Positions 1 through 64,000 of a stretch of DNA of 64,000 nucleotides are shown here, one piece after another. The stretch covers positions 7,452 through 71,451 of the forward strand of contig QHWB01000051.1 of assembly GCA_003222395.1 (NCBI GenBank). The letters are read 5' to 3'. Below the pieces are notes generated by a model that did no database searches, had not been told where the DNA came from, and saw only the letters and a program-made list of their open reading frames with translations. The position numbers were made by a program, and so were the translations under genes. The DNA is from Acidobacteriota bacterium (lineage in GTDB: Bacteria; Acidobacteriota; Vicinamibacteria; Vicinamibacterales; CAVVIG01). How positions within the stretch are numbered: position 1 is the stretch's first letter; each line of letters begins with the position of its first letter.

Positions 1-1159
1 GGCTGTCGGTCCACGCGCGCACGCGGATCTCGCGCGCGTCGAAGCCGCCGTCCGACCGGATGTACACGGTGGGTTTCCCGCCGACGTCGAAGACGGCCGT
101 GCGCGGAACGTACAACACGTTGTCGAACGCCTGACCGGAGATCGCGATGGCCGCCGAGACGCCGGGACGGACGTCCGGATGTCCGCTGACGTCGAACGCG
201 ATGTCGAACTGGCGCGTGCCGGCGTCGAAGATCCCCCGCGAAGCGACGCCGCTCACCGTCCGTACGGTGCCGCGCAGCTTCGCGTCGGGCAGCGCGTCGA
301 CGGCGACTTCGACCGGTTGACCGGGCGCGACGTTCGCGCGGTCGCGCTCGGGCAGCTTCGCCGTCACCTCGACGCGCGACGAGTCGATCACATCGGCAAT
401 CGGCTGACCGGCGAACGCCGCGTCGCCGACCCGGTAGTCGGGCATCGCGCCGCCGAAATAGATGCCGCCGAACGCCTGGAAATTCGTGCGAATGGTGACG
501 AACCCGTCGAACGGCGCCCGAACATGCAGGCTCTCGATGTTGCGTTCGGCCACCTGCACCGAGAGCCGGGCCTTGTTGCGCTTCTCACGCTGACTGTCGG
601 CCGACGCGTGGATCGTATCGCGATGGGCCTTGACGTCAGCTTCGATCTGCGCGAGGCGCTGCTTCGCTTCCTCGAGCGCCAGCACGTTCTGCTGCGCCTT
701 GATGGCGCTCACGAGCTCGTTCGCCTGCACGTCGAGTTCGGCGCGCCGCACGTCGTAGCGCGCGTGCAGCAGCGCGACTTCATCGTCGCTCTGCTGCACC
801 GCCGCCTGCGCATCGGCCTTGACGATCTCCTGCTCGGCAAGCTGCAGATCGAACCGCGCCTGTTCGAGGTTGAATTCCTGTTCGGCAGCATCGAACTCGA
901 CGACGACGTCGCCGGCTCTCACCGCGGCGCCGGTGTCCGCCAACTGGACGATCTGGAGCTGGCCCCCCATCGGGGGCACGGCAAGCTGCGCCGCGCGCGA
1001 CGAGCGCAGATCGCCGACGGTGTACACCGTCACCTGCACGCGGCCGCGCTGCACATGCGCCGTCGGAATCGCCTTCGGCAGCGCGGGCGCGACTCCACGC
1101 AGCACGGCGATGCCCGCGACGAGCAGCACGACGACTGCGATGAGCCCGTCGCGGATCAT
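1..1159 (-). CDS. HlyD-family periplasmic adaptor (membrane fusion protein), paralog 3; 3' end lies outside window
   Basis: Own reverse-strand translation from ATG 1159; absent from ORF track because the stop lies left of the window. MIRDGLIAVVVLLVAGIAVL anchor, coiled coil (EQARFDLQLAEQEIVKADAQ..), VRAPFDGFV, barrel segments. ATGA overlap with upstream stop at 1156-1159. Confidence 0.8.
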   Translation of the reverse strand, partial: MIRDGLIAVVVLLVAGIAVLRGVAPALPKAIPTAHVQRGRVQVTVYTVGDLRSSRAAQLAVPPMGGQLQIVQLADTGAAVRAGDVVVEFDAAEQEFNLEQARFDLQLAEQEIVKADAQAAVQQSDDEVALLHARYDVRRAELDVQANELVSAIKAQQNVLALEEAKQRLAQIEADVKAHRDTIHASADSQREKRNKARLSVQVAERNIESLHVRAPFDGFVTIRTNFQAFGGIYFGGAMPDYRVGDAAFAGQPIADVIDSSRVEVTAKLPERDRANVAPGQPVEVAVDALPDAKLRGTVRTVSGVASRGIFDAGTRQFDIAFDVSGHPDVRPGVSAAIAISGQAFDNVLYVPRTAVFDVGGKPTVYIRSDGGFDAREIRVRAWTDS

Positions 1160-2400
1160 TTGCCGGCGGCCTCCCCGCCGGGCTCCTTCAAGGCGACCCG
1201 CTCGTTCTCCGCGACGCCCGCGGCGATCGCGATCTGATCGCGACCGCGCCGCAGCACGGTGACCGTGCGCGTCTCGATCCCTCCTCGCGCGACGATGAAG
1301 ACGACCGTCGCCGGTCCGCGCTGGAACACGGCGCCGATCGGCACCACCGCGACGTCTGCCAGCCGATCGAGCTCCACGCGCGCAGATGCGCTCATGCCCG
1401 ATCGCAGCCGAGGATCCACATCGGGGATCGCGACGACGACATCGAAATTGCGGACCGGCGGCCACGTCGTAAAGTCCGGCTTCGCCACGACGGAGATGTC
1501 GCTGAGCGTGCCGTTCAACTCGCGGTCGGGAACCGCATCGACGCGCACGCGGACGCCGCTGCCGGTCTGAACACGTCCGCGATCGGCTTCGTCGACGCGC
1601 GCGGTCATCTGGATCGACGTCAGATCCGGCAGCTCGGCGATCGCCGCGCCGAACCACGCTCGATCGCCGCGCTTGAATTCCGGCGCCGCACGCATGCCGG
1701 GACCGCCCGCGCGGAAGTTGGGCAGAAGCGAAATCGATCCGCCAATGGGCGCACGGACCTGCAGCGACGCGATGATGCGCTCGGTGTCGCGCACGTCGAA
1801 GGCCGCCTTGTCGCGCTTCTGCCGCGCCATGGCGACGTCGGCTGCGGCGGCGATCCGTTCGCCGTCAACTTTCTTCTCGAGCTCGCGGACGTGCGCGTCG
1901 GCATCGGACGCCGCAATCACGTACTTCTCGGCGTCGAGCCGGGCGCGCAGTTCGTTGCCCTGCAGCTCGAGGCGCGCGCGCGCCAACGCCTTCCGGCCTT
2001 CGTCGAGCTCGCTCTGCGCGGCGGCGACGCGGCGGCGCTGCTCGGCCTCCGTCCGCTCGATTTCCGATTCGGCCTGTTTCAGTTCCGAGCGCTTCGTTTC
2101 GAGCGTACGCTGCTGCACCGTCGGATCGAACGTGATGACGACGTCGCCTGCAGATACTCTGGCGCCGTTGGTCGCGAGATCGACGATCTGCAGATCAGTG
2201 CCGGTCGACGGCGCCGTCAGCACCACCGATCGCACGGGACGAATCTCGCCGCGAAGCTGCAGGAAGTCGACGAACGTCGTCTTCGTGACCAGCGCGGTCG
2301 GCAGCGACGACGCCGCGCCGTCGCGCCGCAGCGACGCGACGGCTGCGACCGAGAGCGCGACGACGATCGCGACGGCCAGTATCGCCGTCGGCTTTTTCAT
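1156..2400 (-). CDS. HlyD-family periplasmic adaptor, paralog 2
   Basis: ORF 1156..2817 trimmed to ATG 2400 (MKKPTAILAVAIVVALSVAAV anchor). Long coiled coil (ETKRSELKQAESEIERTEAEQRRR), LQVRAPIGGSI, C-terminal barrel. ATGA overlaps with both neighbours. Confidence 0.85.
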   Translation of the reverse strand: MKKPTAILAVAIVVALSVAAVASLRRDGAASSLPTALVTKTTFVDFLQLRGEIRPVRSVVLTAPSTGTDLQIVDLATNGARVSAGDVVITFDPTVQQRTLETKRSELKQAESEIERTEAEQRRRVAAAQSELDEGRKALARARLELQGNELRARLDAEKYVIAASDADAHVRELEKKVDGERIAAAADVAMARQKRDKAAFDVRDTERIIASLQVRAPIGGSISLLPNFRAGGPGMRAAPEFKRGDRAWFGAAIAELPDLTSIQMTARVDEADRGRVQTGSGVRVRVDAVPDRELNGTLSDISVVAKPDFTTWPPVRNFDVVVAIPDVDPRLRSGMSASARVELDRLADVAVVPIGAVFQRGPATVVFIVARGGIETRTVTVLRRGRDQIAIAAGVAENERVALKEPGGEAAGK

Positions 2401-3389
2401 CGGCGATCCTCCAGCACGTCTATCGCCGCCGCGAGATCCGGCATCAGATGCGGATCGCTGCCGTCGATGCTGAACACCGCCAGGAACGTCCGGACGCGGT
2501 TCGACATCGTGCTGATGGCGCCGATCTGCGACAGCTGCTCGAGCCGCCCCGTGAACGTGCGCGTCGGATACGAGTCGAGGGTGATGCGCGCTGACTGACC
2601 GACGCGAAGCCCCGAGACGTCGGCCTGGTTCACGCGAACCCGGACGCGCATGGCCGACGAGTCGATCACGTCCATGATGCCGAGCCCGGAACGCACTTCT
2701 TCGCCTTCCTGCACTTCGCCCATCGTGCCGTTCTTCCATGTCGACTTGAGCACGACCATGCCGTCGATCGGCGAGACGACGCGCATCTTGGCGGCGTTGC
2801 TCTCCGCGTGCTTCCACGCATTCATGGCGCGATCGCGCTGAATCTCCAGCCCGCGCACGTCGGCGGTGTCGGCTTTGCGTCTGAGCTCGAACGTGCGGCG
2901 CAGTTGTTCGAGCCTGGCGCGCGCCTCATCGAGCGATAGCCGGTTCTGTTCGGCGGTGATTGGAGGAGAGATGTCGTTCTTCGCCACCTCGAGCTCGGCG
3001 CTCCTCACGGCGTTCTTCGCCATCTCGAGCTCGGCTTCGCCGTGCGCGCTGGCGGTGATCTGCTCGCCGCGCTTGCGGTTGATCTGCTCGACGAAGTCGC
3101 GGTACTCGGCCTGGCGATCGTGCGCATTCTTGATTTGAGCCTGGCGATCGAACTCGATCAGAAGGTCGCCGCGCGTCACGCGTGTGCCGGGCTTGACCAG
3201 CCGAACGATGACCAGCGTCCCCGTGCCCGAACCGGCGAGTCGGGGCACGACGACGGGGTGACTCCGGAGGGGCTCGATGGAGCCCTGCAGGCGCAGCGCT
3301 GAAGCGCCATTCGCCTCCACGGTACCGGAGACCGTTGCGACGAGCGCGCCGACGAGAACAACGACGAGCGCGCAGATGCGCCACGCCAT
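2397..3389 (-). CDS. HlyD-family periplasmic adaptor, paralog 1 (first gene of trio)
   Basis: ORF 2397..3881 trimmed to ATG 3389 (MAWRICALVVVLVGALVATV). VKPGTRVTRGDLLIEFD lipoyl-like hairpin, coiled coil, VVSPIDGMVV, barrel. Confidence 0.85.
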   Translation of the reverse strand: MAWRICALVVVLVGALVATVSGTVEANGASALRLQGSIEPLRSHPVVVPRLAGSGTGTLVIVRLVKPGTRVTRGDLLIEFDRQAQIKNAHDRQAEYRDFVEQINRKRGEQITASAHGEAELEMAKNAVRSAELEVAKNDISPPITAEQNRLSLDEARARLEQLRRTFELRRKADTADVRGLEIQRDRAMNAWKHAESNAAKMRVVSPIDGMVVLKSTWKNGTMGEVQEGEEVRSGLGIMDVIDSSAMRVRVRVNQADVSGLRVGQSARITLDSYPTRTFTGRLEQLSQIGAISTMSNRVRTFLAVFSIDGSDPHLMPDLAAAIDVLEDRR

Positions 3390-3429
3390 GCTGAATGATA
3401 GACGCCGCCGCGCGTGAAATGGATGGCCG

Positions 3430-5508
3430 CTAGGAGGAAAAAAATGCCGCGACGCGCGCGAGGTCGTGCACGACCGGCGCGGGCGGCAGCGAGGCGACGA
3501 AGCGGCGTCCGTATCCTTTCGTACGAATCCTCGGGTCGAGCACGACGAGGACGCCGCGGTCGCGGCGGTGACGGATGAGGCGGCCGAGCCCCTGCTGCAG
3601 TGCAAGGACGGCGAGCGGCACCTGGTAATCGCCGAACGCGTCGCCGCCGCGGGCGCGGATCGATTCGATGCGCGCCGCGGTGATCGGATCGGCCGGCGAC
3701 GCGAACGGCAGCTTGTCGACGATGACGCAGCTGAGCGCTTCACCGACGACGTCGACGCCCTGCCAGAAGCTCGACGTCGCGAACAGTACCGCATGCGGCG
3801 TCGCGCGGAACTGCTCCAGCAGCTGCGATCGCGGCAGCGTTCCCTGCGCGAGGATGGGATAGTCGAGCGCCATCTCGGCAATCGCCTGCACGGCGCGCAT
3901 GCTCGCGTAGCTCGTGAAGAGGACGAACGCGCGCCCCTGCGTACGCTTCAGAATTTCGATCACCTCGCGCCCGGCCGCCGTCGCGAAGGCGTCCGACCGC
4001 GGGTCCGGCATCCTCGGCGGCAGATAGAGGATGGCCTGCCGCTCGAAATCGAATTCCGACGGCAGCCGAATCTCGTCGGCCTCGCGGATGCCGAGCCGCG
4101 AGCGAATGTACTCGAACGTGCCATCGACGCTCAGCGTCGCGGACGTCAACACCGTCGTGTGCATCTTGTCCAGCAGGACCTCGCGCACGATCCTGGACAC
4201 GTCTATCGGCGCGGCGCGAAGAAAGATCCCGCGGCCGCGAAACTCGACGAAATAGACGTACTCCGCGTCGTCGGCCCGCAGGAAGATCCGCAGCTCGTCG
4301 CGCAGCTCGCGCGCCCGCCGCGCCAGAGCGGCGACATCCTCCCGCCGCTGCGCCTCGGCGTCGTCGTCCCCGCCGCCGGCCGCAGCAGCAGCGGCGTCCT
4401 GCTTTAGCCGGACTCCAATCAACAGCGTCAGCGTTGCTTCGACGAGATCGAGCGCGCTCGTGAGATCCGCCGCTGATTCCTGCGTCTCAACCAGCGACTC
4501 CGTTGTTGCGCGTACCCTCTCTTCGCTCCTGATCGAGCCGGTCGCTCGATGCGCGAACGCCACGTCGCTGAAGAAGGCGCGCGCGTAATCGCGCAGCCGT
4601 TCCACCGTCTTCGCGACGTCCTCTTTCGCCTTGCGGTCGTTCCCGACGATGATGAACAGCGATCGCTCGATGTCGCGCGCGAGCTCCTCGAAGCGGTAAT
4701 TGCTGACGCTGTATCCGAAGTACTGCGTCGCCACGTCCTCGAGCTGATGCGCCTCGTCGACAATCGCACGGCTGCACGCCGGGATCACTTCGCCGTACGC
4801 GTTCTGGCGAACCGCCGCGTCGGCGCAGAGCAGGTGGTGGTTGACGATGACCACGTCGGATGCGGCGGCGCGCTGGCGCATCTTCGTGACGAAGCACTCG
4901 TCGTAGCGCGGGCATTCCGTCCCAAGGCACGTTTCCGCGGTCGCGGCGACGTCGCTCCAGAACGGCAGGTCCTCCGGAAGGTCTGTCAGCTCCGCGCGAT
5001 CGCCGGTCTCGGTCTCCGTCGACCAGCGCCGGATAATCGGCAGGAATACGTTCTCAGCCACCATGCCGGTTCGCGCATCGCCGGCAAGCTGATCGAGCTT
5101 GTGAAGACAGAGGTAGTTCGCGCGCCCTTTCATGCAGGTCGCGGTGAACGGAACGCCGAGCGCGCCGCGCAGCAGCGGAACGTCTTTGAAGAAAATCTGT
5201 TCCTGGAGGTTCTTCGTGCCGGTCGAGACGAGGACGCGTTCGCGGCTCAGAATCGCGGGGACGAGATACGCGAGCGTCTTGCCGGTTCCAGTTCCTGCTT
5301 CGGCGAGCAGCACGCCGCCGCGCTCGAAGACTTTTGCGACGGCCGACGCCATTTCCACCTGCCCGGCGCGCGGCTCGAAGTCGGGAAGGGCGCGCGCGAG
5401 AGGACCCCTCAGGCCGAACGTCGTCCGAACTGCCTCGACGCGATCGGCAACGCTCGCATGTGCGGCGCCCTGCGGGCCTATTCGGGGTACAGCGGGAACT
5501 TCCGGCAC
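3430..5508 (-). CDS. dinG: DinG/XPD-like ATP-dependent DNA helicase with FeS-cluster insert
   Basis: Walker [20 protein letters not shown] box [10 protein letters not shown], four-Cys insert ([14 protein letters not shown]). The only nearby in-frame start is GTG 5508, overlapping the glyA 3' end by 31 nt; start uncertain. Confidence 0.8.
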
Positions 5509-6743
5509 AACGCCTCGACCTCGGCGCGGACCATACCGAGTGCCTGATCGTCGTCGGGGCTCTTGAGCGCGCGCGCGATCAGCTCGCCGACGATTTCCAT
5601 TTCCGGTTCGCGCATGCCGCGCGTCGTGACCGCGGGCGTGCCGATGCGGACGCCGCTCGCGACCATCGGCGGATTCTGATCGAACGGAATGGCGTTCTTG
5701 TTGACCGTGATCGCCGCTTTGCCGAGCGCCGCCTCCGCAACCTTGCCCGTGATGCCCTTCGAGAAGACGTCGACGAGCATCAGGTGAGTATCGGTGCCGC
5801 CGCTGACGAGACGGAAGCCGCTCGCGGTGAGCACTCCCGCGAGCTTCTTCGCGTTTGCCGCGATCTGGCGCTGGTAGTCGGCAAACGCCGGCTCCGCCGC
5901 TTCCTTGAAGCACACGGCCTTGGCCGCGATGATGTGCACCAGCGGCCCGCCCTGCACGCCGGGGAACACGTTCTTGTCGAGCTCCTTGGCGTACTGCTCG
6001 CGGCACAGCACCATGCCCGCCCTCGGGCCGCGCAGCGTTTTGTGCGTCGTCGTCGACACGAAATCGGAGTGGGGGATCGGGCTCGGATGCACGCCCGCGG
6101 CGACGAGACCGGCAATGTGCGCCATGTCGGTCACGACCGCGGCGCCGACGCGGTCGGCGGCGCGGCGGATCCGCGCGAAGTCGATGACGCGCGGATAGGC
6201 GCTCGCACCGACCATGATCATCTTCGGCTTGTGCTGGTCCGCGAGGCGATCGAGCTCGTCGTAGTCGATCCGCTCGTCATCCTTCTTCACGCCGTACGGA
6301 ACGATCGTGTACAGCTTGCCCGAGAAGTTCAGCGGATGGCCGTGCGTCAGGTGGCCGCCGTGCGCGAGATTCATGCCGAGAACGGTATCGCCCGGCTTCA
6401 GCAGCGTGAAGTACACCGCCATGTTGGCCTGCGCACCGGAGTGCGGCTGCACGTTGGCATGATCGGCGCCGAACAGCGCCTTCGCGCGCGAGATGGCGGC
6501 GCGCTCGACCACGTCGACGTACTCGCAGCCGCCGTAATAGCGGCGTCCCGGATACCCCTCGGCGTACTTGTTCGTGAATACCGATCCGGCAGCTTCCAGA
6601 ATCGCGCGGCTGACGAAGTTCTCGGATGCGATCAGCTCGAGGCCGTGATTCTGCCGCCGCAGCTCGTCCGCGATCGCGCCGGCGATCTCGGGGTCCGTTT
6701 CGCGCAGCGTGCGCCACATTGCGGGAGTCGTTTGTGTCGTCAT
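5478..6743 (-). CDS. glyA: serine hydroxymethyltransferase
   Basis: 421 aa; LIASENF, PLP-lysine region [14 protein letters not shown], full-length SHMT architecture. Confidence 0.97.
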
Positions 6744-6755
6744 AAGCTCGCTCGG

Positions 6756-6861
6756 CTGAAGCCTTCGCGCTACATCGTGGCGCGGCCCGTTCAGTGTGGC
6801 GCGGTCCGTTCAGTGTGACGCGGTCCGTTCAGTGTCGTGGCGCGGCCCTCTCAGGGCCGCG
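6756..6861. repeat. REP-like cluster: CTGAAGCCTTCGCGCTAC (6756-6773), 19-nt unit GGCGCGGYCCGTTCAGTGT x3 (6779-6835), palindrome GCGGCCC-TCTCA-GGGCCGC (6842-6860)
   Basis: Read directly. The rpiB stop codon (6851-6853) lies in the palindrome loop. A near-identical palindrome is at 39131-39156. Confidence 0.85.
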
Positions 6862-7297
6862 ATCGTTCCGCTTCGGCGATCTGATCGATCCGACGCTGAT
6901 GGCGCCCGCCTTCGAACTTCGTGGTCAGCCACAGCGACAGGATTTCATCCGCCAGGCCGAAGGCGACGATGCGGCCACCCATCGAGAGGATGTTCGCATC
7001 GTTGTGTTCGCGCGAGAGCCGCGCCGTGTAGAGATCGTTGCAGAGCGCGGCTCGGATGCCCGCGACCTTGTTCGCTGCGATCTGTTCGCCTTGCCCGCTG
7101 CCGCCGACGACGATGCCGCGGTCGGCGCGGCCATCGGCGACCGCGCGCGCGACGTCGATGCAAATCGGCGGATAGTCGACCGCCGCGTCGCCGTCGGTGC
7201 CGTGATCGTCGACGGCATGTCCGAGCTTCGCGAGTGTCTGCTTGAGATGTTCCTTCAGCGCGAAGCCCGCATGGTCGGCGCCGATGGCGATTCGCAC
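6851..7297 (-). CDS. rpiB: ribose-5-phosphate isomerase B
   Basis: 148 aa, (M)RIAIGADHAGFALK.., GIVVGGSGQGEQIAANK, RpiB/LacA/LacB family; GTG start. Confidence 0.92.
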   Translation of the reverse strand: MRIAIGADHAGFALKEHLKQTLAKLGHAVDDHGTDGDAAVDYPPICIDVARAVADGRADRGIVVGGSGQGEQIAANKVAGIRAALCNDLYTARLSREHNDANILSMGGRIVAFGLADEILSLWLTTKFEGGRHQRRIDQIAEAERSRP

Positions 7298-7320
7298 GAG
7301 CAGCGATTGTACTATACGGT

Positions 7321-7456
7321 TTCACACAGCTATCGGCTCTCGGCTCTCAGCTCTCAGCTCTCAGCTGTCAGCTGATTCACACAGCTATCGGCTCTCAGCT
7401 GATAGCCGATAGCTGAAAGCTGATAGCTGAAAGCTGATAGCTGAAAGCTGATAGCT
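7321..7456. repeat. unit-repeat hairpin, AGCTGATAGCTGAAAGC family (copy 1)
   Basis: Left arm CAGCTATCGGCTCTCGGCTCTCAGCTCTCAGCTCTCAGCTGTCAGCTGA. Right arm CAGCTGATAGCCGATAGCTGAAAGCTGATAGCTGAAAGCTGATAGCTGAAAGCTGATAGCTG. TTCACACAGCTATCGGCTCT occurs twice (7321, 7375). Ends at the rlmI start. Confidence 0.85.
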
Positions 7457-7459
7457 GTG

Positions 7460-8620
7460 ATGCCGAGCGTCGTCATTTCCGCGCGCGGTGAAGAGCGTCT
7501 GCACGGCGGCCATCCGTGGATCTATCGCGCCGATGTCGCCGACGTGCAGGCGTCGGGCGGCGACATCGTGCAGGTGCGCAGCCGGCGCGGCGGCCGTCCG
7601 CTCGGCAGCGCGCTGTTCAGCGATCGATCCCAGATTTCGCTGCGGATGCTGGCGTACGGCGATCACGTTGCCGACGAAACGCTCGTGCGCCGGCGCCTCG
7701 ACGCGGCCATCCGGTTTCGCGCGTCGCTCGAAATCGACGCGACCGCCTATCGCCTCGTCCATGGCGAGGCGGATCTCCTTCCGTCGCTCATCGTCGATCG
7801 ATACGGTGAGCATCTGGTCGTGCAGGCGCTGTCCCAGGGGATGGATCGACTGCTGCCGGTCGTCGTCTCGACGCTCGAGGAGCTCCTTCATCCGAAAGGC
7901 ATCCTCGCGCGAAACGATCCGCGCGCGCGTCAGCTCGAAGGGCTCGAACAGCGGGTCGAGGTGCTCGCCGGCGACGTGCCGGAGACGGTCATGGTGACGG
8001 AAGTCGGAATCGACTACGACGTCGATCTTCGCCGGGGACAGAAGACGGGGCTGTTTCTCGATCAACGCGAGAATCGCGCGGCCGCGGCGGCTTACGCGCG
8101 GGGCCGGCTGCTCGACTGTTTCAGCTACAACGGCGGATTCGCGCTCGTGCTGGGACGGCGCAGCCAGGAGACGATTGCGATCGACGTGTCGGAAGACGCG
8201 GTGGCGCGCGTCCGGCGGAATGCCGCGCGGAACGGCGTCGCCGTCGACGCGCGCGTCGGCAACGTGTTCGACGAGCTCCGCGGCTTCGAACGGACCGCCG
8301 AGCGCTTCGATACGATCGTGCTCGATCCGCCGGCGTTCGCGAAGAACAAGGCGGCGGTCTCCGGCGCGCTGGCCGGCTACAAGGAGATCAACCTGCGCGC
8401 GCTGAAGCTGCTCAATCCCGGCGGCACGCTCGTCACGTGCAGCTGTTCGTACAACGTCAACGAAGCGATGTTCGCCGAAATCGTCTACGATGCGGCCGTC
8501 GACGCGCAGACGCACGTCACTGTCGTCGAGAAGCGGATGCAGGGGCGCGACCATCCGGTGATGCTCGGCGTTCCCGAAACGTACTATTTGAAATGCTTCA
8601 TCCTACGAAAGCTCGCGTGA
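7460..8620 (+). CDS. rlmI: 23S rRNA m5C methyltransferase RlmI-like (PUA + class I SAM MTase)
   Basis: GHPWIYRADV PUA-like N-term, LDCFSYNGGFAL, IVLDPPAFAK SAM-MTase motifs. ATG 7460 preferred over adjacent GTG 7457. Confidence 0.85.
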   Translation: MPSVVISARGEERLHGGHPWIYRADVADVQASGGDIVQVRSRRGGRPLGSALFSDRSQISLRMLAYGDHVADETLVRRRLDAAIRFRASLEIDATAYRLVHGEADLLPSLIVDRYGEHLVVQALSQGMDRLLPVVVSTLEELLHPKGILARNDPRARQLEGLEQRVEVLAGDVPETVMVTEVGIDYDVDLRRGQKTGLFLDQRENRAAAAAYARGRLLDCFSYNGGFALVLGRRSQETIAIDVSEDAVARVRRNAARNGVAVDARVGNVFDELRGFERTAERFDTIVLDPPAFAKNKAAVSGALAGYKEINLRALKLLNPGGTLVTCSCSYNVNEAMFAEIVYDAAVDAQTHVTVVEKRMQGRDHPVMLGVPETYYLKCFILRKLA

Positions 8621-9795
8621 AGCGCGAGCTGGCCCGGCTGGCGCGCTCGGTCGGCGAGTTCGACGCGAGCCGCTATTTCCGCGGCCCTCGCGATCTCGCG
8701 TTCTACAACGTCGGCACGCCGGCCATGCGCGCGCTGGCGCGATCGATCTACGCCGCCAACGCCGACACCTGGTCGATCGACGACGCGATGGCGCTCGCGA
8801 ACGCGCTGGTGGCCGATCGATATCTCGAGGCGAAGTCGATCGGTATCGAGATCGTCGCACGCTACAAGCGCGACTTCTCGCCGCGCCATCTGCCGACGTG
8901 GAAGCGATGGCTGGCGGAAAACCGTTCGGCGAACTGGGCGACCACCGACGGCATCTGCGGGTGCCTGATCGGTCCGCTGCTCGTCAAACATCCGGAGCTG
9001 GCCGAAGGGATGCGGGCGTGGTCGCGTCATCGGAACATGTGGGTCCGCCGGGCGTCGATCGTGGGTCTGATCCCGCTGGCGCGCCGCGGCGTCGCGCTCG
9101 ACATCGCGTACGACGTCGCGAAGACGCTCCATCGCGACAAGGAAGATCTCGTTCAGAAGGCCGTTGGCTGGACGCTGCGCGAGGCCGGCAAAGCCGATCC
9201 GGCGCGACTCGAGCGCTACCTGCGCGCGAACGGGCCGTCCATTCCGCGGACGACCGTCCGCTATGCGATCGAGCGCTTCGATGAGAAGAAGCGCCGCGAG
9301 CTGCTGTCCGTGACGCTCGGTTCCGGATACGCGCGAGCGCAACCGCGCGACCCGTCGACCCTTCGCGAGCCTCAGGGTCGAGGCGGGGCGCCGCGGCAAA
9401 TGAACGAAGACAGGTTCAAACACAAACCGCGGATCGAGAAGCTCGGTGTCAAGGCGGGCACACGCGTGGCGCTGATCGCCGTCGGCGACAAGGACTTCTC
9501 GCAGGAGGTCCGGCGCGTCGCCGAGGATGTGACGATCGGCCGCGCGCCGGCCGGGTGCGACATCATCTTCTTCGGCGCGGTCAGCGCGAAGGAGCTCGTC
9601 CGGGTCGCGACGCTGAAGACGTGGATGAAGCCCAACGGCGCTCTGTGGGTCATCCGTCCGAAGGGACGGCCGGAGATCTCCGAGCGCGCCGTGATGGACG
9701 CGGGCAAAGCGGCGGGTCTCGTCGACGTGAAGGTCGTCAGCTTTTCCGAGACGCACACCGCGGAGAAGTTCGTGATTCCGCTGGCGGCGAGGTGA
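8593..9795 (+). CDS. AlkD-like DNA alkylation repair (HEAT-like) protein continuous in frame with a DUF3052-like C-terminal domain
   Basis: N-part: ..ANWATTDGICGCLIGPL..WVRRASIV..VQKAVGWTLRE.. (AlkD/AlkC-like). C-part from MNEDRFKHKPRIEKLGVKAGTRV (ATG 9400) resembles DUF3052. No stop in frame between them. ATG 8593 overlaps the rlmI end. Confidence 0.7.
   Translation: MLHPTKARVKRELARLARSVGEFDASRYFRGPRDLAFYNVGTPAMRALARSIYAANADTWSIDDAMALANALVADRYLEAKSIGIEIVARYKRDFSPRHLPTWKRWLAENRSANWATTDGICGCLIGPLLVKHPELAEGMRAWSRHRNMWVRRASIVGLIPLARRGVALDIAYDVAKTLHRDKEDLVQKAVGWTLREAGKADPARLERYLRANGPSIPRTTVRYAIERFDEKKRRELLSVTLGSGYARAQPRDPSTLREPQGRGGAPRQMNEDRFKHKPRIEKLGVKAGTRVALIAVGDKDFSQEVRRVAEDVTIGRAPAGCDIIFFGAVSAKELVRVATLKTWMKPNGALWVIRPKGRPEISERAVMDAGKAAGLVDVKVVSFSETHTAEKFVIPLAAR
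9309..9399 (-). repeat. diverged inverted copy (C) of the composite element at 37463-37604, forming the open linker of the AlkD/DUF3052 ORF
   Basis: Reverse complement of 9309-9340 is GCGCTCGCGCGTATCCGGAACCGAGCGTCACGG. Copy A has CCGCTCGCGCGTATCCAGAACAGAACGTCGCAGC (about 27 of 34 identical). GGCGGGGCGCC at 9382-9392 resembles the module-1 hairpin. Confidence 0.55.
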
Positions 9796-9874
9796 GCTTG
9801 CAGCATTCATTCAAAAACAGATAATCCGAAACCGGACATCGCCTTACGCAATTCCTGATGACCGTATGGCCGCT

Positions 9875-10177
9875 TCACGGGCGCGGCCTCATGGTGCGTC
9901 GCTCGATGTCGAGCTCGCACACACCTCTCAGATCGTGGCGCTCGATCCACCGCGCCACCTCGCTCTCGTAATCGGGGTCGGACGGATTGCCCAGACGCCA
10001 TCCCTCCGGAGTCCACGCGCTGTACCCGTTCAGCGTCGGGATCGCGTGGTTGAGCGCCACGAACATCGAATCGATGTCGTACATCGTCCAATCGGCATTC
10101 AGGGCCGAACCGACGTAGTACGCCGACAGAACGAGGATGGGCAGCGTCGTCTCGAACGAACCCTTCGCGCGGATCAC
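9875..10177 (-). CDS. hypothetical protein (100 aa), ATGA-coupled to upstream GT-C gene
   Basis: ORF with GC3-rich codons. Start overlaps stop of 10174..11967 (ATGA). No recognised family. Confidence 0.45.
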   Translation of the reverse strand: MIRAKGSFETTLPILVLSAYYVGSALNADWTMYDIDSMFVALNHAIPTLNGYSAWTPEGWRLGNPSDPDYESEVARWIERHDLRGVCELDIERRTMRPRP

Positions 10178-11967
10178 GGGGCGACCGGCACGACCATCGG
10201 GATGATGCGGGCGCCGGCCAGATGCCGCGATCGGTCGTCCACTGAATAGACGCGCACGTTCGAGAGCCCGTAGTACTCGATTGCCGGCGGCCAGTCCACC
10301 TTCCCGATCGGGCTCGTGCGTCCGAATCGCTCGCGGAACTCACGTTCCTCCCAATGCTCGAGCAGAACGTACGGCGCGTAGCCGCGCGCGCGCACGACGT
10401 CCATCGCCGAATCGAGCCGCTCGGGCTCGATGTAATCCCAGCGCAGCGTCGGACGTCCGCTGTACAAGCGCACGCTGCCGCTGTGGATCAGGGTCAGCAC
10501 CACCGCGTTCGGCGCCAGGCGATGGCCGATGAATTCGCCGACCGCGGCGTAGCGGTCTTCGGCGCGTCCGATGTCGAACACGTTCAGCCGGTCGGCTTTC
10601 ACGAGATACCAGCAGGGCAGGAGGAGGCAAACGAGAAACGAGGCCGCGCCGCGCGCGCTGAGCGGCAAGCGTTCCAGTCCGCTGACGAGAACCGCGGACG
10701 TCAGGATGAACAGGAGCGGAATGGCCGGCAGCAGGAATCGAAGAAAGGTCCAATTGTCAAACACCGCGTAAAAGAGGTACGACAGCACGACGAGGAAAAT
10801 GAACGCGTACATCGCGGCCGCATGCCTGATGCGTGCCGCCAGCGGCGCCGCGAACGCGAGAAGAACGATCGGCGTATGAAGATCGAGCAGCCACCCTGCA
10901 TAGTTGCGCAGATTCGGCGTGACGTTCCTCCATTCGTACAACGTGCTCACAGGACCGTATCCGGATCGCAGCGGCGACCCGTACCACACGACGTTCAAAA
11001 CCGCCACCGCCGCACATGCCGGAGCGAGCCCGCATATAAATAATGATGCGCGGCCGAGCCGCGGGCGCCGCGCGCCGACGACAACCAGGAGCACCGCGGC
11101 GAGCACGACGAGATTCGGCCGCGTAAGGATGGCAGCCGCCGCGGCGAGTCCTGCCGCCAATGCCGTCAGACTTCCAGAACCGAGCGCGAACAGCCACGCG
11201 AGCAGCCACCACCCTGTGGCGGGAACGTCGCTCATCGGCTCGAGCGATTGAAAGACGAAAATCGGACTGAAGGCGCAGAGCACGGCCGCGATCATCGCCG
11301 TCCGACGTCCGGCGAGGCGCGCGCCGATCAGATACGTGAGCCACACGGACAGTCCGGCGAGAAGCGGCACGACGAAGTACACGGCGTCGTCGCCGGCAAG
11401 TCGCGATGCGATCGCCATCGCGATCGGCAATCCCGCCGGGTACGTCGGAATCATCACGCCCGGAGTCGGCCCGAGGTCGTATCCGAGCGGCACAACGGCG
11501 CGTCCGAGCGTCGGCGCGAGCGCGGCGAACGGGTCGCGCCACACCACGTGCCCGGACGCCCACAGGCGCGCCTGCGACACGTAGCCGAATGCGTCGGAGC
11601 CGCCGGCCGCTCTGATCCCGTACTCGATCGCGATCGTCGCCGACGCCAACGCGGCGATGACGGCGATCGATCCGGACCAGCGCTCGAGCGCATACCAGCT
11701 CGCCGCGTGTCCCGACCTCCAATCGTGCAGCCAGAACGCTGCGACCGCGAAGACGACGCCGTTGCGAAACGGCTTGTACGTTTCCCACGATGAAACGCGG
11801 ATGCCCAGAACGCGCCACGAAAAACCGCCGACGGTCAGGTCCCAGATGACGACGGCGCAGCTGATCACGGCGAGCGCGATCAGCGCGGCTTCCACTTTCC
11901 GCCAGCGGGTGTAGCGGGCCCGCCACGCGCCGGCCGCGTCGTGTGGATGTGTCGCCACGTTTTCCAT
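10174..11967 (-). CDS. GT-C fold (ArnT/PMT-like) integral membrane glycosyltransferase-like protein
   Basis: ORF trimmed to ATG 11967 (MENVATHP). More than 10 TM helices, first-loop GGSDAFGYV acidic/aromatic motif, soluble C-terminal domain. Confidence 0.7.
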   Translation of the reverse strand: MENVATHPHDAAGAWRARYTRWRKVEAALIALAVISCAVVIWDLTVGGFSWRVLGIRVSSWETYKPFRNGVVFAVAAFWLHDWRSGHAASWYALERWSGSIAVIAALASATIAIEYGIRAAGGSDAFGYVSQARLWASGHVVWRDPFAALAPTLGRAVVPLGYDLGPTPGVMIPTYPAGLPIAMAIASRLAGDDAVYFVVPLLAGLSVWLTYLIGARLAGRRTAMIAAVLCAFSPIFVFQSLEPMSDVPATGWWLLAWLFALGSGSLTALAAGLAAAAAILTRPNLVVLAAVLLVVVGARRPRLGRASLFICGLAPACAAVAVLNVVWYGSPLRSGYGPVSTLYEWRNVTPNLRNYAGWLLDLHTPIVLLAFAAPLAARIRHAAAMYAFIFLVVLSYLFYAVFDNWTFLRFLLPAIPLLFILTSAVLVSGLERLPLSARGAASFLVCLLLPCWYLVKADRLNVFDIGRAEDRYAAVGEFIGHRLAPNAVVLTLIHSGSVRLYSGRPTLRWDYIEPERLDSAMDVVRARGYAPYVLLEHWEEREFRERFGRTSPIGKVDWPPAIEYYGLSNVRVYSVDDRSRHLAGARIIPMVVPVAP

Positions 11968-12026
11968 TCGTTCGGTTCTGGAACGGACCAGCCGTGCAAG
12001 CGAGGTACCGCGTGTTATAGTCCCAG

Positions 12027-13773
<1,747 letters not shown>

Positions 13774-13774
<1 letters not shown>

Positions 13775-15072
13775 TGGCCGCGCGCGGCGTGCGCCATTTC
13801 GTCGCCGCGACCGCGGTCGTTGCGGTCGCGGCGTATATCGCGATTTACACCTTCTCTCTCGCCGACGCCCCGATTCGCTCCGACGGCTACAGCTACTACG
13901 TCTATCTGCCCGCCACCTTCATCTACGGCGATCCGTCGCTCGAGGCGCTGTCGCGCGACTGGTACGGCGGCGCCTTTCCCGATTTCACCGCTATCCGGCG
14001 GTTTCCGTCCACGGGCCGCTGGCTGGACGCGTGCCCGATCGGCGCGGCGCTTCTCATGTTCCCGTTCTTCGGCGTCGGGCATCTCCTCTCGTGGTGGTCC
14101 AACCTGCCGCGCGACGGCTTTTCGTTCTACTACCAACATGCGGCCGGCCTGGCAGGCGTCACGTACTTTCTCTGCGGTCTTGCGATCGTGCGCTCGATGC
14201 TGCGGCAGCGATTCGGCGAAGGCGTCGCGCTTGCGACGCTGGTCGCGCTGACGTGGGGCACGAACCTGTTTCACTACGGCACGTTCGATGCGACGTTCAG
14301 CCACGCGTCTTCTTTCTTCTTAATCTGCGGCTGGATCGCTCTGGTCGATCGATGGTGGGAGCGGCCGGCGGCGCTGCGCTCGGCCGGGCTCGGGGCACTG
14401 GCCGGCTTGATCGTGCTCACACGGAACCTGAACGCGATCTTCCTTCTCGTGCTGCCGCTGTACGGAATCGCGACGCTGCGCGACATGCGTCGGCGCATTG
14501 GCGTGCTCTGGCAGCGTCGTGCGGCGCTGACGCTCGCCGCGATCGTCGGGATTAGTGTGCTGCTGCCACAATTCGTGCTCTACAAGTGGACGACCGGATC
14601 GTGGATTGTGAACTCGTATCAATTGCTGAACAATCGATTCGCGTTCGGATCGCCGCAATTGGCCGCCGTTCTCTTCAGCCCGCAGAAGGGGCTGTTCTTC
14701 TGGTCGCCGCTGCTGCTGCTCGCCGTCGTCGGCGCCTTCGTCGCGCGCGGCTGGGCGCGGGGACTCGTTGCCGCCGCGGCGATCGTGTTCGGCCTTCAGG
14801 CCTACATCGTCGCGAGCTGGAGCGATTGGCAGCTTGGCGGCAGTTACGGCAGCCGTGCGTTCACTGACGGACTCGGTCTGGCCGCGCCGCTCGTCGCAGC
14901 GTGTTTCGAATGGGCCGCCGCGCGCCGTCACGCGCATACGCTTATCGCCGGGTTCGCCGCGGTCGCCGTGCTCCTCTCACTCGTCCAGATGGTTCAGTAC
15001 TGGAACGGCATCATTCCGTTCGCCGGCACGACGTGGGCGCAATACCGGTCGCTGTTCCTGCGGCTGCGATGA
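13774..15072 (+). CDS. GT-C-like polytopic membrane protein (putative glycosyltransferase)
   Basis: ORF 13510..15072 trimmed to ATG 13774, which shares one nt with the thiC stop (TGATG). About 11 TM helices, first-loop IRSDGYSYYVY motif. Confidence 0.7.
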
Positions 15073-15539
15073 GCGCGCGCGCCATACGCCGGACGGCGAT
15101 CGCGATCGCGATGCTGGCCGCCGTCCTGTACCTTCGCGACCCGCCGTGGGCCGGCAGGATGACGTCGGGTCTGCGGTCGTGGGAAGAGGATCCGCCCGGC
15201 ACACGTTTCCGCTGGACGTTCGGCCGCGCGACGTTTTTCATCCCGGCAGACGCGACCGCGATGACGCTGCCGCTGCGCTCGGTATTTCCCGGACCTGGCG
15301 GCGCAGCGGTCGCGGTCGACGTCCGTGTCGACGATCGATGGCTCGCGACGATCCAGCTGACCGAGCCGGATGCGTGGGTTCGTCCGCTGCTGCCGATCGG
15401 ACGACGGCCGACGAATCGACGCTATCGGCGCGTCGATTTGCGAATCAGCCGCGTGGTGCCGCCGTTCATGCTCGGCGTCATGACGGGCGACGTCCTCCTC
15501 GAGGGATCTACCGTACGGTCGCTGGCACGATCTGAATGA
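15069..15539 (+). CDS. membrane-anchored hypothetical protein (156 aa)
   Basis: ATG 15069 overlaps upstream stop (ATGA). N-terminal anchor AIAIAMLAAVLYL. No family recognised. Confidence 0.5.
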   Translation: MSARAIRRTAIAIAMLAAVLYLRDPPWAGRMTSGLRSWEEDPPGTRFRWTFGRATFFIPADATAMTLPLRSVFPGPGGAAVAVDVRVDDRWLATIQLTEPDAWVRPLLPIGRRPTNRRYRRVDLRISRVVPPFMLGVMTGDVLLEGSTVRSLARSE

Positions 15540-16161
15540 CCGTCGGAAAGCGTGCCGGCGCGCCGCCGGGTTTCGGGTTCGGATACCCCTGCGATGCTTC
15601 GGACTGATAATCCTTGACCGTGACGCCCGGCGGAAACGCCATCGTGTCCTCGTTGTACTTGCCGACGTCGAATTCGTGCGTCGCCGGCGTGTCGTACACG
15701 AGCTCGCCCTTCTGCTTGAGCGCTGCGCGGTAATAGACGACGACGTCGACAAACGGCGCCGCGGATCCGAAGATGTAATATCGCTGGCCGCGTCCCGCGT
15801 CATAGGAGGCGAGGAACTGTGAGCCCGGATAGATCGGCACACCGAGCGTCGCTTCAGTCGGCGTCCCTTCAGCTGCGGCGGGCTGCGGTGCCGGCTGCGC
15901 CTGGCGCGGCGCCGGCTGCGTTACCGGCGGCGGCGCCTGAGGCGGCGCGCCCGGTCGCGGAAACGGCTGCGGCACCGGCGGCTGCGCGGCGAAGAGGGTC
16001 AGTGGCGAGAGCGCGCAGACCAAGATCAACCACAGAGACGCAGAGGCCCAGAGCGCAGGCCGCCGCCGTCGACCCGAGCGGCGTTCACGGTCTGCGCACT
16101 GCTTGTTCGAGTATCTCTGGGTCTCGGTGTCTCCGTGGTTTGCGTTGGTCTGCGCGCTCAT
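15508..16161 (-). CDS. secreted proline-rich hypothetical protein
   Basis: RRRRP + LWASASLWLILVCALSPLTLFAAQ signal-like segment, then PQPFPRPGAPPQAPPPV.. and a globular C-terminal domain. Start uncertain. Confidence 0.5.
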   Translation of the reverse strand: MSAQTNANHGDTETQRYSNKQCADRERRSGRRRRPALWASASLWLILVCALSPLTLFAAQPPVPQPFPRPGAPPQAPPPVTQPAPRQAQPAPQPAAAEGTPTEATLGVPIYPGSQFLASYDAGRGQRYYIFGSAAPFVDVVVYYRAALKQKGELVYDTPATHEFDVGKYNEDTMAFPPGVTVKDYQSEASQGYPNPKPGGAPARFPTVIQIVPATVR

Positions 16162-16180
16162 GGCAAGTCAGTACTCCCCA

Positions 16181-17374
16181 ATGAGCCGATTATACGACCT
16201 GCAGAATTTCTGTCGCGGCGAGCGCGAGTGGCTGCTCGAGACGATCGAAACGCTCGTGCGCCTCGAATCGCCGACCACCGACAAGAGGGCAGTCGATCGC
16301 TGCGGCGCCGAGCTCGCCGCGCGTCTCGACGCGATCGGTGGCCGTGTCACGACGCTGCCGCGCATCGAGCGCGGCGATCATCTGCGCGTCGAGTTCGATC
16401 ACGCGGTCGATCCGGCTGACGGCGGACGTCACGCGCGTCACGAACGGACGCGCCAGATCCTGCTCCTCGGTCATTTCGACACGGTCTGGCCCGTCGGCCA
16501 GCTCGACCGGATGCCGCTCGCGCGCATCGACGGGCGGCTGCACGGTCCGGGCGTCTTCGATATGAAGGCGGGCATCGCCATCGGCATGCTCGCGAGCCGC
16601 GCGCTCTTCGAGACCGGCGCGCCTCCAGCGCATCGCCTCGTGATGCTATGGACCAGCGACGAGGAGATTGGCAGCGCCACATCGCGGACGGCGATCGAGG
16701 ACGAAGCGCGCCGCAGCGATGTCGTCTTCGTGCTCGAGCCGTCGTTGCCCGGCGGCGCGCTGAAAACGGCGCGCAAGGGATGCGGCAGCTACGAGGTGAT
16801 CGTCCGCGGCATCGCGGCGCATGCCGGCATCGAACCGGAAAAGGGCGCGAGCGCAGTGCAGGAGCTCGCGCATCAGATCCTGCGCATCAACGCGCTGCAG
16901 GACCTGGGTCGAGGCGTCTCGGTCAACGTCGTACAAATGAGCGGCGGCCTGCGGTCGAACGTCATCCCGGACCAGGCCCGCGCGGTCGTCGACGTGCGCG
17001 CATCGGACGCGGCGGCGGCAGCCGAGGTGGAGGCGGCGTTCCTGGAACTGTCGCCGATCGATCCGAGGACCCACGTGGAAGCGCGCGGCGGATTCGATCG
17101 ACCGCCGCTCGAACGCACCGACAAAGTCGTGACGCTGTTCCAGCAGGCGCGCGCGGTCGCCCGTCAGCTGGGTCAGGATCTGGCCGAAGGAGCGACCGGC
17201 GGCGGGTCCGACGGAAACTTTACGGCCGCGCTCGGCGTCCCAACACTTGACGGACTCGGCGCCCTCGGGGATGGCGCGCACGCCCTCCACGAACACGTCA
17301 TCATCGACGCGCTTCCGGATCGAGCGGCTTTAGTGGCCGGCTTGATAGGGACGCTTGGCGAACGGCATACTTGA
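16181..17374 (+). CDS. M20-family dimetal peptidase (carboxypeptidase G2/ArgE-like)
   Basis: GHFDTVWP, VFDMKAG, TSDEEIGS, GGGSDGNF motifs. ATG 16181 chosen because ATG 16160 would abut the divergent gene start. Confidence 0.85.
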   Translation: MSRLYDLQNFCRGEREWLLETIETLVRLESPTTDKRAVDRCGAELAARLDAIGGRVTTLPRIERGDHLRVEFDHAVDPADGGRHARHERTRQILLLGHFDTVWPVGQLDRMPLARIDGRLHGPGVFDMKAGIAIGMLASRALFETGAPPAHRLVMLWTSDEEIGSATSRTAIEDEARRSDVVFVLEPSLPGGALKTARKGCGSYEVIVRGIAAHAGIEPEKGASAVQELAHQILRINALQDLGRGVSVNVVQMSGGLRSNVIPDQARAVVDVRASDAAAAAEVEAAFLELSPIDPRTHVEARGGFDRPPLERTDKVVTLFQQARAVARQLGQDLAEGATGGGSDGNFTAALGVPTLDGLGALGDGAHALHEHVIIDALPDRAALVAGLIGTLGERHT

Positions 17375-17377
17375 GTC

Positions 17378-18208
17378 ATGGCGAACACAGTCAAAACAAC
17401 GTTGCTGCTCGGTTTCATGACCGGGCTCTTTCTGCTCGTCGGCGAGCTGATTGGCGGCGGACAGGGCCTTGTCGTTGGCTTCCTGTTCGCCGTCGTGACG
17501 AACTTCGTCTCGTACTTCTGGTCCGACAAGATCGTCCTGCGCAGCTACGGAGCGCAGGAGGTCGGCGCGGACCATCGCTTGTACCGGATCGTGGCGCATC
17601 TCGCGCAGCGCGCCGGGCTGCCGATGCCGCGGGTGTACATCATTCCGGAGGCGTCGCCCAACGCGTTCGCCACGGGACGCAATCCGCAGCACGCGGCGGT
17701 CGCCGCCACCGAAGGCATCCTCCAGATTCTCGACGACAACGAGCTGACAGGCGTGCTGGCGCACGAGCTCGCGCACGTCAAACACCGCGACATCCTCATC
17801 AGCTCGGTCGCGGCGACGATGGCGGGCGCCATCATCATGATCGCGCGCTTCGCCATGTTCTGGGGCGGAAGCCGCGACGATCGCGACGGCGGCAATCCGA
17901 TCGCGGCGATCGCGATGATGATCCTGGCGCCGATTGCGGCGACGCTGATTCAGGCCGCCATCTCGCGCTCGCGCGAATTCGACGCGGACGCGGGCGGCGC
18001 CTCGATCACCGGCAACCCGCTCGGCCTTGCCAGCGCGCTCAGGAAGATCGAGAGCGCGTCGAAGGTGGTGCCGCTCGAGGCGAATCCGGCCACGGCGCAC
18101 ATGTTCATCATCAAGCCGTTCTCGGTTTCCGGCCTTCTCGGTCTCTTCAGTACGCATCCGCCGACCGAAGCCCGCATTGCCGCGCTAACGGAACTGTCTC
18201 GGCAGTAG
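17378..18208 (+). CDS. htpX: zinc metalloprotease HtpX (M48)
   Basis: HELAHVKHRD (HExxH), 4 TM helices, C-terminal STHPPTEARI. Confidence 0.93.
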   Translation: MANTVKTTLLLGFMTGLFLLVGELIGGGQGLVVGFLFAVVTNFVSYFWSDKIVLRSYGAQEVGADHRLYRIVAHLAQRAGLPMPRVYIIPEASPNAFATGRNPQHAAVAATEGILQILDDNELTGVLAHELAHVKHRDILISSVAATMAGAIIMIARFAMFWGGSRDDRDGGNPIAAIAMMILAPIAATLIQAAISRSREFDADAGGASITGNPLGLASALRKIESASKVVPLEANPATAHMFIIKPFSVSGLLGLFSTHPPTEARIAALTELSRQ

Positions 18209-18256
18209 GGCGGATTGTGGCCGTCTGGCCACATCGATCACGTGGCGTGCGTCTTG

Positions 18257-18283
18257 CTGCCTCCGTCATGCAGACGGAGGCAG
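18257..18283 (+). promoter_or_regulatory. perfect 11-bp hairpin sequestering the Shine-Dalgarno of the Clp ATPase gene
   Basis: CTGCCTCCGTC-ATGCA-GACGGAGGCAG. GGAGG at 18276-18280 lies 7 nt before GTG 18288 and pairs with CCTCC at 18260-18264. Confidence 0.4.
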
Positions 18284-18287
18284 ACCG

Positions 18288-20597
18288 GTGCACGTAGACG
18301 ACCTCGACATCTCACCAAGCAAGATCGGCGAAACCGCACAGCGCATCGTCGACCGGGCAATCGAAGAAGCCCGTCGGCGTGAACACGCACTGTTGACGAA
18401 TGAACATCTCTTTCTCGCCTTCGCGCAGGTCGAGTGGGACATGTTCGCGGAAGTCATGCGGGACGTGGAGCTGAACCCGCACACGATTCTCCAGGCGATT
18501 GAAGAGCACCTGCACATGATGCCGTCGTTCGCGGGCCGCGAGCTGCGGGTCTCGCCGGCGACGAAGCTCGTCTTCAAGCTCGCGCTGCATCACGGGAGCC
18601 GCGCGGGACGCCAGTCGATCGAAGCGGCGGATCTGTTTTCGGCCGTTTTCGAGGAAACGCAGGGCGTCCCGGTGTCCATTCTGCGCCGGCACGGCGTCGA
18701 GCCCGAGGTGCTGGTGGGCCGGCTGAACGCGCGCATGCGCGATATGGAGCTTCGCGAAGAACGGCTGAAGAAGCGTTTCGAGCTGCCGCCGTTCCTCAAA
18801 CATTTTGCGACGAACCTCAATCTGCTCGCGCGGCAGGACAAGGTGCCGCCGGTGTTCGGCCGCGACAAGGAGATCCAGCAGGTGCTGGAGATCCTGTGTC
18901 ATCGCGAGCGCGCGAACTCGGTGATGTTGATCGGCGAGCCGGGCGTCGGCAAGACCGCGATTGTGGAAGGACTGGCGCGGCGCATCGAGTTCGAGCCGGA
19001 GAGCGTGCCCGTGCGGCTTCGCGACTGCCAGGTGGTCAACCTGCAGATGAACACGATGGTCGCCGGCACGATGCTGCGCGGCATGTTCGAGGACCGCATT
19101 CAGAACGTGATCCGCGAGTTGAAGGAGCGTCCGAACCTGATTCTGTTCGTCGACGAAGCGCACACGATGGTGGGCGCGGGATCGGCGCTCGGTGCGCCGT
19201 CCGACGCGGCGAACGTGTTCAAGTCGGTGCTGGCGCGCGGCGAGATCCGCATGGTCGCCGCCACCACGCTCAGCGAGTACAAGGAATACATCCAGGAAGA
19301 CGAAGCGCTCGCGCGGCGCTTCCGCTGCGTCCACGTCGCGGAACCGACGGTCGAAGAGACGCGCCGCATTCTGTACAACCTGCGCCCGCGTCTGGAGCGC
19401 AATTATTCAGTGCGGCTTCTGGACGAAGCGCTCGATACCGCGCTCGAGCTCTCGCCGCGCTACATGCGGCACCTCCATCTGCCGGATAAAGTGATCGGCT
19501 GGCTCGATACGGCGGCGGTCCGCGCCGAGATCGATCGCCGCTGGGAGGTGAAGACCGCCGACGTCGTCTCGGTCATCTCGCACGCGGCGCAGATACCGGA
19601 GGACATGGTCTACCGCGACGTGACCGATCGCTTCCAGGACATCGAGACGCGCCTGCAGAAACGCGTCGTCGGACAGACGAACGCGGTGAGGGCGGTTGCG
19701 AAGCGGCTCGTGCTGAACAAGGGTCCGTTGAAGGACGGATTCGATCGGCCCGACGGTGTGCTGCTGTTCCTCGGTCCGACCGGCGTCGGCAAGACCGAAT
19801 TGGCGAAGGCCGTCGCCGAATTCCTGTTCGGCGACGACAAGAAGATGGTCCGGATCGACATGTCGGAGTACCAGGATGGCGCGGTCGCGGTCGACAAACT
19901 GATCGGCATGCCGCGCGGAATCGTCGGCAGCGAGCGCGGCGGCCTGCTGACGAACCAGCTCAAAGACAACCCGTTCACCGTCGTCCTGCTCGACGAGGTG
20001 GAAAAAGCCAGCCCTAATCTGCTCAACCTCTTCCTTCAGGCGTTCGATGAAGGCTGGATCACCGACGGGCGGGGGAAGCGCGTCTACCTGAGCGATTCGG
20101 TCGTCATCATGACGTCGAACATCGGATCAGAGTGTTTCCGCAAGCTGACGAATCCGCTCGGATTCCTGTCGGGCCACGTGAACGTGGAGCAGGTGCAGGG
20201 CGAGATCTCGCGCGAGCTTGAGCGGCGCTTCCCGCCGGAATTCCGAAACCGCATCGACGAAGTCGTCCTGTTCGCGCCGCTGACGCATGACGAGGTGAGG
20301 GAAATCTCGAAGCACTACTTCGAACAGGTCAAGGTCGCGCTCGCGAAATCGGGCAAGACGATTCAGATCGACGACGACGCGCTGGAGCTGGTCGTCACCA
20401 GGGGATACAACCTCGCATATGGCGCGCGGTTCCTGAAACGATTCATCGACGAGCAGATCAAGCTGCCGATCAGCGAACGGTGGCGCGACGGCACGCACTT
20501 CGGGGTGCGCGCCAGGGACGGCGAGATCGTCGTCGAGCCGGCGCCCGCGAACATCAGCACCGCCGCCGACGCGCTCGCGTACGGCGACGTGGCTTAG
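18288..20597 (+). CDS. ATP-dependent Clp protease ATP-binding subunit, ClpA/ClpC-like (two AAA+ modules)
   Basis: Clp N-domain repeats. GEPGVGKTAIVEGLA / LFVDEAH and GPTGVGKTELAKAV / VVLLDEVEKA. No long M-domain. PLGFL loop. GTG start. Confidence 0.9.
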   Translation: MHVDDLDISPSKIGETAQRIVDRAIEEARRREHALLTNEHLFLAFAQVEWDMFAEVMRDVELNPHTILQAIEEHLHMMPSFAGRELRVSPATKLVFKLALHHGSRAGRQSIEAADLFSAVFEETQGVPVSILRRHGVEPEVLVGRLNARMRDMELREERLKKRFELPPFLKHFATNLNLLARQDKVPPVFGRDKEIQQVLEILCHRERANSVMLIGEPGVGKTAIVEGLARRIEFEPESVPVRLRDCQVVNLQMNTMVAGTMLRGMFEDRIQNVIRELKERPNLILFVDEAHTMVGAGSALGAPSDAANVFKSVLARGEIRMVAATTLSEYKEYIQEDEALARRFRCVHVAEPTVEETRRILYNLRPRLERNYSVRLLDEALDTALELSPRYMRHLHLPDKVIGWLDTAAVRAEIDRRWEVKTADVVSVISHAAQIPEDMVYRDVTDRFQDIETRLQKRVVGQTNAVRAVAKRLVLNKGPLKDGFDRPDGVLLFLGPTGVGKTELAKAVAEFLFGDDKKMVRIDMSEYQDGAVAVDKLIGMPRGIVGSERGGLLTNQLKDNPFTVVLLDEVEKASPNLLNLFLQAFDEGWITDGRGKRVYLSDSVVIMTSNIGSECFRKLTNPLGFLSGHVNVEQVQGEISRELERRFPPEFRNRIDEVVLFAPLTHDEVREISKHYFEQVKVALAKSGKTIQIDDDALELVVTRGYNLAYGARFLKRFIDEQIKLPISERWRDGTHFGVRARDGEIVVEPAPANISTAADALAYGDVA

Positions 20598-20608
20598 AGT
20601 ACCTTGTA

Positions 20609-20657
20609 GGGATTCGGGATTCGGGATTCGGGATTCGGGATTGGCGATTCGGAATTA
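20609..20657. repeat. heptamer tandem array GGGATTC x7 (last three units degenerate)
   Basis: Units at 20609, 20616, 20623, 20630, 20637 (GGGATTG), 20644 (GCGATTC), 20651 (GGAATTA). Lies between convergent clp and radical-SAM genes. Confidence 0.9.
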
Positions 20658-21710
20658 CCACGCGAAGCCGATCTGCATCGCTTCATCGCTCTGAGGCGCC
20701 GCAGGCTTTTCTCTGTCGTCCGCGTCTTCTCTCTTATTCACCCCGTATCGCTGCTGCAGCAGGCGCACCATTGCGCCAACCTCTTTTCGATATTTCTCCG
20801 GCGCGTACTTCTTCGCGTACAGCTTCTCGTATCGCGGCACCCACGACGGAAACTCGCGCGCGAGAAACTTCATGAAGTGCGTGCGCGTGCCGTCTTCGAG
20901 GAACATGACGTTGCAGCCGACGAAGCGGGCGCCGTGGTCGGCGATCGCTTTGACCGTGCGCTCGAGCTTCGCGCGCGACGACGAAAACCCGGGCACGATC
21001 GGATTCATCAGGACGCCGGCGTTGATGCCGGCGTCGACCAGTTCGCGCACGGCGCGCAGCCGCTGCAGCGGCGGCGCGGTGCCCGGCTCGAGCAGCTCCC
21101 ACGCGTGCTCGTCGACGGTCGGTACGCTCATGTACACGGTGCAGGTCGTCACGCGCGAGATCTCGAGGAGCAAATCGCGATCGCGCACGACCATCGGCCC
21201 CTTTGTCACGAGCCCCATCGGATTGCGTGCGCCGAGGAGCGCCTCCAGCGCGCCGCGCGTCAGCTTGTAGTGGCCCTCGATCGGCTGATAACAGTCGGTC
21301 GCGGTGCCGACGGCGACGTATTCGCCCGTCCACGACGGCCGCGCGAGCTCGCGCTTCAGCACCTCGACGAAGTTCTTCTTGACGAGAATCACCGACGCGA
21401 ACTCGTCGTCCGCGTTCATTTCGAATTGAACGTGGTACCGCCGCGCGTAGCAGTAGTGGCAGCCGTGCGTGCAGCCGCGATACGGATTGAGCGTCCAGTC
21501 GAAGGGCATCCCCTTGACCCGGTTGAGAGCCGATCGACAGGTGATTTCCTGGTAGCGCGCCCGATCGGCGCGCCGCTCGGCCTCGGTCAGCGCGCCGGTG
21601 CCGCCGATTTTGACCGTCTGAGCAATCTCGCGTGTGGTGGGTTTGCGAGGTCCGAGATCGAAGAGTGGGAACGTGGCAGCCATGCGCGGATCCCGGCCGA
21701 AAACCGGCAT
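20655..21710 (-). CDS. radical SAM protein (Rv2578c/SplB-like family)
   Basis: CTHGCHYCYAR CxxxCxxC cluster motif, TIM-barrel-like remainder. Start ATG 21710 or 21683. Confidence 0.8.
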   Translation of the reverse strand: MPVFGRDPRMAATFPLFDLGPRKPTTREIAQTVKIGGTGALTEAERRADRARYQEITCRSALNRVKGMPFDWTLNPYRGCTHGCHYCYARRYHVQFEMNADDEFASVILVKKNFVEVLKRELARPSWTGEYVAVGTATDCYQPIEGHYKLTRGALEALLGARNPMGLVTKGPMVVRDRDLLLEISRVTTCTVYMSVPTVDEHAWELLEPGTAPPLQRLRAVRELVDAGINAGVLMNPIVPGFSSSRAKLERTVKAIADHGARFVGCNVMFLEDGTRTHFMKFLAREFPSWVPRYEKLYAKKYAPEKYRKEVGAMVRLLQQRYGVNKREDADDREKPAAPQSDEAMQIGFAW

Positions 21711-21803
21711 TCTTCGCCTTTGCTTCGCCTATAATCGGACCCGGCTAGGCGAGTTGTCAAGCAGGGTCGGATGCGGTCCGACTCCGATCCGGCGCCGTGC
21801 GAG

Positions 21804-22061
21804 TTACCGCGGTTTGGTGGTGGGTTGCCGTTTCGTCGCCGACTTCTTCGCCGCTGAAGTGGTCGGCGTGCGCTTGGCCGCGGACCGCTTTTTCCTCGTC
21901 GGTTTCTTCGCCGCGGTCGACTTCGTCGCGGCGGTCGATTTCGTCGCCGTCGCGCGATGACGCGCCGGCTTGCGCGCCGCGGCTTCGCCGGCCGACCCGA
22001 GCGCGAACGTCGCGAACGTCGCGATCAGGGCGACGAGCAGCATCTTCATCGTTCTGCGCAT
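21804..22061 (-). CDS. small secreted, highly basic Lys/Thr/Ala repeat protein
   Basis: GGAGG 10 nt before ATG 22061. MRRTMKMLLVALIATFATFALGSAGEAAA signal peptide. 18-nt tandem coding repeat (ATKSTA ATKSTA AKKPTR). G/C-rich third positions. Confidence 0.55.
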   Translation of the reverse strand: MRRTMKMLLVALIATFATFALGSAGEAAARKPARHRATATKSTAATKSTAAKKPTRKKRSAAKRTPTTSAAKKSATKRQPTTKPR

Positions 22062-22086
22062 CTTCAATCTGCCTCCACGAGAAATT

Positions 22087-23082
22087 TTACAGCAGATAGG
22101 CGAGCGCAAAACCGATCTGCGCGACGAACATCATGCGGTACATGTGCGCCCACGAGACGTGGTTCTCTTCGACCGCCAGTTCCTCGGGCCTTCGCAGCAT
22201 CAGATAGCAAACATAAAGGCCGTATAAGGTCATGACGATGCCAAGAAGCTGGAGCAACCAGAAGCTGCCGGTGAGGATGCCGAGCCAGGCGCCAACCGGA
22301 ATCATCAGGAACGGGATGACGAACGACGGCGAAATCATCCAGGCCGCCCGGGAGACGCCGAACTGAATCGGCAGCGTGCGGCATCCGCCGCGGCGATCGC
22401 CTTCCATGTCGGCGAAGTCCTTCGTCGTCGTGGCGCCGAGCAGGAACAGCCCGAAGATGGCGCCGATGTACCAGGGCTCGACTCCGACGATCGTTTTCGC
22501 CGACGACCATCCCGCAACCTTCAGCAGGGTGCCGCGCGGAATCGCGATGGTGATGTTCGCCCAGATGCCGAGCCGCTTCGTGCGCAGCGGCGGCACCGAG
22601 TAGATGTACGTGCAGACAACGGCGATTGCGACGAGCCAGAAGCATTCGTGCCTCCCGGCGGACCAGGTCAGCGCAGGCCGATGCGGCTCGACGAGCCACG
22701 CCAGCACCAATGCGATCGCGTACGCCGCAATCGTGAAGCGCCACGCCTGCGCAAACGTCAGGCGTCCGCTCGGCAGCGGCCGCTTCGCCTTGTTCACGCG
22801 ATCGATCTCGAAGTCATAGATCTGATTCAGTGCGTTGTTGCCGGCGTTCAGCATCGCCGCCATGACGGACCCGATGATCGGAGACACGAGGAGCATTGGA
22901 GCCCACGGTTCCCGAGGCACGGCGCCGATGGCGGTCAGCGCCCCGGAGATGAAGCCGAGCGCCGGTGCGACCAGCGTAAAGGGGCGCGCGAGATCGATGT
23001 AGGCGCGGACGGGGTTCGAGGGGCCGGATTCCGGGCTCGGGGTCCGGAGTTGCGGGTTCTTGGTTCTGGGTTCGGGGTTCAT
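22087..23082 (-). CDS. UbiA-family prenyltransferase, ChlG/BchG/DGGGP-synthase-like
   Basis: NALNQIYDFEIDRVNKAKRPLPSGRL (NxxxDxxxD) and KDFADMEGDRRGGCRTLPIQFG (DxxxD) motifs, about 8 TM helices. ATGA overlap with upstream gene. Confidence 0.85.
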   Translation of the reverse strand: MNPEPRTKNPQLRTPSPESGPSNPVRAYIDLARPFTLVAPALGFISGALTAIGAVPREPWAPMLLVSPIIGSVMAAMLNAGNNALNQIYDFEIDRVNKAKRPLPSGRLTFAQAWRFTIAAYAIALVLAWLVEPHRPALTWSAGRHECFWLVAIAVVCTYIYSVPPLRTKRLGIWANITIAIPRGTLLKVAGWSSAKTIVGVEPWYIGAIFGLFLLGATTTKDFADMEGDRRGGCRTLPIQFGVSRAAWMISPSFVIPFLMIPVGAWLGILTGSFWLLQLLGIVMTLYGLYVCYLMLRRPEELAVEENHVSWAHMYRMMFVAQIGFALAYLL

Positions 23083-24428
23083 GCGATCGAGATGGCCACT
23101 GCCGCGGCGACGGCCGTGTTGATGAAATTCAGCATGTCGTTGTTCAGGATACCCGCAGGCTCCAGCGTCGCGCCGAGGACGCTCTCGACGAGCGCGCCGG
23201 CGGTCGCGGCGACAACGACCGCGACAATTGCGCCGGCCGGCGTCAACGCGAGCGCGGCGGCGAGCGCGGCGAGCGCGAGCGCTGCGACGATTCCGGCCGC
23301 CGTCCCTTCAAGCGACATCGCGCCGGGCGTGCCCGGCTTGACGCGACTGAAGGTCGTCACGAGAAACGTCGACCTTCCCCACGCTTTTCCGATCTCGCTC
23401 GCGACGGTATCGCTGCCGCCGGCGGTCAGGGCGGCCGTCAACGCGATCATCGAGGCGGACGCGTAGGGCGACGCGACCGCACATACTGCAGCAATCGCCG
23501 CAACGCCGCAGTTGGCGAACGCGTTGCCCGCGCCTCGACGACCACCGCGCTCCTCGGCGATGCCGAGCAACATCTTGCGTTTGAGTCCGAGGCGCGACGT
23601 CACCATGGCGACGAGGAAGGCTATGAACAGGAACAGCCATGCGGCCGCGCCACCGGCCGCGTAAATCACGATGCCGACGACGGCGCCGCCGACGGCGCCG
23701 GAGATCGACACAGTGCGCGCTCGATAGCCGAGCCACGCGACAACGGTGTTGAACGCGACAGCCCACGGGAGAGTCCTAAGCACTTCCGCCTTCGACGCGC
23801 TCCAAACCTCGAGCGACATCAGAGCGATCAGCCACAGGACAGCAGCGGCGGCGAACGGAACGGAGATGTTGTCGTCGAGCCGCACCGGAATCGTTTCGAC
23901 GAGTGCCGCGCAGATCGCCGCGACGATCGGAGCGACTATCGAGAACGTCACCGGCGGAGGCGGCGTGATCGACGATCGCGTCCACAGCGCCAGCGCGACG
24001 CCCGCGAGGCTTCCGAACGCGACGAACGCGACCGTTCCGGCAACCGTCTTGTCGGCGTTCCACGGGAGCGACCGGCCAAAAAACGCCGAGATGTTCTGTT
24101 TTGCTTTCTCTCCCACAATCGTCGCCATGCCGTCGCCCAGCGCGAGAACGCCCCACGCGGCCGCGACGATGTCGAGGCGTGACGGCAGGATGAGGATGAG
24201 CAAGAGCACCGACAGCGGATACAGAAGGATGCCGAGAGGAAACCCGCGCACGACGTCGGCGGGTCGATAGAGGCGGCGTCCGCCGATGCGCGGCAATGCC
24301 GCGGCGTTGAAGGCGAGCGCGAATGCGGCGCATGCGGCCGCCTGCCACCACGTCAATGCGCGCAGCAGCAGCGCGAACGCAGCCGATCCCATGTGGACCC
24401 ATTGCCGTGCGTGCTCCGAATGGCTCAT
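23079..24428 (-). CDS. fusion membrane protein: phytol/dolichol-kinase-like (VTE5/Sec59/CdsA superfamily) N-domain + DUF92 (TMEM19/VTE6 phytyl-phosphate-kinase family) C-domain
   Basis: ORF trimmed to ATG 24428 (MSHSEHARQW). N-half: LGDGMATIVGEKAK..LPWNADKTVAGTVAFVAFG. C-half: TSRLGLKRK..GGRRGAGNAFANCG..GGSDTVASEIGKAWG..VKPGTPGAMSLEGTAAG. Confidence 0.75.
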   Translation of the reverse strand: MSHSEHARQWVHMGSAAFALLLRALTWWQAAACAAFALAFNAAALPRIGGRRLYRPADVVRGFPLGILLYPLSVLLLILILPSRLDIVAAAWGVLALGDGMATIVGEKAKQNISAFFGRSLPWNADKTVAGTVAFVAFGSLAGVALALWTRSSITPPPPVTFSIVAPIVAAICAALVETIPVRLDDNISVPFAAAAVLWLIALMSLEVWSASKAEVLRTLPWAVAFNTVVAWLGYRARTVSISGAVGGAVVGIVIYAAGGAAAWLFLFIAFLVAMVTSRLGLKRKMLLGIAEERGGRRGAGNAFANCGVAAIAAVCAVASPYASASMIALTAALTAGGSDTVASEIGKAWGRSTFLVTTFSRVKPGTPGAMSLEGTAAGIVAALALAALAAALALTPAGAIVAVVVAATAGALVESVLGATLEPAGILNNDMLNFINTAVAAAVAISIA

Positions 24429-25360
24429 GGGCGAATCGACGCGATCGTCCGCCGGATCCCTTCCTCGAGCGGCGTCATCGTGTAACCCAGGTCGCGGACC
24501 GACGCCGCGCTGTCGAGCGACCAATCGTGTCGGAAGATCTCGACGGCGCCGCGGGTGACGAGCGGCGTGCCGCCGAACATCGTCACGCGCAGCTCTTCGA
24601 TCGCGCCGAGCGCGTTCGCCACGGGGAACGGAATGCGCGGCGGCGGTCTCCGCCCGGTGATCTCGCGCACGAGGCCGAACACGCGGTGCTGCGACGCGTT
24701 GTCGCCGCCGAGGATGTAGCGGCCGCCGACGGCGCCGCGCTCGAGCGCCGCGCTGTGTCCGGCGGCCACGTCGTCGACGTACGCGTACGACCACGGTTGC
24801 TCGGGTCCGATGAGGCCCGGCAGCCTCCGGCGGAGATGGTCGGAGATGAGGCGGCCAATCAGATTGCCTTCGGTGAACGACCCGGGCCCGTACACGACGC
24901 CGGGATAGACGCGGATCAGCGGTGCGCCGTCGCCGACGCGCGCGTCGGCCAGGCGATCGGCCGCCACCTTCGTGCGCTGGTAGTCGTTGGCTTCAATCGG
25001 CGACGACAGGCCGCGCGGCGGCAGCGCGACGAACGACGAGGTGTAGACGACGCGCGCGATCCGGTGGTGTTCTGCCGCGGCGATGGCATTGCGCAATCCA
25101 CCGACGTTGACGTCGTCGAAGTCCTCGCGGCGGCGCCGCCAGATGCTGACGAGCGCGGCCGAATGCGAGATCGCGTCGCACCCCGCGGCGGCGCGCTCGA
25201 GAGCGGCGCCATCGCGAACGTCGCCGTCGATCAGCGTTCCGGGAAGGCCGCTGCGCGTTGCGGTGCGCGCGAAGATGACGAGCTGGTGTCCGCGAGCGGC
25301 AAGCGCACGCACGATCGCGCGTCCCAGATAGCCGGTGCCCCCGGTCACGAGTACTTTCAT
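24425..25360 (-). CDS. NAD-dependent epimerase/dehydratase-family SDR
   Basis: MKVLVTGGTGYLGRAIV Rossmann motif, YQRTK (YxxxK). ATGA overlap with downstream kinase fusion. Confidence 0.85.
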   Translation of the reverse strand: MKVLVTGGTGYLGRAIVRALAARGHQLVIFARTATRSGLPGTLIDGDVRDGAALERAAAGCDAISHSAALVSIWRRRREDFDDVNVGGLRNAIAAAEHHRIARVVYTSSFVALPPRGLSSPIEANDYQRTKVAADRLADARVGDGAPLIRVYPGVVYGPGSFTEGNLIGRLISDHLRRRLPGLIGPEQPWSYAYVDDVAAGHSAALERGAVGGRYILGGDNASQHRVFGLVREITGRRPPPRIPFPVANALGAIEELRVTMFGGTPLVTRGAVEIFRHDWSLDSAASVRDLGYTMTPLEEGIRRTIASIRP

Positions 25361-25390
25361 GAGGTCGAACTGAACACTTGGTCCAGATTC

Positions 25391-26344
25391 TCAGTTTTCG
25401 GTGCTGAGCTCTGCGTTCTGCGTTCTGAGACGCCAGTATTCGAGCACATCGTCGAGCGTCCGTTCGAGCGGAATCGTCGGCCGCCATCCGAGCTCGTTCT
25501 GAATCCGCCGCGGATCGCCGGCGACGAGCGGCGTGTCGTTCGGCCGGAACCGCGCTTGGTCGATGCGCACGCGCACGGGCACGCGGGCGCGCGCGACGAG
25601 GCGGTCGAGCAGCTCGCGGATCGACACGGCGTTGCCCGAACAAACGTTGTAGGGGCGTCCGGTTCGACCGCGATCGAGCACGTCGCGATAACCGCGGACG
25701 GTGTCGCGCACGTCGGTCAGCTCTCGCCGCGCGTCGAGATTGCCGACGACGATCTCGGGGCTCCGCTGCCCGCCTTCGATGTCGACGATCTGCCTCGCGA
25801 AATCGGATGCGACGAACGACGGATCCTGGCGCGGACCGATGTGATTGAACGCGCGCGCGATGCGGACGTCGATGCCGTCGCCGATCGCGCGCGTCCCGAG
25901 CATTTCCTGGGCGAGCTTGCTCAACCCGTACGGGCTTCCCGGCAGCAGCTCGTCGTCTTCGGCCAGCGGCCGGTCCGCCGGCTTGTAGATCATTGCCGAG
26001 CTCGGGATCAGCACCGGGATCCGCGCGCCGATCCGCCGCAGCGCTTCGAAGAGGAAGTGTGTCCCCCGCACGTTGATCGAGAACGTCGGTTCCGCGTCGC
26101 GCCACGCGCGGCCGACGTGCGCGGCGCCGGCGCAGTGATAAACGGCCAGCGGCGGCTCCGCGGCGATGGCGGTCGACACGGTCCGGCGGTCGGTGATGTC
26201 GACGGCCAGCCAACGGATCGACGTCTGCGAGGATGGCGGGACTCGATCCGGACGATGCCACCCGACGACATCTGCGCCGCCGCGCGACAAAAGATCGACG
26301 AGGTGACTGCCGGCGAAGCCGGCCGCACCGGTGACGAGGATCAA
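25391..26344 (-). CDS. NAD-dependent nucleotide-sugar epimerase/dehydratase/reductase (extended SDR)
   Basis: (M)ILVTGAAGFAGSHLV, YGLSK (YxxxK). TTG start overlapping the lptD stop (TTGA). Confidence 0.85.
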   Translation of the reverse strand: MILVTGAAGFAGSHLVDLLSRGGADVVGWHRPDRVPPSSQTSIRWLAVDITDRRTVSTAIAAEPPLAVYHCAGAAHVGRAWRDAEPTFSINVRGTHFLFEALRRIGARIPVLIPSSAMIYKPADRPLAEDDELLPGSPYGLSKLAQEMLGTRAIGDGIDVRIARAFNHIGPRQDPSFVASDFARQIVDIEGGQRSPEIVVGNLDARRELTDVRDTVRGYRDVLDRGRTGRPYNVCSGNAVSIRELLDRLVARARVPVRVRIDQARFRPNDTPLVAGDPRRIQNELGWRPTIPLERTLDDVLEYWRLRTQNAELSTEN

Positions 26345-28677
26345 CGCGGCACGCCGCTCAGCGCGCCGTTGAAGGGCGAGAAGTTTCCGAGGCCGGCCAG
26401 CGTGAACGAGAGGAAGAACCGGTGATCGGCGGCCGCGCCGATCGCCGATCCAGCGCCATAGTTATAGGTCTGGTATTGGAAGGCGAGGCCGCAGCACTGT
26501 GCGTTGTAGAAACCTGTGATCGTCTGGTTCAGCATGCTGCCACGCGTGATGTCATAGTTGAACTGATAGGTGCTGCCGAAGCGGTTGTCGCGCGTGTGTG
26601 CGTTGGTGCTCGCATTGATGAAGTGAGTGAGGTTGGAGCAGTCGGGCGTCAGTTGCGGAATGCATCCGTATTTGGTCCATCCGACGTTGGTCTGGAGCCG
26701 ACTGGTCCAGGCGTACGTCGTGCTCGCGGAAATAGTCCGCATCGAGTGATACCGGTTATCGAACTCGGCAGCCACTGTCGCGTTGACGTCGTTGGTCGGC
26801 GTAGCGCGCACGCTGAGCTTCACCGGCGAGAAATGGCTTGCCGTACCGCCGCCGAGCTGCGCCGTCTGGTACTGCAGGTCGAACAACGCCTGCAACTGGT
26901 TCGTGTAATAGGTCTGCGTCAACTCGACGTCGACGATCTCGCGTGCCTGCGCCGGCTGACCGGGCGTGATCCGGCGCTTCGCGTAGAAACGGTTCGCCAC
27001 ACCGTAGGCGAGATTCGTACCGCCGGTCACGTTGTCGATGCCGTCGGTCACGAGGATTTGCCTGAAGTTGTCGACCGACGTCGTCTCCTGGACGGTCAAG
27101 AACGGCTCGATGGTGTGCTTGAACTTCTCTGCGTACGAGCTCTGCGCCGTGTCCCAGATCCGGTTGAACACCGGTCCGACGATCTGCGACTGCACTGAAA
27201 AGTACTGACGGTTCAGCGAAGCATCGGCGATGTTGGTCGCGGAACAGGACGTGCTCGAATCGTTCGTGGAAGGGCAGCTCCGCGTGTAGAACGTGTCGCG
27301 CCAGCTGACGGTCGAGTTGACGGTGAACCACTGCCACTTCTTGAACGGATACCGAATGACCGGCCAGATGTCGACGCGGTTAAGGCCGGCGTCGAGGTCG
27401 TGGGGGATGTTGTCGGGGTCGATCGACTTCGATTCACGCAGCAGGTTCGCGTACTCGCTCGTCAACCCGAAATAGACGGCCGATCCGAACAGCGGCCGCT
27501 CGCTGCGGGAGATGTTGACGCGCGGACCGGTGCCCGAAACGACCGAACTCGTCAGATCGTAGAACGACTCCTGCCGATCGATCGTGCCGTTCATCGAGTA
27601 GCCGGCCCACGCCCCGACGAAGTTGGCGCCGAACAACCGCACGTTGCGCGACGACGAGTAGATATCGGTGTTGTAGGTCTGCGACGATTCGATACTCGAA
27701 AAATAGTTCACGTTCGCGCGCGCGCGGATGTTGCCCGGCAGCACCTGGTTCGCGCCGCCGCGAAGCTCGTAGCTGCGGCTGGCCGGCAGCGGCGCTGTCG
27801 TCCCATCGGACCGCACGTACGCGCTCTCGTGCTGGTCGAGGAAGTGCAAGTTGAGGGTGCCGTCGTTGCCGCCGCCGTAGTTGTACCGGTACTCGCTGCC
27901 GATACCCTGTCCGGTCTTCGAGTACCAGTCGTGCAGGATCGTCGCGTCCTGGCTGCGGTTGATCGCCCAGAAGAAGGCGTCGTGAATCGAGTGGCCGAAG
28001 ATGGACGACGTCCCGTACGTCGGAAGCAGAAAGCCTGTCGCGCGATCGCCTTCTTTCGTCGGGTAAATCAGAACCGGCACGTACAAGAGCGGAACGCCCT
28101 TGACGGTGAAGACCGCCTGCTTCAGGAACGTGTAGTGATCGACGTTGAGGATGACGGTGTCGGCGTGCAGATCCCAGCGCGGGGTCGGCTGCACGCACGT
28201 CGTGAAGCCGCCGTTCGTGATCTTGTACTTCTTCGGGCCGATCTTCTCGACCGAGTCGCCGAAGAAGTAGACGACGGTCTCCTGTGCGCCCGTCGGCGGC
28301 AGCGCCACGGCGCCGGGCCGCCCCTGCTGCCGCTGCGGCTGCACGTTCGCGATGCCGCTCGCGTTCGAAAAACTGCCGAGACGCGTCTTGGTGTTGATTT
28401 CGGCGCGCTCCGCCGAGATCCGGTTGTTGCCCTGCGCGAAGGTCACGTTGCCGACGAGCACCAGCTTGTCTTCATCCGAGTAGAACCACGCTTCGTCGGC
28501 GAAGATCGACGTCTCTTTGCTCTGGTATTCGAAGCTGCCGATGAAATGGTGGTTTTTCTGATTGTTCGTGACCTCGTGCCGGTCGCTCGACATCGTGTCC
28601 TGCGCCGTCGGTTGCTGCGCGACGACAGGCCGCGCGATGAGGAGCAGCAGCACGAAGCAGCCGGCGAACCGAGGCAT
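26341..28677 (-). CDS. lptD: LPS-assembly outer-membrane protein LptD
   Basis: ORF trimmed to ATG 28677 (MPRFAGCFVLLLLIARPVVAQQ signal). OstA-like N-domain (FADEAWFYSDEDKLVLVGNVTFAQGNNRISAERAEIN), large C-terminal barrel. Confidence 0.85.
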   Translation of the reverse strand: MPRFAGCFVLLLLIARPVVAQQPTAQDTMSSDRHEVTNNQKNHHFIGSFEYQSKETSIFADEAWFYSDEDKLVLVGNVTFAQGNNRISAERAEINTKTRLGSFSNASGIANVQPQRQQGRPGAVALPPTGAQETVVYFFGDSVEKIGPKKYKITNGGFTTCVQPTPRWDLHADTVILNVDHYTFLKQAVFTVKGVPLLYVPVLIYPTKEGDRATGFLLPTYGTSSIFGHSIHDAFFWAINRSQDATILHDWYSKTGQGIGSEYRYNYGGGNDGTLNLHFLDQHESAYVRSDGTTAPLPASRSYELRGGANQVLPGNIRARANVNYFSSIESSQTYNTDIYSSSRNVRLFGANFVGAWAGYSMNGTIDRQESFYDLTSSVVSGTGPRVNISRSERPLFGSAVYFGLTSEYANLLRESKSIDPDNIPHDLDAGLNRVDIWPVIRYPFKKWQWFTVNSTVSWRDTFYTRSCPSTNDSSTSCSATNIADASLNRQYFSVQSQIVGPVFNRIWDTAQSSYAEKFKHTIEPFLTVQETTSVDNFRQILVTDGIDNVTGGTNLAYGVANRFYAKRRITPGQPAQAREIVDVELTQTYYTNQLQALFDLQYQTAQLGGGTASHFSPVKLSVRATPTNDVNATVAAEFDNRYHSMRTISASTTYAWTSRLQTNVGWTKYGCIPQLTPDCSNLTHFINASTNAHTRDNRFGSTYQFNYDITRGSMLNQTITGFYNAQCCGLAFQYQTYNYGAGSAIGAAADHRFFLSFTLAGLGNFSPFNGALSGVPR

Positions 28678-28678
28678 A

Positions 28679-29905
28679 TCAGTAAGAGTGTAATCCCAGC
28701 TGTCGCATGACGTCGCCGAGCAGAAAGATCGATCCGGCGACGACGATTCGCGGCGACATCCTCCATACGGCCGCGAGCGCATCCGTTGAGGACGGTTCGA
28801 TCGCGATCGGCAGCGCGGGCGCGATCCTTCGAGCGGAGTCGGCGAGCATGCCTGGATCTGCCGAACGCGGGTTCGACGCGCGCGTCATCACCGCTGCGCC
28901 GATCGCGGGCAGCAGGATTCGAAACATGCCATCAATGTCTTTGTCGCGCATCGCGGCGAACACGAGCGGGCGTCGCTGCGATTCCGCCGTCAGGTAGGTT
29001 GCGAGCGCCGCGGCGCCGGCCGGATTGTGGGCCGCATCGAGCAGGAGCTCGCGTCCGTCGGGCAGCCGCCTTTGGTCGAGCCGTCCCGGCCACTCGGGGT
29101 CCGCGAGGCCGCGCGCGACGGCATCGGACGGCACGCCGACGCCTCGCGCGGTGAGCTGCTCCAGCACGCGGACGGCGACGCCGGCGTTGGCGCGCTGATG
29201 ATCGCCGTACAGTCCGAGAGTGAACGGCGCCGCATCGGCCGGCGTCGCGCGGATCAGCGCTGCGCCGCGTTCGTTCGCGACGCGCGCGATGACGCCGAGG
29301 CTCTCGGGGTCGACCGGCCCGACGACGACCGGCACGCCTGCCTTGATGATGCCCGCCTTTTCGAAAGCGATCTCGGCGAGCGTCGATCCGAGATACAGCT
29401 GATGGTCCAAGGCGATAGACGTGATAGCCGTGACGAACGGCGAGACGATGTTCGTGGCGTCGAGTCGGCCCCCCAGACCGACTTCGAGCACCGCGATCTC
29501 TACTTCTGCGCGCCGAAACAATTCGAACGCGGCGGCGGTCGTCACTTCGAAGAACGTCGGCTGCACGCCGAGGGTGCCGTCGAATCGCAACGACTCGACG
29601 ACGTCGCGGACCGTGGCCACGGCGCACACGAGCGTGTCGTGTGCGACCGGGCGTCCGCCGATGACGAAGCGTTCGGATAAGTCGGTCAGGTGCGGCGACG
29701 TGTAGCGCGCGGTTCGGTGGCCGGCGGCTCGGAGCGCGGCATCCACCATGGCCGTGACCGACCCTTTGCCGTTCGTCCCGGCCACGTGCACGGACTTGAA
29801 CGTTCGATCCGGTCGGCCGAGGCGCTCGACGATTGCGGTGATGTTCTCGAGGCCGAACTTGATCCCGAAATGCTCGAGACTGAACAGGTAGCTGAGAGGA
29901 TCCAA
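28679..29905 (-). CDS. folC: bifunctional folylpolyglutamate synthase/dihydrofolate synthase
   Basis: HVAGTNGKGSV P-loop, Mur-ligase fold. Classical accD-folC synteny. Confidence 0.92.
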   Translation of the reverse strand: MDPLSYLFSLEHFGIKFGLENITAIVERLGRPDRTFKSVHVAGTNGKGSVTAMVDAALRAAGHRTARYTSPHLTDLSERFVIGGRPVAHDTLVCAVATVRDVVESLRFDGTLGVQPTFFEVTTAAAFELFRRAEVEIAVLEVGLGGRLDATNIVSPFVTAITSIALDHQLYLGSTLAEIAFEKAGIIKAGVPVVVGPVDPESLGVIARVANERGAALIRATPADAAPFTLGLYGDHQRANAGVAVRVLEQLTARGVGVPSDAVARGLADPEWPGRLDQRRLPDGRELLLDAAHNPAGAAALATYLTAESQRRPLVFAAMRDKDIDGMFRILLPAIGAAVMTRASNPRSADPGMLADSARRIAPALPIAIEPSSTDALAAVWRMSPRIVVAGSIFLLGDVMRQLGLHSY

Positions 29906-29937
29906 CCTTCGCCAGTGCGTTGCGTGTCAGGAGACCA

Positions 29938-30864
29938 TCATGCCTGAGATGCGGGCTCGGTGACGACGATCGGTACGGCAGGTTCGACGCCCGCCATCGC
30001 CGCCGCCGCGGCCGGACGCGCCGTTCCCATGAACCGCAGCGCGTTCGCGACGATGGCCTTCATCTCGCGGCGATCGACGACGAGATCGACCATTCCCTTT
30101 TCCATCAGGAACTCGCTGCGCTGAAATCCCTCGGGCAGCGTCTGCCGGATTGTCTGCTCGATGACGCGGGGACCCGCAAACCCGATGAGCGCCTTCGGCT
30201 CCGCGATGTTCAGGTCGCCCAGCATCGCGAAGCTCGCCGTCACGCCGCCGGTCGTCGGATCGGTCAGGATCGAGATGTACGGCAGCCGCGCGCGGTCGAG
30301 CCGCGCGAGCGCTCCGCAGATCTTCGCCATCTGCATGAGCGACAGCGCGCCTTCCATCATCCGCGCGCCGCCCGAGCACGAGACGATGATGACCGGCTGC
30401 CGCAGATCGATCGCGCGCTCGATGGCGCGCGTGATCTTCTCTCCGACGACGACGCCCATGCTGCCGCCGATGAACCCGTACTCCATCGAAGCGACGATCG
30501 CCGGCTGGCCGTCGATCGCGCCGGACGCGACGATAATCGCGTCCTTGAGGCCGGTCGATTCGATGCTCGCCTTCAGGCGCGCTTTGTACGGTTTGGTGTC
30601 GGTGAACTTCAGCGGGTCGGTCGACACGAGATCCTTGTCGTGCTCCACCCATTCGCCGTCCAACAGCATGCGCAGCCGTTCGGTCGCATTGATGCGGAAG
30701 TGGTGCGCGCACTTCGGGCACACGTTCAGGTTCGTCGTCAGATCCTTGTTGTAGATGATCTGGGCGCAGTCGGGACACTTGACCCAGAGGCCCTCGGGGA
30801 CCCGGCTCGCCTTTTCCCCGGCCGGCGCGGCCATCGGCTTGCGGGTCTTCTTGAACCACGGCAT
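29938..30864 (-). CDS. accD: acetyl-CoA carboxylase carboxyltransferase beta subunit
   Basis: N-terminal zinc ribbon CPDC..CPKC, GGSMG, carboxyltransferase domain. Confidence 0.95.
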   Translation of the reverse strand: MPWFKKTRKPMAAPAGEKASRVPEGLWVKCPDCAQIIYNKDLTTNLNVCPKCAHHFRINATERLRMLLDGEWVEHDKDLVSTDPLKFTDTKPYKARLKASIESTGLKDAIIVASGAIDGQPAIVASMEYGFIGGSMGVVVGEKITRAIERAIDLRQPVIIVSCSGGARMMEGALSLMQMAKICGALARLDRARLPYISILTDPTTGGVTASFAMLGDLNIAEPKALIGFAGPRVIEQTIRQTLPEGFQRSEFLMEKGMVDLVVDRREMKAIVANALRFMGTARPAAAAAMAGVEPAVPIVVTEPASQA

Positions 30865-30880
30865 CGATCGAGAAGCTTAT

Positions 30881-31010
30881 CAGGGCAGAGGGCAGAGGGC
30901 ATAGGGCAGAGGGCATAGGGCAGGCAGAGGGCAGACGGCCGAGGGCAGGCAGAGGGCAAAGCGCATAGGGACGCGCAGTGTGCCCTCTGCCCTTTGCCCT
31001 GTGCCCTATC
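30881..31010. repeat. unit-repeat hairpin, GGGCAGAG/GGGCATAG units with shorter complementary arm
   Basis: Left arm, about 12 units (30881-30975). Right arm TGCCCTCTGCCCTTTGCCCTGTGCCCTATC (30981-31010). The stop codon of the kinase gene (31006-31008) lies in the right arm. Confidence 0.85.
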
Positions 31011-31647
31011 GAGTTCTTGGTACGTAGTACTGCGTTCCATGACCCATCGCACGGATCTGCTTGATCAGATCGTCGAGCGCCTCGTCGCTGGCGTCCGAGT
31101 CGAACTGCGACGTCTCGACGACGAGCAGCGGCGTCGAGTTGTAGTGGAAAAAAAAATGATGGTACGCCTCGTTCAGTTCCCGCAGGTACCCGTCGTCGGG
31201 CTGCAGCGCGATCGCTTCGGGATCGAGGCGGCGGCTGTGCACGCGCCGCAGCAGCACGTCGGTCGGCGCCTGCAGGTAGACGACGAGATCGGGCGACGGC
31301 ACGTCACGCGCGAGCAGATCGTACAGACGCTGATAGATGAACAGCTCGTTATCGTCCAGGTTCAGGTACGCGAAGATCTTGTCCTTGTCGAACACGTAAT
31401 CGCAGATCGTCGTTTGAGTGAACAGATCGGTCTGCCGCAGCGACGTCTGCTGCCGATGCCGGTTGAGAAGATAGAAGAGCTGCGCCTGCAGCGACGCGCC
31501 CGGACGATCGGCGTAGAAGTCGGCGAGAAAGGGATTGTCGGTCTGCTCGAGCACGACCGACGCGTCGAGGCGCGTGCCGAGTCGTTCGGCGAGCGCAGTC
31601 TTGCCGGCACCGATTGGTCCTTCAATCGCGATGTGTCGGAACTGCAA
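31006..31647 (-). CDS. deoxynucleoside kinase
   Basis: IAIEGPIGAGKT P-loop, dNK-family length and motifs; TTG start. Confidence 0.85.
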   Translation of the reverse strand: MQFRHIAIEGPIGAGKTALAERLGTRLDASVVLEQTDNPFLADFYADRPGASLQAQLFYLLNRHRQQTSLRQTDLFTQTTICDYVFDKDKIFAYLNLDDNELFIYQRLYDLLARDVPSPDLVVYLQAPTDVLLRRVHSRRLDPEAIALQPDDGYLRELNEAYHHFFFHYNSTPLLVVETSQFDSDASDEALDDLIKQIRAMGHGTQYYVPRTR

Positions 31648-31654
31648 GGCGCGC

Positions 31655-31668
31655 CGATGATATCATCG
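31655..31668. promoter_or_regulatory. perfect 14-bp palindrome CGATGATATCATCG in a 25-nt divergent spacer
   Basis: Read directly. Centred between TTG 31647 (-) and GTG 31673 (+). Confidence 0.3.
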
Positions 31669-31672
31669 CGCC

Positions 31673-32791
31673 GTGAAGATCGAACGTCTGGAGCTCGCGC
31701 TCGTGAAGCTCCCGCTCGTCCACTTCTTCGAGACCAGCTTCGGTCGCATCTACGACAAGACGTTCATCATCGTACGCGTCGACGGCGGCGGCGCGATCGG
31801 TTTCGGCGAATGCGTCGCCGAGCAGGATCCGTACTACAGCGCCGAGACGACGGAGACGGCCTGGCACGTCATCTCGGAGTTCATCGCGCCGCGAATCGTC
31901 GGCGTCGACGTCATCCATCCGCGTGAGGTGTTCGCGGCGCTGAAAGGGATCCGCGGCAACAACATGGCGAAGGCCGCGGTCGAAATGGCCGCGTGGGATC
32001 TGTACGCGCGCCAGCGCGGCGAGCCGCTCGCGCGGGTCCTCGGCGGCACGCGAACGAAGATCGCGTCGGGCGTGTCGATCGGCATTCAGGATTCGCTCGA
32101 CGATCTCGCCGCCAAAGTGGAGCAGGAGCTCGCCGCCGGCTACCGCCGGATCAAAATCAAGATCAAGCCCGGATGGGACGTCGACGCCGTCGGGATGATT
32201 CGCAATCGATTCGGGTCGATCCCGCTGATGGTCGACGCGAACGCCGCGTACTCGCTTGCCGACGCAGATCATCTCGCGAAGCTCGATCGATTCGACCTGA
32301 TGATGATCGAGCAGCCGCTCGACTACGACGATCTGTCGGATCATGCGGCGCTGCAGAAGCGGCTGAAGACGCCGATCTGCCTCGACGAATCGATCAAGAC
32401 GGTCCGTTACGGCGAGCTCGCGATCGCCGCGGGCGCGTGCCGGATCATCAACATCAAGCCGGGCCGCATCGGGGGCTTCACCGAATCGATTCGACTGCAC
32501 GACCTGTGCGCCGCGCGCGGCGTTCCGGTGTGGCATGGCGGCATGCTCGAATCGGGAATCGGCCGGGCCGCCAACATTCATCTCGCGACGCTGCCCAACT
32601 TCTCGCTGCCGGGCGATATCGCCGCCAGCAGACGCTATTTCAATCCGGATCTGATCGACCCGCCGATCGAAGTCGCCCCCGACGGCACCGTCGCGGTGCC
32701 GGACGGCCCGGGCCTCGGCGTCGCGATTCGCCACGATCGTGTCGAGCGCGCCACGGTACGGCGCGCGAGCTTCGCTCCTGCCGTCGTATGA
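31673..32791 (+). CDS. enolase-superfamily enzyme, o-succinylbenzoate synthase / N-succinylamino-acid racemase subgroup
   Basis: YRRIKIKIKPG (KxK), MVDANAAY, MIEQP, CLDES metal and catalytic motifs; GTG start. Confidence 0.85.
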   Translation: MKIERLELALVKLPLVHFFETSFGRIYDKTFIIVRVDGGGAIGFGECVAEQDPYYSAETTETAWHVISEFIAPRIVGVDVIHPREVFAALKGIRGNNMAKAAVEMAAWDLYARQRGEPLARVLGGTRTKIASGVSIGIQDSLDDLAAKVEQELAAGYRRIKIKIKPGWDVDAVGMIRNRFGSIPLMVDANAAYSLADADHLAKLDRFDLMMIEQPLDYDDLSDHAALQKRLKTPICLDESIKTVRYGELAIAAGACRIINIKPGRIGGFTESIRLHDLCAARGVPVWHGGMLESGIGRAANIHLATLPNFSLPGDIAASRRYFNPDLIDPPIEVAPDGTVAVPDGPGLGVAIRHDRVERATVRRASFAPAVV

Positions 32792-34974
32792 CGCGTGCTT
32801 CGTTGATGTTGTCGATCGCGCTCGGCGCCTCGGCGTGTGCGAGCGCACCGCCGGCCGCCGCGCCGCCTCGAGCGCCGGCTCTCACCTTCGAGCAGAAGAT
32901 GGCGTCGATTCTCCGGCTCGAGGATCAGCGCGTGCTGCGCGACCCGGCGCCGCAGGTGCCGCCGGCGACGACGGCGCCGTCGCGCGGCCGGAATGCGCCG
33001 GTCGTCGTCGTGCCCCCGCCTCCGCCGCCGGATCTCACCGCGATGCTGCGCGACGAAGAGGCGCGCATTCGCCGCCGCGCGGCGCTGGCCATCGGCCACG
33101 TCGGGCTCGGCGGCGGCGTGCCGCCGCTCGTGGCGCTGCTCTCGTCCGAAATGGATCCGGAAGTCCGGCAGATGGCCGCGTTCGCCCTCGGATTGCTCGG
33201 CGACAAGCGCGCCCGCGACCCGCTCGTCGCGGCGCTTGCGGACCCGGCGCCCATGGTGCAGGGCAGCGCGGCCGAAGCGCTGGGGCTGATTGGCGACGCA
33301 TCGACCGCCGACCCGATCGGGCGAATGGTCGGTCAGATAGTCCAGTCGGGCGCGCTCGCCGAGATGCCGGCGGAAGATGACGACGCACGGCGCGACACGC
33401 CGGTGGCCGCGGCACGCCTCGGCATGTACGCGTTGGTCCGGCTGAAGGCGTATCCGCAACTCGCGTCGGCGGTGCTCGACGCGAACGGTCAGCCGCGCGT
33501 GCGATGGTGGCAGCTCGCGTTCGCGCTTCAACGGCTCGAGGAGAGGCGCGCGTTGCCGGCGCTGCTGGCGTTCGCGAAAGACTCGAATCCATTCGCGCGG
33601 GCCTTCGCCGTCAAAGGCCTCGCCACGCTGAAGGACAAGTCGGCGCTGCCGGTGCTGATGCCGCTGCTGTCGAGCGGCGATCGATCCGTCCTCATCGAGA
33701 CCATTCGCGCGCTGGGACGCATCGGCGATCCATCGGCGGCCGCGCCGCTGCTCAAGTTCGTCAGCGCCGCCGATACCGATCCGCAGGTGCGCGTCGAAGC
33801 GATCGGCGCGCTCTCGGGCGTCGGCGCGGCCGACAACGGCGCCATCAATGATGCGCTGCTGGACCTGCTCTCCGATCCCAGTCCGATAATTCGCGCCGCG
33901 GCGCTGCGGTCGACGGCGGCGATCGATCCGGAGAACTTCGTCACGATCCTGTCCGGCCTCGATCCCGATCCGCACTGGAGCGTGCGCGCGGCGCTGGCGA
34001 CAACGCTGGGCACGCTGCCGTCCGAGATCGGATTGCCGCGCCTGCGTCAGATGTTGGGCGACACGGACCAGCGCGTCGTCCCATCGGTGCTGGCCGCGCT
34101 GGTGAAGCAGAAGGCGCCCGACGCGGCGGCGATCCTCCTCGAGCGGCTGAAGGCCGACGATCTCGCCGTGCGTGCCGCGGCGGCCAGCGCCATCGGCGAG
34201 CTGAAACCGCCGGGCGGCGATCAGGCCCTCGCGGATGCGTACCGTCTCGGCCAGCGCGACGCGATGTACACGGCCCGGGCGGCTGCGCTCGCCGCGCTGC
34301 AGCAATACGGCGCTGCCGCAGCGTTGCCGGTGCTTCAGACCGCCCTGACGGACAAGGATTGGACGATTCGGATCCGTGCAGCCGGCTTGATCAAGCAGCT
34401 CGATCCGAATCGGATCGGCGGCGACATCGACGCGGCGATCCGTCCGGCGCCGACGACAGTCCCGGCAGAAACGTATCAGGCGCCGCGGCTCGTCACTCCC
34501 CCCGTGTCGACGCAGGTGTATGTCGAGACCGATCGCGGCACGATTCAGATCGAGCTCGCCGTCATCGACGCGCCGCTCACCGTCGAGAACTTCATCTCGC
34601 TCGCGCGCAAAGGTTTCTTCGACGGTCTGAGCATCCATCGAGTCGTGCCGGACTTCGTCGTGCAGGACGGCGATCCGCGCGGCGACGGCGAGGGCGGTCC
34701 CGGCTACACGATTCGCGACGAGTTCAACGAGCGTCCGTATCTGCGCGGCACGGTCGGGATGGCGCTCGATCCCTGGCCCGACACCGGCGGCAGCCAATGG
34801 TTCATCACACTTTCACCGCAGCCGCACCTCGATGCGAAGTACACCGTCTTCGGACGCGTCGTCGCCGGAATGGACGTCGTCGATCGGATTCAGCAGTGGG
34901 ACGTGATTCGTCGCGTTCGTGTGTGGGATGGACAGACGTTGACGGCGTCGGAGGCGCGTAGGATCAGGGATTAG
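32788..34974 (+). CDS. HEAT-repeat lipoprotein fused to a cyclophilin-type peptidyl-prolyl isomerase
   Basis: ATG 32788 overlaps upstream stop (ATGA). LGASAC lipobox-like signal, repeated DPxVRxxAAxALG HEAT units. C-terminal IHRVVPDFVVQDGDPRGDGEGGPGYT cyclophilin domain. Confidence 0.85.
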   Translation: MTRASLMLSIALGASACASAPPAAAPPRAPALTFEQKMASILRLEDQRVLRDPAPQVPPATTAPSRGRNAPVVVVPPPPPPDLTAMLRDEEARIRRRAALAIGHVGLGGGVPPLVALLSSEMDPEVRQMAAFALGLLGDKRARDPLVAALADPAPMVQGSAAEALGLIGDASTADPIGRMVGQIVQSGALAEMPAEDDDARRDTPVAAARLGMYALVRLKAYPQLASAVLDANGQPRVRWWQLAFALQRLEERRALPALLAFAKDSNPFARAFAVKGLATLKDKSALPVLMPLLSSGDRSVLIETIRALGRIGDPSAAAPLLKFVSAADTDPQVRVEAIGALSGVGAADNGAINDALLDLLSDPSPIIRAAALRSTAAIDPENFVTILSGLDPDPHWSVRAALATTLGTLPSEIGLPRLRQMLGDTDQRVVPSVLAALVKQKAPDAAAILLERLKADDLAVRAAAASAIGELKPPGGDQALADAYRLGQRDAMYTARAAALAALQQYGAAAALPVLQTALTDKDWTIRIRAAGLIKQLDPNRIGGDIDAAIRPAPTTVPAETYQAPRLVTPPVSTQVYVETDRGTIQIELAVIDAPLTVENFISLARKGFFDGLSIHRVVPDFVVQDGDPRGDGEGGPGYTIRDEFNERPYLRGTVGMALDPWPDTGGSQWFITLSPQPHLDAKYTVFGRVVAGMDVVDRIQQWDVIRRVRVWDGQTLTASEARRIRD

Positions 34975-35006
34975 GGATTGGGATTGGGATTGGGGATTAG
35001 GGATTC
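34961..35006. repeat. GGGATT(A) tandem array (7 units) spanning the stop codon of the HEAT-PPIase gene
   Basis: GGATCA GGGATTA GGGATT GGGATT GGGATT GGGGATTA GGGATTC; stop TAG at 34972-34974 lies inside it. Confidence 0.9.
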
Positions 35007-35023
35007 GAAGTGCGCTGAAAATT

Positions 35024-35052
35024 AAAAAGGGGGCGAACGAGCGCCCCCTTTT
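35024..35052. terminator. bidirectional intrinsic terminator
   Basis: AAAAA-GGGGGCG-AACGAG-CGCCCCC-TTTT. Serves the + strand PPIase gene and the - strand mini-ORF. Confidence 0.75.
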
Positions 35053-35071
35053 ATCGACGGGCGAGGTCAGC

Positions 35072-35122
35072 TTACCGTTTCTTGCCGGCCTTCTTCTTCC
35101 CGCCCTTGGCTTTCTTCGCCAT
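35072..35122 (-). CDS. candidate 16-aa poly-lysine micro-protein MAKKAKGGKKKAGKKR
   Basis: ATG 35122 preceded by AAGGGGGGGATAAGAGACA (purine-rich SD). TAA 35072-35074, followed within about 20 nt by the intrinsic terminator. Not in ORF track (too short). Confidence 0.35.
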   Translation of the reverse strand: MAKKAKGGKKKAGKKR

Positions 35123-35299
35123 TGTCTCTTATCCCCCCCTTCATGTGGGATTCAGTGCGCGAGCGCCCGAATCATTCGTTGTGGCTGCCGCCTGGCACGC
35201 TCACCGATGTCGCCGCTCGACGCCGTGGGAGAAGCCGGACCCAACTTGTCGGGCTTCACAAGAGCTAGCCTGAGTTGGCAGCCCTCATACCAGATGTAG

Positions 35300-35327
35300 A
35301 TTATGGACGCGTTTCTGACAGTGTCAA
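35300..35327 (-). promoter_or_regulatory. sigma70-type promoter TTGACA-16 nt-CATAAT reading toward the mini-ORF
   Basis: -35 at 35327-35322, -10 at 35305-35300 (minus strand), in a locally AT-richer 250-nt non-coding stretch. Confidence 0.4.
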
Positions 35328-35380
35328 GCACAATCAACACGATTTGTCAAAAAAGTTTCATCTGATCGTGCAGCGCGCGA

Positions 35381-36301
35381 TCACTTTTCACCGCGACGCG
35401 CGTTGAGATCGCGCAGCTTGCGCTCCGCGCGCGCTTCGATCAGCGCTGCATCGTAGACGCGCGCCTCACGCGCGCGATCGATCAGGCGTTTCCACGCGCT
35501 GGCGCTCGCGTTCAGATCGTGAAAGTACACGTCGTGCACGTCGGCAATGCGCTGCAGGAAGATCGGATTCGCCGGATAGCGCGCGTCGAGCGACTCGAGC
35601 AGTGTCAATGCCGCGCGTGGACGTCCCTCGTACCACAGATAAATCTGATGCAGCTCGAAGTCGGCCTGGCCGCGCAGCAGCACGCCGCGATCGCGAGCGA
35701 GCAGCATCTCGCGGAGCCCGCTGACGCGATCGCCGCCCGGCAGCAGCAGCAGCCATCGCAGGAATTTCGCGTACAGCGGCGCGACGTCGGCGTAGTAGCG
35801 ATACAGCCCGATGCCGAAGTGGGCATCGTCGAGCGACGGATCGAGCTGCAGGGAGCGCTCGAGCGCGGCTTTGATCTTGTTTCCGTCGCGCGCGGCGGCG
35901 AGGCGTTCGTTGCGGGCGACGCGGAGCTGCACGAGCGGAACGTAGGAGCCTGCGAGGTAGAACCAGGCTTCGGCACGGCCCGGTTCGCGCCGGGTCCATT
36001 GGAGATTGGCGGCGACAGCGGCGCCGGCGAGGTCGATGAGCCGCCGATCCAGTGCGCGGTTGCCGGAATCGATGAGGATTTGCCACCACACGGCCTCGGC
36101 GGCGAGCGCCTGGCACGCGCCCTGCGGCGCCGGGGGGCACGTCTTGGCCAGCGCCGCGTCGGTGCGATCGAATTGCGCGTTGAGAATCGAGTCGTAAACA
36201 GCAGCGAGCCGCGGTGCTTCGGTCAGGCCGGTCCTCTGCGGCGTCGCGAGCACGAGGGCGCCCCCAGCCAGCAGCCACCAGCAACGAGCAACCAGCGTCA
36301 C
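35381..36301 (-). CDS. secreted helical-repeat (TPR-like) hypothetical protein
   Basis: GTG 36301 overlaps ddl stop (GTGA). N-terminal LVARCWWLLAGGALVLA signal-like segment, helical repeats. Confidence 0.6.
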   Translation of the reverse strand: MTLVARCWWLLAGGALVLATPQRTGLTEAPRLAAVYDSILNAQFDRTDAALAKTCPPAPQGACQALAAEAVWWQILIDSGNRALDRRLIDLAGAAVAANLQWTRREPGRAEAWFYLAGSYVPLVQLRVARNERLAAARDGNKIKAALERSLQLDPSLDDAHFGIGLYRYYADVAPLYAKFLRWLLLLPGGDRVSGLREMLLARDRGVLLRGQADFELHQIYLWYEGRPRAALTLLESLDARYPANPIFLQRIADVHDVYFHDLNASASAWKRLIDRAREARVYDAALIEARAERKLRDLNARRGEK

Positions 36302-37428
36302 ATGCTCGTTCGTAATTGCTGCTTTTCCGCATGCCGCTCGATCGCGAGCGCGATGAGACGATCGAGCAGCTGCGCGTATGTGACGCCGCTCGCCTCCCAC
36401 ATCTTCGAGTACATGCTGATCGTGGTGAAGCCCGGAATCGTGTTGAGCTCGTTGAGGTACAAGGTGCCGCTGTCGCCGGCGAGCAGAAAGTCGACGCGAG
36501 CCATGCCTGCGCAGTCGATCGCCTTGAACGCGGCCACGGCGAGGTTGCGGACCTCGTCGGTCATGTTCCTCGTCAGCTCGGCCGGGATGACCGTTTTCGA
36601 TGCTTCGTCGAGGTACTTCGCCTCGTAGTCGTAGAACTCGCGAGACGGGAGGATTTCGCCGGGAACCGACGCCTCGGGTTCGTCGTTGCCGAGGACGGCG
36701 CATTCGATTTCGCGCGCGCTGGGCACGGCGGCTTCGACGACGATCTTTCGATCGAACTGCGCGGCGAACTCGATCGCGTCGCGCAGCTCGCTCGCGTGCT
36801 TCGCCTTCGAGATGCCGACGCTCGACCCGAGGTTCGCCGGCTTGACGAACACCGGGAACCCAAGCTGCTTCACGATGCGGTTCATGACCGCGCGGGCATC
36901 GCGCTGCCAGTCGCGCTTCAGCACGACGTCGTAGTCGCAAATCGGCAGCTTCCTGGCGGCGAACACGAGCTTCATCGCCGCCTTGTCCATGCCGACCGAC
37001 GAAGCGAGCACGCCGGCGCCGACATACGGGACGTTGGCGAGCTCCAGCAGCCCCTGCACCGTGCCGTCCTCTCCGTACGGACCGTGCAGCACCGGGAAAA
37101 CGACGTCGAGCGCCAGGCCGGCGACCGCCGCCCCGTCGTCTCGCCGATCGATCGTCATCAGCGTGTCGCCGCCAGGATGCGCGACGAGGTGTGCCTCGCG
37201 CGCCTGATCCGTCAGCTCGGATTTGTTGGCGCGAATCACGTCACCGGCCGAGACGAGCGCCGGCGGCCGGCGCGCGAGCGCCCATCGTCCGTCCTTCTCG
37301 ATGCGGATCGGAATGGCCTCGTACCGCTCGGGATCGAGATTCTGAAAGACCGCCGCGGCCGACGCGAGCGAGATCTCGTGCTCGCCCGACCGCCCGCCGT
37401 AAATGACGCCGACGCGAAGTTTTCTCAT
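36298..37428 (-). CDS. ddl: D-alanine--D-alanine ligase
   Basis: VIYGGRSGEHEISL, HGPYGEDGTVQGLLE, ATP-grasp LNELNTIPGFT. Confidence 0.95.
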   Translation of the reverse strand: MRKLRVGVIYGGRSGEHEISLASAAAVFQNLDPERYEAIPIRIEKDGRWALARRPPALVSAGDVIRANKSELTDQAREAHLVAHPGGDTLMTIDRRDDGAAVAGLALDVVFPVLHGPYGEDGTVQGLLELANVPYVGAGVLASSVGMDKAAMKLVFAARKLPICDYDVVLKRDWQRDARAVMNRIVKQLGFPVFVKPANLGSSVGISKAKHASELRDAIEFAAQFDRKIVVEAAVPSAREIECAVLGNDEPEASVPGEILPSREFYDYEAKYLDEASKTVIPAELTRNMTDEVRNLAVAAFKAIDCAGMARVDFLLAGDSGTLYLNELNTIPGFTTISMYSKMWEASGVTYAQLLDRLIALAIERHAEKQQLRTSM

Positions 37429-37462
37429 CTTTTAACCGCGTGGGGCCCCGCATCTCGCATCG

Positions 37463-37604
37463 CGGCGGGGACCCACCCCCGCCGCGGTTGCTCGGCGCAT
37501 GCGCGCCTCGCAACAGCTCAAGGCTGTCACGCGCAGACGCGCTCGCGGCGTAAACCGCTCGCGCGTATCCAGAACAGAACGTCGCAGCACCATTTTGTGT
37601 TGCG
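37463..37604 (+). repeat. composite structured repeat element, copy A (three hairpin modules plus a 49-nt copy-specific insert)
   Basis: Module 1 CGGCGGGG-ACCCAC-CCCCGCCG (37463-37484). Module 2 ACGCGC-TC-GCGG-CGTAAA-CCGC-TC-GCGCGT (37537-37566). Module 3 CGCAGCAC-CATTTT-GTGTTGCG (37583-37604). Matches 61513-61600. Confidence 0.8.
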
Positions 37605-37638
37605 CGGCCTTCCGGCCGGCAATCATCCTGAACTGTAA

Positions 37639-39084
<1,446 letters not shown>

Positions 39085-39100
<16 letters not shown>

Positions 39101-39190
39101 TCGCGAGCAATCAATAATAATGTGAATAATGTGGCGCGGCCCCTTCAGGGCCGCGAGCAACCAATAGCGTAGCGCAGCCCTTCAGGCCGC
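39085..39190. repeat. repeat cluster: CGCGAGCAATCAATAA x2 (39085, 39102) plus CGCGAGCAACCAATAG (39152); REP palindrome 39131-39156; GTAGCGCAGCCCTTCAGGCC 39169-39188
   Basis: Read directly. The first 16-mer contains the yajC stop codon. Confidence 0.85.
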
Positions 39191-39199
39191 TGGATTGTT

Positions 39200-40795
39200 A
39201 TGCAGAACCTTCGCTGGAAAGTCATCACGATCATCTCCGTCTTCATTGTCTTCTCTGCCGTCGGCGTGTATCCGATTCTCGCCGCGCGCAAGGGCATCAA
39301 CTCGCCGAGCTGGCTGATGGACAAGCAGTTGAAGCTCGGGCTCGATCTCAAGGGCGGCGTCCATCTCGACCTGCGCGTCCAGACCGACGATGCGCTGCGC
39401 CTCGAAACGGATCTCGAGTCCGAGCGGCTCCGCGAAGAGCTGAAGTCGAAGAACATCACGTTTACCGCCGTCCAGACGATCAACCCGACGCAATTCCGCG
39501 TCGACGGCGTGCCGCCGGCGCAGGACGCGGCGTTCCGAACGGCCGCGAACGAAGTGCAGGCGAACTTCGATCGCGGCTCCGGGACGAACGGCAGCTACAC
39601 CTTCACGATGAAGCCGAACGTGCAGGTGAATCTCCGCGACGAGGCGGTCGTGCAGGCGCGGCAGACGATCGAGCGCCGCGTCAATGAGCTCGGCGTCACT
39701 GAGCCGAGCATCTCGCAGCAGGGCTCGGGCGGCGATCAGATTCTCGTGCAGCTTCCGGGCGTCACCGACGTCGAGCGCGCGAAGCAGATCATGGGATCGC
39801 CGGGACTGCTCGAATTGAAGATCGTCGAGCAGGGGCCGTCGCCGACGAAGGAATCGCTCATGACCAACGGGCAGGTGCCGGCGGGCATGGAAATCGTGCC
39901 TGGCGCAGCCGGCGCGCCCGGTGATGCGAGCACCGTCTACTACCTGGTGAGGAAGGTGGCCGCCGTCACCGGCCGTGATTTGCGCAACGCGCGGCCGTCG
40001 GTCGACGAGAACAATCAGCCCGCGGTGAGCTTCACGCTGAACAACGAAGGCGGACGGAAGTTCGGCAAGGTGACCGGCGAGAACGTCGGCCGCCAGCTCG
40101 CGATCATTCTGGACGGCCGCGTCCAGTCGGCGCCGCGGATCGAATCGCGGATCACGACCGAGGGGCGCATCACCGGCAGCTTCACGTCGGACGAGGTCCA
40201 GAACCTCTCGCTCATCCTGCGCTCGGGTGCCCTGCCGGCCACGCTGACCTATCTCTCGGAGCGAACGATCGGCCCGAGCCTCGGCGCCGACTCGATCCGG
40301 TCCGGCGTCATCGCATCGGTCGTCGGGCTGCTCCTGATCATCAGCTTCATGCTGGTGTACTACAAGTTGTCCGGCGTCAACGCCGTCGTCGCGCTCATCT
40401 TCAACCTCATCATCCTTCTGGGCCTGATGGCGTACATCGGCGCGGTGATGACGCTGCCGGGCATCGCGGGCTTCGTGCTGACGATGGGGATCGGCGTCGA
40501 TTCGAACGTGCTGATCTTCGAGCGCATCAAGGAGGAGCTCGAAGCCGAACGCGGCGTCCGCGCGTCGATTAACGCCGGCTTCGCCCGCGTGTTCTGGACG
40601 CTGGTCGACACGCACGTCGCGGCACTTATCTCGTGCGCGTTTCTGTTCCAGTTCGGCACCGGACCGATCCGCGGCTTCGCCGTCACGCTGTTCATCGGTC
40701 TGATCTCGAACCTGTTCACGTCGATTTTCGTGTCCAAGACGCTGTTCGAAGTGGCGTTGGCGCGGCGCCATCAGGTCGCAACGCTGAGTATTTGA
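39200..40795 (+). CDS. secD: protein translocase subunit SecD
   Basis: 531 aa. Periplasmic domain plus 6 TM, LGLDLKGG, GIAGFVLTMGIGVDSNVLIFERI. Confidence 0.95.
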   Translation: MQNLRWKVITIISVFIVFSAVGVYPILAARKGINSPSWLMDKQLKLGLDLKGGVHLDLRVQTDDALRLETDLESERLREELKSKNITFTAVQTINPTQFRVDGVPPAQDAAFRTAANEVQANFDRGSGTNGSYTFTMKPNVQVNLRDEAVVQARQTIERRVNELGVTEPSISQQGSGGDQILVQLPGVTDVERAKQIMGSPGLLELKIVEQGPSPTKESLMTNGQVPAGMEIVPGAAGAPGDASTVYYLVRKVAAVTGRDLRNARPSVDENNQPAVSFTLNNEGGRKFGKVTGENVGRQLAIILDGRVQSAPRIESRITTEGRITGSFTSDEVQNLSLILRSGALPATLTYLSERTIGPSLGADSIRSGVIASVVGLLLIISFMLVYYKLSGVNAVVALIFNLIILLGLMAYIGAVMTLPGIAGFVLTMGIGVDSNVLIFERIKEELEAERGVRASINAGFARVFWTLVDTHVAALISCAFLFQFGTGPIRGFAVTLFIGLISNLFTSIFVSKTLFEVALARRHQVATLSI

Positions 40796-40918
40796 AGCTT
40801 TCAGCTTTCGGCTGTCCGCTATCAGCTGGTGCTGAAAACTGATAACCGAATGCTGAAAACAAAAGCTGATAGCCGAGAGCTGATAGCTGAAAGCCGATAG
40901 CTGAAAGCCGATAACTGT
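40794..40918. repeat. unit-repeat hairpin, AGCTGATAGCTGAAAGC family (copy 2), between secD and secF
   Basis: Left arm GAAGCTTTCAGCTTTCGGCTGTCCGCTATCAGC. Right arm GCTGATAGCCGAGAGCTGATAGCTGAAAGCCGATAGCTGAAAGCCGATAAC. Same unit family as 7321-7456. Confidence 0.85.
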
Positions 40919-40921
40919 CAT

Positions 40922-41935
40922 ATGCACATTTTCAAGCACACGAATTACGACTTCCTCCGCTGGCGCGTCCACGCGCTCGTGCTGTCGTGGGCCATCATCA
41001 TCGCCGGCGTCATCGCAATCTGGACCAAAGGCATTCCAGAAGGCGTCGAGTTTGCCGGCGGCACGGTCGTCATCGAGAGGTTCGATCGACCGGTGTCGGT
41101 GCAGCAGGTGCGCCAGGCGCTGGACAAGAACTTCCCGGGCGGCGGCCAGAACACCATCGTTCAGGTGTACGGCGATCCGTCGCAGAACCAGGTGATGGTC
41201 CGCGTGCCGACGATCGGCGCCGAGTCCGGGCAGTCGCTCAGCACGATCGCGAGCCAGGTCGACGAGGCCCTGAAGAAGGGAGGCATCGGTACGCCGGAGC
41301 GGGTGGGCACCGAAATCGTCGGTCCGACGGTCGGCGCCGAGCTGAAGAGCCGGGGCATCTGGGCGACGCTGCTCTCGCTCATCGGCATCCTCGCGTATCT
41401 GGCGTTCCGATTCCAATTCAGCTTCGGCGTCGGCGCGGTCGTCGCGACGATTCACGACCTGCTGATCACCCTCGCGTTCCTCGCCTTCTTCCGTTACGAC
41501 CTGTCGCTGAACGTCATCGCCGCCATCCTGACGATGACCGGCTACTCGACCAACGACACGATCGTCATCTTCGACCGAATCCGCGAGAACCTGCGGTCGA
41601 TGCGCCGCGACTCGCTGGACCACATCATCAACGTGTCGGTGAACCAGACGCTGGGCCGGACGGTCATCACGTCGGGCACGGCGCTGCTGACGGCGCTCGC
41701 GCTCTTCTTCTTCGGCGGCGAGGTGCTGCACGGGTTCGCGTTCACGATGGTGGTCGGCATCATTACGGGCACGTACTCGAGCGTCTTCATCGCGGCCGCG
41801 ATCGTCAGCTTCTGGCGCGGCAGCGCGCCGACGCGCGCGGCGGCCCACGCTCCGGCCTCGTCTGTGCCGGCGGTCGCGGCGCCGCAGCAGCCGCAGCGAA
41901 AAGTGAAGCCGCAGCGAAAGGCACGCGCCTCATAA
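40922..41935 (+). CDS. secF: protein translocase subunit SecF
   Basis: 337 aa. SecF periplasmic loop plus 6 TM, GYSTNDTIVIFDRIRE. Confidence 0.95.
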   Translation: MHIFKHTNYDFLRWRVHALVLSWAIIIAGVIAIWTKGIPEGVEFAGGTVVIERFDRPVSVQQVRQALDKNFPGGGQNTIVQVYGDPSQNQVMVRVPTIGAESGQSLSTIASQVDEALKKGGIGTPERVGTEIVGPTVGAELKSRGIWATLLSLIGILAYLAFRFQFSFGVGAVVATIHDLLITLAFLAFFRYDLSLNVIAAILTMTGYSTNDTIVIFDRIRENLRSMRRDSLDHIINVSVNQTLGRTVITSGTALLTALALFFFGGEVLHGFAFTMVVGIITGTYSSVFIAAAIVSFWRGSAPTRAAAHAPASSVPAVAAPQQPQRKVKPQRKARAS

Positions 41936-42006
41936 GTACGAAGTTTGAAGTACGGAGTACGAAGTTCTCGGGCTTTCGTACTTCAGACTTCGTACTTCGA
42001 ACTTTC
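41936..42006. repeat. unit-repeat hairpin, AGTACGAAGT units, between secF and uppP
   Basis: AGTACGAAGTTTGAAGTACGGAGTACGAAG-TTCTCGGG-CTTTCGTACTTCAGACTTCGTACTTCGAACTTT. Confidence 0.8.
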
Positions 42007-42007
42007 A

Positions 42008-42805
42008 ATGGCTTCTCTCGTCAAAGCCGCCATCCTTGGCGTCGTGCAGGGAGTCACCGAATTCCTGCCGGTTTCGTCGACCGCTCATCTGCTGATTGGC
42101 GAGCGGCTGATCGGCTACGACGATCCGGGCGGCGTCTTCACGGTGATGATCCAGCTCGGATCAATCCTGGCCGTGATGTGGCTGTATCGCGACAAAATCA
42201 TCGAAGTCGTCACCGGCCTGCCATCGCGTCCGGGAGCGCGGCATTTCGCGCTGATGGTCATCGTCGCGACGGCTCCGGCGCTGGTCGCCGGCGCGCTGCT
42301 GTCGAAGTTCGTGAAGAGCGTGCTCTACGGGAGCTTCATCGTGATCGCCGCGGCGTTCATCGTCTTCGGCGTCGCGATGCTGATCGTCGAGCGGCTTCGA
42401 CCGGCGCCGACGATCCGCGTCATCGACGATACGCCCGTCGATCGCGCGCTCGCGATCGGCACGTGGCAGGTGCTGGCGCTGGTTCCCGGGGTGTCTCGCT
42501 CAGGATCCACGATCGTCGGGGGGATGCTCGCGCGGCTCGATCGTCCGACCGCCGCAGAGTTCTCGTTCTTCCTGGCGATGCCGACGATGGCGGCCGCGTT
42601 CGCGCATGATCTGCTCGAGGTGCGTTATAACCTTGGCGCCGCGCGCGGAGCCGAGATTGCCGTCGGATTCGTGATGGCCTTCCTTTCGTCGGCGCTCGTC
42701 GTCAAACCGTTCCTGGCCATCGTCCGGAGATCCGGATTCGCGCCATTCGCCTGGTACCGCATCGCGCTCGGCATTGCCGTTCTCTATGCAGTGGCTGCGG
42801 CGTAG
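42008..42805 (+). CDS. uppP: undecaprenyl-diphosphate phosphatase
   Basis: VQGVTEFLPVSSTAHL, SRSGSTI motifs (BacA/UppP). ATG 42008 directly follows the hairpin. Confidence 0.9.
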   Translation: MASLVKAAILGVVQGVTEFLPVSSTAHLLIGERLIGYDDPGGVFTVMIQLGSILAVMWLYRDKIIEVVTGLPSRPGARHFALMVIVATAPALVAGALLSKFVKSVLYGSFIVIAAAFIVFGVAMLIVERLRPAPTIRVIDDTPVDRALAIGTWQVLALVPGVSRSGSTIVGGMLARLDRPTAAEFSFFLAMPTMAAAFAHDLLEVRYNLGAARGAEIAVGFVMAFLSSALVVKPFLAIVRRSGFAPFAWYRIALGIAVLYAVAAA

Positions 42806-43370
42806 CTTCATCGCCGGCTTCTTCGTCACCGTTCCGCTATTCGTCAGCGTCGCGGCGATCATCTGGATTTTCGGCGTCGTCGACGGCGCGACCACGCCAA
42901 TCTACGATCAGCTGATCGGCCGCCGAATCCCCGGCCTCGGCCTCGTGTCGACCGCGATCGCGATCATTCTGGTCGGTGCGTTCGCACGCAACGTCATCGG
43001 CCGCCGCATTCTGACGCGGACCGAGGGGTGGCTGCTCAAGGTGCCGCTGTTCCGCACGATCTATTCGCCCGTCAAGCAGCTGATCACGGCGTTCGCCCCC
43101 GACAACGAATCCGGATTCAAGCGGGTCGTGATGATCGACGATCCGCACCGCGGCTTCGCGCTCGGATTCCTGACGCGCGAGTTCACCGTCGATCGCGGTC
43201 GCGGACCCGAGGAGCTCATCGCGGTCTACGTGCCGACCAATCACCTCTACCTGGGAGACGTCGTCGTGTGCGAGCGCGGGCGCGCATCGTTTCCGGACAT
43301 TTCCGTCGAGGACGGCATCCGCATTTTCCTGACCGGCGGCATGGCGCTGCCCGCGAAAGTCCGCATATAA
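42786..43370 (+). CDS. DUF502-family membrane protein
   Basis: MQWLRRSFIAGFFVTVPLFVSV.., PGLGLV, two N-terminal TM helices plus conserved C-domain. Start 42786 or 42774. Confidence 0.75.
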   Translation: MQWLRRSFIAGFFVTVPLFVSVAAIIWIFGVVDGATTPIYDQLIGRRIPGLGLVSTAIAIILVGAFARNVIGRRILTRTEGWLLKVPLFRTIYSPVKQLITAFAPDNESGFKRVVMIDDPHRGFALGFLTREFTVDRGRGPEELIAVYVPTNHLYLGDVVVCERGRASFPDISVEDGIRIFLTGGMALPAKVRI

Positions 43371-43408
43371 TCCGAGCTTTTGTGGCGCGACTGTCAGCGC
43401 AATCATGA

Positions 43409-43526
43409 GAGCAGCCCTGAAGGGCTGCTCTACAGCCGAGCGAAAGATGGTGTCGTTGGTCGCTTGCGTCGGCGTCGAATGAAGGGCTGCGCTACCCGTG
43501 CGCTGTTTCTGTAGCGCAGCCCTTCA
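43409..43526. repeat. REP-like hairpins: GAGCAGCCC-TGAA-GGGCTGCTC (43409-43430) and TGAAGGGCTGCGCTAC / GTAGCGCAGCCCTTCA (43480-43495 / 43511-43526)
   Basis: Perfect 9-bp and 16-bp inverted repeats read directly. Same core as 39169-39188, 6756-6773 and 63014-63054. Confidence 0.85.
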
Positions 43527-43558
43527 GACCTGGCGCGGAACGGCCCCGAAGAGGTGGA

Positions 43559-46033
<2,475 letters not shown>

Positions 46034-46093
46034 GGTTTTCGTAAACCCTTCGGCCATCTGGCGATTTCCGGTGTCTAAGGGTACTAAGTTGCG

Positions 46094-46123
46094 TTGACTC
46101 TCAGTTTTTACCCTGACTATAAT
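46094..46123 (+). promoter_or_regulatory. sigma70-type promoter TTGACT-18 nt-TATAAT for tonB-exbB-exbD-exbD
   Basis: -35 46094-46099, -10 46118-46123, about 60 nt upstream of the tonB start. Confidence 0.6.
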
Positions 46124-46185
46124 CGGCGGCCTTGCGCGGGTAAAAACCGTCGTTCCTGCGAGCGCGCTTCTGGAGGAGACAATCC

Positions 46186-46911
46186 GTGCCACGTGACATG
46201 TTCGGCGATGTCGTCGAGCCGTCGATCAAGATCGGCTCGAAGAAGTGGTATACGGTTCCGCTGTCGATCGCCACGCATACGGTGATCATCGGGGCCGTCA
46301 TCATCATTCCGCTGATGGCGGCCGACGTCCTTCCGACGCCGCCCGTCATGACGGCGTTCGTCGCGGCGCCGCCGCCGCCTCCGCCGCCACCACCGCCGCC
46401 GCCCCCGCCGGCGCAGGCCATTGCGCCGAAGCCGATGCCGGAAGTCAATCCGGCCGCCGCGCCGGTCGAGGCGCCGCGCGAGATCAAACCTGAAACCGGC
46501 ATCGAACAGGGAATGAAAGGCGTCGTTGGCGGCGTGGAAGGTGGGGTCGTCGGCGGCGTGACGGGCGGCATCGTCGGCGGACTCGCAGAAGCGCCGCCGC
46601 CGCCTCCGCCGCCGCCTCCGCCCGCCCCGGTCCGCGTCGGCGGCAACATCCGCCCCCCGACCAAGACGAAGGACGTCAAGCCGACGTATCCGGCGATTGC
46701 GCAGTCGGCGCGCGTCCAGGGCGTGGTGATCATCGAGGCGACGATCGGTCCGAACGGCGCCGTGCAGGAAGCCAAGGTGCTGCGCTCGATTCCGCTGCTC
46801 GATCAGGCCGCGCTCGACGCCGTACGTCAATGGCAGTTCACGCCGACGCTGCTCAATGGCGTGCCGGTGCCGGTCATCATGACGGTCACGGTGAACTTCA
46901 CGTTGCAGTGA
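46186..46911 (+). CDS. tonB: energy transducer TonB
   Basis: N-terminal TM, two poly-Pro spacers, C-terminal TonB domain (YPAIAQSARVQGVVIIEATIGPNGAV). GTG 46186 or ATG 46198. Confidence 0.85.
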   Translation: MPRDMFGDVVEPSIKIGSKKWYTVPLSIATHTVIIGAVIIIPLMAADVLPTPPVMTAFVAAPPPPPPPPPPPPPPAQAIAPKPMPEVNPAAAPVEAPREIKPETGIEQGMKGVVGGVEGGVVGGVTGGIVGGLAEAPPPPPPPPPPAPVRVGGNIRPPTKTKDVKPTYPAIAQSARVQGVVIIEATIGPNGAVQEAKVLRSIPLLDQAALDAVRQWQFTPTLLNGVPVPVIMTVTVNFTLQ

Positions 46912-47002
46912 ACAGGGAATCAGGAATCCGCAATCCGCGCCTCGACGAGCTCCGGCAGGCTGAGCTCGTCGAAGGCGCCATTCAGACGATGGAGGATGGA
47001 CC

Positions 47003-47677
47003 GTGGATCTAGTCGCAATGTGGCAGCAAATGGGTCTCGTGGCGAAGGCCGTGGCTTTCGTGCTGTTTTTCATGTCGATGTGGTCGTTCGGCGTGGCGAT
47101 CGAGCGCATCTTCACCTTCACGCAGGCGCGCAATCAGTCGAAGCTGTTCGCGCCGCAGGTGGCCAAGCACCTCAAGGAAGGGCGCCTGAAGGACGCGATC
47201 GCACTCTCGTCGTCGAAGAACTACCGTTACAGCCACCTCGCCAAAGTCGTCCTCGCTGGACTGCAGGAGTATCAGTTCCAGCAGGAGAGCGGCGGCTCGC
47301 TCTCGCGCGAAGACCTGATGGACACCGTGCGCCGTTCCATTCAGCGCGCGTCGGCGCTGACCGCGTCGGACCTGAAGAAGGGCGTCTCGGCGCTCGCGAC
47401 GATCGGCTCGACGGCACCCTTCGTCGGACTGCTCGGCACGGTCGTCGGCGTCATCACCGCGTTCCAGGGCATCGCGGCCTCGGGCTCGGGCGGCATCGGC
47501 GCCGTGTCGGCCGGCATCGCGGAAGCGCTCGTCGAGACCGCGCTGGGGCTCGTCGTCGCCATTCCGGCGGTGTGGTTCTACAACTACCTGACGGGACGCA
47601 TCGAGTACTTCAACGTGGAGATGGACAACTCGTCGTCCGAGCTCGTCGACTACTTCATTCGGAAAACAGCGGCGTAG
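47003..47677 (+). CDS. exbB: MotA/TolQ/ExbB proton-channel protein
   Basis: 3 TM, LATIGSTAPFVGLLGTVVGVI signature. Confidence 0.9.
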   Translation: MDLVAMWQQMGLVAKAVAFVLFFMSMWSFGVAIERIFTFTQARNQSKLFAPQVAKHLKEGRLKDAIALSSSKNYRYSHLAKVVLAGLQEYQFQQESGGSLSREDLMDTVRRSIQRASALTASDLKKGVSALATIGSTAPFVGLLGTVVGVITAFQGIAASGSGGIGAVSAGIAEALVETALGLVVAIPAVWFYNYLTGRIEYFNVEMDNSSSELVDYFIRKTAA

Positions 47678-47690
47678 CGCGACGCTTACA

Positions 47691-47779
47691 TTGCTGATTG
47701 TTGATTGCTGATTGTTGATTGATTGGTCGACCCCCAGTCAGCAATCAATCAGCAATCTGAAATCAGCAATCTGCAATCG
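47691..47779. repeat. unit-repeat hairpin, TTGCTGATTG units, between exbB and exbD
   Basis: Left arm TTGCTGATTGTTGATTGCTGATTGTTGATTGATTGG. Right arm GTCAGCAATCAATCAGCAATCTGAAATCAGCAATCTGCAATCG. Followed by AAGGAG and ATG 47795. Confidence 0.85.
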
Positions 47780-47794
47780 TAAGGAGACTCAGTT

Positions 47795-48229
47795 ATGGCA
47801 ATGGATCTTGGCGGCGCCAAGGGCGGAGTCAAATCCGACATCAACGTGACGCCGCTGTGCGACGTCATGCTGGTGCTGCTCATCATCATGATGATCGTCG
47901 CTCCGCTGTTGCAGCAGGGCGTCAGCGTGCAGCTGCCGCAGGCCAACAACACGGTCGACAAACCTGAAACGCAGGGGCAGACCGTCATCGCCATCAGCAA
48001 GGACAAGGCGATGTACCTCAACGCGAAGCCCATTCAGGAGAGCGAGCTCGCCACGAAGATCAACGAGCTGCTCGAGAACCAGAAAGAGAAGATCGTCCTG
48101 ATCAAGGCCGACCAGGAAGTCGAGTACGGCGCCGTGATGGCCACGATGGATCAGCTGCGGCAGGCCGGCATCGAGGACATCGGCCTCGTGACCGACCCGA
48201 AGCGGACGGGCGCGACGGGAGGCAAGTAA
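47795..48229 (+). CDS. exbD: biopolymer transporter ExbD/TolR
   Basis: INVTPLCDVMLVLLIIMM TM plus periplasmic domain. Confidence 0.9.
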   Translation: MAMDLGGAKGGVKSDINVTPLCDVMLVLLIIMMIVAPLLQQGVSVQLPQANNTVDKPETQGQTVIAISKDKAMYLNAKPIQESELATKINELLENQKEKIVLIKADQEVEYGAVMATMDQLRQAGIEDIGLVTDPKRTGATGGK

Positions 48230-48696
48230 TGGCGCATGCGCATCGTCACCTCGGCGCCGAGAAGGTCGTCACCGCAGAGATCCCGCATGCCAGCGCGGAC
48301 ATGAACATCACGCCGCTCATCGACGTGCTGCTCGTGCTGATCGTCATCTTCATGGCGGCGCTGCCCCTGACGCAGAAGGGTCTCGACATCAACCTGCCGG
48401 CCGAGAGCAAGAAGTCGACGGCCGAGACGCCCGACATCAGCCAGATCGTGCTGGACTACACGGCCGACAAGAAGATCTCGGTCAACAAGCAGGACGTCAC
48501 GATCAACGAGCTCGAGACGCGGCTGCGCAACATCTACGACCAGCGGAAAGACAAGACGATGTTCCTCATCGCGGCGGGCACGCTGCGCTACCGCGACATC
48601 ATCGAAGTCATCGACGCCGCGAAGGGCGCGGGAGTCGAGAAGGTCGGGATCGTCACCGAAGGGATGCGCAAGGCTGCGGGCGCGGGCGGAAATTAG
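48229..48696 (+). CDS. exbD: biopolymer transporter ExbD/TolR (second paralog)
   Basis: MNITPLIDVLLVLIVIFM TM. Start shares one nt with upstream stop (TAATG). Confidence 0.9.
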   Translation: MAHAHRHLGAEKVVTAEIPHASADMNITPLIDVLLVLIVIFMAALPLTQKGLDINLPAESKKSTAETPDISQIVLDYTADKKISVNKQDVTINELETRLRNIYDQRKDKTMFLIAAGTLRYRDIIEVIDAAKGAGVEKVGIVTEGMRKAAGAGGN

Positions 48697-48730
48697 TCGC
48701 TGGTCGTTAAGTTCTCTCGTCCATCCTCGA

Positions 48731-48761
48731 GGGCCGCTCCGGAAACGGAGTGGCCCTTTTT
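48731..48761 (+). terminator. intrinsic terminator of the tonB-exb operon
   Basis: GGGCCGCTCCG-GAAA-CGGAGTGGCCC followed by TTTTT. Confidence 0.75.
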
Positions 48762-48774
48762 GTGTACCGCCTTG

Positions 48775-48811
48775 AAAAGAAAAGGGCCGGAGCGATCGCT
48801 CGCCCCGGCCC
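48775..48811 (-). terminator. probable intrinsic terminator of the TonB-dependent receptor gene
   Basis: Minus strand: GGGCCGG..AGCGATCGCT..CCGGCCC followed by TTTTCTTTTC. Confidence 0.5.
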
Positions 48812-48838
48812 GACTATCGACCGACGACCAACGGCTAC

Positions 48839-51800
48839 TTATTGAAACGTGTACCGGAAACTCAACATCATCACGTAGAGGTCCGAGTTGCTCGGATTAC
48901 TCAGCGACGCGGTCGTCTGGAAGGTGCGGCTGATCAACTCGGTGCCCGACGCGCCCGCGACGGTTGCGAGCCGATAGCTCAGTCGCCCTTGCGCGTCCGG
49001 CGTCGGATTGGTCAGGATGCGGCTGCCGAAATTCGAGAGCGCGACCGGGATCTGGCCGACGCCCCAGTCGTGATTGAGCAGGTTGCCGAAGTTGTTGATG
49101 TCGAGCCGAATCTGTCCCGAGTGTCGGCGACCGCCGATGCCGTGGAACACGTCCTGGATGATGCTCAGGTCCATGCGCTTCACGATCGGGTAGAAGAGCG
49201 CGTAGCGCTCGGCGTACTGTCCCCGGTGATTGCGCAGGTAGTCGTCCTGCTGGATGAACGCCTCGAACGCCGCCGCCTGCTCCGCCGCGGTGAACGTTCT
49301 GTTGCCGACCGGAAACGAGACGAAGTTCATCTCCGACGTGTCGCGAGGAATGTAGATCAGATCGTTGGCGGCGCTGTCGCCGTTCGCGTCCTGCGCAAAC
49401 ATGAAGCTCGCGTTACCGTTCGTGTGCGCGTCGAAGAACGCGGCAATCGTCGTGACGCCGAGGCCGAAGTACTGCTTCGTGTAGGACGGCGCGACGAAGA
49501 ACCGATGTCCTGGTGAGTACTGTGAGAACGACAGCACCGGGTTGTTCGGATCGTTCACGATGGCGTTGCTCGTCCACGAACCGGCCGCAATCGAGCCTGG
49601 ATCGTTGACGTTCTTCGACTGGCTGAAGCCGTACCCGCTCTTGAACGTGAAGCCATGCGTCAACGGCCTCGTCACGCTCGTGGCGACGGTCCACTGCCGG
49701 CCGACACTCTCGTTGGTCAGGACGATGTTCTGGATGATCTGATTGCCGGGCGCGTTGTTGATGCGGCTCACGCACGGCCCGATGTTCCCCGTCGCCGCGC
49801 ATGCTGTTCCTAGCCACCGCGGCCGCGCATCCACGCCCGTGTACGCCGACTGCGCCGCCGGCAGGTTCGCGTTGATGTACAGCATGCCGTTCACGTCTTT
49901 GTTGAAGATGAACTCGCCCGTGCCGACGAGACCCCAGGGCAGCTTGCGATCGACCGCGACGTTGGTTCTCCAGGTCTGCGGGAACTTGAAGTTCGGATCG
50001 GTCACCGCGAGGTCGACTGTCGTCGCCGGCGCGCCCGTCACGGTTTTCGGCTTGTACGCATCAGGACTCGGATTGAACGGGAACCCCGTGGTGTTGTCCA
50101 CCTGGACGAGGCCGGTCAGCATTCCGGTGTTGCCAATCTGGTTCGAGATCCAGACGTACAACGGTTTGCCGGTGAACACGCCCGTGCCACCGCGCAGCTG
50201 CGTCTGCTGATCGCTCGCGAGGTCGTAGTTGAAGCCGACGCGCGGCGACCAGAGCGGCGTCGCCTTCGGCAGCGCGCCGCTGTTGTACTGGATCGGACCG
50301 CCGCTCTGATCCCGGAACGTCAGCGCGTCGACGTTCGGGTTGTCGAACGCCGTGTTGCCCCAATTCGCGACGTCCATGCGGACGCCCGCGGTGACGGTGA
50401 GGTTCGTTCGCGGCCGCCACTCATCTTGCGCGTACCCGCTCGTGTACCACACGTCGAGCGGTTGCACCGGCTTCTCGAGGCCGGGAATGTTCATGTACCG
50501 CACCTGGAAGCGGCGGAGCGTGACCGGCGACGAGGTGCGATTCGGATTCGCGAGATACCCGTTCGCGTCGGTGAGGAAATCGCCGAGCGTGTTGTAGACG
50601 TAGACGCTCTGCTTGCCGGGGAAGAACACGTTCTCGGAGTGGTACTTCTCGACGGCAGCGCCGAATGTGAGCGAATGGCTCTTGCCGAATTTCGTGAAGC
50701 TATCCTGCGCCTGGAACGTGTTGTATCGCAGCTCGTTGTTCGGCGTGAACGGCTCTGACCCGAACGACGTGTACGCGCCACCGTTGCCGTCGAGGACGTC
50801 GACGAACGGGAACAGCTTGTCGATCGCGCCGCGGCTCTCGTCCTGGTGCGTGTAACCGACGATCAAATTGTTCGACAAGTTGTTGCCGAGCACCGAGTTC
50901 CATTCACCTATCCCGGAGCGAATGTTCTCGAGAATCGAGTAGTTCGAGTTGGCAAAGCTCAGGAAGTTGACGGTGTTCGGCGACCGGCCGCTCGGATTTC
51001 CGAGCGACTGCGAGCCGGAGACAATCACCGGCGTGCTCGAGTTGAGCATGTTGTAGCGGAACGTCACTTTGTTCTGGCTGTTGACGTTGAAGTCGCTCTT
51101 CACGAGGAACGGCTTGCCCGGCACGACCTTGGAGATTCCCTCGAACGGCCCGGTGTCGTAGCTGAACTTCGAGCTCAGGAACGAACTGAGATTGTTGAGA
51201 TCGGACGCGAGCACGCGCGTCGTATTCCCGGCGGCGGGAACGCCTCCGGGATTCGACACGTACGTCGACAGCGGACGTTGATCCTTCTGACTTTCGAAGC
51301 TCTCGAAGAAGAACAGCCTGTTCGGAATGATCGGACCGCCGAACCACTCGCCGCCGTTGGTCGTCTTGAACGTGCCGGGATTGACGGTCTGGCCTTTCGC
51401 CTCCGTCCCGACGAACGATTCGTTGCGGTACCGGTAGTACCCCGATCCCGTGAAGTTGTTCGTTCCGCTCCTCGTCACGGTGTTGACGCCGGCGCCAACG
51501 AAGTTGCCCTGGCGCACGTCGTACGGCGCCACGCTGACCTGCACCTGCTCGATCGCTTCGAGCGAAATCGGCGCGACGTTGGTTCGATCGCCCGGCTGCG
51601 CGCCGAGGCCGAACGAGTTGTTGAAATACGAGCCGTCGACCGTGATGTTGTTCATCCGGTTGTCGGCGCCGGCGAAGCCGCCCGACCCGCTGTACTCCGG
51701 CGACAGGCGCGTCATGTCGTTGATGCGGCCGGAGATCGTCGGCAGCGTCGCGAGCTCTTCGCGGAGCACGGCGGTGGCCGCGCCGGTATGCGATGAGCTG

Positions 51801-52204
51801 AACACCGGATCGCTCTGTCCGACAACGGTGATCGTCTCGGCGACCGCGGCGATTTTCAGCGAGAACTCCACGTCCTGGGCGACGCCGAGCGTCAGCGTGA
51901 GGTTGTTCTTGACCTCGGTGGTGAAGCCAGCGAGCGATGCGGTGACTTTGTACGGGCCGCCGACGCGCATACCCTGAATGAAGAAGCGGCCGTCGGCCTG
52001 CGTGACGGCTTCATATGTAGTGCCCGACGGCTCATGAACAGCGACAACGCTGGCGCCGGGAATCACGGCGCCTTGTGCGTCCTTGACGACGCCGGTCACC
52101 GCGGCGGTGGTCACGCCCTGGGCGGCCGTCGAGCTCGCGCAGACGGCGAGCGCGAGACACGCCGCGATCGCGCACACGAGCCGCGACCTTCTGGTCTGAT
52201 TCAT
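48839..52204 (-). CDS. TonB-dependent outer-membrane receptor with N-terminal carboxypeptidase-regulatory-like domain
   Basis: ORF trimmed to ATG 52204 (MNQTRRSRLVCAIAACLALAVCASSTAAQG signal). GVVKDAQGAVIPGASVVAV..ADGRFFIQGMRVGGPYKV, plug plus large barrel, terminal ..SFRYTFQ. Confidence 0.9.
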   Translation of the reverse strand: MNQTRRSRLVCAIAACLALAVCASSTAAQGVTTAAVTGVVKDAQGAVIPGASVVAVHEPSGTTYEAVTQADGRFFIQGMRVGGPYKVTASLAGFTTEVKNNLTLTLGVAQDVEFSLKIAAVAETITVVGQSDPVFSSSHTGAATAVLREELATLPTISGRINDMTRLSPEYSGSGGFAGADNRMNNITVDGSYFNNSFGLGAQPGDRTNVAPISLEAIEQVQVSVAPYDVRQGNFVGAGVNTVTRSGTNNFTGSGYYRYRNESFVGTEAKGQTVNPGTFKTTNGGEWFGGPIIPNRLFFFESFESQKDQRPLSTYVSNPGGVPAAGNTTRVLASDLNNLSSFLSSKFSYDTGPFEGISKVVPGKPFLVKSDFNVNSQNKVTFRYNMLNSSTPVIVSGSQSLGNPSGRSPNTVNFLSFANSNYSILENIRSGIGEWNSVLGNNLSNNLIVGYTHQDESRGAIDKLFPFVDVLDGNGGAYTSFGSEPFTPNNELRYNTFQAQDSFTKFGKSHSLTFGAAVEKYHSENVFFPGKQSVYVYNTLGDFLTDANGYLANPNRTSSPVTLRRFQVRYMNIPGLEKPVQPLDVWYTSGYAQDEWRPRTNLTVTAGVRMDVANWGNTAFDNPNVDALTFRDQSGGPIQYNSGALPKATPLWSPRVGFNYDLASDQQTQLRGGTGVFTGKPLYVWISNQIGNTGMLTGLVQVDNTTGFPFNPSPDAYKPKTVTGAPATTVDLAVTDPNFKFPQTWRTNVAVDRKLPWGLVGTGEFIFNKDVNGMLYINANLPAAQSAYTGVDARPRWLGTACAATGNIGPCVSRINNAPGNQIIQNIVLTNESVGRQWTVATSVTRPLTHGFTFKSGYGFSQSKNVNDPGSIAAGSWTSNAIVNDPNNPVLSFSQYSPGHRFFVAPSYTKQYFGLGVTTIAAFFDAHTNGNASFMFAQDANGDSAANDLIYIPRDTSEMNFVSFPVGNRTFTAAEQAAAFEAFIQQDDYLRNHRGQYAERYALFYPIVKRMDLSIIQDVFHGIGGRRHSGQIRLDINNFGNLLNHDWGVGQIPVALSNFGSRILTNPTPDAQGRLSYRLATVAGASGTELISRTFQTTASLSNPSNSDLYVMMLSFRYTFQ

Positions 52205-52274
52205 TGCGATCTCCTGCGAGGAATGGTTGTGAGAACCGCTCGATTGTACCCTGCGGTTGTAACCAGCCTGAGAC

Positions 52275-52307
52275 AAAAAAGGCCGTCGGGTTTCGAGCCC
52301 GACGGCC
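52275..52307 (-). terminator. intrinsic terminator of the TPR lipoprotein gene
   Basis: Minus strand: GGCCGTCGGG-CTCGAAA-CCCGACGGCC followed by TTTTTT. Confidence 0.75.
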
Positions 52308-52337
52308 TGCGATCCAATCGCTCGTAGGTGAGCGTTG

Positions 52338-53321
52338 TCAGTCGCCGACGCCTGCCGCTTTCTGCTTGCGAAGTTCCTGAGCCTTGTCGCGGAGACGATC
52401 CGCTTCCTTCAACAGCGCCTGCTGCTTGGACACGTCCTTCTCGAGATTGGCCTGCAGGCGCAGCAACAACCCTTTGTAGACGAGCGCCTCCGCGTAGTCC
52501 GGTTTGATCTGCAGCGCGTGATCGATCGCCTCGATGCCTTTGTTGACGAAGTCCTTCTTCTCGTTTTCTTTCAGGCGCGTGTCGCGGAACGCCTTGTCCC
52601 AGTAGAAAGTCGAAATCGTGTAGAAGGCTTCGGGGTTGTTCGGCTCCTTCGCCGCGCGCTCGCGCAATGCGTCGATCGTCTTGTCGAACGCGCCCTGGCG
52701 GTTGTAGTAGCCGGCGAGCGTCATGTAGACGGCGGGATCGCCCGGCTTGGCGTCCTTCGCCTTGAGCAGCATCTGCTCGGCAGCATCGTACGCGCCGGCG
52801 TCCTCGTACAGCTTCGCGAGCGCGAAGTAGTTCGCGGGATCGCCCGGATCCTGTTGAATCATTTTCTGGAGCACCGGCTCCGCTTTCGCCGGATCGTTCA
52901 GCTTGTCGTTGCCGTACGCGGCGACGAGATACTGCAGCGCGAGCGTGCCGAGATGTTTGTAATCCGGCTTGTCGGACGTGCTCAGTTTCTCGGCAGCAAA
53001 CTGGTAGTTCTCGACCGCCTTCTGCAGCAACGCATCGTTCTCTGCGTCGCCCTTCTTGCTGGGCTTCCACTGGTTGTCGTAGCTGTTCCCGAGGAAGAAG
53101 TACGCGGAAACCACGTCGGGATCGTTGGGCGCCTGAGAGATGGCCTCGGAGTACAGCTGCGAGGCTTTTTTGTAGTCCTGGGCCTGGTAGGCCTTGTTGG
53201 CCTCCTTCAGATTTCGCATCGCCTGAACTTTTCCGACTTTGGCACAGCCGGCTGTTGTCGCGACAGAACCCAGGGCCAGCATCGCGACCACCGACAGCGA
53301 TGCTCCCGTTAAAGCACGCAT
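52338..53321 (-). CDS. TPR-repeat lipoprotein
   Basis: ORF trimmed to ATG 53321 (MRALTGASLSVVAMLALGSVATTAGC lipobox). Multiple TPR units, Lys-rich coiled C-terminus. Confidence 0.8.
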   Translation of the reverse strand: MRALTGASLSVVAMLALGSVATTAGCAKVGKVQAMRNLKEANKAYQAQDYKKASQLYSEAISQAPNDPDVVSAYFFLGNSYDNQWKPSKKGDAENDALLQKAVENYQFAAEKLSTSDKPDYKHLGTLALQYLVAAYGNDKLNDPAKAEPVLQKMIQQDPGDPANYFALAKLYEDAGAYDAAEQMLLKAKDAKPGDPAVYMTLAGYYNRQGAFDKTIDALRERAAKEPNNPEAFYTISTFYWDKAFRDTRLKENEKKDFVNKGIEAIDHALQIKPDYAEALVYKGLLLRLQANLEKDVSKQQALLKEADRLRDKAQELRKQKAAGVGD

Positions 53322-53365
53322 TGAGCCCCCTACGTGAGAAGAATTTCCGTGGCTGAAACCGGGCA

Positions 53366-53395
53366 AGTATAGTGAAGCAAAAAAACGTACGTCAA
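53366..53395 (-). promoter_or_regulatory. sigma70-type promoter TTGACG-18 nt-TATACT for the TPR lipoprotein gene
   Basis: -35 53395-53390, -10 53371-53366 (minus strand), in an AT-rich divergent spacer. Confidence 0.4.
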
Positions 53396-53430
53396 GGCGC
53401 GGTTTATTATTGGCTTAGACACCGATTTCG

Positions 53431-55602
53431 ATGATTCGCTTCGAGGATCTGCTGGAAAAAGTCCGGGCCTACAGCCCTGACGCCGACGTCGAACTGCTCA
53501 GGCGAGCGTACGTGTTCTCCGCCTTCGAGCACCGCGGACAGGTGCGCCATTCCGGCGAGCCCTATCTGATACACCCGCTCGCGGTCGCCGATTTCCTCGC
53601 CGACATGAAGCTCGACGCGGTCGCCATCGCCGCCGGCCTGCTGCACGACGTGGTCGAAGACACCCTGACGACGATCGAGCGCATCCAGGAACTCTTCGGG
53701 TCGGAGGTCGCGCACGTCGTCGAAGGCGTCACCAAGATCAGCGCCATTCCGTTTTCGTCGAGCGAGGAGCGGCAGGCCGAGAACTTCCGCAAGATGCTGC
53801 TCGCGATGGTCGACGACATCCGCGTGATCATCGTCAAGCTCGGCGACCGCCTTCACAACATGCGGACGCTGAATCACCTGTCGGAAGATCGGCGCATCAA
53901 GATCGCGCAGGAGACGCGAGACATCTACGCGCCGATCGCCAATCGTCTCGGCATGAGCAAACTGAAGAACGAGCTGGAGGAGCTGTCGTTCCGGTACCTC
54001 GAGCCTCAGTCGTACGAGGCGCTGCGCGCGAGAGTCGACGCGAGGCGGCGCGCGACCGAAGGGCTCATCGAGGAGCTCAAGAACACGGTCGCGGCGAAGC
54101 TCGCCGAGGCCCAGGTGCCGATCGTCGCAATCGACGGCCGCATCAAACGGCTGTGGAGCATCCACCAGAAGCTGAAGCGACAACGGATCGAGCTCGAGCA
54201 GGTGTACGACTTCATCGCGCTGCGGGTCGTGACCGACAGCGTGAAGGACTGCTACGCGGCGCTCGGATTCATTCACCAGACGTGGTCGCCCGTGCCGGGC
54301 CGCATCAAGGATTTCATCGCGATGCCGCGGCCGAACGGCTACCAGTCGCTCCACACGTCGGTGATCAGCGAAAAAGGGATGCCGTTCGAGGTGCAGATTC
54401 GCACGATCGAGATGCACCGGATGGCGGAAGAAGGCATCGCCGCGCACTGGAAGTACAAGGAAGGGCGCGTCGGCGATCGGCGCGACGATCGCTACTTCCA
54501 GTGGATGCGCCAGCTGCTGGAGTACCAGAAAGACGTCCGCGACCCGCAGGAATTCATCCAGAGCCTCAAGGTGGAGCTCTACGCCGAAGAGGTGTACACG
54601 TTCACGCCGAAAGGGCTCGTGAAGGCGTTTCCGCGCGGCGCGACGCCAATCGATTTCGCGTACGCGATTCACACCGACGTGGGACATCAGTGCGTCGGCG
54701 CGCGCGTGAACGGGAAGATGGTGCCGCTGCGCACGCATCTGCGCAACGGCGACATCGTGGAAATCATCACGCAAGCCGGACACAAACCGAGCCGCGACTG
54801 GCTCAGCTTCGTCGCGACGTCGCACGCGCGCTACAAGATCAAACATCTCATTCGTCTCGAGGAGAAGACGCGGGCCATCGAGCTCGGACGCCGGCTGTTC
54901 GAAAAGGAAGCGCGCCGCTACGACATCAACCCGAAGACGATCGCCGACGGCGACGGCTGGGCGAAGGCGCTGGCCGACAACGGCGCGCAGAAGCCCGACG
55001 ATCTCTTTGCGCTGATTGGATACGGCAAGCTGGCCGCAAAGCAGCTGCTCGGAAAGCTCGTTCCGGCGGACAAACTGCGGGAGAAACCGCCGGAAGGTCC
55101 GGTCGCCGCGGCCGTCAAGCGCGTGCTCGGCACCGGCGAGGAGAAGATCAAGGTCCGCGGCTTCGACGATCTGATGGTCTTCCGCGCGCGCTGCTGCAAT
55201 CCGATCCGCGGCGAGAAGATCGTCGGGTACATCACGCGCGGCAAAGGCGTATCGGTCCACTCGGCGACGTGTCCGAACGTCGTCAAACTCCTGTACGACC
55301 CCGAGCGGCGCATCGAGGTCGAATGGGACAAGGGCGACGCGGCGGCGCGCTACACGGTGAAGCTGACGATGGAAGTCGAGGATCGCAAGGGACTGCTTGC
55401 CGCGGTCAGCGCCAAGATTGCCGACATCAACACGAACATCCGCAACCTCGAAGCGCGTCCGTCAGCAGATCAGCGCTCGCGTATCGATATGACTGTCGAA
55501 ATCAGCGATTTGAAACATCTCGAGCGAGTGATCAAGTCGGTGAAAGGCGTCGAGGGCGTGCTGAACGTGGAGAGGGCCGGGCGGCCCGGAGGGGCAGGAT
55601 AG
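53431..55602 (+). CDS. rel: bifunctional (p)ppGpp synthetase/hydrolase (RSH)
   Basis: HD hydrolase (HSGEPYLIHPLAV, LHDVVEDT), synthetase (YQSLHTSV), TGS and ACT domains; 723 aa. Confidence 0.95.
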   Translation: MIRFEDLLEKVRAYSPDADVELLRRAYVFSAFEHRGQVRHSGEPYLIHPLAVADFLADMKLDAVAIAAGLLHDVVEDTLTTIERIQELFGSEVAHVVEGVTKISAIPFSSSEERQAENFRKMLLAMVDDIRVIIVKLGDRLHNMRTLNHLSEDRRIKIAQETRDIYAPIANRLGMSKLKNELEELSFRYLEPQSYEALRARVDARRRATEGLIEELKNTVAAKLAEAQVPIVAIDGRIKRLWSIHQKLKRQRIELEQVYDFIALRVVTDSVKDCYAALGFIHQTWSPVPGRIKDFIAMPRPNGYQSLHTSVISEKGMPFEVQIRTIEMHRMAEEGIAAHWKYKEGRVGDRRDDRYFQWMRQLLEYQKDVRDPQEFIQSLKVELYAEEVYTFTPKGLVKAFPRGATPIDFAYAIHTDVGHQCVGARVNGKMVPLRTHLRNGDIVEIITQAGHKPSRDWLSFVATSHARYKIKHLIRLEEKTRAIELGRRLFEKEARRYDINPKTIADGDGWAKALADNGAQKPDDLFALIGYGKLAAKQLLGKLVPADKLREKPPEGPVAAAVKRVLGTGEEKIKVRGFDDLMVFRARCCNPIRGEKIVGYITRGKGVSVHSATCPNVVKLLYDPERRIEVEWDKGDAAARYTVKLTMEVEDRKGLLAAVSAKIADINTNIRNLEARPSADQRSRIDMTVEISDLKHLERVIKSVKGVEGVLNVERAGRPGGAG

Positions 55603-55625
55603 GCGCCCTTCCGGCCTACCCTGCC

Positions 55626-56003
55626 CTACGTGATCGCGATCACGTCAATCTCCACCCGCGCGTCTTTCGGCAGACGCGACACCTGCACCGTCGACCGGGC
55701 GGGATATGGCTCCGAGAAAAACGTCGCGTACGTCTGGTTCATCGCCGCGAAGTCGTTCATGTCGGCGAGGAATACCGTTGTCCGGACGACGTTTGCGTAC
55801 GACAGCCCGGCGGCCTTGAGCAGCGCGCCGAGATTGTCGAACACACGGCGCGTCTGCGCGGCGATATCGCCGTCGATCAGATTGCCGGTCGCGGGATCGA
55901 TGGGCACCTGCCCCGAGATGAACACCATCTGGCCGGCGCGGACCGCGGGCGAGTAGGGACCGATCGCCTTCGGCGCGTCGGAGGTCGAGATCGCCTGCTT
56001 CAT
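55626..56003 (-). CDS. ridA: RidA-family reactive enamine/imine deaminase
   Basis: 125 aa, [12 protein letters not shown].., YjgF/RidA fold motifs. ATGA-type overlap with rpmB. Confidence 0.9.
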
Positions 56004-56191
56004 GCGGCTTTCGTGACGCGCCCCGATCGGATGCAGCGGGTGCAGACGCGAATGCGCTTGATGCCGCCGTTGACGATGGCCCGGACGACCTGCAGATTCG
56101 GCTCGAAGCGGCGCGCGCTGACATTATGTGCGTGGCTGACCTGGCGTCCGACGACCGGCGTCTTCCCGCACACTTCACATTTCTTGGCCAT
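56000..56191 (-). CDS. rpmB: 50S ribosomal protein L28 (four-Cys zinc-ribbon form)
   Basis: [26 protein letters not shown]; 63 aa. Confidence 0.95.
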
Positions 56192-56195
56192 AACC

Positions 56196-56864
56196 CTACA
56201 AATTTACCACGTTCTTCGAGTCGGTCGCGCCCGGGTCCTTCTTGACGATCACGCGGCCGAGCAGATCGAGGTACGCGCGGCGATTCAGTTGATCCGACGC
56301 GCGTACGTCGGCGACGGCGTGTTCGATCCGCCGCATCACCACCGCGGCGTCGCGCTCGAACACCGATCCACCCTGGCCGGCTTCAGCGAGAACGGGCCTC
56401 AGCGCCGTCACGAGCCGCTGCGCCGGCAGCGACGCCGGACGATGCTCGTAGATCACGCCCCGCGAGGCCGTTTCATAGGTCGCCGCCAGCGCCCTCATGG
56501 CCTCGACCACGTCGTCATCGATCAGCGCCTGGAGCTCCGGCGGCTGGTACTTCATCAGAAATGTGTTGATGAAGAGAAAGAGCTGCGACTGGCGCTCGTT
56601 GAAGTCGCGCATCGACTGCATCATGAGGCCGACGTCGCGCTGCTGCTGTCGCACGACGGCGGCGGCGGGATGGTCACGCGCGCTGGCGAGGTAGGCGCAA
56701 TCCTTCGGACAGTGGATCTGGACGTTGCGCTTCGTGCCGCAGCAGACAGCGCAGATTTGTTTACCCAGCGCGGGACAACGCCGTTTTGCGGACCTAATTC
56801 CACAAAGGGGGCAGAGCACGGCGGCTTTATTGTATAATTTCGGCCGAAATCGCGTAGAACTCAT
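56196..56864 (-). CDS. hypothetical protein with N-terminal eight-Cys metal-binding module
   Basis: CPLCG-x8-C-x7-CAVCC-x9-CPKDC pattern, helical C-terminal domain. Lies 4 nt upstream of rpmB. Confidence 0.6.
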
Positions 56865-56893
56865 CGGAACGCGCCTTGCAACGCCGGAGGTGT

Positions 56894-57469
56894 ATGTTTC
56901 GCCGCGAATCCGCGGTCGAATACTTCAAGGAACTCGTCGACGGCGCGATGGAGCATCAGCACGTCGACGCGACGGAGTTGACGGCGTTCTACGTCGTGCA
57001 GTTGCTCGCCGGCTTCATGCAGCAGCCGGCGATCGACGGCGCCCACGAGGACGCGCCGCTGGCGATCCGCCTCGCACGGGCGCTCGAGAGCGGCGGTGTG
57101 CGTCAGCGCGCGGGGCTCAAACAGGTCGGCGATGTCTCGCTGTTCATGTCGGGATTTTTTTCCGACTCATTCCGCCGCAAGCTGGTCGACCTCGACTACT
57201 ACGTCACGATCGGCGGCTACGCGTATAACGCGCTGAGCCGCGTGGAGAGCGATACGTTCTCGACCGTCTTCGCGGAGCTCGGGGAAAAATTCGTCGCATT
57301 CGTCGATGTGCTCGCCGAGGTCAGCGAGCGCACGTCGTGCGTGTCAAATGCGGATCTGCTCCGGCTGTACGAAAAGTGGCTGAAAACGGGGAGCCCGCGG
57401 AGCGGCCAGCTGCTCGTCGAACGAGGCGTCGTTCCAAACATGTCGATACGCTCGACCCGGGTTCAGTAG
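56894..57469 (+). CDS. hypothetical protein
   Basis: GGAGG just upstream of ATG 56894, G/C-rich third positions, no recognised motifs. Divergent from the Cys-rich gene. Confidence 0.55.
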   Translation: MFRRESAVEYFKELVDGAMEHQHVDATELTAFYVVQLLAGFMQQPAIDGAHEDAPLAIRLARALESGGVRQRAGLKQVGDVSLFMSGFFSDSFRRKLVDLDYYVTIGGYAYNALSRVESDTFSTVFAELGEKFVAFVDVLAEVSERTSCVSNADLLRLYEKWLKTGSPRSGQLLVERGVVPNMSIRSTRVQ

Positions 57470-57808
57470 CCCTTCACTGCGTCCACTGTGCACCTTCGAC
57501 CGTAGCAACTTCGTCACACCTCGGCAATTCTTCGACGGTCAATCGTCTCCTTCAGCGGACAAGATTTTGTGATCAAACCCGAACCGGTCGCTCGGCACCG
57601 GCGTCTAAGCTACAGTTACTTTTTGAACAAACGGTTGACTGATGTCGATCGACGCTTCTAAATCGCTGCACTGGAAATGGTTGGAGTACCACGCTGCAAC
57701 GCGGCGTTCTCGCAATGTCGTCGGGAGGAGGCAGAGCACCGCAGCAAACCGTCTCCAGCAGCAGACGTACGGTCAGGCTTGCAATATGACAGTAGTTCAG
57801 CATATGCT

Positions 57809-57824
57809 TGGCAGTTCATTTGCA
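57809..57824 (+). promoter_or_regulatory. sigma54 (-24/-12) promoter TGGCAG-TTCAT-TTGCA
   Basis: GG-N10-GC spacing exact. 14 of 16 match TGGCACG-N4-TTGCA. About 55 nt upstream of ATG 57879, with GGAAGGAG SD between. Confidence 0.55.
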
Positions 57825-57878
57825 TGACGGACCGGCAATCTTAGCGGTAGGACAGGGAGAGAGGAAGGAGCGGCGATC

Positions 57879-58337
57879 ATGAAGGACACTCAGAAGGCGG
57901 GCGCGGAACAGCGGATGTCCCGGTCCCGCTATACCGAACTCAGGAAGATGCTGGAGGACCGCCGGCGCCAAATCCAAGCCGAGGTCCAGGGAAAAATGCG
58001 CGGTGTTCGCGAAGAGGGCAGCTGGGGCGGGAAGCTGAACGAAGTGGTCGACGCTGTCGAGAGCGCCGAAGCGGACATCCAGGAGGACATCGAGTTCGCC
58101 CTGGTGCAGATGAAGTCCGAGACGCTCAACAAGATCAACGACGCCCTGACGCGCCTCGAGCACGGCGACTATGGCTTCTGCTTCGATTGCGGTGAAGAGA
58201 TCGCCGAGAAGCGGCTTCGCGCGTTACCATTCGCCGTCCGCTGCAAGGACTGCGAAGAGGCGCGCGAGAACGCCGAACGGCGCGAGCGGCAGCTCGCCAC
58301 TCGCCGCGGCGCTTCGTCGCTGTTCCTCGACATGTAA
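57879..58337 (+). CDS. DksA/TraR-family C4 zinc-finger regulator
   Basis: Coiled-coil N-part, CFDCGEEI..RCKDC four-Cys finger; 152 aa. Confidence 0.85.
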   Translation: MKDTQKAGAEQRMSRSRYTELRKMLEDRRRQIQAEVQGKMRGVREEGSWGGKLNEVVDAVESAEADIQEDIEFALVQMKSETLNKINDALTRLEHGDYGFCFDCGEEIAEKRLRALPFAVRCKDCEEARENAERRERQLATRRGASSLFLDM

Positions 58338-58460
58338 TACCCCGTTCCGATCGCGGATCGCGGATGGGGATAGCCGACCGAGCGCGGTCCCCATCCGCGG
58401 CCGCCGCTCCCGGTCTGCCATCCCCACCCGACAATCCGCAATCCAGAAAGGATCGCCGAT

Positions 58461-60923
58461 ATGAGCGATCACATCGAGAACCTCAAGCCGGAGGACATCT
58501 CGATCGGCGATCGGCCGCTCTCGATTCCGTCGGAGCTGCCGATTCTGCCGCTTCGGGACACGGTCCTCTTTCCGAATTCGTTCATGCCGCTCGCGGTCGC
58601 GCGCGAGAGCTCCGTGCGCCTCATCGACGACGCGATCGCGAACGGCAAGCTCATCGCCGTCTTCACGCAGCGCGATGCCGCCGTCGAGGAGCCGGGGCAG
58701 GACGATCTGTACCCGGTCGGCACCGCGACGCACATCCACAAGATGTTCAAGCTGCCCGACGGCAGCCTTCGTCTCATCGTGCAGGGGCTCGCGCGGCTGC
58801 GCCTCGGGTCGATCGTCGCGACGCAGCCGTACCTGCGCGCGCAGGTGAGCGCGGCCGTCGAGGACACCAACGACGCTGATCGCCTCGAGATCGACGCGCT
58901 CGCGCGCAACATCAAGACGAACTTCCAGCAGGTGGTGTCGCTGTCGCCGCTGCTCTCCGACGACCTGCAGACGCTCGCCGTGAACATCACCGAGCCCGGA
59001 CGCCTCGCGGACTTCATCGCCTCGTCGCTGTCGACCATCAGCACGCAGACCAAGCAGGAGGTGCTGGAGACGCTCGACATTCGCGAACGCCTCGACAACC
59101 TGAATCGGATCCTCATCAAGGAGCTCGAGGTGCTCGAGCTCGGCTCGAAGATTCAGTCGCAGGTGCAGTCGGAGGTCGGCAAGAACCAGCGCGAGTACTT
59201 CCTGCGCGAGCAGATGAAGGCGATTCAGAAGGAGCTCGGCGAAGGCGACGACCAGACCAAGGAAGTCGAGGAGCTCCAGGAGAAGATCGAGGCCGCCGGC
59301 ATGCCGGAGTTGGTCAAGAAGGAGGCGCTGCGCGAGCTCGATCGCTTGTCGAAGATGCCGGTGGCGGCGGCGGAGTACACCGTCTCGCGCACGTATCTCG
59401 ACTGGATCGTTGCGCTGCCGTGGAACAAACGCACCGACGAAGTGATCGATCTGCCGAAGACCAAGCAGGTGCTCGACGCCGATCATTCGGGCCTCGAGCG
59501 CGCGAAGGATCGCATCCTCGAATATCTTGCGGTTCGCAAGCTCAATCCCGAGGTGAAGGGTCCGATCCTCTGCTTCGTGGGTCCTCCCGGCGTCGGCAAG
59601 ACGTCGCTGGCGCGATCGATCGCCGAATCGCTCGGCCGCAAGTTCGTCCGCGTGTCGCTCGGCGGCATGCGTGACGAGGCCGAAATCCGCGGCCACCGCC
59701 GGACTTATATCGGCGCCCTGCCCGGTCAGGTGATTCAGGGTCTGCGCCGCGCCGAGTCGAAGAATCCGGTATTCATCCTCGACGAGATCGACAAGCTCGG
59801 ATCGGACTTCCGCGGCGATCCGGCGTCGGCGCTGCTCGAGGTGCTCGACCCGGAGCAGAACAACACGTTTCGGGATCACTATCTCGACGTGCCGTTCGAT
59901 CTGTCCGAGGTGCTGTTCATCACGACGGCCAACGTGCTCGATCCCGTTCCGCCCGCGTTGAAGGACCGAATGGAAGTGCTCGAGATCGCCGGCTACACCG
60001 AGGAAGAGAAGCTGAAGATCGCCACCGATCACCTCGTCGACAAGCAGGTGAAGAACCACGGGCTGACCGTGGACTACATCCGCTTCACGCCCGACGCGCT
60101 GCGCCAGGTGATTCGCGGGTACACGCGCGAAGCGGGCGTCCGCAACCTCGAGCGCGAGATCGGATCGCTCTGCCGCAAAGTGGCGCGCCGCCGCGCCGAA
60201 GGCAACGAAACGCCGATGGAGGTCACGCCCGACGTCGTCGTCGAGATGCTCGGCGCACCGAAGTTCCTCGACGAGGAGATGGAAGAGCGCACGAAGGATC
60301 CCGGCGTCGCGATCGGCCTCGCGTGGACGCCGGCGGGCGGCGAAGTGCTGTTCATCGAAGCGTCGCGGATGACCGGAGGCGGAACGCTGACGCTCACCGG
60401 GCAGCTCGGCGACGTGATGAAGGAATCGGCGCGCGCGGCGCTCTCGTGGCTTCGCACGCACGCGAGGGAGTACAACATCGACCCCGACTTCTTCAAGAAC
60501 GCCGAGATGCACGTACACGTGCCGTCCGGCGCCATTCCGAAGGACGGTCCGTCGGCCGGCGTCACCATGGCGACGGCGATGGCGTCGGAGCTGACCGGTC
60601 GTCCGGTGCGCGGCGACGTCGCGATGACCGGCGAGCTCACCCTCTCGGGGCGCGTGCTGCCGATTGGAGGCGTGAAGGAAAAGGTGCTCGCGGCGCGCCG
60701 CGTCGGTATTCGCGAAGTGATTCTGCCGAAGCAGAACGCAAAGAACGTCAACGAGGATCTGACGCCGGAGCTGCGGCAGGATCTGACGATCCATCTCGTG
60801 TCGTCGATTGACGAAGTGCTCGCCCTCGCGCTGCAGCCCGTGTCGTCCGACATGCGTCCGCCGAAGAAGCTTCCGAAGGAGCCGGACGCCAAGCCGAGCG
60901 CGCCCGTCGCGGCCCGTCCGTAA
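58461..60923 (+). CDS. lon: ATP-dependent endopeptidase La
   Basis: LON N-domain, [15 protein letters not shown], protease domain [14 protein letters not shown] with catalytic Ser; 820 aa. Confidence 0.97.
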
Positions 60924-60934
60924 GGACGGACCTC

Positions 60935-62041
60935 GTGTCCGCCCGCATCGTCTACTCGGCCCGGTATCGCGTCGATATCGGGCCGCACGTTTTTCCAACC
61001 AGGAAATACGATCTCGTCTACGACGCGCTTGGCCGCCCGCCCGCAGTCGATCCGCCGCCGGCCACGTGGGAAGATCTCTCCCTCGTCCACACGACGGAGT
61101 ATCTCGAGAAGCTCCGAACCGGCACGATGTCGGAGGAGGACGTCGCACAGCTCGAGCTGCCGTGGTCGCCGGAAATGGTCGAAGGATTCCGGGTGATGGT
61201 GGGCGGAACGATCCAGGCCGCTCTGTTCGCCTGCGGTCTGTCCGCCGACAGCACGACGCAGAGACCGCAGAGCCAAGAATCTTCAGCGGCGCCGGAAGGC
61301 CAAGAATTCTCTGCTGACTCTGCGATCTCCGCGTTCAACGTTGGCTGTCACATCGGTGGAGGGCTCCATCACGCATTTCCGAATCACGGCGAAGGCTTCT
61401 GCCCGTTCAACGACGTCGCCGTCGCGGTGCGCGTGCTGCAGCATCGCGGCGTCGGGCGCATCGCGATCGTTGACCTCGACGTACACCATGGGAACGGTAC
61501 GGCATTTATTTTCGGCGGGGCCCCACCCCCGCCGCAGACGCGCTCGGGCCGTAGCCCTCGCGCGTATCAAGAACAGAACGTCACACACGCAAATGTGTTC
61601 ACCTTCTCGATGCACCAGCAGCACAACTACCCGATGTGGAAGCCCCGCGGGTCCCTCGACGTCGGCCTGCCCGACGGTGCGCGCGACGCGACGTTTCTCG
61701 GCGAGCTCGAGCGCGCGCTGCCGAAGGTCGCCGCGCATCGGCCGCAATGTGTGTTCTATCTCGCCGGAGCGGATCCGTACGAGGACGATCAGCTCGGTGG
61801 ACTGCGGTTGACGAAGCAAGGTCTGAGGCGCCGCGATCGCCTCGTCATCGACACCTTCCGGATCGCGGGCGTTCCGATCGTCGTCACGCTCGCTGGCGGC
61901 TACGCGCGGCGGGTCGAAGACACCGTCGCAATCCACGTCGCCACGATCGAAGAAGCTATGGGCGCGGGGGCTGCGTCGGGACCGCCAACAGCACCGCCTC
62001 GAGCCGATCGGGGCCGACAGGCTTCGTCAGGTGAAGGTTGA
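60935..62041 (+). CDS. histone-deacetylase-family (class II/APAH-like) deacetylase carrying two in-frame repeat insertions
   Basis: GGGLHHAFPNHGEGFCPFNDVAV, VDLDVHHGNGT, VFTFSMH, LAGADPYEDDQLG motifs. GTG start 12 nt after the lon stop. Confidence 0.85.
   Translation: MSARIVYSARYRVDIGPHVFPTRKYDLVYDALGRPPAVDPPPATWEDLSLVHTTEYLEKLRTGTMSEEDVAQLELPWSPEMVEGFRVMVGGTIQAALFACGLSADSTTQRPQSQESSAAPEGQEFSADSAISAFNVGCHIGGGLHHAFPNHGEGFCPFNDVAVAVRVLQHRGVGRIAIVDLDVHHGNGTAFIFGGAPPPPQTRSGRSPRAYQEQNVTHANVFTFSMHQQHNYPMWKPRGSLDVGLPDGARDATFLGELERALPKVAAHRPQCVFYLAGADPYEDDQLGGLRLTKQGLRRRDRLVIDTFRIAGVPIVVTLAGGYARRVEDTVAIHVATIEEAMGAGAASGPPTAPPRADRGRQASSGEG
61240..61341. repeat. hairpin repeat inserted in frame in the deacetylase gene
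   Basis: Inverted arms CGCAGAGACCGCAGAG / CTCTGCTGACTCTGCG, internal direct GCCAAGAAT x2 and CTTC-AGCGGCGCCG-GAAG hairpin. Encodes LSADSTTQRPQSQESSAAPEGQEFSADSAISAFNV. Confidence 0.7.
61513..61600 (+). repeat. composite structured repeat element, copy B, in frame in the deacetylase gene
   Basis: CGGCGGGG-CCCCAC-CCCCGCCG, then CAGACGCGCTCGGGCCGTAGCCCTCGCGCGTATCAAGAACAGAACGTCACACACGCAAATGTGTT. Collinear with 37463-37484 plus 37534-37600. Confidence 0.8.
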
Positions 62042-62366
62042 ATCCCGCCTCGAGCGCCTTACGGCGATCGTCCGGGTGTCCCCATCCGGTCACCGCAATC
62101 AGATGCACCGATGATAGAGACGCGTCGGCGCGGAATCGCCGGGCGACCTCGTAGCCGTCGATGCCGCCGGGCAGTCCGATGTCGCACAGGAGGACGTCCG
62201 GCCGCTCTTCCCGTGCAGCCGCGATCGCATCCCGCCCGAGATGCACGACGCGCGCGCGGTGCCCGAGGAGATCGAGGAGCGCGCGGAGCGTCCGGGCGAC
62301 GTCGACGTCGTCCTCGACGACGAGCACGCTCAGCGAGCGGGCGGCGCTTCGTTTTTTCGCGCGCAC
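61956..62366 (-). CDS. single-domain response regulator (CheY-like receiver)
   Basis: VLVVEDD, phospho-acceptor LLCDIGLPG, LTKPV. GTG start. 3' end overlaps the deacetylase tail by 86 nt. Confidence 0.8.
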   Translation of the reverse strand: MRAKKRSAARSLSVLVVEDDVDVARTLRALLDLLGHRARVVHLGRDAIAAAREERPDVLLCDIGLPGGIDGYEVARRFRADASLSSVHLIAVTGWGHPDDRRKALEAGFNLHLTKPVGPDRLEAVLLAVPTQPPRP

Positions 62367-62489
62367 GCCTCAAGTGTGACCCAAATTGCTGAGCTAGAAT
62401 CGGACACGACCTAAAATCGCGTGCATCCATGGTCCGCGGACGCCCCTCCCATGAACGCGTTGTTTCGGACAGAAGCGGACCCGACGAAC

Positions 62490-62993
62490 CTAAATGAGCG
62501 TTAAGGCGTATGCCGTTTTCAAGTCGATGATCTCGCCGCGCGCCACCATGGTCCTCGCCTGGTCGACGGTGACGCTGCGCGCCTCAATGTCCTCGTCCTC
62601 ATCCGGTTTGTGAGGTGAGTCGGCCGGCGGCTGCCGAAGGTCGGACAGTCGAAAGAAAATCATCTGTTCGTCACAGTAGCCGGGAGTGGGGAACAGCGCG
62701 GCGAGCCGTTCGACGCGCTGCGGCACACGTCCGATTTCCTCCTCGCACTCGCGCCGTGCCGCCGCCTCGGCGCTTTCGTCCGGGTCGAGGCTTCCCGCCG
62801 GAAATTCCCATGTCTCGCGATCGATTGGCGCGCGGTACTGCTTGATCACCACCACGCGTCCATCGTCTTCGAGCGGGATGAGCACGACGCTTGGCGGATG
62901 GCGGACGATGGCGACCTCGTGCTCGCGGCCGTTCGGAAAGCGCTTCTTGTCGACCTCCACGGAAAAGACGCGGCTGTTGAAGACGATTGGCAT
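62490..62993 (-). CDS. NUDIX hydrolase (ADP-ribose pyrophosphatase-like)
   Basis: Nudix box GSLDPDESAEAAARRECEEEIG. Confidence 0.85.
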   Translation of the reverse strand: MPIVFNSRVFSVEVDKKRFPNGREHEVAIVRHPPSVVLIPLEDDGRVVVIKQYRAPIDRETWEFPAGSLDPDESAEAAARRECEEEIGRVPQRVERLAALFPTPGYCDEQMIFFRLSDLRQPPADSPHKPDEDEDIEARSVTVDQARTMVARGEIIDLKTAYALTLI

Positions 62994-63013
62994 TGGTCTC
63001 CCTTCCGCTCGGC

Positions 63014-63054
63014 TGAAAGCCTCGCTCTACAAGCGGTAGCGCGAGCCTTTTAGG
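63014..63054. repeat. REP-like inverted pair CTGAAAGCCTCGCTCTAC / GTAGCGCGAGCCTTTTAG
   Basis: 15 of 18 complementary. Same core as 43480-43526. Confidence 0.75.
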
Positions 63055-63079
63055 CGAGCGTCCGTTGCAAGCGCTCTTT

Positions 63080-64000
63080 TCAGGCGAATGTGCTCTCGCG
63101 CAGCTCGTTCAGCACGCGCTCGAGGTCCTCCGGCAGCGGGCTCTCGAACTCCATGCGGCGGCCGTCGGACGGATGCGTGAACGCGAGCCGCGCGGCGTGC
63201 AGGAAAGGGCGCGACAGGTGGGTGACCGCGCGCAGGTCGCCCGGCACGTGGCGATGGACGCCGCCGTACTGCGAATCGCCGACGACTGGGTGGCCGATGG
63301 CGCTCAGATGGACGCGGATTTGATGCGTACGGCCGGTGTGGATCGCGACGTGCGCCAGCGTGAGCGCGCGTCCAAACGCTTCGGTCCGCACGATGCGGGT
63401 GACCGCTTCACGACTGCGACGTGATTTCGCCGACATCTTCTTGCGATCGACATGATCGCGTCCGATCGGCGCGTCGATGCGGCGTCCCGGCATCACCTCG
63501 CCCCACACGAGCGCGACATATTCCTTCTCGACCTCGCGATCGTGGAACTGACGCGCGAGCTCCTCGTGCGCCTTGTCGTGCTTCGCAACGACCATCAGCC
63601 CCGACGTGCCGCGATCGAGGCGGTGCACGATGCCCGGACGCTTCTCGCCGCCGATGCCGCTGAGATCGTCGACGTGGTACAGGAGCGCGTTGACGAGCGT
63701 TCCTCCTGAATGGCCCGCGGCGGGATGCACCACCATTCCGGCTGGTTTGTCGACGACGATGACGTCCGCGTCCTGATAGAGGATCGGCAGCGGCAGCGCC
63801 TCGGGCTGCGGCGCCGCCTCGACCGGCGCCGGGACGTCGACGGCGATCTCCTGACCCGGCTTCACCGGCTGATTCGCCTTGGCTTCCCGCCCGCCAACCC
63901 GCACGTGTCCATCTTTGATGAGGCGCTGGATCTGCGATCGGGAGTGATCGCCGAGCACGGACGCGAGGAAACGATCGAGGCGAATGCCGTCCGCGTCTGG
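63080..64000 (-). CDS. rluD: RluA-family 23S rRNA pseudouridine synthase (RluD-like); 5' end outside window
   Basis: S4 domain continues in frame to the window edge (..DGIRLDRFLASVLGDHSRSQIQRLIKDG). HRLDRGTSGLMVVAK catalytic Asp motif. Confidence 0.9.
   Translation of the reverse strand, partial: PDADGIRLDRFLASVLGDHSRSQIQRLIKDGHVRVGGREAKANQPVKPGQEIAVDVPAPVEAAPQPEALPLPILYQDADVIVVDKPAGMVVHPAAGHSGGTLVNALLYHVDDLSGIGGEKRPGIVHRLDRGTSGLMVVAKHDKAHEELARQFHDREVEKEYVALVWGEVMPGRRIDAPIGRDHVDRKKMSAKSRRSREAVTRIVRTEAFGRALTLAHVAIHTGRTHQIRVHLSAIGHPVVGDSQYGGVHRHVPGDLRAVTHLSRPFLHAARLAFTHPSDGRRMEFESPLPEDLERVLNELRESTFA

Follow-up and report, generated by a model that had tools for sequence, protein, structure and literature searches.

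In Xanthomonas, GGGAATC repeats of the general form (GGGANTN)n are about 90% intergenic, and each genome has 70-75 pairs of them in convergent, inverted orientation (Rehm et al. 2015, PMC4692102). These arrays are located nearer to the upstream ORF's end, and their length and sequence vary extensively between close species (PMC4692102). For the STRR heptanucleotides of heterocystous cyanobacteria and for long SSRs with units of 5-11 nt, slippage has been proposed as the origin (Mrazek et al. 2007, as cited in PMC4679880 and PMC4692102). In marine Beggiatoaceae, a single unit, TAACTGA, occurs as direct repeats of 2-6 copies, for which a translational role was proposed (MacGregor 2015, PMC4679880). 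Hairpins with an associated gene are represented by the REPIN-RAYT system (Bertels and Rainey 2011, PMC3116915) and by the 23S rRNA intervening sequences with an S23p ORF, which are found in Coxiella and Leptospira and are sited in helix 25 or 45 (PMC4990558). The stem of an intervening sequence juxtaposes the flanks and RNase III removes the insert from the RNA, so that the insertion is tolerated (PMC4990558).

In this study, we analyzed a hairpin in a window of 64,000 nt (the window is the whole stretch of DNA analyzed) from a Vicinamibacterales genome. The first-pass annotation had described it as a 136-nt hairpin built from repeated units at positions 7321-7456 and had stated that no known class of element fits. 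However, paired inverted heptamer arrays located after genes have been published for Xanthomonas (PMC4692102). In our literature search, we found neither a heptamer-hairpin class described for Vicinamibacteria nor a published connection of heptamer arrays with PF05635 proteins.

Results

A heptamer-array hairpin fills the rpiB-rlmI spacer

The features of the locus and of related elements are listed in Table 1. TRF and folding confirmed the hairpin, and its right end was corrected from 7456 to 7459. The element thus reaches the last base before the ATG of rlmI at 7460, in agreement with the earlier statement that it abuts the start codon. TRF reported CAGCTCT (6.7 copies) at 7327-7373 and AGCTGAT (8.7 copies) at 7397-7457; the latter segment can alternatively be read as a 14-nt repeat, AGCTGAAAGCTGAT, with 4.4 copies and 95% match. 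The left arm had been described as the approximate complement of the right arm, and the two arms, 49 nt each, are 86% complementary. The stem of the 135-nt hairpin consists of 6-bp helices parted by a 1x1 mismatch every 7 nt, and our results support the earlier proposal that the repeated units allow many alternative pairing registers. Folding of both strands, which had been suggested as a check, gave a strong hairpin in each case: the RNA of 7321-7459 folds at -92.9 kcal/mol on the plus strand (z -9.7, 0/200 shuffles as good) and at -89.7 kcal/mol on the minus strand (z -8.6). The DNA fold of the same segment is -48.4 kcal/mol (z -8.5).

The 20-mer TTCACACAGCTATCGGCTCT, which had been noted twice in the element, has exactly these two occurrences in the whole 7.74-Mb genome, and its second copy is a sign that part of the element was recently duplicated or nested internally. 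In-place remodelling of the element by replication slippage is seen in the 14-nt super-repeat and in the repetition of the 20-mer. The flagged copy does not contain an ORF. An Rfam scan of the element returned nothing at or above the gathering threshold; there were only generic long-hairpin matches to miRNA precursor models, with at most 45 bits against thresholds of 50-200. No intrinsic terminator (GC-rich stem and U tract) was found in a scan of 7150-7600, and the element is located between two divergent starts.

Table 1 Features of the flagged hairpin, its neighbors and related elements. Positions are those of the window unless another sequence is named.
Feature	Position	Strand	Remark
Whole heptamer-array hairpin element, AGCT family, gene-less copy	7321..7459	.	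fills the rpiB-rlmI spacer
5′ arm	7325..7373	+	(C/G)AGCT-N-T units: CAGCTAT, CGGCTCT x2, CAGCTCT x3, CAGCTGT
3′ arm	7411..7459	+	AGCTGAA/AGCTGAT alternating, 14-nt super-repeat x4.4, AGCTGTG at the end
Inner apical hairpin	7382..7415	+	17-nt arms, 94% complementary, without loop
First copy of the exact 20-mer TTCACACAGCTATCGGCTCT	7321..7340	+	2 copies only in the genome
Second copy of the 20-mer TTCACACAGCTATCGGCTCT	7376..7395	+	55-nt period from the first
rpiB, ribose-5-phosphate isomerase B, divergent neighbor	6851..7297	-	Pfam LacAB_rpiB, E 2.5e-56
rlmI-like SAM-dependent rRNA methyltransferase	7460..8620	+	PUA and Methyltrans_SAM domains
ATTGTACTAT, putative overlapping divergent -10 boxes	7306..7315	.	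TACTAT for rlmI; TACAAT, minus strand, for rpiB
Second AGCT-family hairpin, fills the secD-secF junction	40796..40918	.	arms about 40797-40827 / 40878-40908, 50-nt loop
AGCT-family gene-bearing copy, upstream of radC	G000 C118:141033-141624		PF05635/TIGR02436 gene between the arms

The rpiB-rlmI junction changes rapidly among relatives

About 60 relatives, comprising genomes and soil-metagenome contigs (Vicinamibacterales MAGs according to their record titles), have the sequence ATTGTACTAT at a constant distance from the start of rpiB, and its conservation covers the order-wide orthologous spacers L002-L100 and L132-L211. When the rpiB-rlmI spacer is shortest (25-30 nt), the distance from ATTGTACTAT to the rlmI start codon is about 7 nt. 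We read ATTGTACTAT as probably representing overlapping divergent -10 boxes of two leaderless or near-leaderless genes, a promoter role proposed from the sequence. The leaderless reading fits the genome-wide peak of TANNNT 6-9 nt upstream of predicted starts and the scarcity of Shine-Dalgarno-like words, which are present in only 26% of the genes in the genome. A simple consensus scan gave no full sigma-70 -35/-10 pair. A promoter inside the element was considered and rejected: the consensus scan was negative, and visual inspection showed no TANNNT box at 6-9 nt upstream of the ATG. The flagged hairpin starts 6 nt past the -10 box and runs to the rlmI ATG, and so takes up the whole gap between them. 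A transcript from about 7 nt past TACTAT would consist of 3 free bases, the 135-nt hairpin and AUG.

The first-pass annotation had proposed a comparison of orthologous spacers. Array content does vary among relatives. The genomes of the same genus (G002 and G003) have a spacer of only 25-30 nt without an array. Relative to these genomes, the element is an insertion, which had been missed. We then assigned the spacer states of 57 lineages, which were placed on an rlmI tree: 23 lineages have a minimal spacer, 12 have GTTC-type arrays, 5 have AGCT-type arrays and 17 have other inserts. These states are scattered over the tree, with 25 state changes in all and 5 required for AGCT, and even sister lineages differ (a minimal spacer in L035 and a GTTC array in L036). 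The rpiB-rlmI junction is a hotspot with fast turnover, and slippage is active in the arrays. The best metagenome relatives are only about 83% identical in RlmI. The short spacers of relatives contain single unit-like words (GCTTTCA, GGTTC); therefore, at this junction local expansion and contraction fits as well as insertion. The largest insert seen at the junction is the 319-nt spacer of the metagenome contig Ga0066388_100145698 (L059), which is one giant GGGTTCN/NGAACCC hairpin.

Two successive junctions at secD and secF contain heptamer hairpins

The secD-secF spacer had been assigned to the same unit family as the flagged element. This assignment is correct, and the spacer folds at -52.7 kcal/mol (z -5.1). 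The hairpin begins at the base right after the TGA of secD. In 24/30 relatives, the spacer is 2-5 nt long and TAGCCATG-like, and we call this state ancestral; in the same-genus G002 and G003 it is 5-8 nt long without a hairpin. At this junction, AGCT hairpins are carried only by the source genome and, among the 30 relatives, by G005, which belongs to another genus. The junction downstream of secF is occupied by an AAGTACG/CGTACTT heptamer hairpin at 41934-42004, which begins on the stop codon of secF and leaves 3 nt to the following gene. Thus, hairpins of two different families occupy the two junctions on either side of secF.

It had also been noted that both AGCT copies of the window end in GATA(G/A)CTGT just before an ATG. 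Both copies do end in this way, but the sequence is not a terminus of the family: among its 43 genomic occurrences, the only three array ends are those of the flagged element, of the secD-secF copy and of one further array (C88).

Heptamer arrays form families throughout the genome

TRF was applied to the 7.74-Mb assembly together with our own codon-bias gene calls (6003 genes, start codons approximate). The 497 arrays of period 7 with at least 3.5 copies are the commonest class of tandem repeat, more than twice any other period. They fall into 365 loci, 106 of which are inverted pairs (hairpins). A genome-wide search for the unit had been proposed, and the AGCTNTC/AGCTGAN unit (AGCT family) was found at about 45 loci including the secD-secF spacer, far beyond the two that had been known. 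A handful of unit families makes up most arrays, and the AGCT unit recurs in other genera.

Of 123 pairs of adjacent arrays, 104 have units that are reverse complementary to each other with at most one mismatch. Within each family, the order of the two arms is fixed, independent of the strand, in 105/106 hairpins. Furthermore, one position of the seven holds almost all the variation in every family, and this position is common to all loci of the family. Its entropy is about 1.4 bits, as compared with less than 0.9 bits at the other six positions, the latter value including some cross-family mixing. The fixed arm order and the common variable position point to common descent and not to independent origin. 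In the stems, mismatch is 48% at the variable phase and 6.6% at the other six (241 mismatches vs 177 ± 5.5 in shuffles), and the position opposite N pairs no better than chance. DGR-like adenine mutagenesis was rejected as the cause of the free position: other adenines of the unit are 89-100% conserved, and the free position of the GGGATT family is C/G. On the sense strand of 71 hairpins, G.U and A.C oppositions number 50 and 48; thus, no RNA-strand-specific selection or pairing constraint is detectable in them. Super-repeats are present inside individual arms, and each arm evolves independently of the other.

Relative to transcription, neither the orientation of single arrays (AGCT 10:12, ATTGCTG 10:15, GGGATT 10:7) nor the length of the arms (32 vs 35, p 0.56) is biased. 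The numbers of intergenic loci at tandem, convergent and divergent junctions follow the abundance of each junction type, and the probability of an array per intergenic region is 3.4-7.8% regardless of the length of the region. Genome-wide, hairpins follow stop codons closely (median gap 4 nt, 90th percentile 12 nt), a measure that does not apply to the rlmI copy, which lies between two start codons. In long intergenic regions, 28/63 arrays are within 15 nt of a stop codon, as compared with 6.9 expected. These figures show that the arrays prefer gene junctions. MITE features were sought in the AGCT-family loci: there are no shared termini, no duplicated flanks or target-site duplications, and length is variable.

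Other families are also seen in the window. G-rich heptamer arrays (GGGATTC, GGGTTCN, GGATTAG) are located at gene ends at 20609-20656, 23012-23080 and 34961-35005, and wherever the G-rich families form hairpins, the G-rich units make up the 5′ arm without exception. A hairpin of AGGGCAG/TGCCCTC is located between two minus-strand genes at 30882-31007. At 47690-47778, there is a hairpin of the ATTGCTG family with the complex non-periodic termini GAGATTGCTGATTTCAGATT ... AATCTGAAATCNGCAATCAGCAATCTC; the TGA within the terminus of this family is the stop codon of the upstream gene at several loci. Upstream of glyA (SHMT, minus strand), three 19-nt tandem repeats of the CACTGAACGGRCCGCGYCA type (6744-6835, 95% match) are followed by one copy of the 25-nt REP that is also present at 63006-63060, right before the glyA start.

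PF05635 genes are located between inverted arrays

The AGCT family has a gene-bearing copy, which the first-pass annotation did not include. Its gene (C118:141082-141543) encodes a protein of 154 aa that matches TIGR02436 (E 2.5e-32), and its arms are an AGCT(A/G)TC array and then an AGCTGA(A/C) array, the same arm order as in the flagged hairpin. Inverted arrays enclose 6/6 PF05635 genes (23S-rRNA-IVS/Avd-like four-helix bundle) of the genome; the unit family differs from gene to gene, and two of the six families are rare. Members of the PF05635 family also occur in 23S rRNA intervening sequences and, as Avd, in diversity-generating retroelements. The cassette of the ATTGCTG family (G000 C25:182599-183187) has complex non-periodic termini that are common to at least 8 gene-less loci. 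The AGGGCAG/TGCCCTC family flanks another PF05635 gene (G000 C25:214616-215296), where the right arm has 20 units. For AAGTACG and CTGGTTG, which are abundant families, no PF05635 gene was found in the source genome.

In an unbiased scan for inverted array pairs 250-1500 nt apart, 5/8 loci with a gap of 490-710 nt enclose PF05635. The other gene-enclosing pairs that we checked contain the rpsG, rpsF-rpsR, CAAX protease and PCYCGC protein genes; these are ordinary genes with arrays of an abundant family in the adjacent junctions, and the pairs are not cassettes. In 15 other Vicinamibacterales genomes, clear inverted arrays were present at 20/26 PF05635 homologues (TRF units read by eye).

The radC-linked cassette is syntenic in G016, G017, G005 and G023, which belong to four other genera. 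The cassettes of G016 and G017 have 61-66% protein identity and AGCT arms; those of G023 and G005 have 38-40% protein identity and arms one substitution away from AGCT. Of 40 relatives, only G036, G017, G023 and G016 are rich in AGCT arrays, and the best homologues of the AGCT-cassette protein are those of G017, G016 and G036, three of these four genomes; this co-occurrence statistic is weak because kin genomes are not independent. G023 has 38 array matches but a homologue only 38% identical, and G029 has a 41% identical homologue without AGCT arrays. A control pattern, AGCTGAN read backwards (AGTCGA-type arrays), gave 30 matches in G023 and 15 in G036. Therefore, a mirror-image unit family is also present there.

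By blastn, gene-less AGCT copies have only the arms in common with the cassette and contain no remnants of the ORF region, and the interior sequence of each of the six cassettes is found nowhere else in the genome. Thus, at the sensitivity of blastn, the gene-less hairpins are not internally deleted cassettes. Neither termini, nor target-site duplications, nor ORF remnants support the gene-less AGCT copies as deletion derivatives or transposed copies.

The closest solved structure to the AGCT-cassette protein is XCC0516 from Xanthomonas (2GSC, E 6e-18). In Xanthomonas campestris, GGGAATC repeat #15 overlaps the start codon of XCC0516 (XCC0516-XCC0517; PMC4692102 supplement).

Discussion

Proposed origin of the hairpin

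We consider it fairly probable that the flagged hairpin is a gene-less member of a dispersed family of palindromic '6+1' heptamer arrays, IVS-like or REPIN-like, which has been remodelled by slippage and is transcribed as the leader of rlmI. In the AGCT family, the 5′ arm repeats AGCT-N-TC and the 3′ arm GA-N-AGCT. After the split from the same-genus relatives, the rlmI copy would have arrived in the gap that separates the rlmI ATG from the -10 box of the rpiB/rlmI promoter, which would be bidirectional and probably leaderless, and replication slippage would then have reshaped it in place. Transcription most likely yields the hairpin as the entire 5′ leader of rlmI, and folding of this leader would bring the 5′ end and the AUG together. 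In addition, RNase III may trim the hairpin, as with intervening sequences (PMC4990558). We propose that the insertion is tolerated because the flanks are juxtaposed by folding and possibly because of this trimming. As the same family has a gene-bearing copy upstream of radC, the layout parallels that of REPIN-RAYT and that of ORF-bearing and ORF-less rRNA intervening sequences.

We also suggest, as a possibility on the unlikely side, that PF05635 four-helix-bundle proteins (S23p/Avd-like) are the trans-acting partners of the '6+1' arrays. Each paralogue would recognise a six-base word of its own, and the proteins may promote or sustain the spreading of array hairpins to positions right beside stop and start codons. 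To our knowledge, no nuclease, transposase or polymerase activity is known for PF05635 proteins.

Other explanations

The arrays might instead be pure simple-sequence repeats, generated and lost in place by slippage from short local seeds, in line with the long-SSR hypothesis of Mrazek, and turned into hairpins by fold-back template switching, with nothing mobilised. PF05635 genes would then merely settle, or survive best, in the loops of existing hairpins, like intervening sequences in rRNA helix loops. The clear activity of slippage, with super-repeats within single arms and arms that evolve independently, agrees with this explanation, as do the very fast turnover (25 state changes on the 57-tip rlmI tree; L035 vs L036), the single unit-like word held by minimal rpiB-rlmI spacers, the AGCT family without conserved termini or target-site duplications, and the unbiased orientation and arm length relative to transcription. 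However, it predicts that both arm orders occur and that the variable position drifts from locus to locus, whereas the order is fixed in 105/106 hairpins and the position is the same everywhere. Nor does it readily explain why a few unit families dominate, with the AGCT unit recurring in other genera, why one complex terminus of the ATTGCTG family is common to at least 8 loci and to its PF05635 cassette, or why six PF05635 genes are found in six families, two of them rare, which is unlike random settling in loops. Furthermore, the empty secD-secF site TAGCCATG offers no seed, yet AGCT hairpins were gained there in two genera. We regard this explanation as doubtful.

We are still more skeptical that the hairpin is a selected cis-regulatory RNA, which would stabilize rlmI mRNA or gate its translation, with the secD-secF copy tuning cistron coupling or stoichiometry. 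The predicted transcript starts about 3 nt before a hairpin of -99 kcal/mol that ends at AUG, and 5′-terminal stem-loops stabilize mRNA, for example E. coli ompA. Some array is present at the rpiB-rlmI junction in about half of the sampled lineages, and for Beggiatoa and Nostoc, a role in regulating translation was suggested for heptamer arrays beside start codons (PMC4679880; bioRxiv 10.1101/2022.06.06.494920). Against a regulatory role, the hairpin is absent from same-genus genomes, and the junction in close relatives contains unrelated unit families, direct arrays or nothing. The G.U and A.C counts (50 to 48 in 71 hairpins) and the chance-level pairing opposite N also argue against it, and the element has neither an Rfam match above threshold nor a terminator-like tail. 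We saw no evidence for a function specific to the rlmI locus. A last alternative, a REP/REPIN element mobilised by a RAYT (Y1 HUH transposase), derives from the earlier remark that the unit resembles the REP core GGCTGAAAGCC at 63012. The 9-mer GCTGAAAGC is common to the flagged element and to the REP at 63006-63060, and both behave as intergenic hairpins located after genes. This likeness proved coincidental, because the site at 63012 belongs to an inverted, REPIN-like doublet (63006-63060) of another repeat, the 25-nt REP GTAGCGCGAGCCTTTCAGGCGAGCG, which occurs 543 times in the genome. The sole Y1_Tnp/RAYT gene (PF01797; C106:59066-59383 within G000 C106:58700-59800) has arrays of GTAGCGCGAGCCTTTCAGGCGAGCG on both sides, and the heptamer arrays do not have a fixed-length palindromic unit. 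A relationship with REP/RAYT is thus effectively refuted.

Implications

STRRs (since 1990), 'long SSRs' (since 2007) and the S23p proteins of rRNA intervening sequences have long been unexplained, and this genome ties them together. A split heptamer hairpin encloses each PF05635 gene, and the unit family of the hairpin also occurs in dispersed, gene-less copies at gene junctions. Synteny of the AGCT cassette extends over five genera, in which arms and protein have diverged together. For annotation, the '6+1' arrays account for many long spacer hairpins of Vicinamibacterales that vary among relatives and abut stop or start codons. If PF05635 proteins do act as partners of the arrays, the result would be a REPIN-RAYT-like system built on a non-nuclease protein, and the cyanobacterial STRRs, the Xanthomonas GGGAATC repeats and the ORF-bearing rRNA intervening sequences would be explained at once. 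The question 'why heptamers?' becomes testable at the bench, through the binding of each protein to its own six-base word and through the mobilisation or stabilisation of arrays.

Comparison with known systems

The arrays share with the Beggiatoaceae TAACTGA repeats a position a few nt upstream of the starts of genes without canonical ribosome-binding sites. However, the TAACTGA arrays are direct and form no hairpins, and the arrays of this study have no orientation bias relative to transcription. A genome-wide excess of intergenic tandem heptamers with several unit families per genome is also seen with STRRs and long SSRs. In the accounts covered by our literature search, STRRs are mostly direct arrays, and hairpin pairing, fixed arm order, abutment on stop codons and gene-bearing copies fall outside the description.

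The REPIN-RAYT system resembles the heptamer families in its hundreds of dispersed intergenic hairpin repeats and in a single-copy, vertically inherited gene that is flanked by the same repeat family, the family being specific to the gene copy. In contrast, the gene in our case encodes a four-helix bundle and not a Y1 HUH nuclease, the arrays are variable in length and not fixed palindromes of 20-40 nt, and the real REP/RAYT system of the source genome is a separate family. Intervening sequences of 23S rRNA are likewise selfish-looking inserts: their terminal inverted repeats pair into a long stem whose loop contains a PF05635 ORF, and ORF-less versions are found. A PF05635 ORF within long terminal inverted repeats is present at C118:141033-141624 and at all 6 PF05635 genes. 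Unlike intervening sequences, the copies of this study are located between protein-coding genes and not in helix 25/45 of 23S rRNA, their stems are tandem heptamer arrays, the flagged copy has no ORF, and processing by RNase III is putative.

The GGGAATC repeats of Xanthomonas differ from the present arrays in several respects. The source genome belongs to the Acidobacteriota (Vicinamibacterales), the AGCTNTC unit has no G-quadruplex potential, many unit families coexist in one genome, and PMC4692102 drew no link to PF05635. However, both types consist of tandem 7-nt units with conserved and free positions, are about 90% intergenic and form convergent pairs capable of making a stem-loop. Nearness to the end of the upstream ORF and rapid variation among related genomes are also found here, and in Xanthomonas, too, an array abuts a PF05635 gene, XCC0516.

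Follow-up and report, generated by a model that had tools for sequence, protein, structure and literature searches.

The plant enzymes VTE5 and VTE6 are the characterized kinases of phytol and phytyl-phosphate, respectively (PMC5694494, PMC9782597). According to reviews of prenol phosphorylation, every prenol kinase characterized to date is from a photosynthetic organism or from Plasmodium, and the prenol kinases of animals and of most bacteria are still missing (PMC13022625, PMC9782597). In archaea, fusions of a Sec59-like domain with a DUF92 domain (arCOG02245), such as Mbar_A3310 of Methanosarcina barkeri, were described by Makarova, Galperin, and Koonin in 2015. HHpred linked the N-terminal domain of these archaeal proteins to COG0170 (99.85%) and DUF92 to pfam01148 (97.6%), and the proteins were predicted to act in isoprenoid metabolism (PMC5898192).

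This work describes a fused membrane protein with a Sec59/VTE5-like half and a DUF92/VTE6-like half, encoded in a window of 64,000 nucleotides from a member of the Acidobacteriota, which are among the most abundant soil phyla. An earlier note on this DNA had singled out the protein, together with the adjoining gene for a UbiA-family enzyme, as a self-contained cassette for prenol salvage and transfer. Both open reading frames lie where the note had placed them, and all the motifs that it quoted are present in the translations; the pairing of a fused kinase-like protein with a UbiA gene is confirmed as real and beyond chance. The coupling of the two genes was read directly in the sequence as an ATGA overlap, and a second such overlap joins the fusion to a short-chain dehydrogenase/reductase (SDR) gene on its other side (Table 1). 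A scan of the gene row for promoters and terminators returned matches at chance level only.

Table 1. Features of the gene row encoding the fused kinase-like protein (positions in the window)
Feature	Position	Strand	Basis or remark
UbiA-family prenyltransferase, uncharacterized acidobacterial clade	22087..23082	-	331 aa; PF01040, E 8e-37
Fused membrane protein, Sec59/VTE5-like + DUF92/VTE6-like	23079..24428	-	449 aa; translation
ATGA overlap, fusion stop/UbiA start	23079..23082	-	Read in sequence
C-domain, residues 228-442, DUF92/COG1836/VTE6-like	23103..23747	-	PF01940, E 5.1e-42
N-domain, residues 1-216, CTP_transf_1 superfamily, polyprenol-kinase-like	23781..24428	-	Profile matches and labels of homologs; hhalign
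ATGA overlap, SDR stop/fusion start	24425..24428	-	Read in sequence
HpnA/OleD/SdmB-like extended SDR, lipid-type reductase	24425..25360	-	311 aa; TIGR03466 match; overlap with fusion
GDP-mannose-dehydratase-family SDR	25391..26344	-	317 aa; PF16363, E 2.7e-53
lptD, upstream in the same row of overlapping genes (context only)	26341..28782	-	LptD_2 and LptD_N Pfam

The fused architecture is retained in 336 species genomes and across the phylum Acidobacteriota, in which 104 of 301 genomes encode a full-length relative. The AlphaFold model of the protein is all-helical (pLDDT 83.8, pTM 0.82). A Foldseek search of the Protein Data Bank (PDB) with this full-length model gave no significant match (best E value, 0.3), and a profile search of PDB sequences with the full-length alignment gave no match.

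That two domains share one polypeptide holds up directly for the C-terminal half, through its DUF92 match, and by way of homologs for the N-terminal half. On the C-domain, PF01940 (DUF92) scores 144.4 bits against a cutoff of 27.5, in keeping with the VTE6-like assignment proposed earlier, and TIGR00297 scores 159.9 bits, below its cutoff of 205.85, which marks the domain as a diverged DUF92 member. It is the only DUF92 domain in the genome. The motifs GRRGAGNAFANCG, GGSDTVASEIG, and GTPGAMSLEGTAAG lie in this half, and D340, E345, and D431 are invariant in the homolog alignment. The internal homology between the two halves that is reported in the literature was not recovered by hhalign, which aligned only DG.AT.VG of the N-domain with DTVASEIG of the C-domain, at a probability of 0.4%.

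For the N-domain, the Pfam CTP_transf_1 model put forward as a check in the earlier note gave no direct match: taken alone, residues 1 to 216 match no Pfam or NCBIfam profile, PF01148 included, even at an E value of ≤10, and a PF01148 search of the whole genome retrieved only CdsA, on another contig. Placement of the domain in the CdsA/Sec59/VTE5 superfamily, as had been claimed for it, is supported by transitive homology. The homologs P0331 and P0333 (56 to 57% identical) and P0369 score 28 to 38 bits on PF01148 (cutoff, 24), the matches of the close homologs spanning profile positions 123 to 198 only, without the CdsA-specific end, and N-domain homologs in the JGI and Tara collections are labeled dolichol kinase, phytol kinase, or COG0170. 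Aligned by hhalign with the genome's own CdsA, the N-domain family profile gives an E value of 9e-4 over a central motif common to the two, D-x-x-A-x-x-x-G-x-x-x-G ... K-(S/T)-x-(E/A)-G; in the fusion, GDGMATIVG...LPWNADKTVAGTVAF lies at residues 98 to 137. Across 34 sequences, D99, K127, G131, D185, D186, and N187 are invariant. That the N-domain is CdsA proper could be ruled out: a separate, true CdsA in the genome carries IPGHGGVLDRID at the PGHGG..DR.D signature, and the C-terminal end of the N-domain (E..P...DDN) reads VETIPVRLDDNISVP and lacks that signature. A DDN end marks the kinases, among them VTE5 and Sec59. Because CTP-dependent diacylglycerol kinase and dolichol kinase belong to this superfamily as well, the alcohol substrate could be something other than a short prenol. 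Homologs of the N-domain that stand alone were found in lipopolysaccharide (LPS)-core and polyketide-like contexts. A profile search of PDB sequences with the N-domain gave no match, and Foldseek with its model (pLDDT 92.6) found no significant match in the PDB, the highest probability, 0.28, going to CarS (5guf; E value, 0.82).

The protein encoded downstream scores 127 bits on PF01040 (cutoff, 34.2) and bears the UbiA motifs YDFEIDRVNKAKRPLPSG and KDFADMEGDRRGGCRTLP, with N86, D90, D94, D222, D225, and D229 among 74 positions that are invariant in 24 orthologs. Its best solved relatives are the M. jannaschii enzyme MjDGGGPS (6m31; E value, 3.7e-17; 66 bits) and chlorophyll a synthase (9sau; 1.2e-15; 61 bits), which bears out the affinity to these two enzymes that had been noticed from its motifs. 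It falls far short of every NCBIfam cutoff, however. The chlorophyll synthase profiles TIGR01476 and PRK07566 give 100 versus 212 bits and 121 versus 313 bits, respectively, whereas the true synthases of a phototrophic acidobacterium score 230 to 327 bits on such profiles, and in our tree ChlG and BchG form a separate, well-supported clade (99/99) that excludes the window's UbiA. No chlorophyll synthase above cutoff was found in the genome, which is 99% complete; the context is thus non-phototrophic, as had been supposed, and we rejected both chlorophyll synthase and phototrophy. A classical DGGGPS was rejected because the protein scores 89 and 80 bits on the DGGGPS models of NCBIfam (cutoffs, 296 and 353) and the same genome contains no match to the partner enzyme GGGPS/PcrB (PF01884). 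Scores on the remaining profiles are 93 versus 226 bits for HPT, 42 versus 210 bits for heme O synthase, and at most 39 bits for the quinone enzymes. With scores this low, and with separate CtaB-like and MqnP-like paralogs encoded beside ctaA and ubiE, we also dismissed a heme O or quinone prenyltransferase, a comparison that the earlier note had called for. Another UbiA paralog in the genome has an NDxxD-type first motif, and we take it to be decaprenyl-phosphate phosphoribosyltransferase-like.

A functional link between the fusion and this UbiA is strongly supported by phyletic co-occurrence. Among the 301 Acidobacteriota genomes of the survey, a UbiA ortholog is present in 94 of the 104 with both kinase domains versus 4 of the 197 without (Fisher p, 1e-60). 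The two genes lie side by side in 62 genomes and are carried on separate contigs in 27; within the Vicinamibacterales, they adjoin in 77 of 80 loci. Single-contig genomes are among those that carry the module. Ten of the 104 fusion-bearing genomes (about 10%) are missing the ortholog, so the fusion does not strictly need this UbiA; two of the ten are Vicinamibacterales relatives whose locus cleanly lacks the UbiA gene. These genomes, together with an SDR that is linked to the fusion just as tightly, tell against the self-containment of the proposed cassette, while its coupling to UbiA stands. Where the UbiA gene is not linked to the fusion (16 genes inspected), its neighbors are housekeeping genes (RNR, RuvB, GrpE, DUF2157, and a cardiolipin-synthase-like gene of PLD type) and hence give no hint of the acceptor. 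The phototroph (G162/G283) has kept the fusion, which stands alone amid unrelated genes, and in place of this UbiA it encodes three true chlorophyll synthases, the very enzymes known to consume salvaged phytyl-PP.

The SDR that overlaps the fusion scores 186 bits on TIGR03466 (HpnA), below the cutoff of 367, and about 120 bits on the OleD and SdmB models; it additionally matches NAD_binding_4 and thioester-reductase profiles, which describe alcohol-forming reductases. In 47 of the 104 fusion genomes, the gene immediately upstream of the fusion, in the same orientation, is an ortholog of this SDR (E value, ≤1e-40), and it stays beside the fusion in genomes whose UbiA gene is on a different contig (e.g., G059, G157, G014, and G029); 37 of the 80 Vicinamibacterales loci are without it. 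This HpnA-like SDR is likely part of the module. The GDP-mannose-dehydratase-family SDR is adjacent in 76 of these 80 loci, and its membership is uncertain. Synteny with lptD extends to 70 of them.

The domain identities, the gene coupling, the conserved catalytic motifs, and the phylum-wide co-occurrence of the fusion with its UbiA clade are direct observations, and on this sequence evidence we consider it somewhat probable that the fusion is a bifunctional membrane kinase, one that would convert a prenol to its diphosphate and feed the coupled ChlG/DGGGPS-like O-prenyltransferase. The protein would combine two diverged domains of the CdsA/CTP-transferase superfamily. Its N-domain (Sec59/VTE5/FOLK-like) would phosphorylate a free allylic isoprenoid alcohol, probably of C15 to C20, such as farnesol, geranylgeraniol, or phytol, to the prenyl monophosphate, and its C-domain (DUF92/VTE6-like) would put on the second phosphate; by analogy, CTP would be the nucleotide donor. 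The prenyl diphosphate would then be used by the translationally coupled UbiA, a predicted ChlG/DGGGPS-like O-prenyltransferase of an acidobacteria-specific clade, which would attach the prenyl chain to an acceptor. The HpnA-like SDR may make or interconvert the alcohol (for instance, prenal to prenol) or may act on the acceptor. We infer the two kinase activities, the chain length, the substrates, and the product, as well as the source of the alcohol, whether salvaged or made by the cell. More tentatively, it is possible, if somewhat doubtful, that many non-phototrophic Acidobacteriota synthesize a prenylated membrane lipid or cofactor that has yet to be described (e.g., an isoprenoid bound to a polar acceptor as an ether or ester) by means of a three-part module of a lipid-type reductase, a single bifunctional prenol/prenyl-phosphate kinase, and a clade-specific ChlG/DGGGPS-like O-prenyltransferase.

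Rather than salvage, the genes could serve dedicated biosynthesis, in which the cell itself makes an isoprenoid aldehyde, ketone, or thioester, the SDR reduces this compound to the alcohol as a pathway intermediate, and the kinases activate the alcohol for UbiA. The start/stop overlap of SDR and fusion, the recurrence of the SDR directly upstream in 47 of the 104 genomes and its persistence there when UbiA lies elsewhere, and its matches to NAD_binding_4 and alcohol-forming thioester-reductase profiles would all fit. We nevertheless hold such a route to be unlikely: more than half of the fusion genomes have no adjoining SDR at an E value of ≤1e-40, 37 of the 80 Vicinamibacterales loci are without it, the phototroph's fusion has no such neighbor, and the acceptor could just as well be the substrate of the SDR. 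Recycling of a carrier lipid is a different proposition, under which the N-domain would be an undecaprenol- or dolichol-type kinase serving LPS or polysaccharide synthesis, and UbiA would either use the polyprenyl phosphate as its acceptor or be unrelated. A second, VTE6-like kinase domain would be pointless for a monophosphate carrier, and the tight phyletic tie is to a ChlG/DGGGPS-like UbiA, a type that uses diphosphate donors, with the NDxxD-type paralog encoded separately. Gene context speaks partly for this idea, in that lptD, the fusion, and two SDR genes of sugar-nucleotide type belong to a single row of overlapping genes, a stand-alone N-domain homolog sits inside a heptose/LPS-core operon on marine contigs, and another follows lptD-SDR-SDR without DUF92 or UbiA; the closest labeled relatives, moreover, are dolichol kinases. 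The lptD synteny, however, is limited to related lineages, and unlinked copies lie among housekeeping genes, and we regard carrier recycling as quite improbable.

The kinship of UbiA with the M. jannaschii DGGGPS, its best solved relative, also brings archaeal-style ether lipids into consideration, with UbiA acting like DGGGPS on a glycerol-phosphate-based acceptor and one domain of the fusion being a CarS-like cytidylyltransferase. Both fusion domains do belong to the CdsA/CarS superfamily, according to the literature (PMC5898192) and the hhalign match to CdsA, and CarS was the top-probability, though not significant, Foldseek match of the N-domain model. Yet a PcrB/GGGPS homolog is absent from the 99% complete genome, the DGGGPS scores of 80 to 89 bits compare with cutoffs of 296 to 353, the sole characterized DUF92 enzyme is a kinase, and the labels of N-domain homologs are COG0170, not CarS or CdsA. 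Such a branch therefore seems very improbable to us.

Should the more tentative reading, that of an undescribed lipid or cofactor, be true, the fused protein would be the first enzyme known in bacteria that carries a free prenol through to its diphosphate. If one polypeptide performs both phosphorylations, it would offer a compact means of bringing prenols into engineered isoprenoid pathways. The strict pairing with an uncharacterized UbiA clade suggests that a prenylated compound awaits discovery in a dominant soil phylum, and the phototroph, with its fusion and true chlorophyll synthases, offers a natural comparison for a salvage function.

Compared with known systems, the novelty of the acidobacterial fusion/UbiA module is moderate. 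VTE5 and VTE6 represent the same two families and carry a prenol through prenyl-P to prenyl-PP for UbiA-family transferases (chlorophyll synthase, HPT, and MenA); here, in contrast, the two are joined in one polypeptide of a non-phototrophic bacterium, the UbiA partner is not ChlG, HPT, or MenA, and the function is a predicted one. Seaver 2014 and vom Dorp 2015, in which VTE6 was first predicted and then proved, reportedly remarked that in prokaryotes it clusters with, or is fused to, phytol kinase. The DGGGPS 6m31 and the chlorophyll a synthase 9sau, which O-prenylate using C20 diphosphates, resemble our UbiA protein in the motifs NxxxDxxxD and DxxDxxxD and in the YSxPPxRxK region, although our protein matches them at only 66 and 61 bits, lies outside the chlorophyll synthase clade, and comes from a genome without a GGGPS partner or phototrophy. 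The fusion itself is not as new as the earlier note had implied, since the same Sec59-like and DUF92 combination was described in archaea in 2015 (PMC5898192). Compared by description, those archaeal proteins likewise have a COG0170-like N-terminal and a DUF92 C-terminal domain with conserved aspartates in both, but their genes are linked to uppS rather than to UbiA and an SDR, and the bacterial proteins form a phylum-wide group of their own.

The fusion and its UbiA partner lie in a continuous row of minus-strand genes, annotated in the window (~65% G+C) from accD through a radical-SAM gene; the source assembly comprises 7.7 Mb and is 99% complete. Judged by the nearest relatives of its proteins and of the locus, the window belongs to a Vicinamibacterales bacterium (Acidobacteriota). 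ATGA overlaps can be read at both the SDR/fusion and the fusion/UbiA junctions, and every motif quoted in the earlier note is present in the translations of the two proteins, which confirms the observation of a kinase-like fusion with a coupled UbiA gene. The open reading frame after UbiA opens like a signal peptide and continues in a tail made up nearly entirely of K, R, T, A, S, and P; no Pfam model matches it.

Genes of the minus-strand row in the window, and the fusion gene of a phototrophic acidobacterium
Feature	Position	Strand	Remark
accD	29938-30864	-	
folC	28679-29905	-	
lptD	26341-28782	-	
GDP-mannose-dehydratase-family SDR	25391-26344	-	
HpnA/OleD/SdmB-like SDR	24425-25360	-	
449-aa fusion	23079-24428	-	
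331-aa UbiA protein	22087-23082	-	
85-aa basic secreted mini-protein (putative)	21804-22061	-	directly after UbiA
Radical-SAM gene		-	last of row
Phototroph fusion gene	L113:7089-8453		genome G162, contig C1

The C-domain had been called DUF92/TMEM19-like, and Pfam DUF92 indeed matches residues 228-442 of the fusion (E = 5e-42). Because its TIGR00297 score is 160 bits against a trusted cutoff of 206, we consider it a diverged member of the family; a whole-genome search identified it as the genome's single DUF92 domain. The sole characterized DUF92 enzyme is the phytyl-phosphate kinase VTE6 of plants and cyanobacteria (PMC5694494, PMC9782597).

Assignment of the N-domain was less direct and the weakest element of the earlier reading. 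Scanned alone, residues 1-216 had no hit in Pfam or NCBIfam with the threshold relaxed to E ≤ 10, and searching the entire genome with PF01148 yielded a single protein, the true CdsA, encoded on a different contig. When 1.84 billion representatives were searched with a profile built from 34 N-domains, 5,303 proteins scored E ≤ 1e-3; of the top 150, roughly half are ~450-aa fusions, and the remainder are 190- to 250-aa proteins or fragments. Three fusion relatives, two of them 56-57% identical to the window N-domain, pass the PF01148 gathering cutoff, with a match spanning profile positions 123-198 (78-216 for one of the three, P0369) that excludes the CdsA-specific end. JGI and Tara homologues are labeled "dolichol kinase," "phytol kinase," or COG0170. 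Using hhalign, the family profile aligned to the genome's own CdsA at E = 9e-4 (LAfGDG.Atl.G...LPWN..KS.aG with SDTAQFYTGRAFG...SPKKTIEG); past this shared motif, CdsA has IPGHGGVLDRID, while the N-domain has an invariant ETIPVRLDDNISVP instead. Predicted models were confident (pLDDT of 83.8 for the full-length fusion and 92.6 for the N-domain), and Foldseek searches of the PDB with both gave nothing significant, the top-probability match of the N-domain model being CarS (5guf, E = 0.82). This indirect evidence is consistent in placing the N-domain, as judged from sequence, within the CdsA/Sec59/VTE5 superfamily and apart from CdsA proper.

The UbiA protein matches PF01040 (E = 8e-37). As had been proposed, its closest solved structures are the Methanocaldococcus jannaschii DGGGP synthase (6m31, 3.7e-17) and chlorophyll a synthase (9sau, 1.2e-15), with ApUbiA and AfUbiA far behind. 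NCBIfam scores followed the order PRK12884 "prenyltransferase" (128 bits), ChlG (121), BchG/ChlG (100), HPT (93), and DGGGPS (89 and 80), all far under the cutoffs of 212-353 bits. Neither nearest known function applies, as neither PcrB/GGGPS nor an above-cutoff chlorophyll synthase was found in the 99% complete genome; DGGGPS and chlorophyll synthase were therefore ruled out. The usual UbiA functions are already covered by three paralogues elsewhere: one CtaB-like and adjoining ctaA, one MqnP-like and adjoining ubiE, and a third that we take to be decaprenyl-phosphate-phosphoribosyltransferase-like. In a small tree, 9sau and two chlorophyll synthases of a phototrophic acidobacterium fall together in a distinct, well-supported clade and the acidobacterial UbiA proteins in a shallow group of their own, whose sister clade cannot be named with such thin reference sampling. 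An alignment of 24 orthologues (48-100% identity) shows 74 invariant positions, N86/D90/D94 and D222/D225/D229 among them; the enzyme is thus strongly constrained and probably active.

In 77 of 80 Vicinamibacterales loci, the gene after the fusion is UbiA. Synteny extends over the entire region in this order, which by itself proves little for functional pairing, so we searched 301 evenly drawn Acidobacteriota genomes for the fusion (by profile), UbiA, and the HpnA-like SDR. In 104 genomes, both kinase domains were present, nearly always in a single reading frame; 21 have DUF92 alone and 5 the N-domain alone. A UbiA orthologue (43-76% identity) occurred in 94 of these 104 genomes compared to 4 of the remaining 197 (Fisher P = 1e-60), two of the 4 probably being partial detections of the fusion. 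The genes lie ≤500 bp apart in 62 genomes (58 on the same strand) and on separate contigs in 27, near-complete assemblies among them. Such unlinked co-occurrence over many families is good evidence for a shared function. Of the 104 genomes, 47 have the HpnA-like SDR immediately upstream of the fusion, a position kept in many genomes where UbiA is elsewhere, and the SDR is therefore probably a third member. The earlier note's cassette accordingly holds as to fusion/UbiA coupling and probably extends to the SDR. The module is accessory, and widespread but patchy in the phylum: among 24 genomes sampled from the order to which the window belongs, 18 lack both genes, and two Vicinamibacterales relatives keep the fusion, having lost UbiA from locus and genome.

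A natural control is provided by two genomes of 2.66 plus 1.00 Mb (two replicons), identified as phototrophs by three chlorophyll-synthase-family genes each (230-327 bits, above the NCBIfam cutoff). They retain the fusion at full length (454 aa; DUF92 E = 1e-47), with unrelated genes around it, and the acidobacterial UbiA orthologue was found in neither. In phototrophs, chlorophyll-synthase-type enzymes are the ones known to consume phytyl or farnesyl diphosphate from salvage. The pattern fits a fusion that would supply prenyl diphosphate to ChlG-type transferases, whose place the clade-specific UbiA would take in nonphototrophs.

A tie to UbiA does not hold for the entire N-domain family, since stand-alone homologues occur in other settings. 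On marine metagenome contigs, a 191-aa homologue (labeled COG0170; L091:3899-4474, L092:2642-3217) sits in a heptose/LPS-core operon with an SDR epimerase, PfkB kinase, HAD phosphatase, CTP_transf_like gene, and GT9 heptosyltransferase, which hints at a lipid-kinase step in LPS assembly. At L090:2169-3451, lptD-SDR-SDR precedes a 201-aa homologue and a 203-aa protein without a Pfam match, with neither DUF92 nor UbiA nearby; grpE, htpX, hsp20, and clpB come next, as in the window. A 219-aa homologue (40% identical; L089:6001-6660) is flanked by an ABC-2 permease on one side and an AurF-like di-iron oxygenase on the other; three ketoacyl-synthase genes and a flavoprotein of amine-oxidase type come before, a polyketide- or lipid-like setting. 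From these contexts, the N-domain alone could conceivably be a carrier-lipid or other lipid-alcohol kinase; for the window gene, this is disfavored by the fused VTE6-like domain and by the phyletic co-occurrence with a transferase that uses diphosphates.

Under the preferred reading, as a prenol kinase, plausible substrates are isoprenoid alcohols of C15-C20, perhaps partly saturated, given at least three geranylgeranyl-reductase-family proteins and two tandem SQS_PSY pairs (C101:3839-5418 and C25:80015-81639) in the genome, the latter predicting squalene- or phytoene-type products. Each pair adjoins a flavoprotein-like N terminus and resembles hpnCDE or crt. Where UbiA is unlinked from the fusion, it is surrounded by housekeeping genes, which give no pointer to the acceptor; in one acidobacterial family, such a UbiA gene has grpE-htpX-hsp20-clpB on one side and a PLD-type, cardiolipin-synthase-like gene on the other (L101:4320-5771, L102:8181-10643). 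The earlier interpretation is thus partly supported: domain assignments, UbiA affinities, and functional coupling hold, and salvage, prenol identity, and acceptor are what we infer.

Combining these two domains in one protein is not new. DUF92 (arCOG02245, COG1836) has been related to pfam01148 by HHpred, and several archaeal members, e.g., Mbar_A3310, have an N-terminal domain that most closely resembles the dolichol kinase Sec59 (COG0170, 99.85%), with catalytic aspartates kept in both domains (Makarova, Galperin, and Koonin 2015, PMC5898192). Our hhalign comparison of N- and C-domains did not reproduce this internal homology, probably because both alignments were shallow. The acidobacterial protein shares its domain architecture with these archaeal fusions, and the module, its activity predicted, would be a new variant of the VTE5/VTE6-to-UbiA logic.

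Follow-up and report, generated by a model that had tools for sequence, protein, structure and literature searches.

What is a hairpin repeat doing inside the reading frame of a conserved enzyme? In a 64,000-nt stretch of acidobacterial DNA (the window), a deacylase gene carries an extra coding segment with the inverted arms and short tandem units of the hairpins found between genes in this lineage. Two things call for explanation: how such a segment came to lie at this position, and how it persists in a gene that must be translated. We compared the segment across an ortholog set of about 165 loci, some of which are referred to below by numbers with the prefix L. We consider it probable that the segment is a tolerated, translated, in-frame copy of a dispersed hairpin repeat, the Q type, and that it evolves as repeat DNA.

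An extra segment in a deacylase gene

Related loci place the host in the Acidobacteriota, order Vicinamibacterales (gp6). The lon gene lies at 58461-60923, and the deacylase reading frame starts 11 nt downstream of it.

60935-62041, + strand: HDAC11-like (class IV, PF00850) deacylase, 368 aa; from the reading frame, Pfam and structure
About 61235-61330, + strand: extra coding segment (site 1), approximately G101-S132, 32 codons; boundaries approximate, from spacing relative to orthologs and 9gz5
61514-61584, + strand: second in-frame repeat insert (site 2), unrelated to site 1; recognized by copies elsewhere in the window

The protein matches PF00850 (Hist_deacetyl) in Pfam with an E value of 9e-52. 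Its closest solved homologue is 9gz5, an HDAC11-type protein from Leptospira (phmmer E 1e-59; Foldseek E 1.8e-26, target-normalised TM 0.84, 36% identity), and not a structure of the APAH/HDAH type, as an earlier note on this DNA had supposed. The motifs HHA (145), DLDVHHGNG (180), GADPY (278) and GGY (321) are present; the catalytic and zinc-binding motifs are intact and invariant across the ortholog alignment. With a dN/dS of 0.11-0.25, the core of the gene is under purifying selection.

Alignment with 9gz5 breaks twice. Query residues 197-219 align with nothing, and residues 95-136 cover just residues 108-117 of the chain, so that about 32 residues are extra. The extra codons sit between the helix ending in GGTIQAALFAC and the strand NVGCHI-GGGLHHA, where the GGT-to-GGG spacing is 48 residues in the window versus an ancestral 16. 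Both the orthologs and 9gz5 thus bear out the earlier note in treating the segment, at the place it gave, as an insertion relative to the family. Its count of about 33 extra residues was close to our 32, although the stretch that it quoted runs to 35. The frame is kept and no stop codon intervenes, again as it had said. We dismissed an intein, an intron or another excised element: about 32 residues are too few, and the motifs of such elements are absent.

Where does the segment lie in the protein? The mapping onto a predicted model that had been proposed was carried out with AlphaFold2 (mean pLDDT 74, pTM 0.78). Helix 79-99 and strand 136-140 enclose residues 106-132, whose pLDDT is below 50, and the site-1 segment is predicted to be a disordered surface loop. 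Site 2 (residues 197-216) also falls below 50, and the C-terminal tail is as disordered as the insert sites. The insert had been described as lying just before the active-site loop. This is true of the sequence, but in the model the GGGLHHA loop is at the C-terminal end of strand 136-140 and the insert at the N-terminal end. Given these opposite ends and the usual alpha/beta topology, the insert would face away from the catalytic pocket. For the enzyme itself, its presence is probably inconsequential.

The repeat at site 2 has copies at 37463-37586 and, in reverse complement, at 9310-9350 of the window; its distribution among orthologs is patchy.

The Q-type element and other inserts at site 1

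The DNA of the insert is organized as follows.

61256-61338, + strand: Q-type hairpin repeat with termini (GGA)ACGC...GCGT(TC); nhmmer E 9e-9 and inverted repeat
61257-61274, + strand: left arm, two 9-nt units, CGCAGAGAC and CGCAGAGCC; from inspection of units and alignment with L161
61281-61307, + strand: nested 27-nt piece, CTTCAGCGGCGCCGGAAG plus the second GCCAAGAAT, encoding ESSAAPEGQ; lineage-restricted
61307-61333, + strand: right arm, three 9-nt units, TTCTCTGCT, GACTCTGCG and ATCTCCGCG; from an inverted-repeat scan and inspection of units

Q-type arms are built from units of the form CGCAGAGNN on the left and NNCTCTGCG on the right, where the consensus is NNCTCYGCG; the arm motif occurs three times in the window, where 0.36 matches would be expected. 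Arms of 16 nt (61257-61272 and 61309-61324) are 88% complementary, and longer arms of 20 nt (61256-61275 and 61315-61334) 85%. A direct repeat of GCCAAGAAT occupies 61272-61280 and 61299-61307, and an 18-nt quasi-palindrome, CTTCAGCGGCGCCGGAAG, lies in the centre at 61281-61298. All of these elements had been pointed out before and are present. The likeness drawn to the intergenic hairpins of the lineage is also sound, in that both arms consist of short tandem units. These are head-to-tail repeats within the 5-11-nt range that vary by whole units: of these 9-nt units the window has two on the left and three on the right, versus three and three in L161 and L162. The additional unit in L161, whose protein is 98% identical, is GCAGAACAC, the sole unit difference from the window.

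On its own, the window's hairpin is energetically weak, with a z of about -1.7, and is among the more decayed examples. Measured against shuffled sequence, the fold of the insert DNA has a z of -1.3 to -1.8; with the background of the window as reference, it is -1.6. This is not significant taken alone, and the case therefore rests on comparative data. No Rfam family reaches its gathering score anywhere in the window, and between 60850 and 61700 there is no match at E up to 1. A scan for consensus terminators returned nothing at the in-gene Q copy. We rejected a terminator role for this copy, which has neither a consensus terminator nor a T-run. By inspection, the ends of the element, (GGA)ACGC...GCGT(TCC), are without a GTAG or CGTC tag.

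How old is the insertion? In the Gemmatimonadota and Bryobacteraceae outgroups the GGT-to-GGG spacing is exactly 16 residues, and in deep Vicinamibacterales it is mostly 16-20. In a crown clade of 87 loci, 0-54 residues are added (median 18): the addition is 0-2 residues in nine loci and at least 10 in 59. Inserts at site 1 span this crown clade of Vicinamibacterales, at 57-99% identity, many of them with the peptide TQRxQS...SAxSAxSAFNV. The insertion is thus not private to the window or recent. Shared residues in orthologs from unrelated taxa had been named as evidence against an insertion; in part this is what we see, since many crown orthologs carry the same insert type, though all belong to one order.

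The DNA of 59 distinct site-1 inserts folds with a mean z of -2.35; 33 lie below -2 and 23 below -3, while 10 are above 0. Length-matched controls from the same gene have mean z values of -0.10 and -0.23 (Mann-Whitney p = 2e-10), which marks site 1 as a hotspot for hairpin-forming repeat DNA. At least six sequence-unrelated hairpin or tandem types occupy it.

Q type (the window's): peptide TQRxQS...SAxSAxSAFNV; unit CGCAGAGNN; window, L003, L087
K type: LEVRSxKSEV...SDFRLQTSDFRV; unit GAAGTCN; L002, L092, L119
E type: LDEFRIQNSEFRI; unit GAATTC; L007, L094, L131
NP type, tandem arrays: NPKSRP repeats; unit GAATCCC; L080, L129, L139
SWFDKL palindrome: SWFDKLTTSE...RPEPVEGR; no tandem units; L124, L098
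Near-perfect 28-bp stem: AQFGIRNLEFG...; mixed units; L115
Other types: various peptides and units; L110/L108, L017, L013

Larger tandem arrays are found at site 1 in L080, L006 and L010. In peptide composition the inserts are enriched 4-fold in serine, and 21% of their residues are hydrophobic versus 31% in the core. Between inserts of the same type, dN/dS is about 0.46-0.95 for the window against L162, L163 and L164, from few codons. Against L161 it is 0, there being no nonsynonymous differences in only 36 codons.

Through all the turnover of sequence, a broad clade has kept a hairpin at a single codon position, a pattern that selection for structure predicts likewise.

The junctions of all insert types were inspected, and no consistent target-site duplication or other scar was seen; a 9-nt direct repeat flanks the nested 27-nt piece only. 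Flanking SADS codons had been suggested as a target duplication, but only 7 of 12 bases match and the first SADS is missing from other orthologs of the same type. The nested piece occurs only in the window, L161 and L162, and is absent from L163 and the other Q-type orthologs. It was secondarily inserted or duplicated. The GCCAAGAAT repeat and the CTTC...GAAG stem to which attention had been drawn, though present, belong to this nested piece and not to the basic architecture. No other copy of the 18-nt palindrome, at up to two mismatches, was found in 1.35 Mb of related sequence.

Close relatives record further change. Most of the element is deleted in L164 and L165, and L165-L167 carry a K-type (GAAGTC) sequence or its remnant. 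In core dS these three loci are 0.35-0.38 from the window, versus 0.50 for Q-type L164 and 0.73 for Q-type L163. They nest inside the Q-type lineages in 137 of 200 bootstrap replicates (68%), a test confined to the local topology around the window; in the neighbour-joining tree of all orthologs, the crown is too poorly resolved for counting independent gains. K-type loci nested within Q-type lineages imply type replacement at the same site. Moderately supported by this local phylogeny, at least one replacement of the Q type by an unrelated hairpin type probably took place.

Origin and upkeep of the insert

If the insert is a copy of a dispersed element, other copies should lie outside the gene. 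We built a Q-type profile HMM from 12 copies in other genomes, leaving the window out, and searched with nhmmer. The profile matches the window at 61256-61338 (E 9e-9, score 35.5). It also matches outside the deacylase gene at L003:5911-5985, L085:2563-2631, L093:2632-2697, L084:240-303, L104:2554-2619, L122:970-1032 and L081:1016-1083. All but the last of these lie in the lon-deacylase spacer, immediately before the start codon; the L081 copy is 4 kb upstream of the gene. L087 has a weaker, partial match in the same spacer. By the order of their units and by their termini, the L003 spacer copy (GGAACGCCGAGCTCGCCGAGCACGCCGAG...CTCGGCGTTC) and in-gene copy (GGAACGCCGAGCCCGCCGAGAACGCCGAG...CTCGGCGTTC) are clearly paralogous, and in L085 both copies have the loop AAAACCAACC. 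In L003 and L085, a T-rich run comes after the copy in the spacer; none comes after the in-gene copies. A Q-type insert occupies site 1 in six of the seven genomes with a spacer copy versus six of 65 without one (Fisher p 3.8e-5, with kinship ignored and about three independent lineages).

The comparison of the segment with the genome by BLASTN that had been recommended was run on the 64-kb window; there, neither blastn (E <0.05) nor the profile detected a second Q-type copy, and so dispersal rests on the related genomes. Other hairpin types are dispersed too. Upstream of the gene, L081 (4921-4973) and L083 (8-43) each have a further copy of the L124/L098 palindrome, and GAAGTC (K-type) hairpins are found again at L129:7340-7470, at L014:5965 and at 41934-42000 of the window. 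The window contains further hairpins, all intergenic and much stronger than the site-1 insert:

7321-7475 and 40775-40935: units AGCTGAA/AGCTGAT
16009-16159: CAGAG-rich, 45-nt arms
30885-31010: units GGGCAGA/GGGCATA
41934-42000: GAAGT-type units
47690-47770: unit ATTGCTG

Kinship with the CAGAG-rich hairpin was considered and rejected; a short motif is held in common, and the Q profile misses it. By the make-up of its arms, the Q-type element belongs to a class of hairpins with short tandem units that is otherwise intergenic in Vicinamibacterales.

These observations suggest the following history. A Q-type copy would have entered the helix-strand loop of the deacylase in the ancestor of the crown clade, copied in rather than made on the spot. 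It may persist because the loop tolerates a disordered, serine-rich stretch and because only stop-free variants with a length that is a multiple of three survive. Afterwards it would have evolved as repeat DNA: whole units gained and lost by slippage, with secondary insertions or duplications, decay and deletion as further steps. The element itself may be neutral or nearly so, and an existing hairpin may predispose the site to acquiring more hairpins.

It is unlikely, and yet worth entertaining, that site 1 is an insertion hotspot driven by nucleic-acid structure or a site at which the stem-loop itself is selected. In a hotspot of this kind an existing hairpin would recruit others. The presence of at least six unrelated hairpin families at one codon position would then be explained, and so would the tendency of the in-gene copy to resemble the hairpin in the lon-deacylase spacer some 350 nt upstream. 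Selection of the stem-loop would mean that some stem-loop is kept in the lon-deacylase mRNA. Either would offer a tractable case in nature in which to follow the movement and maintenance of small hairpins in Acidobacteriota.

Other explanations start from function. In the main rival, the hairpin would be selected as an RNA or DNA structure within the lon-deacylase transcript, its sequence free to change as long as the stem stays; it could serve as a site of RNase processing or stability, as a translational pause separating the N-terminal segment from the catalytic core, or as a partial terminator. Hairpin potential is indeed strongly enriched at exactly this site in 59 distinct orthologs with unrelated sequences, the hairpin types at spacer and site 1 co-vary, and the same element family occupies the spacer, where the T-rich run in L003 and L085 fits a terminator. 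The in-gene copies, however, lack a T-run, and neither a terminator nor an Rfam match was found. The insert is missing from nine of 87 crown orthologs and from all outgroups; z is above 0 in 10 of 59 inserts, and that of L080 consists of tandem units alone and has no stem. The window's copy is asymmetric, and a unit has been lost from it. Moreover, whole hairpins swapped into the site equally predict turnover with stems kept. We judge selection for structure unlikely. Selection could instead act on the peptide, as a functional loop for regulation, interaction or localisation, the symmetry of the DNA being incidental. The insert has been long retained, and the peptide TQRxQS...FSAxSAxSAFNV is recognisable in Q-type orthologs at 65-77% identity. 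Conservation of the 9-nt DNA units, however, yields conservation of the peptide automatically. The peptides of different types are unrelated, with 0 to 54 extra residues; the loop is predicted to be disordered, and in most comparisons dN/dS in the insert is several-fold above that of the core. Nor would selection on protein lead one to expect a hairpin signal in the DNA. This makes a functional loop very improbable.

Could the repeat have arisen on the spot? Slippage and template switching in the DNA of the loop might have built it, with the likeness to intergenic hairpins reflecting a mutational bias of the lineage. Indels on the scale of one unit are directly seen, some arrays at site 1 are tandem only (L080, L006/L010), and the junctions are free of target-site duplications. 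According to PMC4679880, which cites Mrazek 2007, tandem repeats on the heptamer scale outnumber other long simple repeats in bacteria and are attributed to polymerase slippage. Convergent slippage would not, however, give the L003 and L085 copies common termini, unit order and even a common loop. The L124/L098 palindrome has no tandem units and yet recurs in the intergenic DNA of other genomes, and at least six unrelated sequence types at one site also speak against an origin in place. We hold local origin to be improbable, to the same degree as selection for structure. Finally, an assembler can be misled by palindromes. L161 and L162, which come from other samples, nonetheless have this same insert apart from small differences; a 90%-identity cluster of deacylase proteins has 55 members, and homologous inserts occur in dozens of genomes. 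An artefact of assembly or sequencing can be set aside almost entirely, given the near-identical copies in these independent assemblies; an assembly error had been named earlier as what would refute the insertion.

Relation to known repeat systems

If the segment is, as we think probable, a tolerated copy of a dispersed hairpin repeat, then one permissive loop has been filled, remodelled, emptied and probably refilled many times. Its filled, decayed and empty alleles form a natural series for tracing the spread of hairpin repeats, and repeat DNA appears as a source of disordered protein segments. For annotators there is a warning: repeats, and not function, drive the differences in length among members of this HDAC11-like family. 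Our literature searches met with no account of such hairpins in Acidobacteria.

Long-unit simple sequence repeats, including heptanucleotide repeats, are known from cyanobacteria as STRR-type repeats. Others are the TAACTGA repeats of Beggiatoaceae and those in the 2007 survey of Mrazek, as far as PMC4679880 presents them. Like the Q type, long-unit simple repeats have tandem units of 7-9 nt, are lineage-specific and mostly intergenic, and slip by whole units. They are mainly direct arrays, whereas the Q-type units pair with their reverse complement into a hairpin, one copy of which is translated. Borg elements carry fast-evolving tandem repeats within reading frames, in lengths that are multiples of three, encoding polar, disordered segments (PMC9879509). 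Those repeats are perfect, direct and of local origin; the Q type is inverted and dispersed.

MITEs, REPs and REPINs are likewise short, dispersed hairpin-formers without coding content, for the most part found between genes and frequently beside terminators; in-frame copies within genes are occasional, as with ERIC, BOX and cyanobacterial MITEs (PMC10969869, PMC3116915, PMC3733652). REPs and REPINs carry the four bases GTAG or CGTC at their 5' end (PMC3733652) and are associated with a RAYT gene; MITEs are flanked by target-site duplications, and their terminal inverted repeats are related to a parent IS or transposase. In the Q type we found no target-site duplication and, by inspection, no such tag at its ends, and the internal periodicity of its arms is untypical of REPs.

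The nearest parallel may be the Rickettsia palindromic elements (RPEs; Ogata et al. 2000, 2002). In the outline given by PMC10969869, these small palindromic repeats lie both between genes and in frame in unrelated housekeeping genes, and they are translated as extra peptide at places that the protein fold allows; no function is known for them. The Q-type element resembles them, by analogy, in that it forms a hairpin and sits in frame in a conserved gene, in a loop where the fold accommodates it. As that outline has them, RPEs are about 100-150 bp long, fall into defined families each with a conserved peptide, and are confined to Rickettsia, obligate intracellular alphaproteobacteria. The Q type, in contrast, is about 70-80 bp long, with arms of 7-9-nt tandem units, and belongs to a free-living soil acidobacterium; and site 1, unlike the sites of RPEs, has hosted several unrelated hairpin types. 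The likeness would thus be one of functional analogy and not of sequence kinship. Rickettsia is the best-known home of in-frame 'selfish' palindromes within housekeeping genes; here a comparable case appears in abundant, free-living soil Acidobacteriota, with an element of a different kind, whose arms are short tandem units, and with a hotspot for several families in addition.

A second repeat in the deacylase gene

The HDAC11-like deacylase gene carries a second in-frame insert, GGAPPPPQTRSGRSPRAYQEQNVT, which adds about 22 residues and is unrelated to the insert upstream of it (site 1). This second insert is a member of a dispersed repeat with the conserved ends GCGGCGGGGCCCCACCCCCGCC ... 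CTCGCGCGTATCCAGAACAGAACGTCAC. Its presence is patchy among the deacylase orthologs, some of which have a longer version.

Copies of the site-2 repeat in the window
61514-61584, insert in the deacylase gene
37463-37586
9310-9400, reverse-complemented

One copy is intergenic, in the gap between ddl and tgt. The reverse-complemented copy sits in a DNA-alkylation-repair ORF (8437-9795, 452 aa), in its C-terminal extension. The Pfam domain of this protein stops at residue 281 (nucleotide ~9280), and the repeat starts exactly at the domain end. It is possible that the repeat lengthened or changed this gene at its 3' end.

The ends of the deacylase gene

The start of the deacylase gene, inside its first 20 codons, holds a terminator-like hairpin followed by a T-run (CGGCCCGGTATCGCGTCGATATCGGGCCG CACGTTTTTC, 60957-60994). 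It is 35 nt past the lon stop codon and overlaps the conserved peptide YRxDIGPHVFP; the orthologous locus L003 has such a hairpin and T-run as well (6014-6052). It could be the lon terminator, lying within the downstream gene, or it could simply result from the codons.

At its other end, the deacylase ORF shares 86 nt (61956-62041) with a response-regulator ORF that converges on it from the minus strand (61956-62366). The C-terminal tail in this overlap, residues 345-368, is disordered in the structure model. Only the closest relatives share this tail, a distribution suggesting that the stop codon shifted recently.

Short-unit hairpins in the window and in related genomes

Large hairpins stand in intergenic DNA at 7321-7475 and, 33 kb away, at 40775-40935. 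Both consist of AGCTGAT and AGCTGAA heptamers in alternation, and 40 nt are 88% complementary between the two loci. These common heptamers are within-genome evidence that the short-unit hairpins are dispersed families.

Other intergenic arrays and hairpins of short units
20600-20650
30885-31010
41934-42000
47690-47770
16009-16159

In the order listed, these five are made of GGGATTC (six times), GGGCAGA/GGGCATA, GAAGT-type units, ATTGCTG/ATTGTTG and CAGAG-rich sequence, the last forming a hairpin with 45-nt arms that runs up to the ATG of an M20 peptidase. None of the five matches an Rfam family.

In related genomes Q-type hairpins, the 9-nt-unit family of the window's site 1, also turn up repeatedly in a second place, the lon-deacylase spacer.

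Q-type hairpins in the spacer of orthologous loci
L003, 5905-5985
L085, 2561-2631
L093, 2632-2697
L084, 240-303
L104, 2554-2619
L122, 970-1032

Other hairpin types occupy this position in L014, L019, L137, L081 and L083. The window's own spacer is just 11 nt, without a Q-type or other such hairpin.

Some orthologs (L002, L092, L119 and others) have instead K-type inserts at site 1, with arms of GAAGTCN units. With a unit of 7 nt, slippage by one unit would put the gene out of frame, and in a perfect (GAAGTCT)3 array every frame would contain an in-frame TGA. The coding copies escape this by varying the spacer base. Slippage in K-type alleles could, in principle, switch the deacylase gene off and on.

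Follow-up and report, generated by a model that had tools for sequence, protein, structure and literature searches.

A probable in-frame copy of a hairpin-rich Vicinamibacterial repeat in an HDAC11-like deacetylase gene

In the stretch of 64,000 nucleotides analysed here (the window), the segment 61514-61583, located in the gene of an HDAC11-like zinc deacetylase, is very probably one copy of a REP/MITE-type repeat, non-autonomous and rich in hairpins, that is spread through the genomes of Vicinamibacteria, and for which we propose the name Vicinamibacterial palindromic element. The segment is about 90% identical to the spliced copy in the ddl-tgt spacer of the window and 88% identical to the family consensus, and it is recognised by a family HMM for nhmmer that was built from repeat copies of other genomes. 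The host gene, its neighbours and the parts of the insert are as follows.

58461-60923, plus strand: lon, upstream neighbour of the deacetylase gene
60935..62041, plus strand: HDAC11-like (class IV type) zinc deacetylase gene, 368 aa, host of the insert (PF00850, E 9e-52)
61244..61339, plus strand: insert 1, palindromic, residues ~104-135 (self inverted repeat)
61502-61513, plus strand: left flank patch GCATTTATTTTC (AFIF), which together with 61583..61594 differs between near-identical alleles with the insert (filled) and without it (empty)
61513..61534, plus strand: insert hairpin 1, CGGCGGGG-CCCCAC-CCCCGCCG, encoding GGAPPPP (DNA fold, covariation)
61514..61583, plus strand: in-frame hairpin-repeat copy, short form, codons 194-217 (nhmmer, E 1.4e-18)
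61538..61565, plus strand: insert hairpin 2, ACGCGC-TC-GGGC-CGTA-GCCC-TC-GCGCGT, encoding TRSGRSPRA (fold, covariation)
61566..61582, plus strand: conserved, non-palindromic insert tail, ATCAAGAACAGAACGTC (YQEQNV), an exact core-motif match
61583..61594, plus strand: substituted host codons, THAN vs SDPx in empty alleles (allele comparison)
61956-62366, minus strand: response-regulator gene, downstream of and convergent with the deacetylase gene

The nearest structure to the deacetylase is Leptospira HDAC11 9gz5 (E 1e-59, TM 0.85), and the gene order lon-HDAC-response regulator is found again in ortholog loci. Codons 194-220 (61514-61594) read GGAPPPPQTRSGRSPRAYQEQNVTHAN and are flanked by DLDVHHGNGTAFIF and VFTFSMH, just as the original prediction had described. 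It had also placed these two motifs about five residues apart in the family, which agrees with the empty orthologues (FIF-ESDPR-VFTF) and with 9gz5 (IFQNDPDVFTF), whose alignment is interrupted exactly at the insert. Relative to the closest empty allele the net gain is 66 nt (22 codons), the remaining five codons being substituted and not added. The tryptic junction peptide of the insert is AYQEQNVTHANVFTFSMHQQHNYPMWKPR. In the AlphaFold2 model the insert lies between helix 188-194 and strand 221-228, with pLDDT below 50 for residues 201-217, and is predicted to be a disordered or low-confidence surface loop. Fold z-scores are -3.4 and -4.7, the latter for the DNA of 61505-61605.

The dN/dS of the deacetylase is about 0.17-0.30, versus filled and versus empty orthologues alike, all columns that are invariant in a 79-sequence family alignment are kept, and the catalytic motifs are intact. 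The filled metagenome alleles (18 of 18, with about a dozen insert lengths) are in frame and free of stops. Judged by these substitution patterns, the insert-bearing deacetylase genes are under purifying selection and are not decaying, which contradicts the pseudogene that had been named as a possible refutation.

The remaining copies in the window, with their neighbours, are these.

9310..9391, minus strand: partial, diverged copy, in frame (frame '-0') in a 661-aa ORF at 7810-9792 on the plus strand (blastn, nhmmer)
36298-37428, minus strand: ddl, to the left of the long-form spacer copy
37461..37601, plus strand: long-form intergenic copy between the divergent ddl and tgt (motif, blast, HMM)
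37461-37486: hairpin 1 of the spacer copy
37487-37531: extra module of the spacer copy
37537-37566: hairpin 2 of the spacer copy, with the tail extending to 37583
37654-38805, plus strand: tgt, to the right of the long-form spacer copy

Positions 61513-61535 of the insert are identical to 37463-37485 of the spacer at 22 of 23 nucleotides, and 61533-61599 match 37532-37601 with 80% identity over 70 nt (E 1e-10), the spacer copy having 49 additional nt between its two matching blocks. To this extent the collinearity with the spacer that had been claimed is borne out, but the claimed third hairpin (61583-61598) is common only to this pair of copies and overlaps the Val-Phe codons of the host; the family-wide parts are hairpins 1 and 2 and the ATCnAGAACAGAACGTC tail only. 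Core motifs occur two to three times in the window against 0.00-0.02 expected (about 0 in shuffles), and the family HMM matches the spacer copy at 37530-37584 (E 2e-11) and the minus strand of 9310-9350 (E 7e-7). The copy at 9310-9391 lies just after the DNA_alkylation (AlkD-like) domain, PF08713, at residues 272-490 of the 661-aa ORF. A translated copy in an AlkD/DUF3052 linker had been proposed and is present there as a partial one, but the label DUF3052 is weak, the C-terminal match having an E of 0.003, short of the curated cut-off.

The repeat unit has a length of about 70-85 nt and consists of an AT-rich left arm, hairpin 1 (GCGYGGGG-CCCCAC-CCCCRCGC), hairpin 2 (ACGCGC..stem..GCGCGT) and the tail ATCYAGAACAGAACGTC, which is conserved in about 75 copies of other genomes. 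An inventory of fragmentary MAGs by a strict 19-base core pattern, which is biased to copies matching that pattern, gave 61 genuine loci, 34 of them in the MAG MNEX01 and 7, 9 and 3 in three other Vicinamibacteria MAGs, and nhmmer with the family HMM gave 96 matches in about 500 kb of repeat loci. Most copies are intergenic, in some places as tandem arrays with a period of about 70 nt; CRISPR was considered for these arrays and rejected, since the whole unit repeats, including the would-be spacers. A start codon often lies 12-15 nt downstream of intergenic copies, and a real ATG is found 12-24 nt from hairpin 1 in 20 of 51 full copies, with the mode at 14-15 nt. Hairpin 1 was also rejected as a terminator, the T-run being before the hairpin on one strand and the A-run after it on the other.

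Both hairpins show the covariation expected of conserved stems. The inner 4-bp stem of hairpin 2 is paired in 144 of 144 cells (36 units) with five covarying variants, being GGGC/GCCC in the window and GGAC/GTCC in the filled alleles P0003 and L071, and the outer stem of hairpin 1 covaries with at least eight complementary variants among the family copies. GTAG is seen only as the variable loop of hairpin 2 (CGTA, CGTG, CGTT, CGTAAA), with no conserved terminal tag. The 3' end of the unit is nearly always ...GAACGTC, the final TC of which lay outside the search pattern, and hairpin 2 begins with GACG; the terminal CGTC does not adjoin a stem, and an internal bulge interrupts the stems, which are GC-only. 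The left arm ACATTCTTTACT matches the reverse complement of the tail ACGTTCTGTTCT at 9 of 12 positions, by eye and without statistics.

In the loci examined no transposase was found with the repeat, and the inverted match pairs are about 2 kb or more apart and resemble pairs of gene starts, with no REPtron around a small ORF. Rfam 15 gave no gathering-level match in the window and none at E 1 or better in an array locus, and a permissive Rfam search of the spacer gave one chance-level match (E 0.98). A profile of the element peptide (LRRSVLDTRE..GASASG.GVGP), which with about 29 aa is too short for significance in a set of 5.8 billion proteins, retrieved only 17 tiny hypothetical ORFs from that set and yielded no inventory of host proteins.

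The RPE-like reading of the original prediction is supported, since related genomes have at least nine further conserved proteins with a family copy in frame, as verified by Pfam. The hosts are DnaE (three sites), UvrC, MetRS, BirA, ThrC, a ROK kinase, MeaB and an ABC-F ATPase, where verification means domains on both sides of the insert or one domain split by it; among the hosts, insert-free orthologues were checked for the HDAC only. Intragenic copies are reported only with such Pfam support because a GC3-based coding heuristic gave the wrong strand at the HDAC copy. That the segment is stop-free with a length divisible by three is true, but it is weak evidence alone, as any one of the six reading frames is open in 15-38 of the 41 canonical copies. 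The frame used in the deacetylase is open in 31 of these 41, so that copies elsewhere do not routinely carry stops in all frames. Routine stops in all frames had been named in advance as a possible refutation.

The insert is polymorphic among orthologues. Among 80 syntenic deacetylase loci 18 are filled and 62 empty (about 80% empty), and 120 database deacetylase proteins include 19 filled and 93 empty ones. Filled alleles interleave with empty ones in the gene tree, which needs no fewer than 15 state changes and is empty at its root; it was obtained by NJ on 295 columns and is not robust at depth. Together with the empty state of 9gz5 and of the allele P0002, this contradicts the alternative that the segment is ancestral protein sequence. 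The filled L069 differs from the empty P0002 at 21 of 1050 sites, of which 12 are within about 30 nt hugging the insert and only 2 lie away from the two repeat regions. JGI and ENA assemblies yielded the filled allele independently of each other, as L068, L069 and P0001, the last with 55 member sequences. In other lineages the same codon has the short form, the long form or another subfamily (family B), and in-frame deletion remnants are seen there as well, including NHGQEQGVGDPR. The long form has a middle module that shares 88-96% identity with copies in MetRS, in MeaB and in intergenic loci. Between the window allele (W) and L071 the insert is 88% identical at the nucleotide level with a host gene dS of about 1.05. 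The filled alleles W and P0003 have the flank codons TTTATYTTC and GACGCMAAYGTG in common, and in L071 the native GAT CCG CGC is intact to the right of the insert, with family B readable as lying to the right of that. The filled/empty comparison showed no target-site duplication at the HDAC junctions and no clean junction. As the flanking sequences differ to the left and to the right of the insert, they do not show a simple cut-and-paste insertion.

We suggest that the FIF|ESDPR loop is where a repeat copy entered the deacetylase gene. Read in antisense, TTC ATC TTC GAA TCC becomes GGATTCGAAGATGAA and would resemble what seems to be the usual landing context, an A-rich leader followed by ATG (ATAAGAAAATGAA), a mimicry of about 11 of 16 matching bases that was noticed after the fact. 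Such mimicry would explain why the orientation of the deacetylase copy is opposite to that of the other intragenic copies. An insertion would have survived only if it kept the frame, brought no stop and fell in a surface loop able to tolerate it, a loop that here appears to be on the parallel beta-sheet side away from the zinc site. Translation would turn the insert into a disordered loop, rich in proline and arginine, with presumably little catalytic effect. The filled or empty state, along with a few flanking codons, may then pass among lineages by short-patch homologous recombination, repeated insertion or both, and in-frame deletions would erode the insert. Candidate engines of the spread are a hairpin-recognising single-strand (HUH/Y1, RAYT-like) transposase and recombinational copying.

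Tentatively, the element may even be active today, and selective for its sites, in free-living soil Acidobacteria, homing to or carrying an A-rich leader-plus-ATG context upstream of starts, a proposal that we regard as possible and rather doubtful. If it is true, the element hits coding sequence where the antisense mimics this context, the same deacetylase codon is struck repeatedly, and near-identical co-occurring strains come to differ by whole protein loops, making this an ongoing and observable process of the RPE type and possibly a mobile translation-start module.

The same alleles could also descend from one ancient insertion, followed by vertical descent, allele replacement by homologous recombination, gene conversion and deletions, an account that has a real though minor chance of being right. 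Gene conversion from other genomic copies would have changed the subfamily, and neither site preference nor repeated insertion would be needed. It is in line with the junction residues that distant filled alleles share (FIF-N-P/H-G-G on the left, (A)DAN/xDAN on the right), with the common flank codons of W and P0003, and with the near-identical filled/empty pair, which differs by a short patch with substituted flank codons resembling a recombination tract. However, the junction residues may come from the arm and stem of the element and would then reappear in separate events, the stems covary with their partners, and different subfamily architectures are found at the site. The intact native codons to the right of the L071 insert, the empty root with its numerous changes, and the example of insert 1 and DnaE, where several hits per gene occur, also speak against a single event. 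That selection maintains the insert, rather than tolerating it, because the peptide or the mRNA hairpins were co-opted as a regulatory or interaction loop or for translation or stability, is improbable in our view. The identity of the insert between W and L071 is above that of host synonymous sites, and the GGGC/GCCC to GGAC/GTCC change in hairpin 2 is compensatory within coding sequence, but recent entry or gene conversion by the genomic family predicts the same conservation. Near-identical strains do without the insert, many lineages retain only truncated or scrambled remnants, the predicted structure is disordered, and the same element is found in unrelated proteins.

That the segment is left untranslated, by intron-like removal or a translational hop, or that the gene is a pseudogene, is very unlikely. 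The segment is strongly structured, as such a reading would have it, but no Rfam family, intron or other, is found in the window or the element, the varied insert lengths are all in frame and stop-free, which matters only if they are read, and the low dN/dS (about 0.2) and the intact catalytic motifs speak against a dead gene. Hardly any credence is given to a chance GC-rich resemblance, an ancestral loop or a chimeric assembly. GC-rich hairpins are common and the contigs are metagenomic, but the HMM match is strong, shuffles give about no motif matches, the filled allele comes from two independent sources of assemblies, and the empty state is that of the majority and the root.

Our preferred reading, that of a REP/MITE-type repeat copy, can be compared with several known systems. 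RPEs are palindromic elements in frame in Rickettsia genes (Ogata et al. 2000, 2002, as described in PMC10969869 and PMC3733652), and the Vicinamibacterial element is like them in being a repeated palindrome that is found between genes and in frame in conserved, apparently functional genes, where it would encode a recurrent peptide, in its insertion where the fold would tolerate a loop, and in that a gene may be hit several times. It differs in its host, a free-living, GC-rich soil bacterium of another phylum instead of a reduced intracellular genome, and in its unit, which is about 70-85 nt with two separate hairpins, a non-palindromic tail, tandem arrays and a strong start-codon association. 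Homology to Rickettsia RPE-1 to RPE-10 is unlikely given the different phylum and 65% GC, and the likeness drawn here is one of behaviour.

The supposed novelty of this behaviour outside Rickettsia was overstated, since in-frame REPs within genes are already documented in several phyla, with the soil verrucomicrobium Opitutus terrae as one example (PMC3733652). The GTAG- and CGTC-tagged REPs (Di Nocera et al. 2013) are covarying GC-rich stem-loops in uvr, dnaE/dnaE2 and tRNA-synthetase genes, and recB of two Xanthomonas species has different REPs at about the same site (PMC3733652). The Vicinamibacterial hosts likewise include UvrC, DnaE and MetRS, and one codon is occupied recurrently. In a CGTC REP the tag is directly next to a stem of 8-9 bp, with A/T at positions 1-2 of the stem, a loop of 4-5 nt and a short tail (PMC3733652). 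The Vicinamibacterial unit has no conserved GTAG tag, its 3' CGTC does not adjoin a stem and its stems are without A/T first positions. Classical REPs are mostly downstream of genes, while the Vicinamibacterial copies are mostly just upstream of start codons. Bacterial MITEs with in-frame fusions comprise ERIC, BOX, QMITE1, the Anabaena MITEs and the Correia elements (reviewed in PMC10969869); the likeness to these is that of a small non-autonomous repeat, occasionally intragenic and, here presumably, translated, with presence or absence varying among strains. Here the conserved feature is the internal hairpins and not terminal repeats, the partial match of arm and tail being suggestive. Overall, the behaviour is already known in several phyla and the Vicinamibacterial element itself is a new example.

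In-frame "selfish" palindromes have mostly been discussed as an oddity of Rickettsia, with scattered cases in other bacteria, and here the behaviour is seen at some scale in a class of soil bacteria that is abundant but has been little studied. One enzyme codon is found in the empty state, newly filled, occupied by other subfamilies and worn down to short remnants, which makes up a natural series for how mobile DNA becomes protein sequence and how loops arise and get trimmed. A practical consequence for Acidobacteriota MAGs is that gene calls will be inflated or split by the repeats, that spurious small ORFs will arise from them and that alignments will suffer.

A first variable region of the deacetylase, insert 1, had been taken for another copy of the repeat, but this was dropped, as no convincing copies were found elsewhere in the sequences examined and only one weak match lies outside the HDAC loci. 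Among orthologues insert 1 is hypervariable in length and type, appearing in the alignment as "TQRPQS..SADSAxSAF", as "SSKSEV..TSNFRV" or not at all, and it is predicted with pLDDT below 50.

Among solved structures, Leptospira interrogans HDAC11 (9gz5) is the closest relative of the protein whose gene holds the insertion (E 1e-59 by phmmer; TM 0.85 on the target by Foldseek). The features concerned in the window are:

60935-62041, + strand: deacetylase ORF, 368 aa, histone-deacetylase superfamily (PF00850, E 9e-52)
61514-61594, + strand: insert codons 194-220, GGAPPPPQTRSGRSPRAYQEQNVTHAN, flanked by DLDVHHGNGTAFIF and VFTFSMH
9310-9391, - strand: third, diverged element copy, from DNA similarity within the window

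The similarity of the insert to the ddl-tgt spacer is real and not due to chance, since 22/23 bases are identical between 61513-61535 and 37463-37485, the identity of 61533-61599 to 37532-37601 is 80% over 70 nt (E 1e-10), and two core motifs are seen 2 and 3 times in the window where shuffles predict 0.02 and 0.00. The same two hairpins are also predicted for the spacer and gene copies (fold z -3.4 and -4.7), with compensating changes in the inner stem of hairpin 2 (GCGG/CCGC in the spacer copy, GGGC/GCCC in the gene copy). A family HMM trained on 41 units, all from genomes other than the window's, matches the window at exactly three sites, 61514-61583 (E 1.4e-18), 37530-37584 (E 2e-11) and 9310-9350 (E 7e-7). 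Together these data confirm the original prediction that the insert is a copy of the spacer element; the third hairpin module, which had been counted as part of it, lies outside the family.

The family was inventoried with a 19-base core pattern against one genome per GTDB species. Six of the 67 loci obtained were chance matches lacking the remaining element, and the 61 true carriers are nearly all in metagenome-assembled genomes labelled Vicinamibacteria, Vicinamibacterales or Acidobacteria (34 in MNEX01, 9 in JBGPHH01, 7 in MELA01 and 3 in CAVQZZ01). The canonical unit consists of an AT-rich left arm of 10-14 nt, hairpin 1 (GCGYGGGG-CCCCAC-CCCCRCGC), hairpin 2 (ACGCGC-TC-NNNN-loop-NNNN-TC-GCGCGT) and a non-palindromic tail, ATCYAGAACAGAACGTC; a longer subfamily has one additional module. 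Both hairpin stems covary, the inner 4-bp stem of hairpin 2 being paired in 144/144 cells over 36 units with five distinct complementary sequence pairs, and the outer stem of hairpin 1 having at least eight complementary variants, so that the secondary structure is maintained beyond the sequence alone. No Rfam family was matched by the element or the window.

Head-to-tail arrays also occur, in which 2-5 units repeat every ~70 nt (loci L062, L064, L026, L030, L054 and L034; for instance L062:7220-7560, L064:5675-5900 and L026:2680-2940). Intact hairpin 1 with its AT-rich arm is confined to the first unit of each array, and databases contain small spurious ORFs, annotated as "hypothetical protein", that arise from the arrays. 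The left arm consensus ACATTCTTTACT agrees with the reverse-complemented tail ACGTTCTGTTCT at 9/12 positions (arms of L015, L046, L054, L022 and L018), which could represent a degenerate terminal inverted repeat, the unit then being a true MITE. A half-hairpin, GGGGCC(C/A)(G/A)AC, precedes many left arms and suggests nested or dimeric copies. The 1.5-kb contig of L034 (DASXTV01, labelled Gemmatimonadales) has an element array and a flanking gene start, MPENKLVGHNYTTPD, identical to that of L064, a contig of an Acidobacteria MAG (MNEX01), and is probably mis-binned.

The deacetylase orthologue set comprised 120 proteins from databases and 80 loci from metagenomes, the latter with the same lon-deacetylase neighbourhood (three ENA contigs also include the downstream response regulator). 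It bears out the expectation that the motifs flanking the insert normally lie close together: the short form TAFIF-ESDPR-VFTFSMH is found in 62/80 loci and 93/120 proteins, the Leptospira structure is also insert-free (IFQNDPDVFTF), and its phmmer alignment with the window protein is interrupted exactly at both insert regions. Precisely the ESDPR position is occupied in 18 further loci and 19 further proteins, by the element short form, as in the window, by a long form with 24 more residues (alleles P0006, P0009, L070 and L079), by a second kind, NPRGAPPPRGEDRRLERGL..., or by trimmed or scrambled sequence (e.g. NHGQEQGVGDPR, NPGGGNNAG and NPRGEECRGEDADGA). The middle module of the long form is 88-96% identical to MetRS, MeaB and intergenic copies of other genomes. 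All filled alleles, i.e. those with an insertion at this codon, are in frame, with about 12 different lengths.

The neighbour-joining gene tree (built from 295 well-aligned columns of 191 distinct sequences, without the insert columns) has deep branches that are not robust; on it, filled and empty alleles are intermixed at all depths, and parsimony gives at least 15 state changes with an empty root. The pattern is clear in the window's own clade, where the window allele (W), L068, L069 and P0001 are filled and P0002, P0004 and P0007 empty, with the neighbouring pairs P0003 filled/P0008 empty and P0009 filled/P0011 empty. With most orthologues and the root empty, the insert is not ancestral protein sequence. 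Nor is the gene decaying: dN/dS is 0.17-0.30 both between filled alleles and between filled and empty ones, and every column invariant among the 79 aligned family sequences is kept in the window protein; the HH pair, the zinc motif D-x-H and the tyrosine of GGY are among these columns. The inserts of W and L071 are 88% identical while dS of the two genes is about 1.05, near saturation, a conservation that fits an insert that entered recently, was converted by the genomic family or is constrained in its hairpins; an old, neutrally drifting loop does not fit these values.

The closest filled and empty alleles, L069 and P0002, differ at 21/1050 aligned bases. Twelve of these differences are within about 30 nt hugging the insert (left flank GCATTTATTTTC in L069 vs GCGCTTGTGTTC in P0002; right flank GTCACAGACGCAAATGTG vs GAATCCGACCCAACCGTT), the first variable region accounts for seven and the rest of the alignment for only two. 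The event dividing the two alleles is therefore recent, and it is no clean insertion between two bases, the differing patch being the element plus a few flanking codons. The flank codons are common to filled alleles of different lineages (W, P0003). The filled or empty state may move among strains as a short homologous-recombination tract, or the element may carry its own arm sequences and integrate through similarity to the target; both may occur.

The usual position of the element may bear on the choice of site. In 20/51 full copies an ATG complement is located 12-24 nt left of hairpin 1 (mode 14-15 nt), that opens a coding-like ORF (80 codons or more) directed away from the element. The N-termini look genuine (the TatD-type MIDSHCHL, identically placed in two genomes; MTDVVVIGGGPAG; MLRIALTGGIATGKS; signal peptides), and in the window the ddl start MRKLRVGV adjoins the spacer copy. 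The junction consensus on the mRNA strand is GGGGCCCCRCG-(A)G-ATAAG-AnA-ATG-A. Start-adjacent copies, with the common leader ...CGAG-ATAAG-AnA-ATG, include L062:7216-7560, L026:2682-2950, window 37428-37486 and those of L033, L019, L020, L055, L067 and others. This would mean that translation-start regions are targets of the element or that part of them comes from its arm. The empty deacetylase site reads GGATTCGAAGATGAAC in antisense, and the filled-allele antisense GGGGCCCCGCGCGGATTGAAAATGAAC is almost identical to the canonical junction GGGGCCCCACGCGATAAGAAAATGAAA in L033. As a post-hoc hypothesis, with about 11/16 bases matching, the antisense of the F-I-F-E-S codons would resemble the context in which the element usually lands; if true, this would explain the recurrent use of the deacetylase codon and the atypical element orientation there.

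Long ORFs run across several copies in the metagenomic loci. Pfam confirms conserved proteins as the hosts, with domains either on both sides of the insert or interrupted by it:

ROK-family kinase: domain 5-347, insert at about 199-250
DNA polymerase III alpha: three separate insert sites, one a double unit
Methionyl-tRNA synthetase: insert in the linker ahead of the tRNA-binding domain
Threonine synthase: element insert
Biotin-protein ligase: element insert
UvrC: insert cuts the RNase H-like domain in two
MeaB: likewise cut in two by the insert
ABC-F ATPase: element insert

In all eight the element is antisense to the canonical orientation and in one common reading frame, giving the recurring peptide (L/Q)RRSVLDTRE..GASASG.GVGP..A(N/S)KK. 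The deacetylase has the opposite orientation, with a frame encoding GAPPPPQTRS.RSPRAYQEQNV, and the 9310-9391 copy uses a third frame. The absence of stops had been put forward for the insert, which is indeed open, but this is uninformative because, over the six frames in turn, 31, 16, 31, 38, 29 and 15 of the 41 canonical units are without stops; stop-freeness is ordinary in this GC-rich element and speaks neither for nor against an RPE-like reading. The polymerase gene L022:2352-6077 (- strand) holds four units in its three in-frame sites, one within the PHP domain region and another right behind the HHH motif. In the window ORF 7810-9792 (+ strand), an AlkD-like DNA_alkylation domain (residues 272-490) is followed by the in-frame 9310-9391 copy and then by a C-terminal part of 130 residues with a weak DUF3052 match (E 0.003, below cut-off); the ORF may be two genes fused via an open element copy. 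Its first 270 residues gave no Pfam match, and its true start may therefore be further downstream.

AlphaFold2 with the 79-sequence alignment gave a mean pLDDT of 77 and pTM of 0.81. Segments with pLDDT < 50 include 108-131, in the first insert region, and 201-217, in the insert, which the model places after helix 188-194 and before strand 221-228. Parallel alpha/beta folds have the active site at the C-terminal ends of the strands and helix-to-strand connections at the opposite sheet edge. D180, D182 and H184 are at C-terminal strand ends, on the active-site side, and from the fold topology the insert would be on the sheet edge away from the active site.

Rickettsia palindromic elements (RPEs) serve as the standard example of translated intragenic palindromic repeats. 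They still receive separate mention in a 2024 review, which considers similar processes possible in other prokaryotes (PMC10969869). Di Nocera et al. catalogued intragenic GTAG- and CGTC-tagged REPs in several phyla, most numerous in Opitutus terrae and R. conorii and hosted especially by uvrA/B, dnaE/dnaE2, recBCD and tRNA-synthetase genes, with recB of two Xanthomonas species holding different REPs at much the same place (PMC3733652). The Vicinamibacterial element is likewise intragenic and has common host categories (UvrC, DnaE, MetRS), but it has no GTAG tag, no stem abuts its CGTC end and, unlike the catalogued REPs, it adjoins start codons. A literature search within one collection found neither a paper treating RPEs together with Acidobacteria nor an earlier description of this element. 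The RPE-like interpretation of the in-frame insertion is supported, though the phenomenon is not confined to Rickettsia: intragenic in-frame REPs are known in several phyla. We infer that the insert is translated, and likewise how the element moves.

The first variable region (window 61244-61339, residues ~104-135) is hypervariable in nearly all orthologues. The original prediction had taken its insert for another copy of the repeat, a view that the search does not support, no dispersed copies being located in the sequence examined (window and collected loci). Palindromic forms of the region number at least two, ACGCAGAG.../...CTCTGCG, encoding TQRPQS..SADSAxSAF, and TTCGAAGT repeats, encoding SSKSEVRS..TSNFRV. 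P0003 has nothing inserted here, and a 9-nt indel of a repeat unit sets W apart from P0002 and L069. At the other end of the gene, a C-terminal tail of 25-30 residues (…GAGAASGPPTAPPRADRGRQASSGEG) is restricted to the closest relatives, more distant orthologues terminating soon after ...ATIEEA, and the 3' end overlaps the convergent response-regulator ORF (61956-62366, - strand) by 86 nt (61956-62041).
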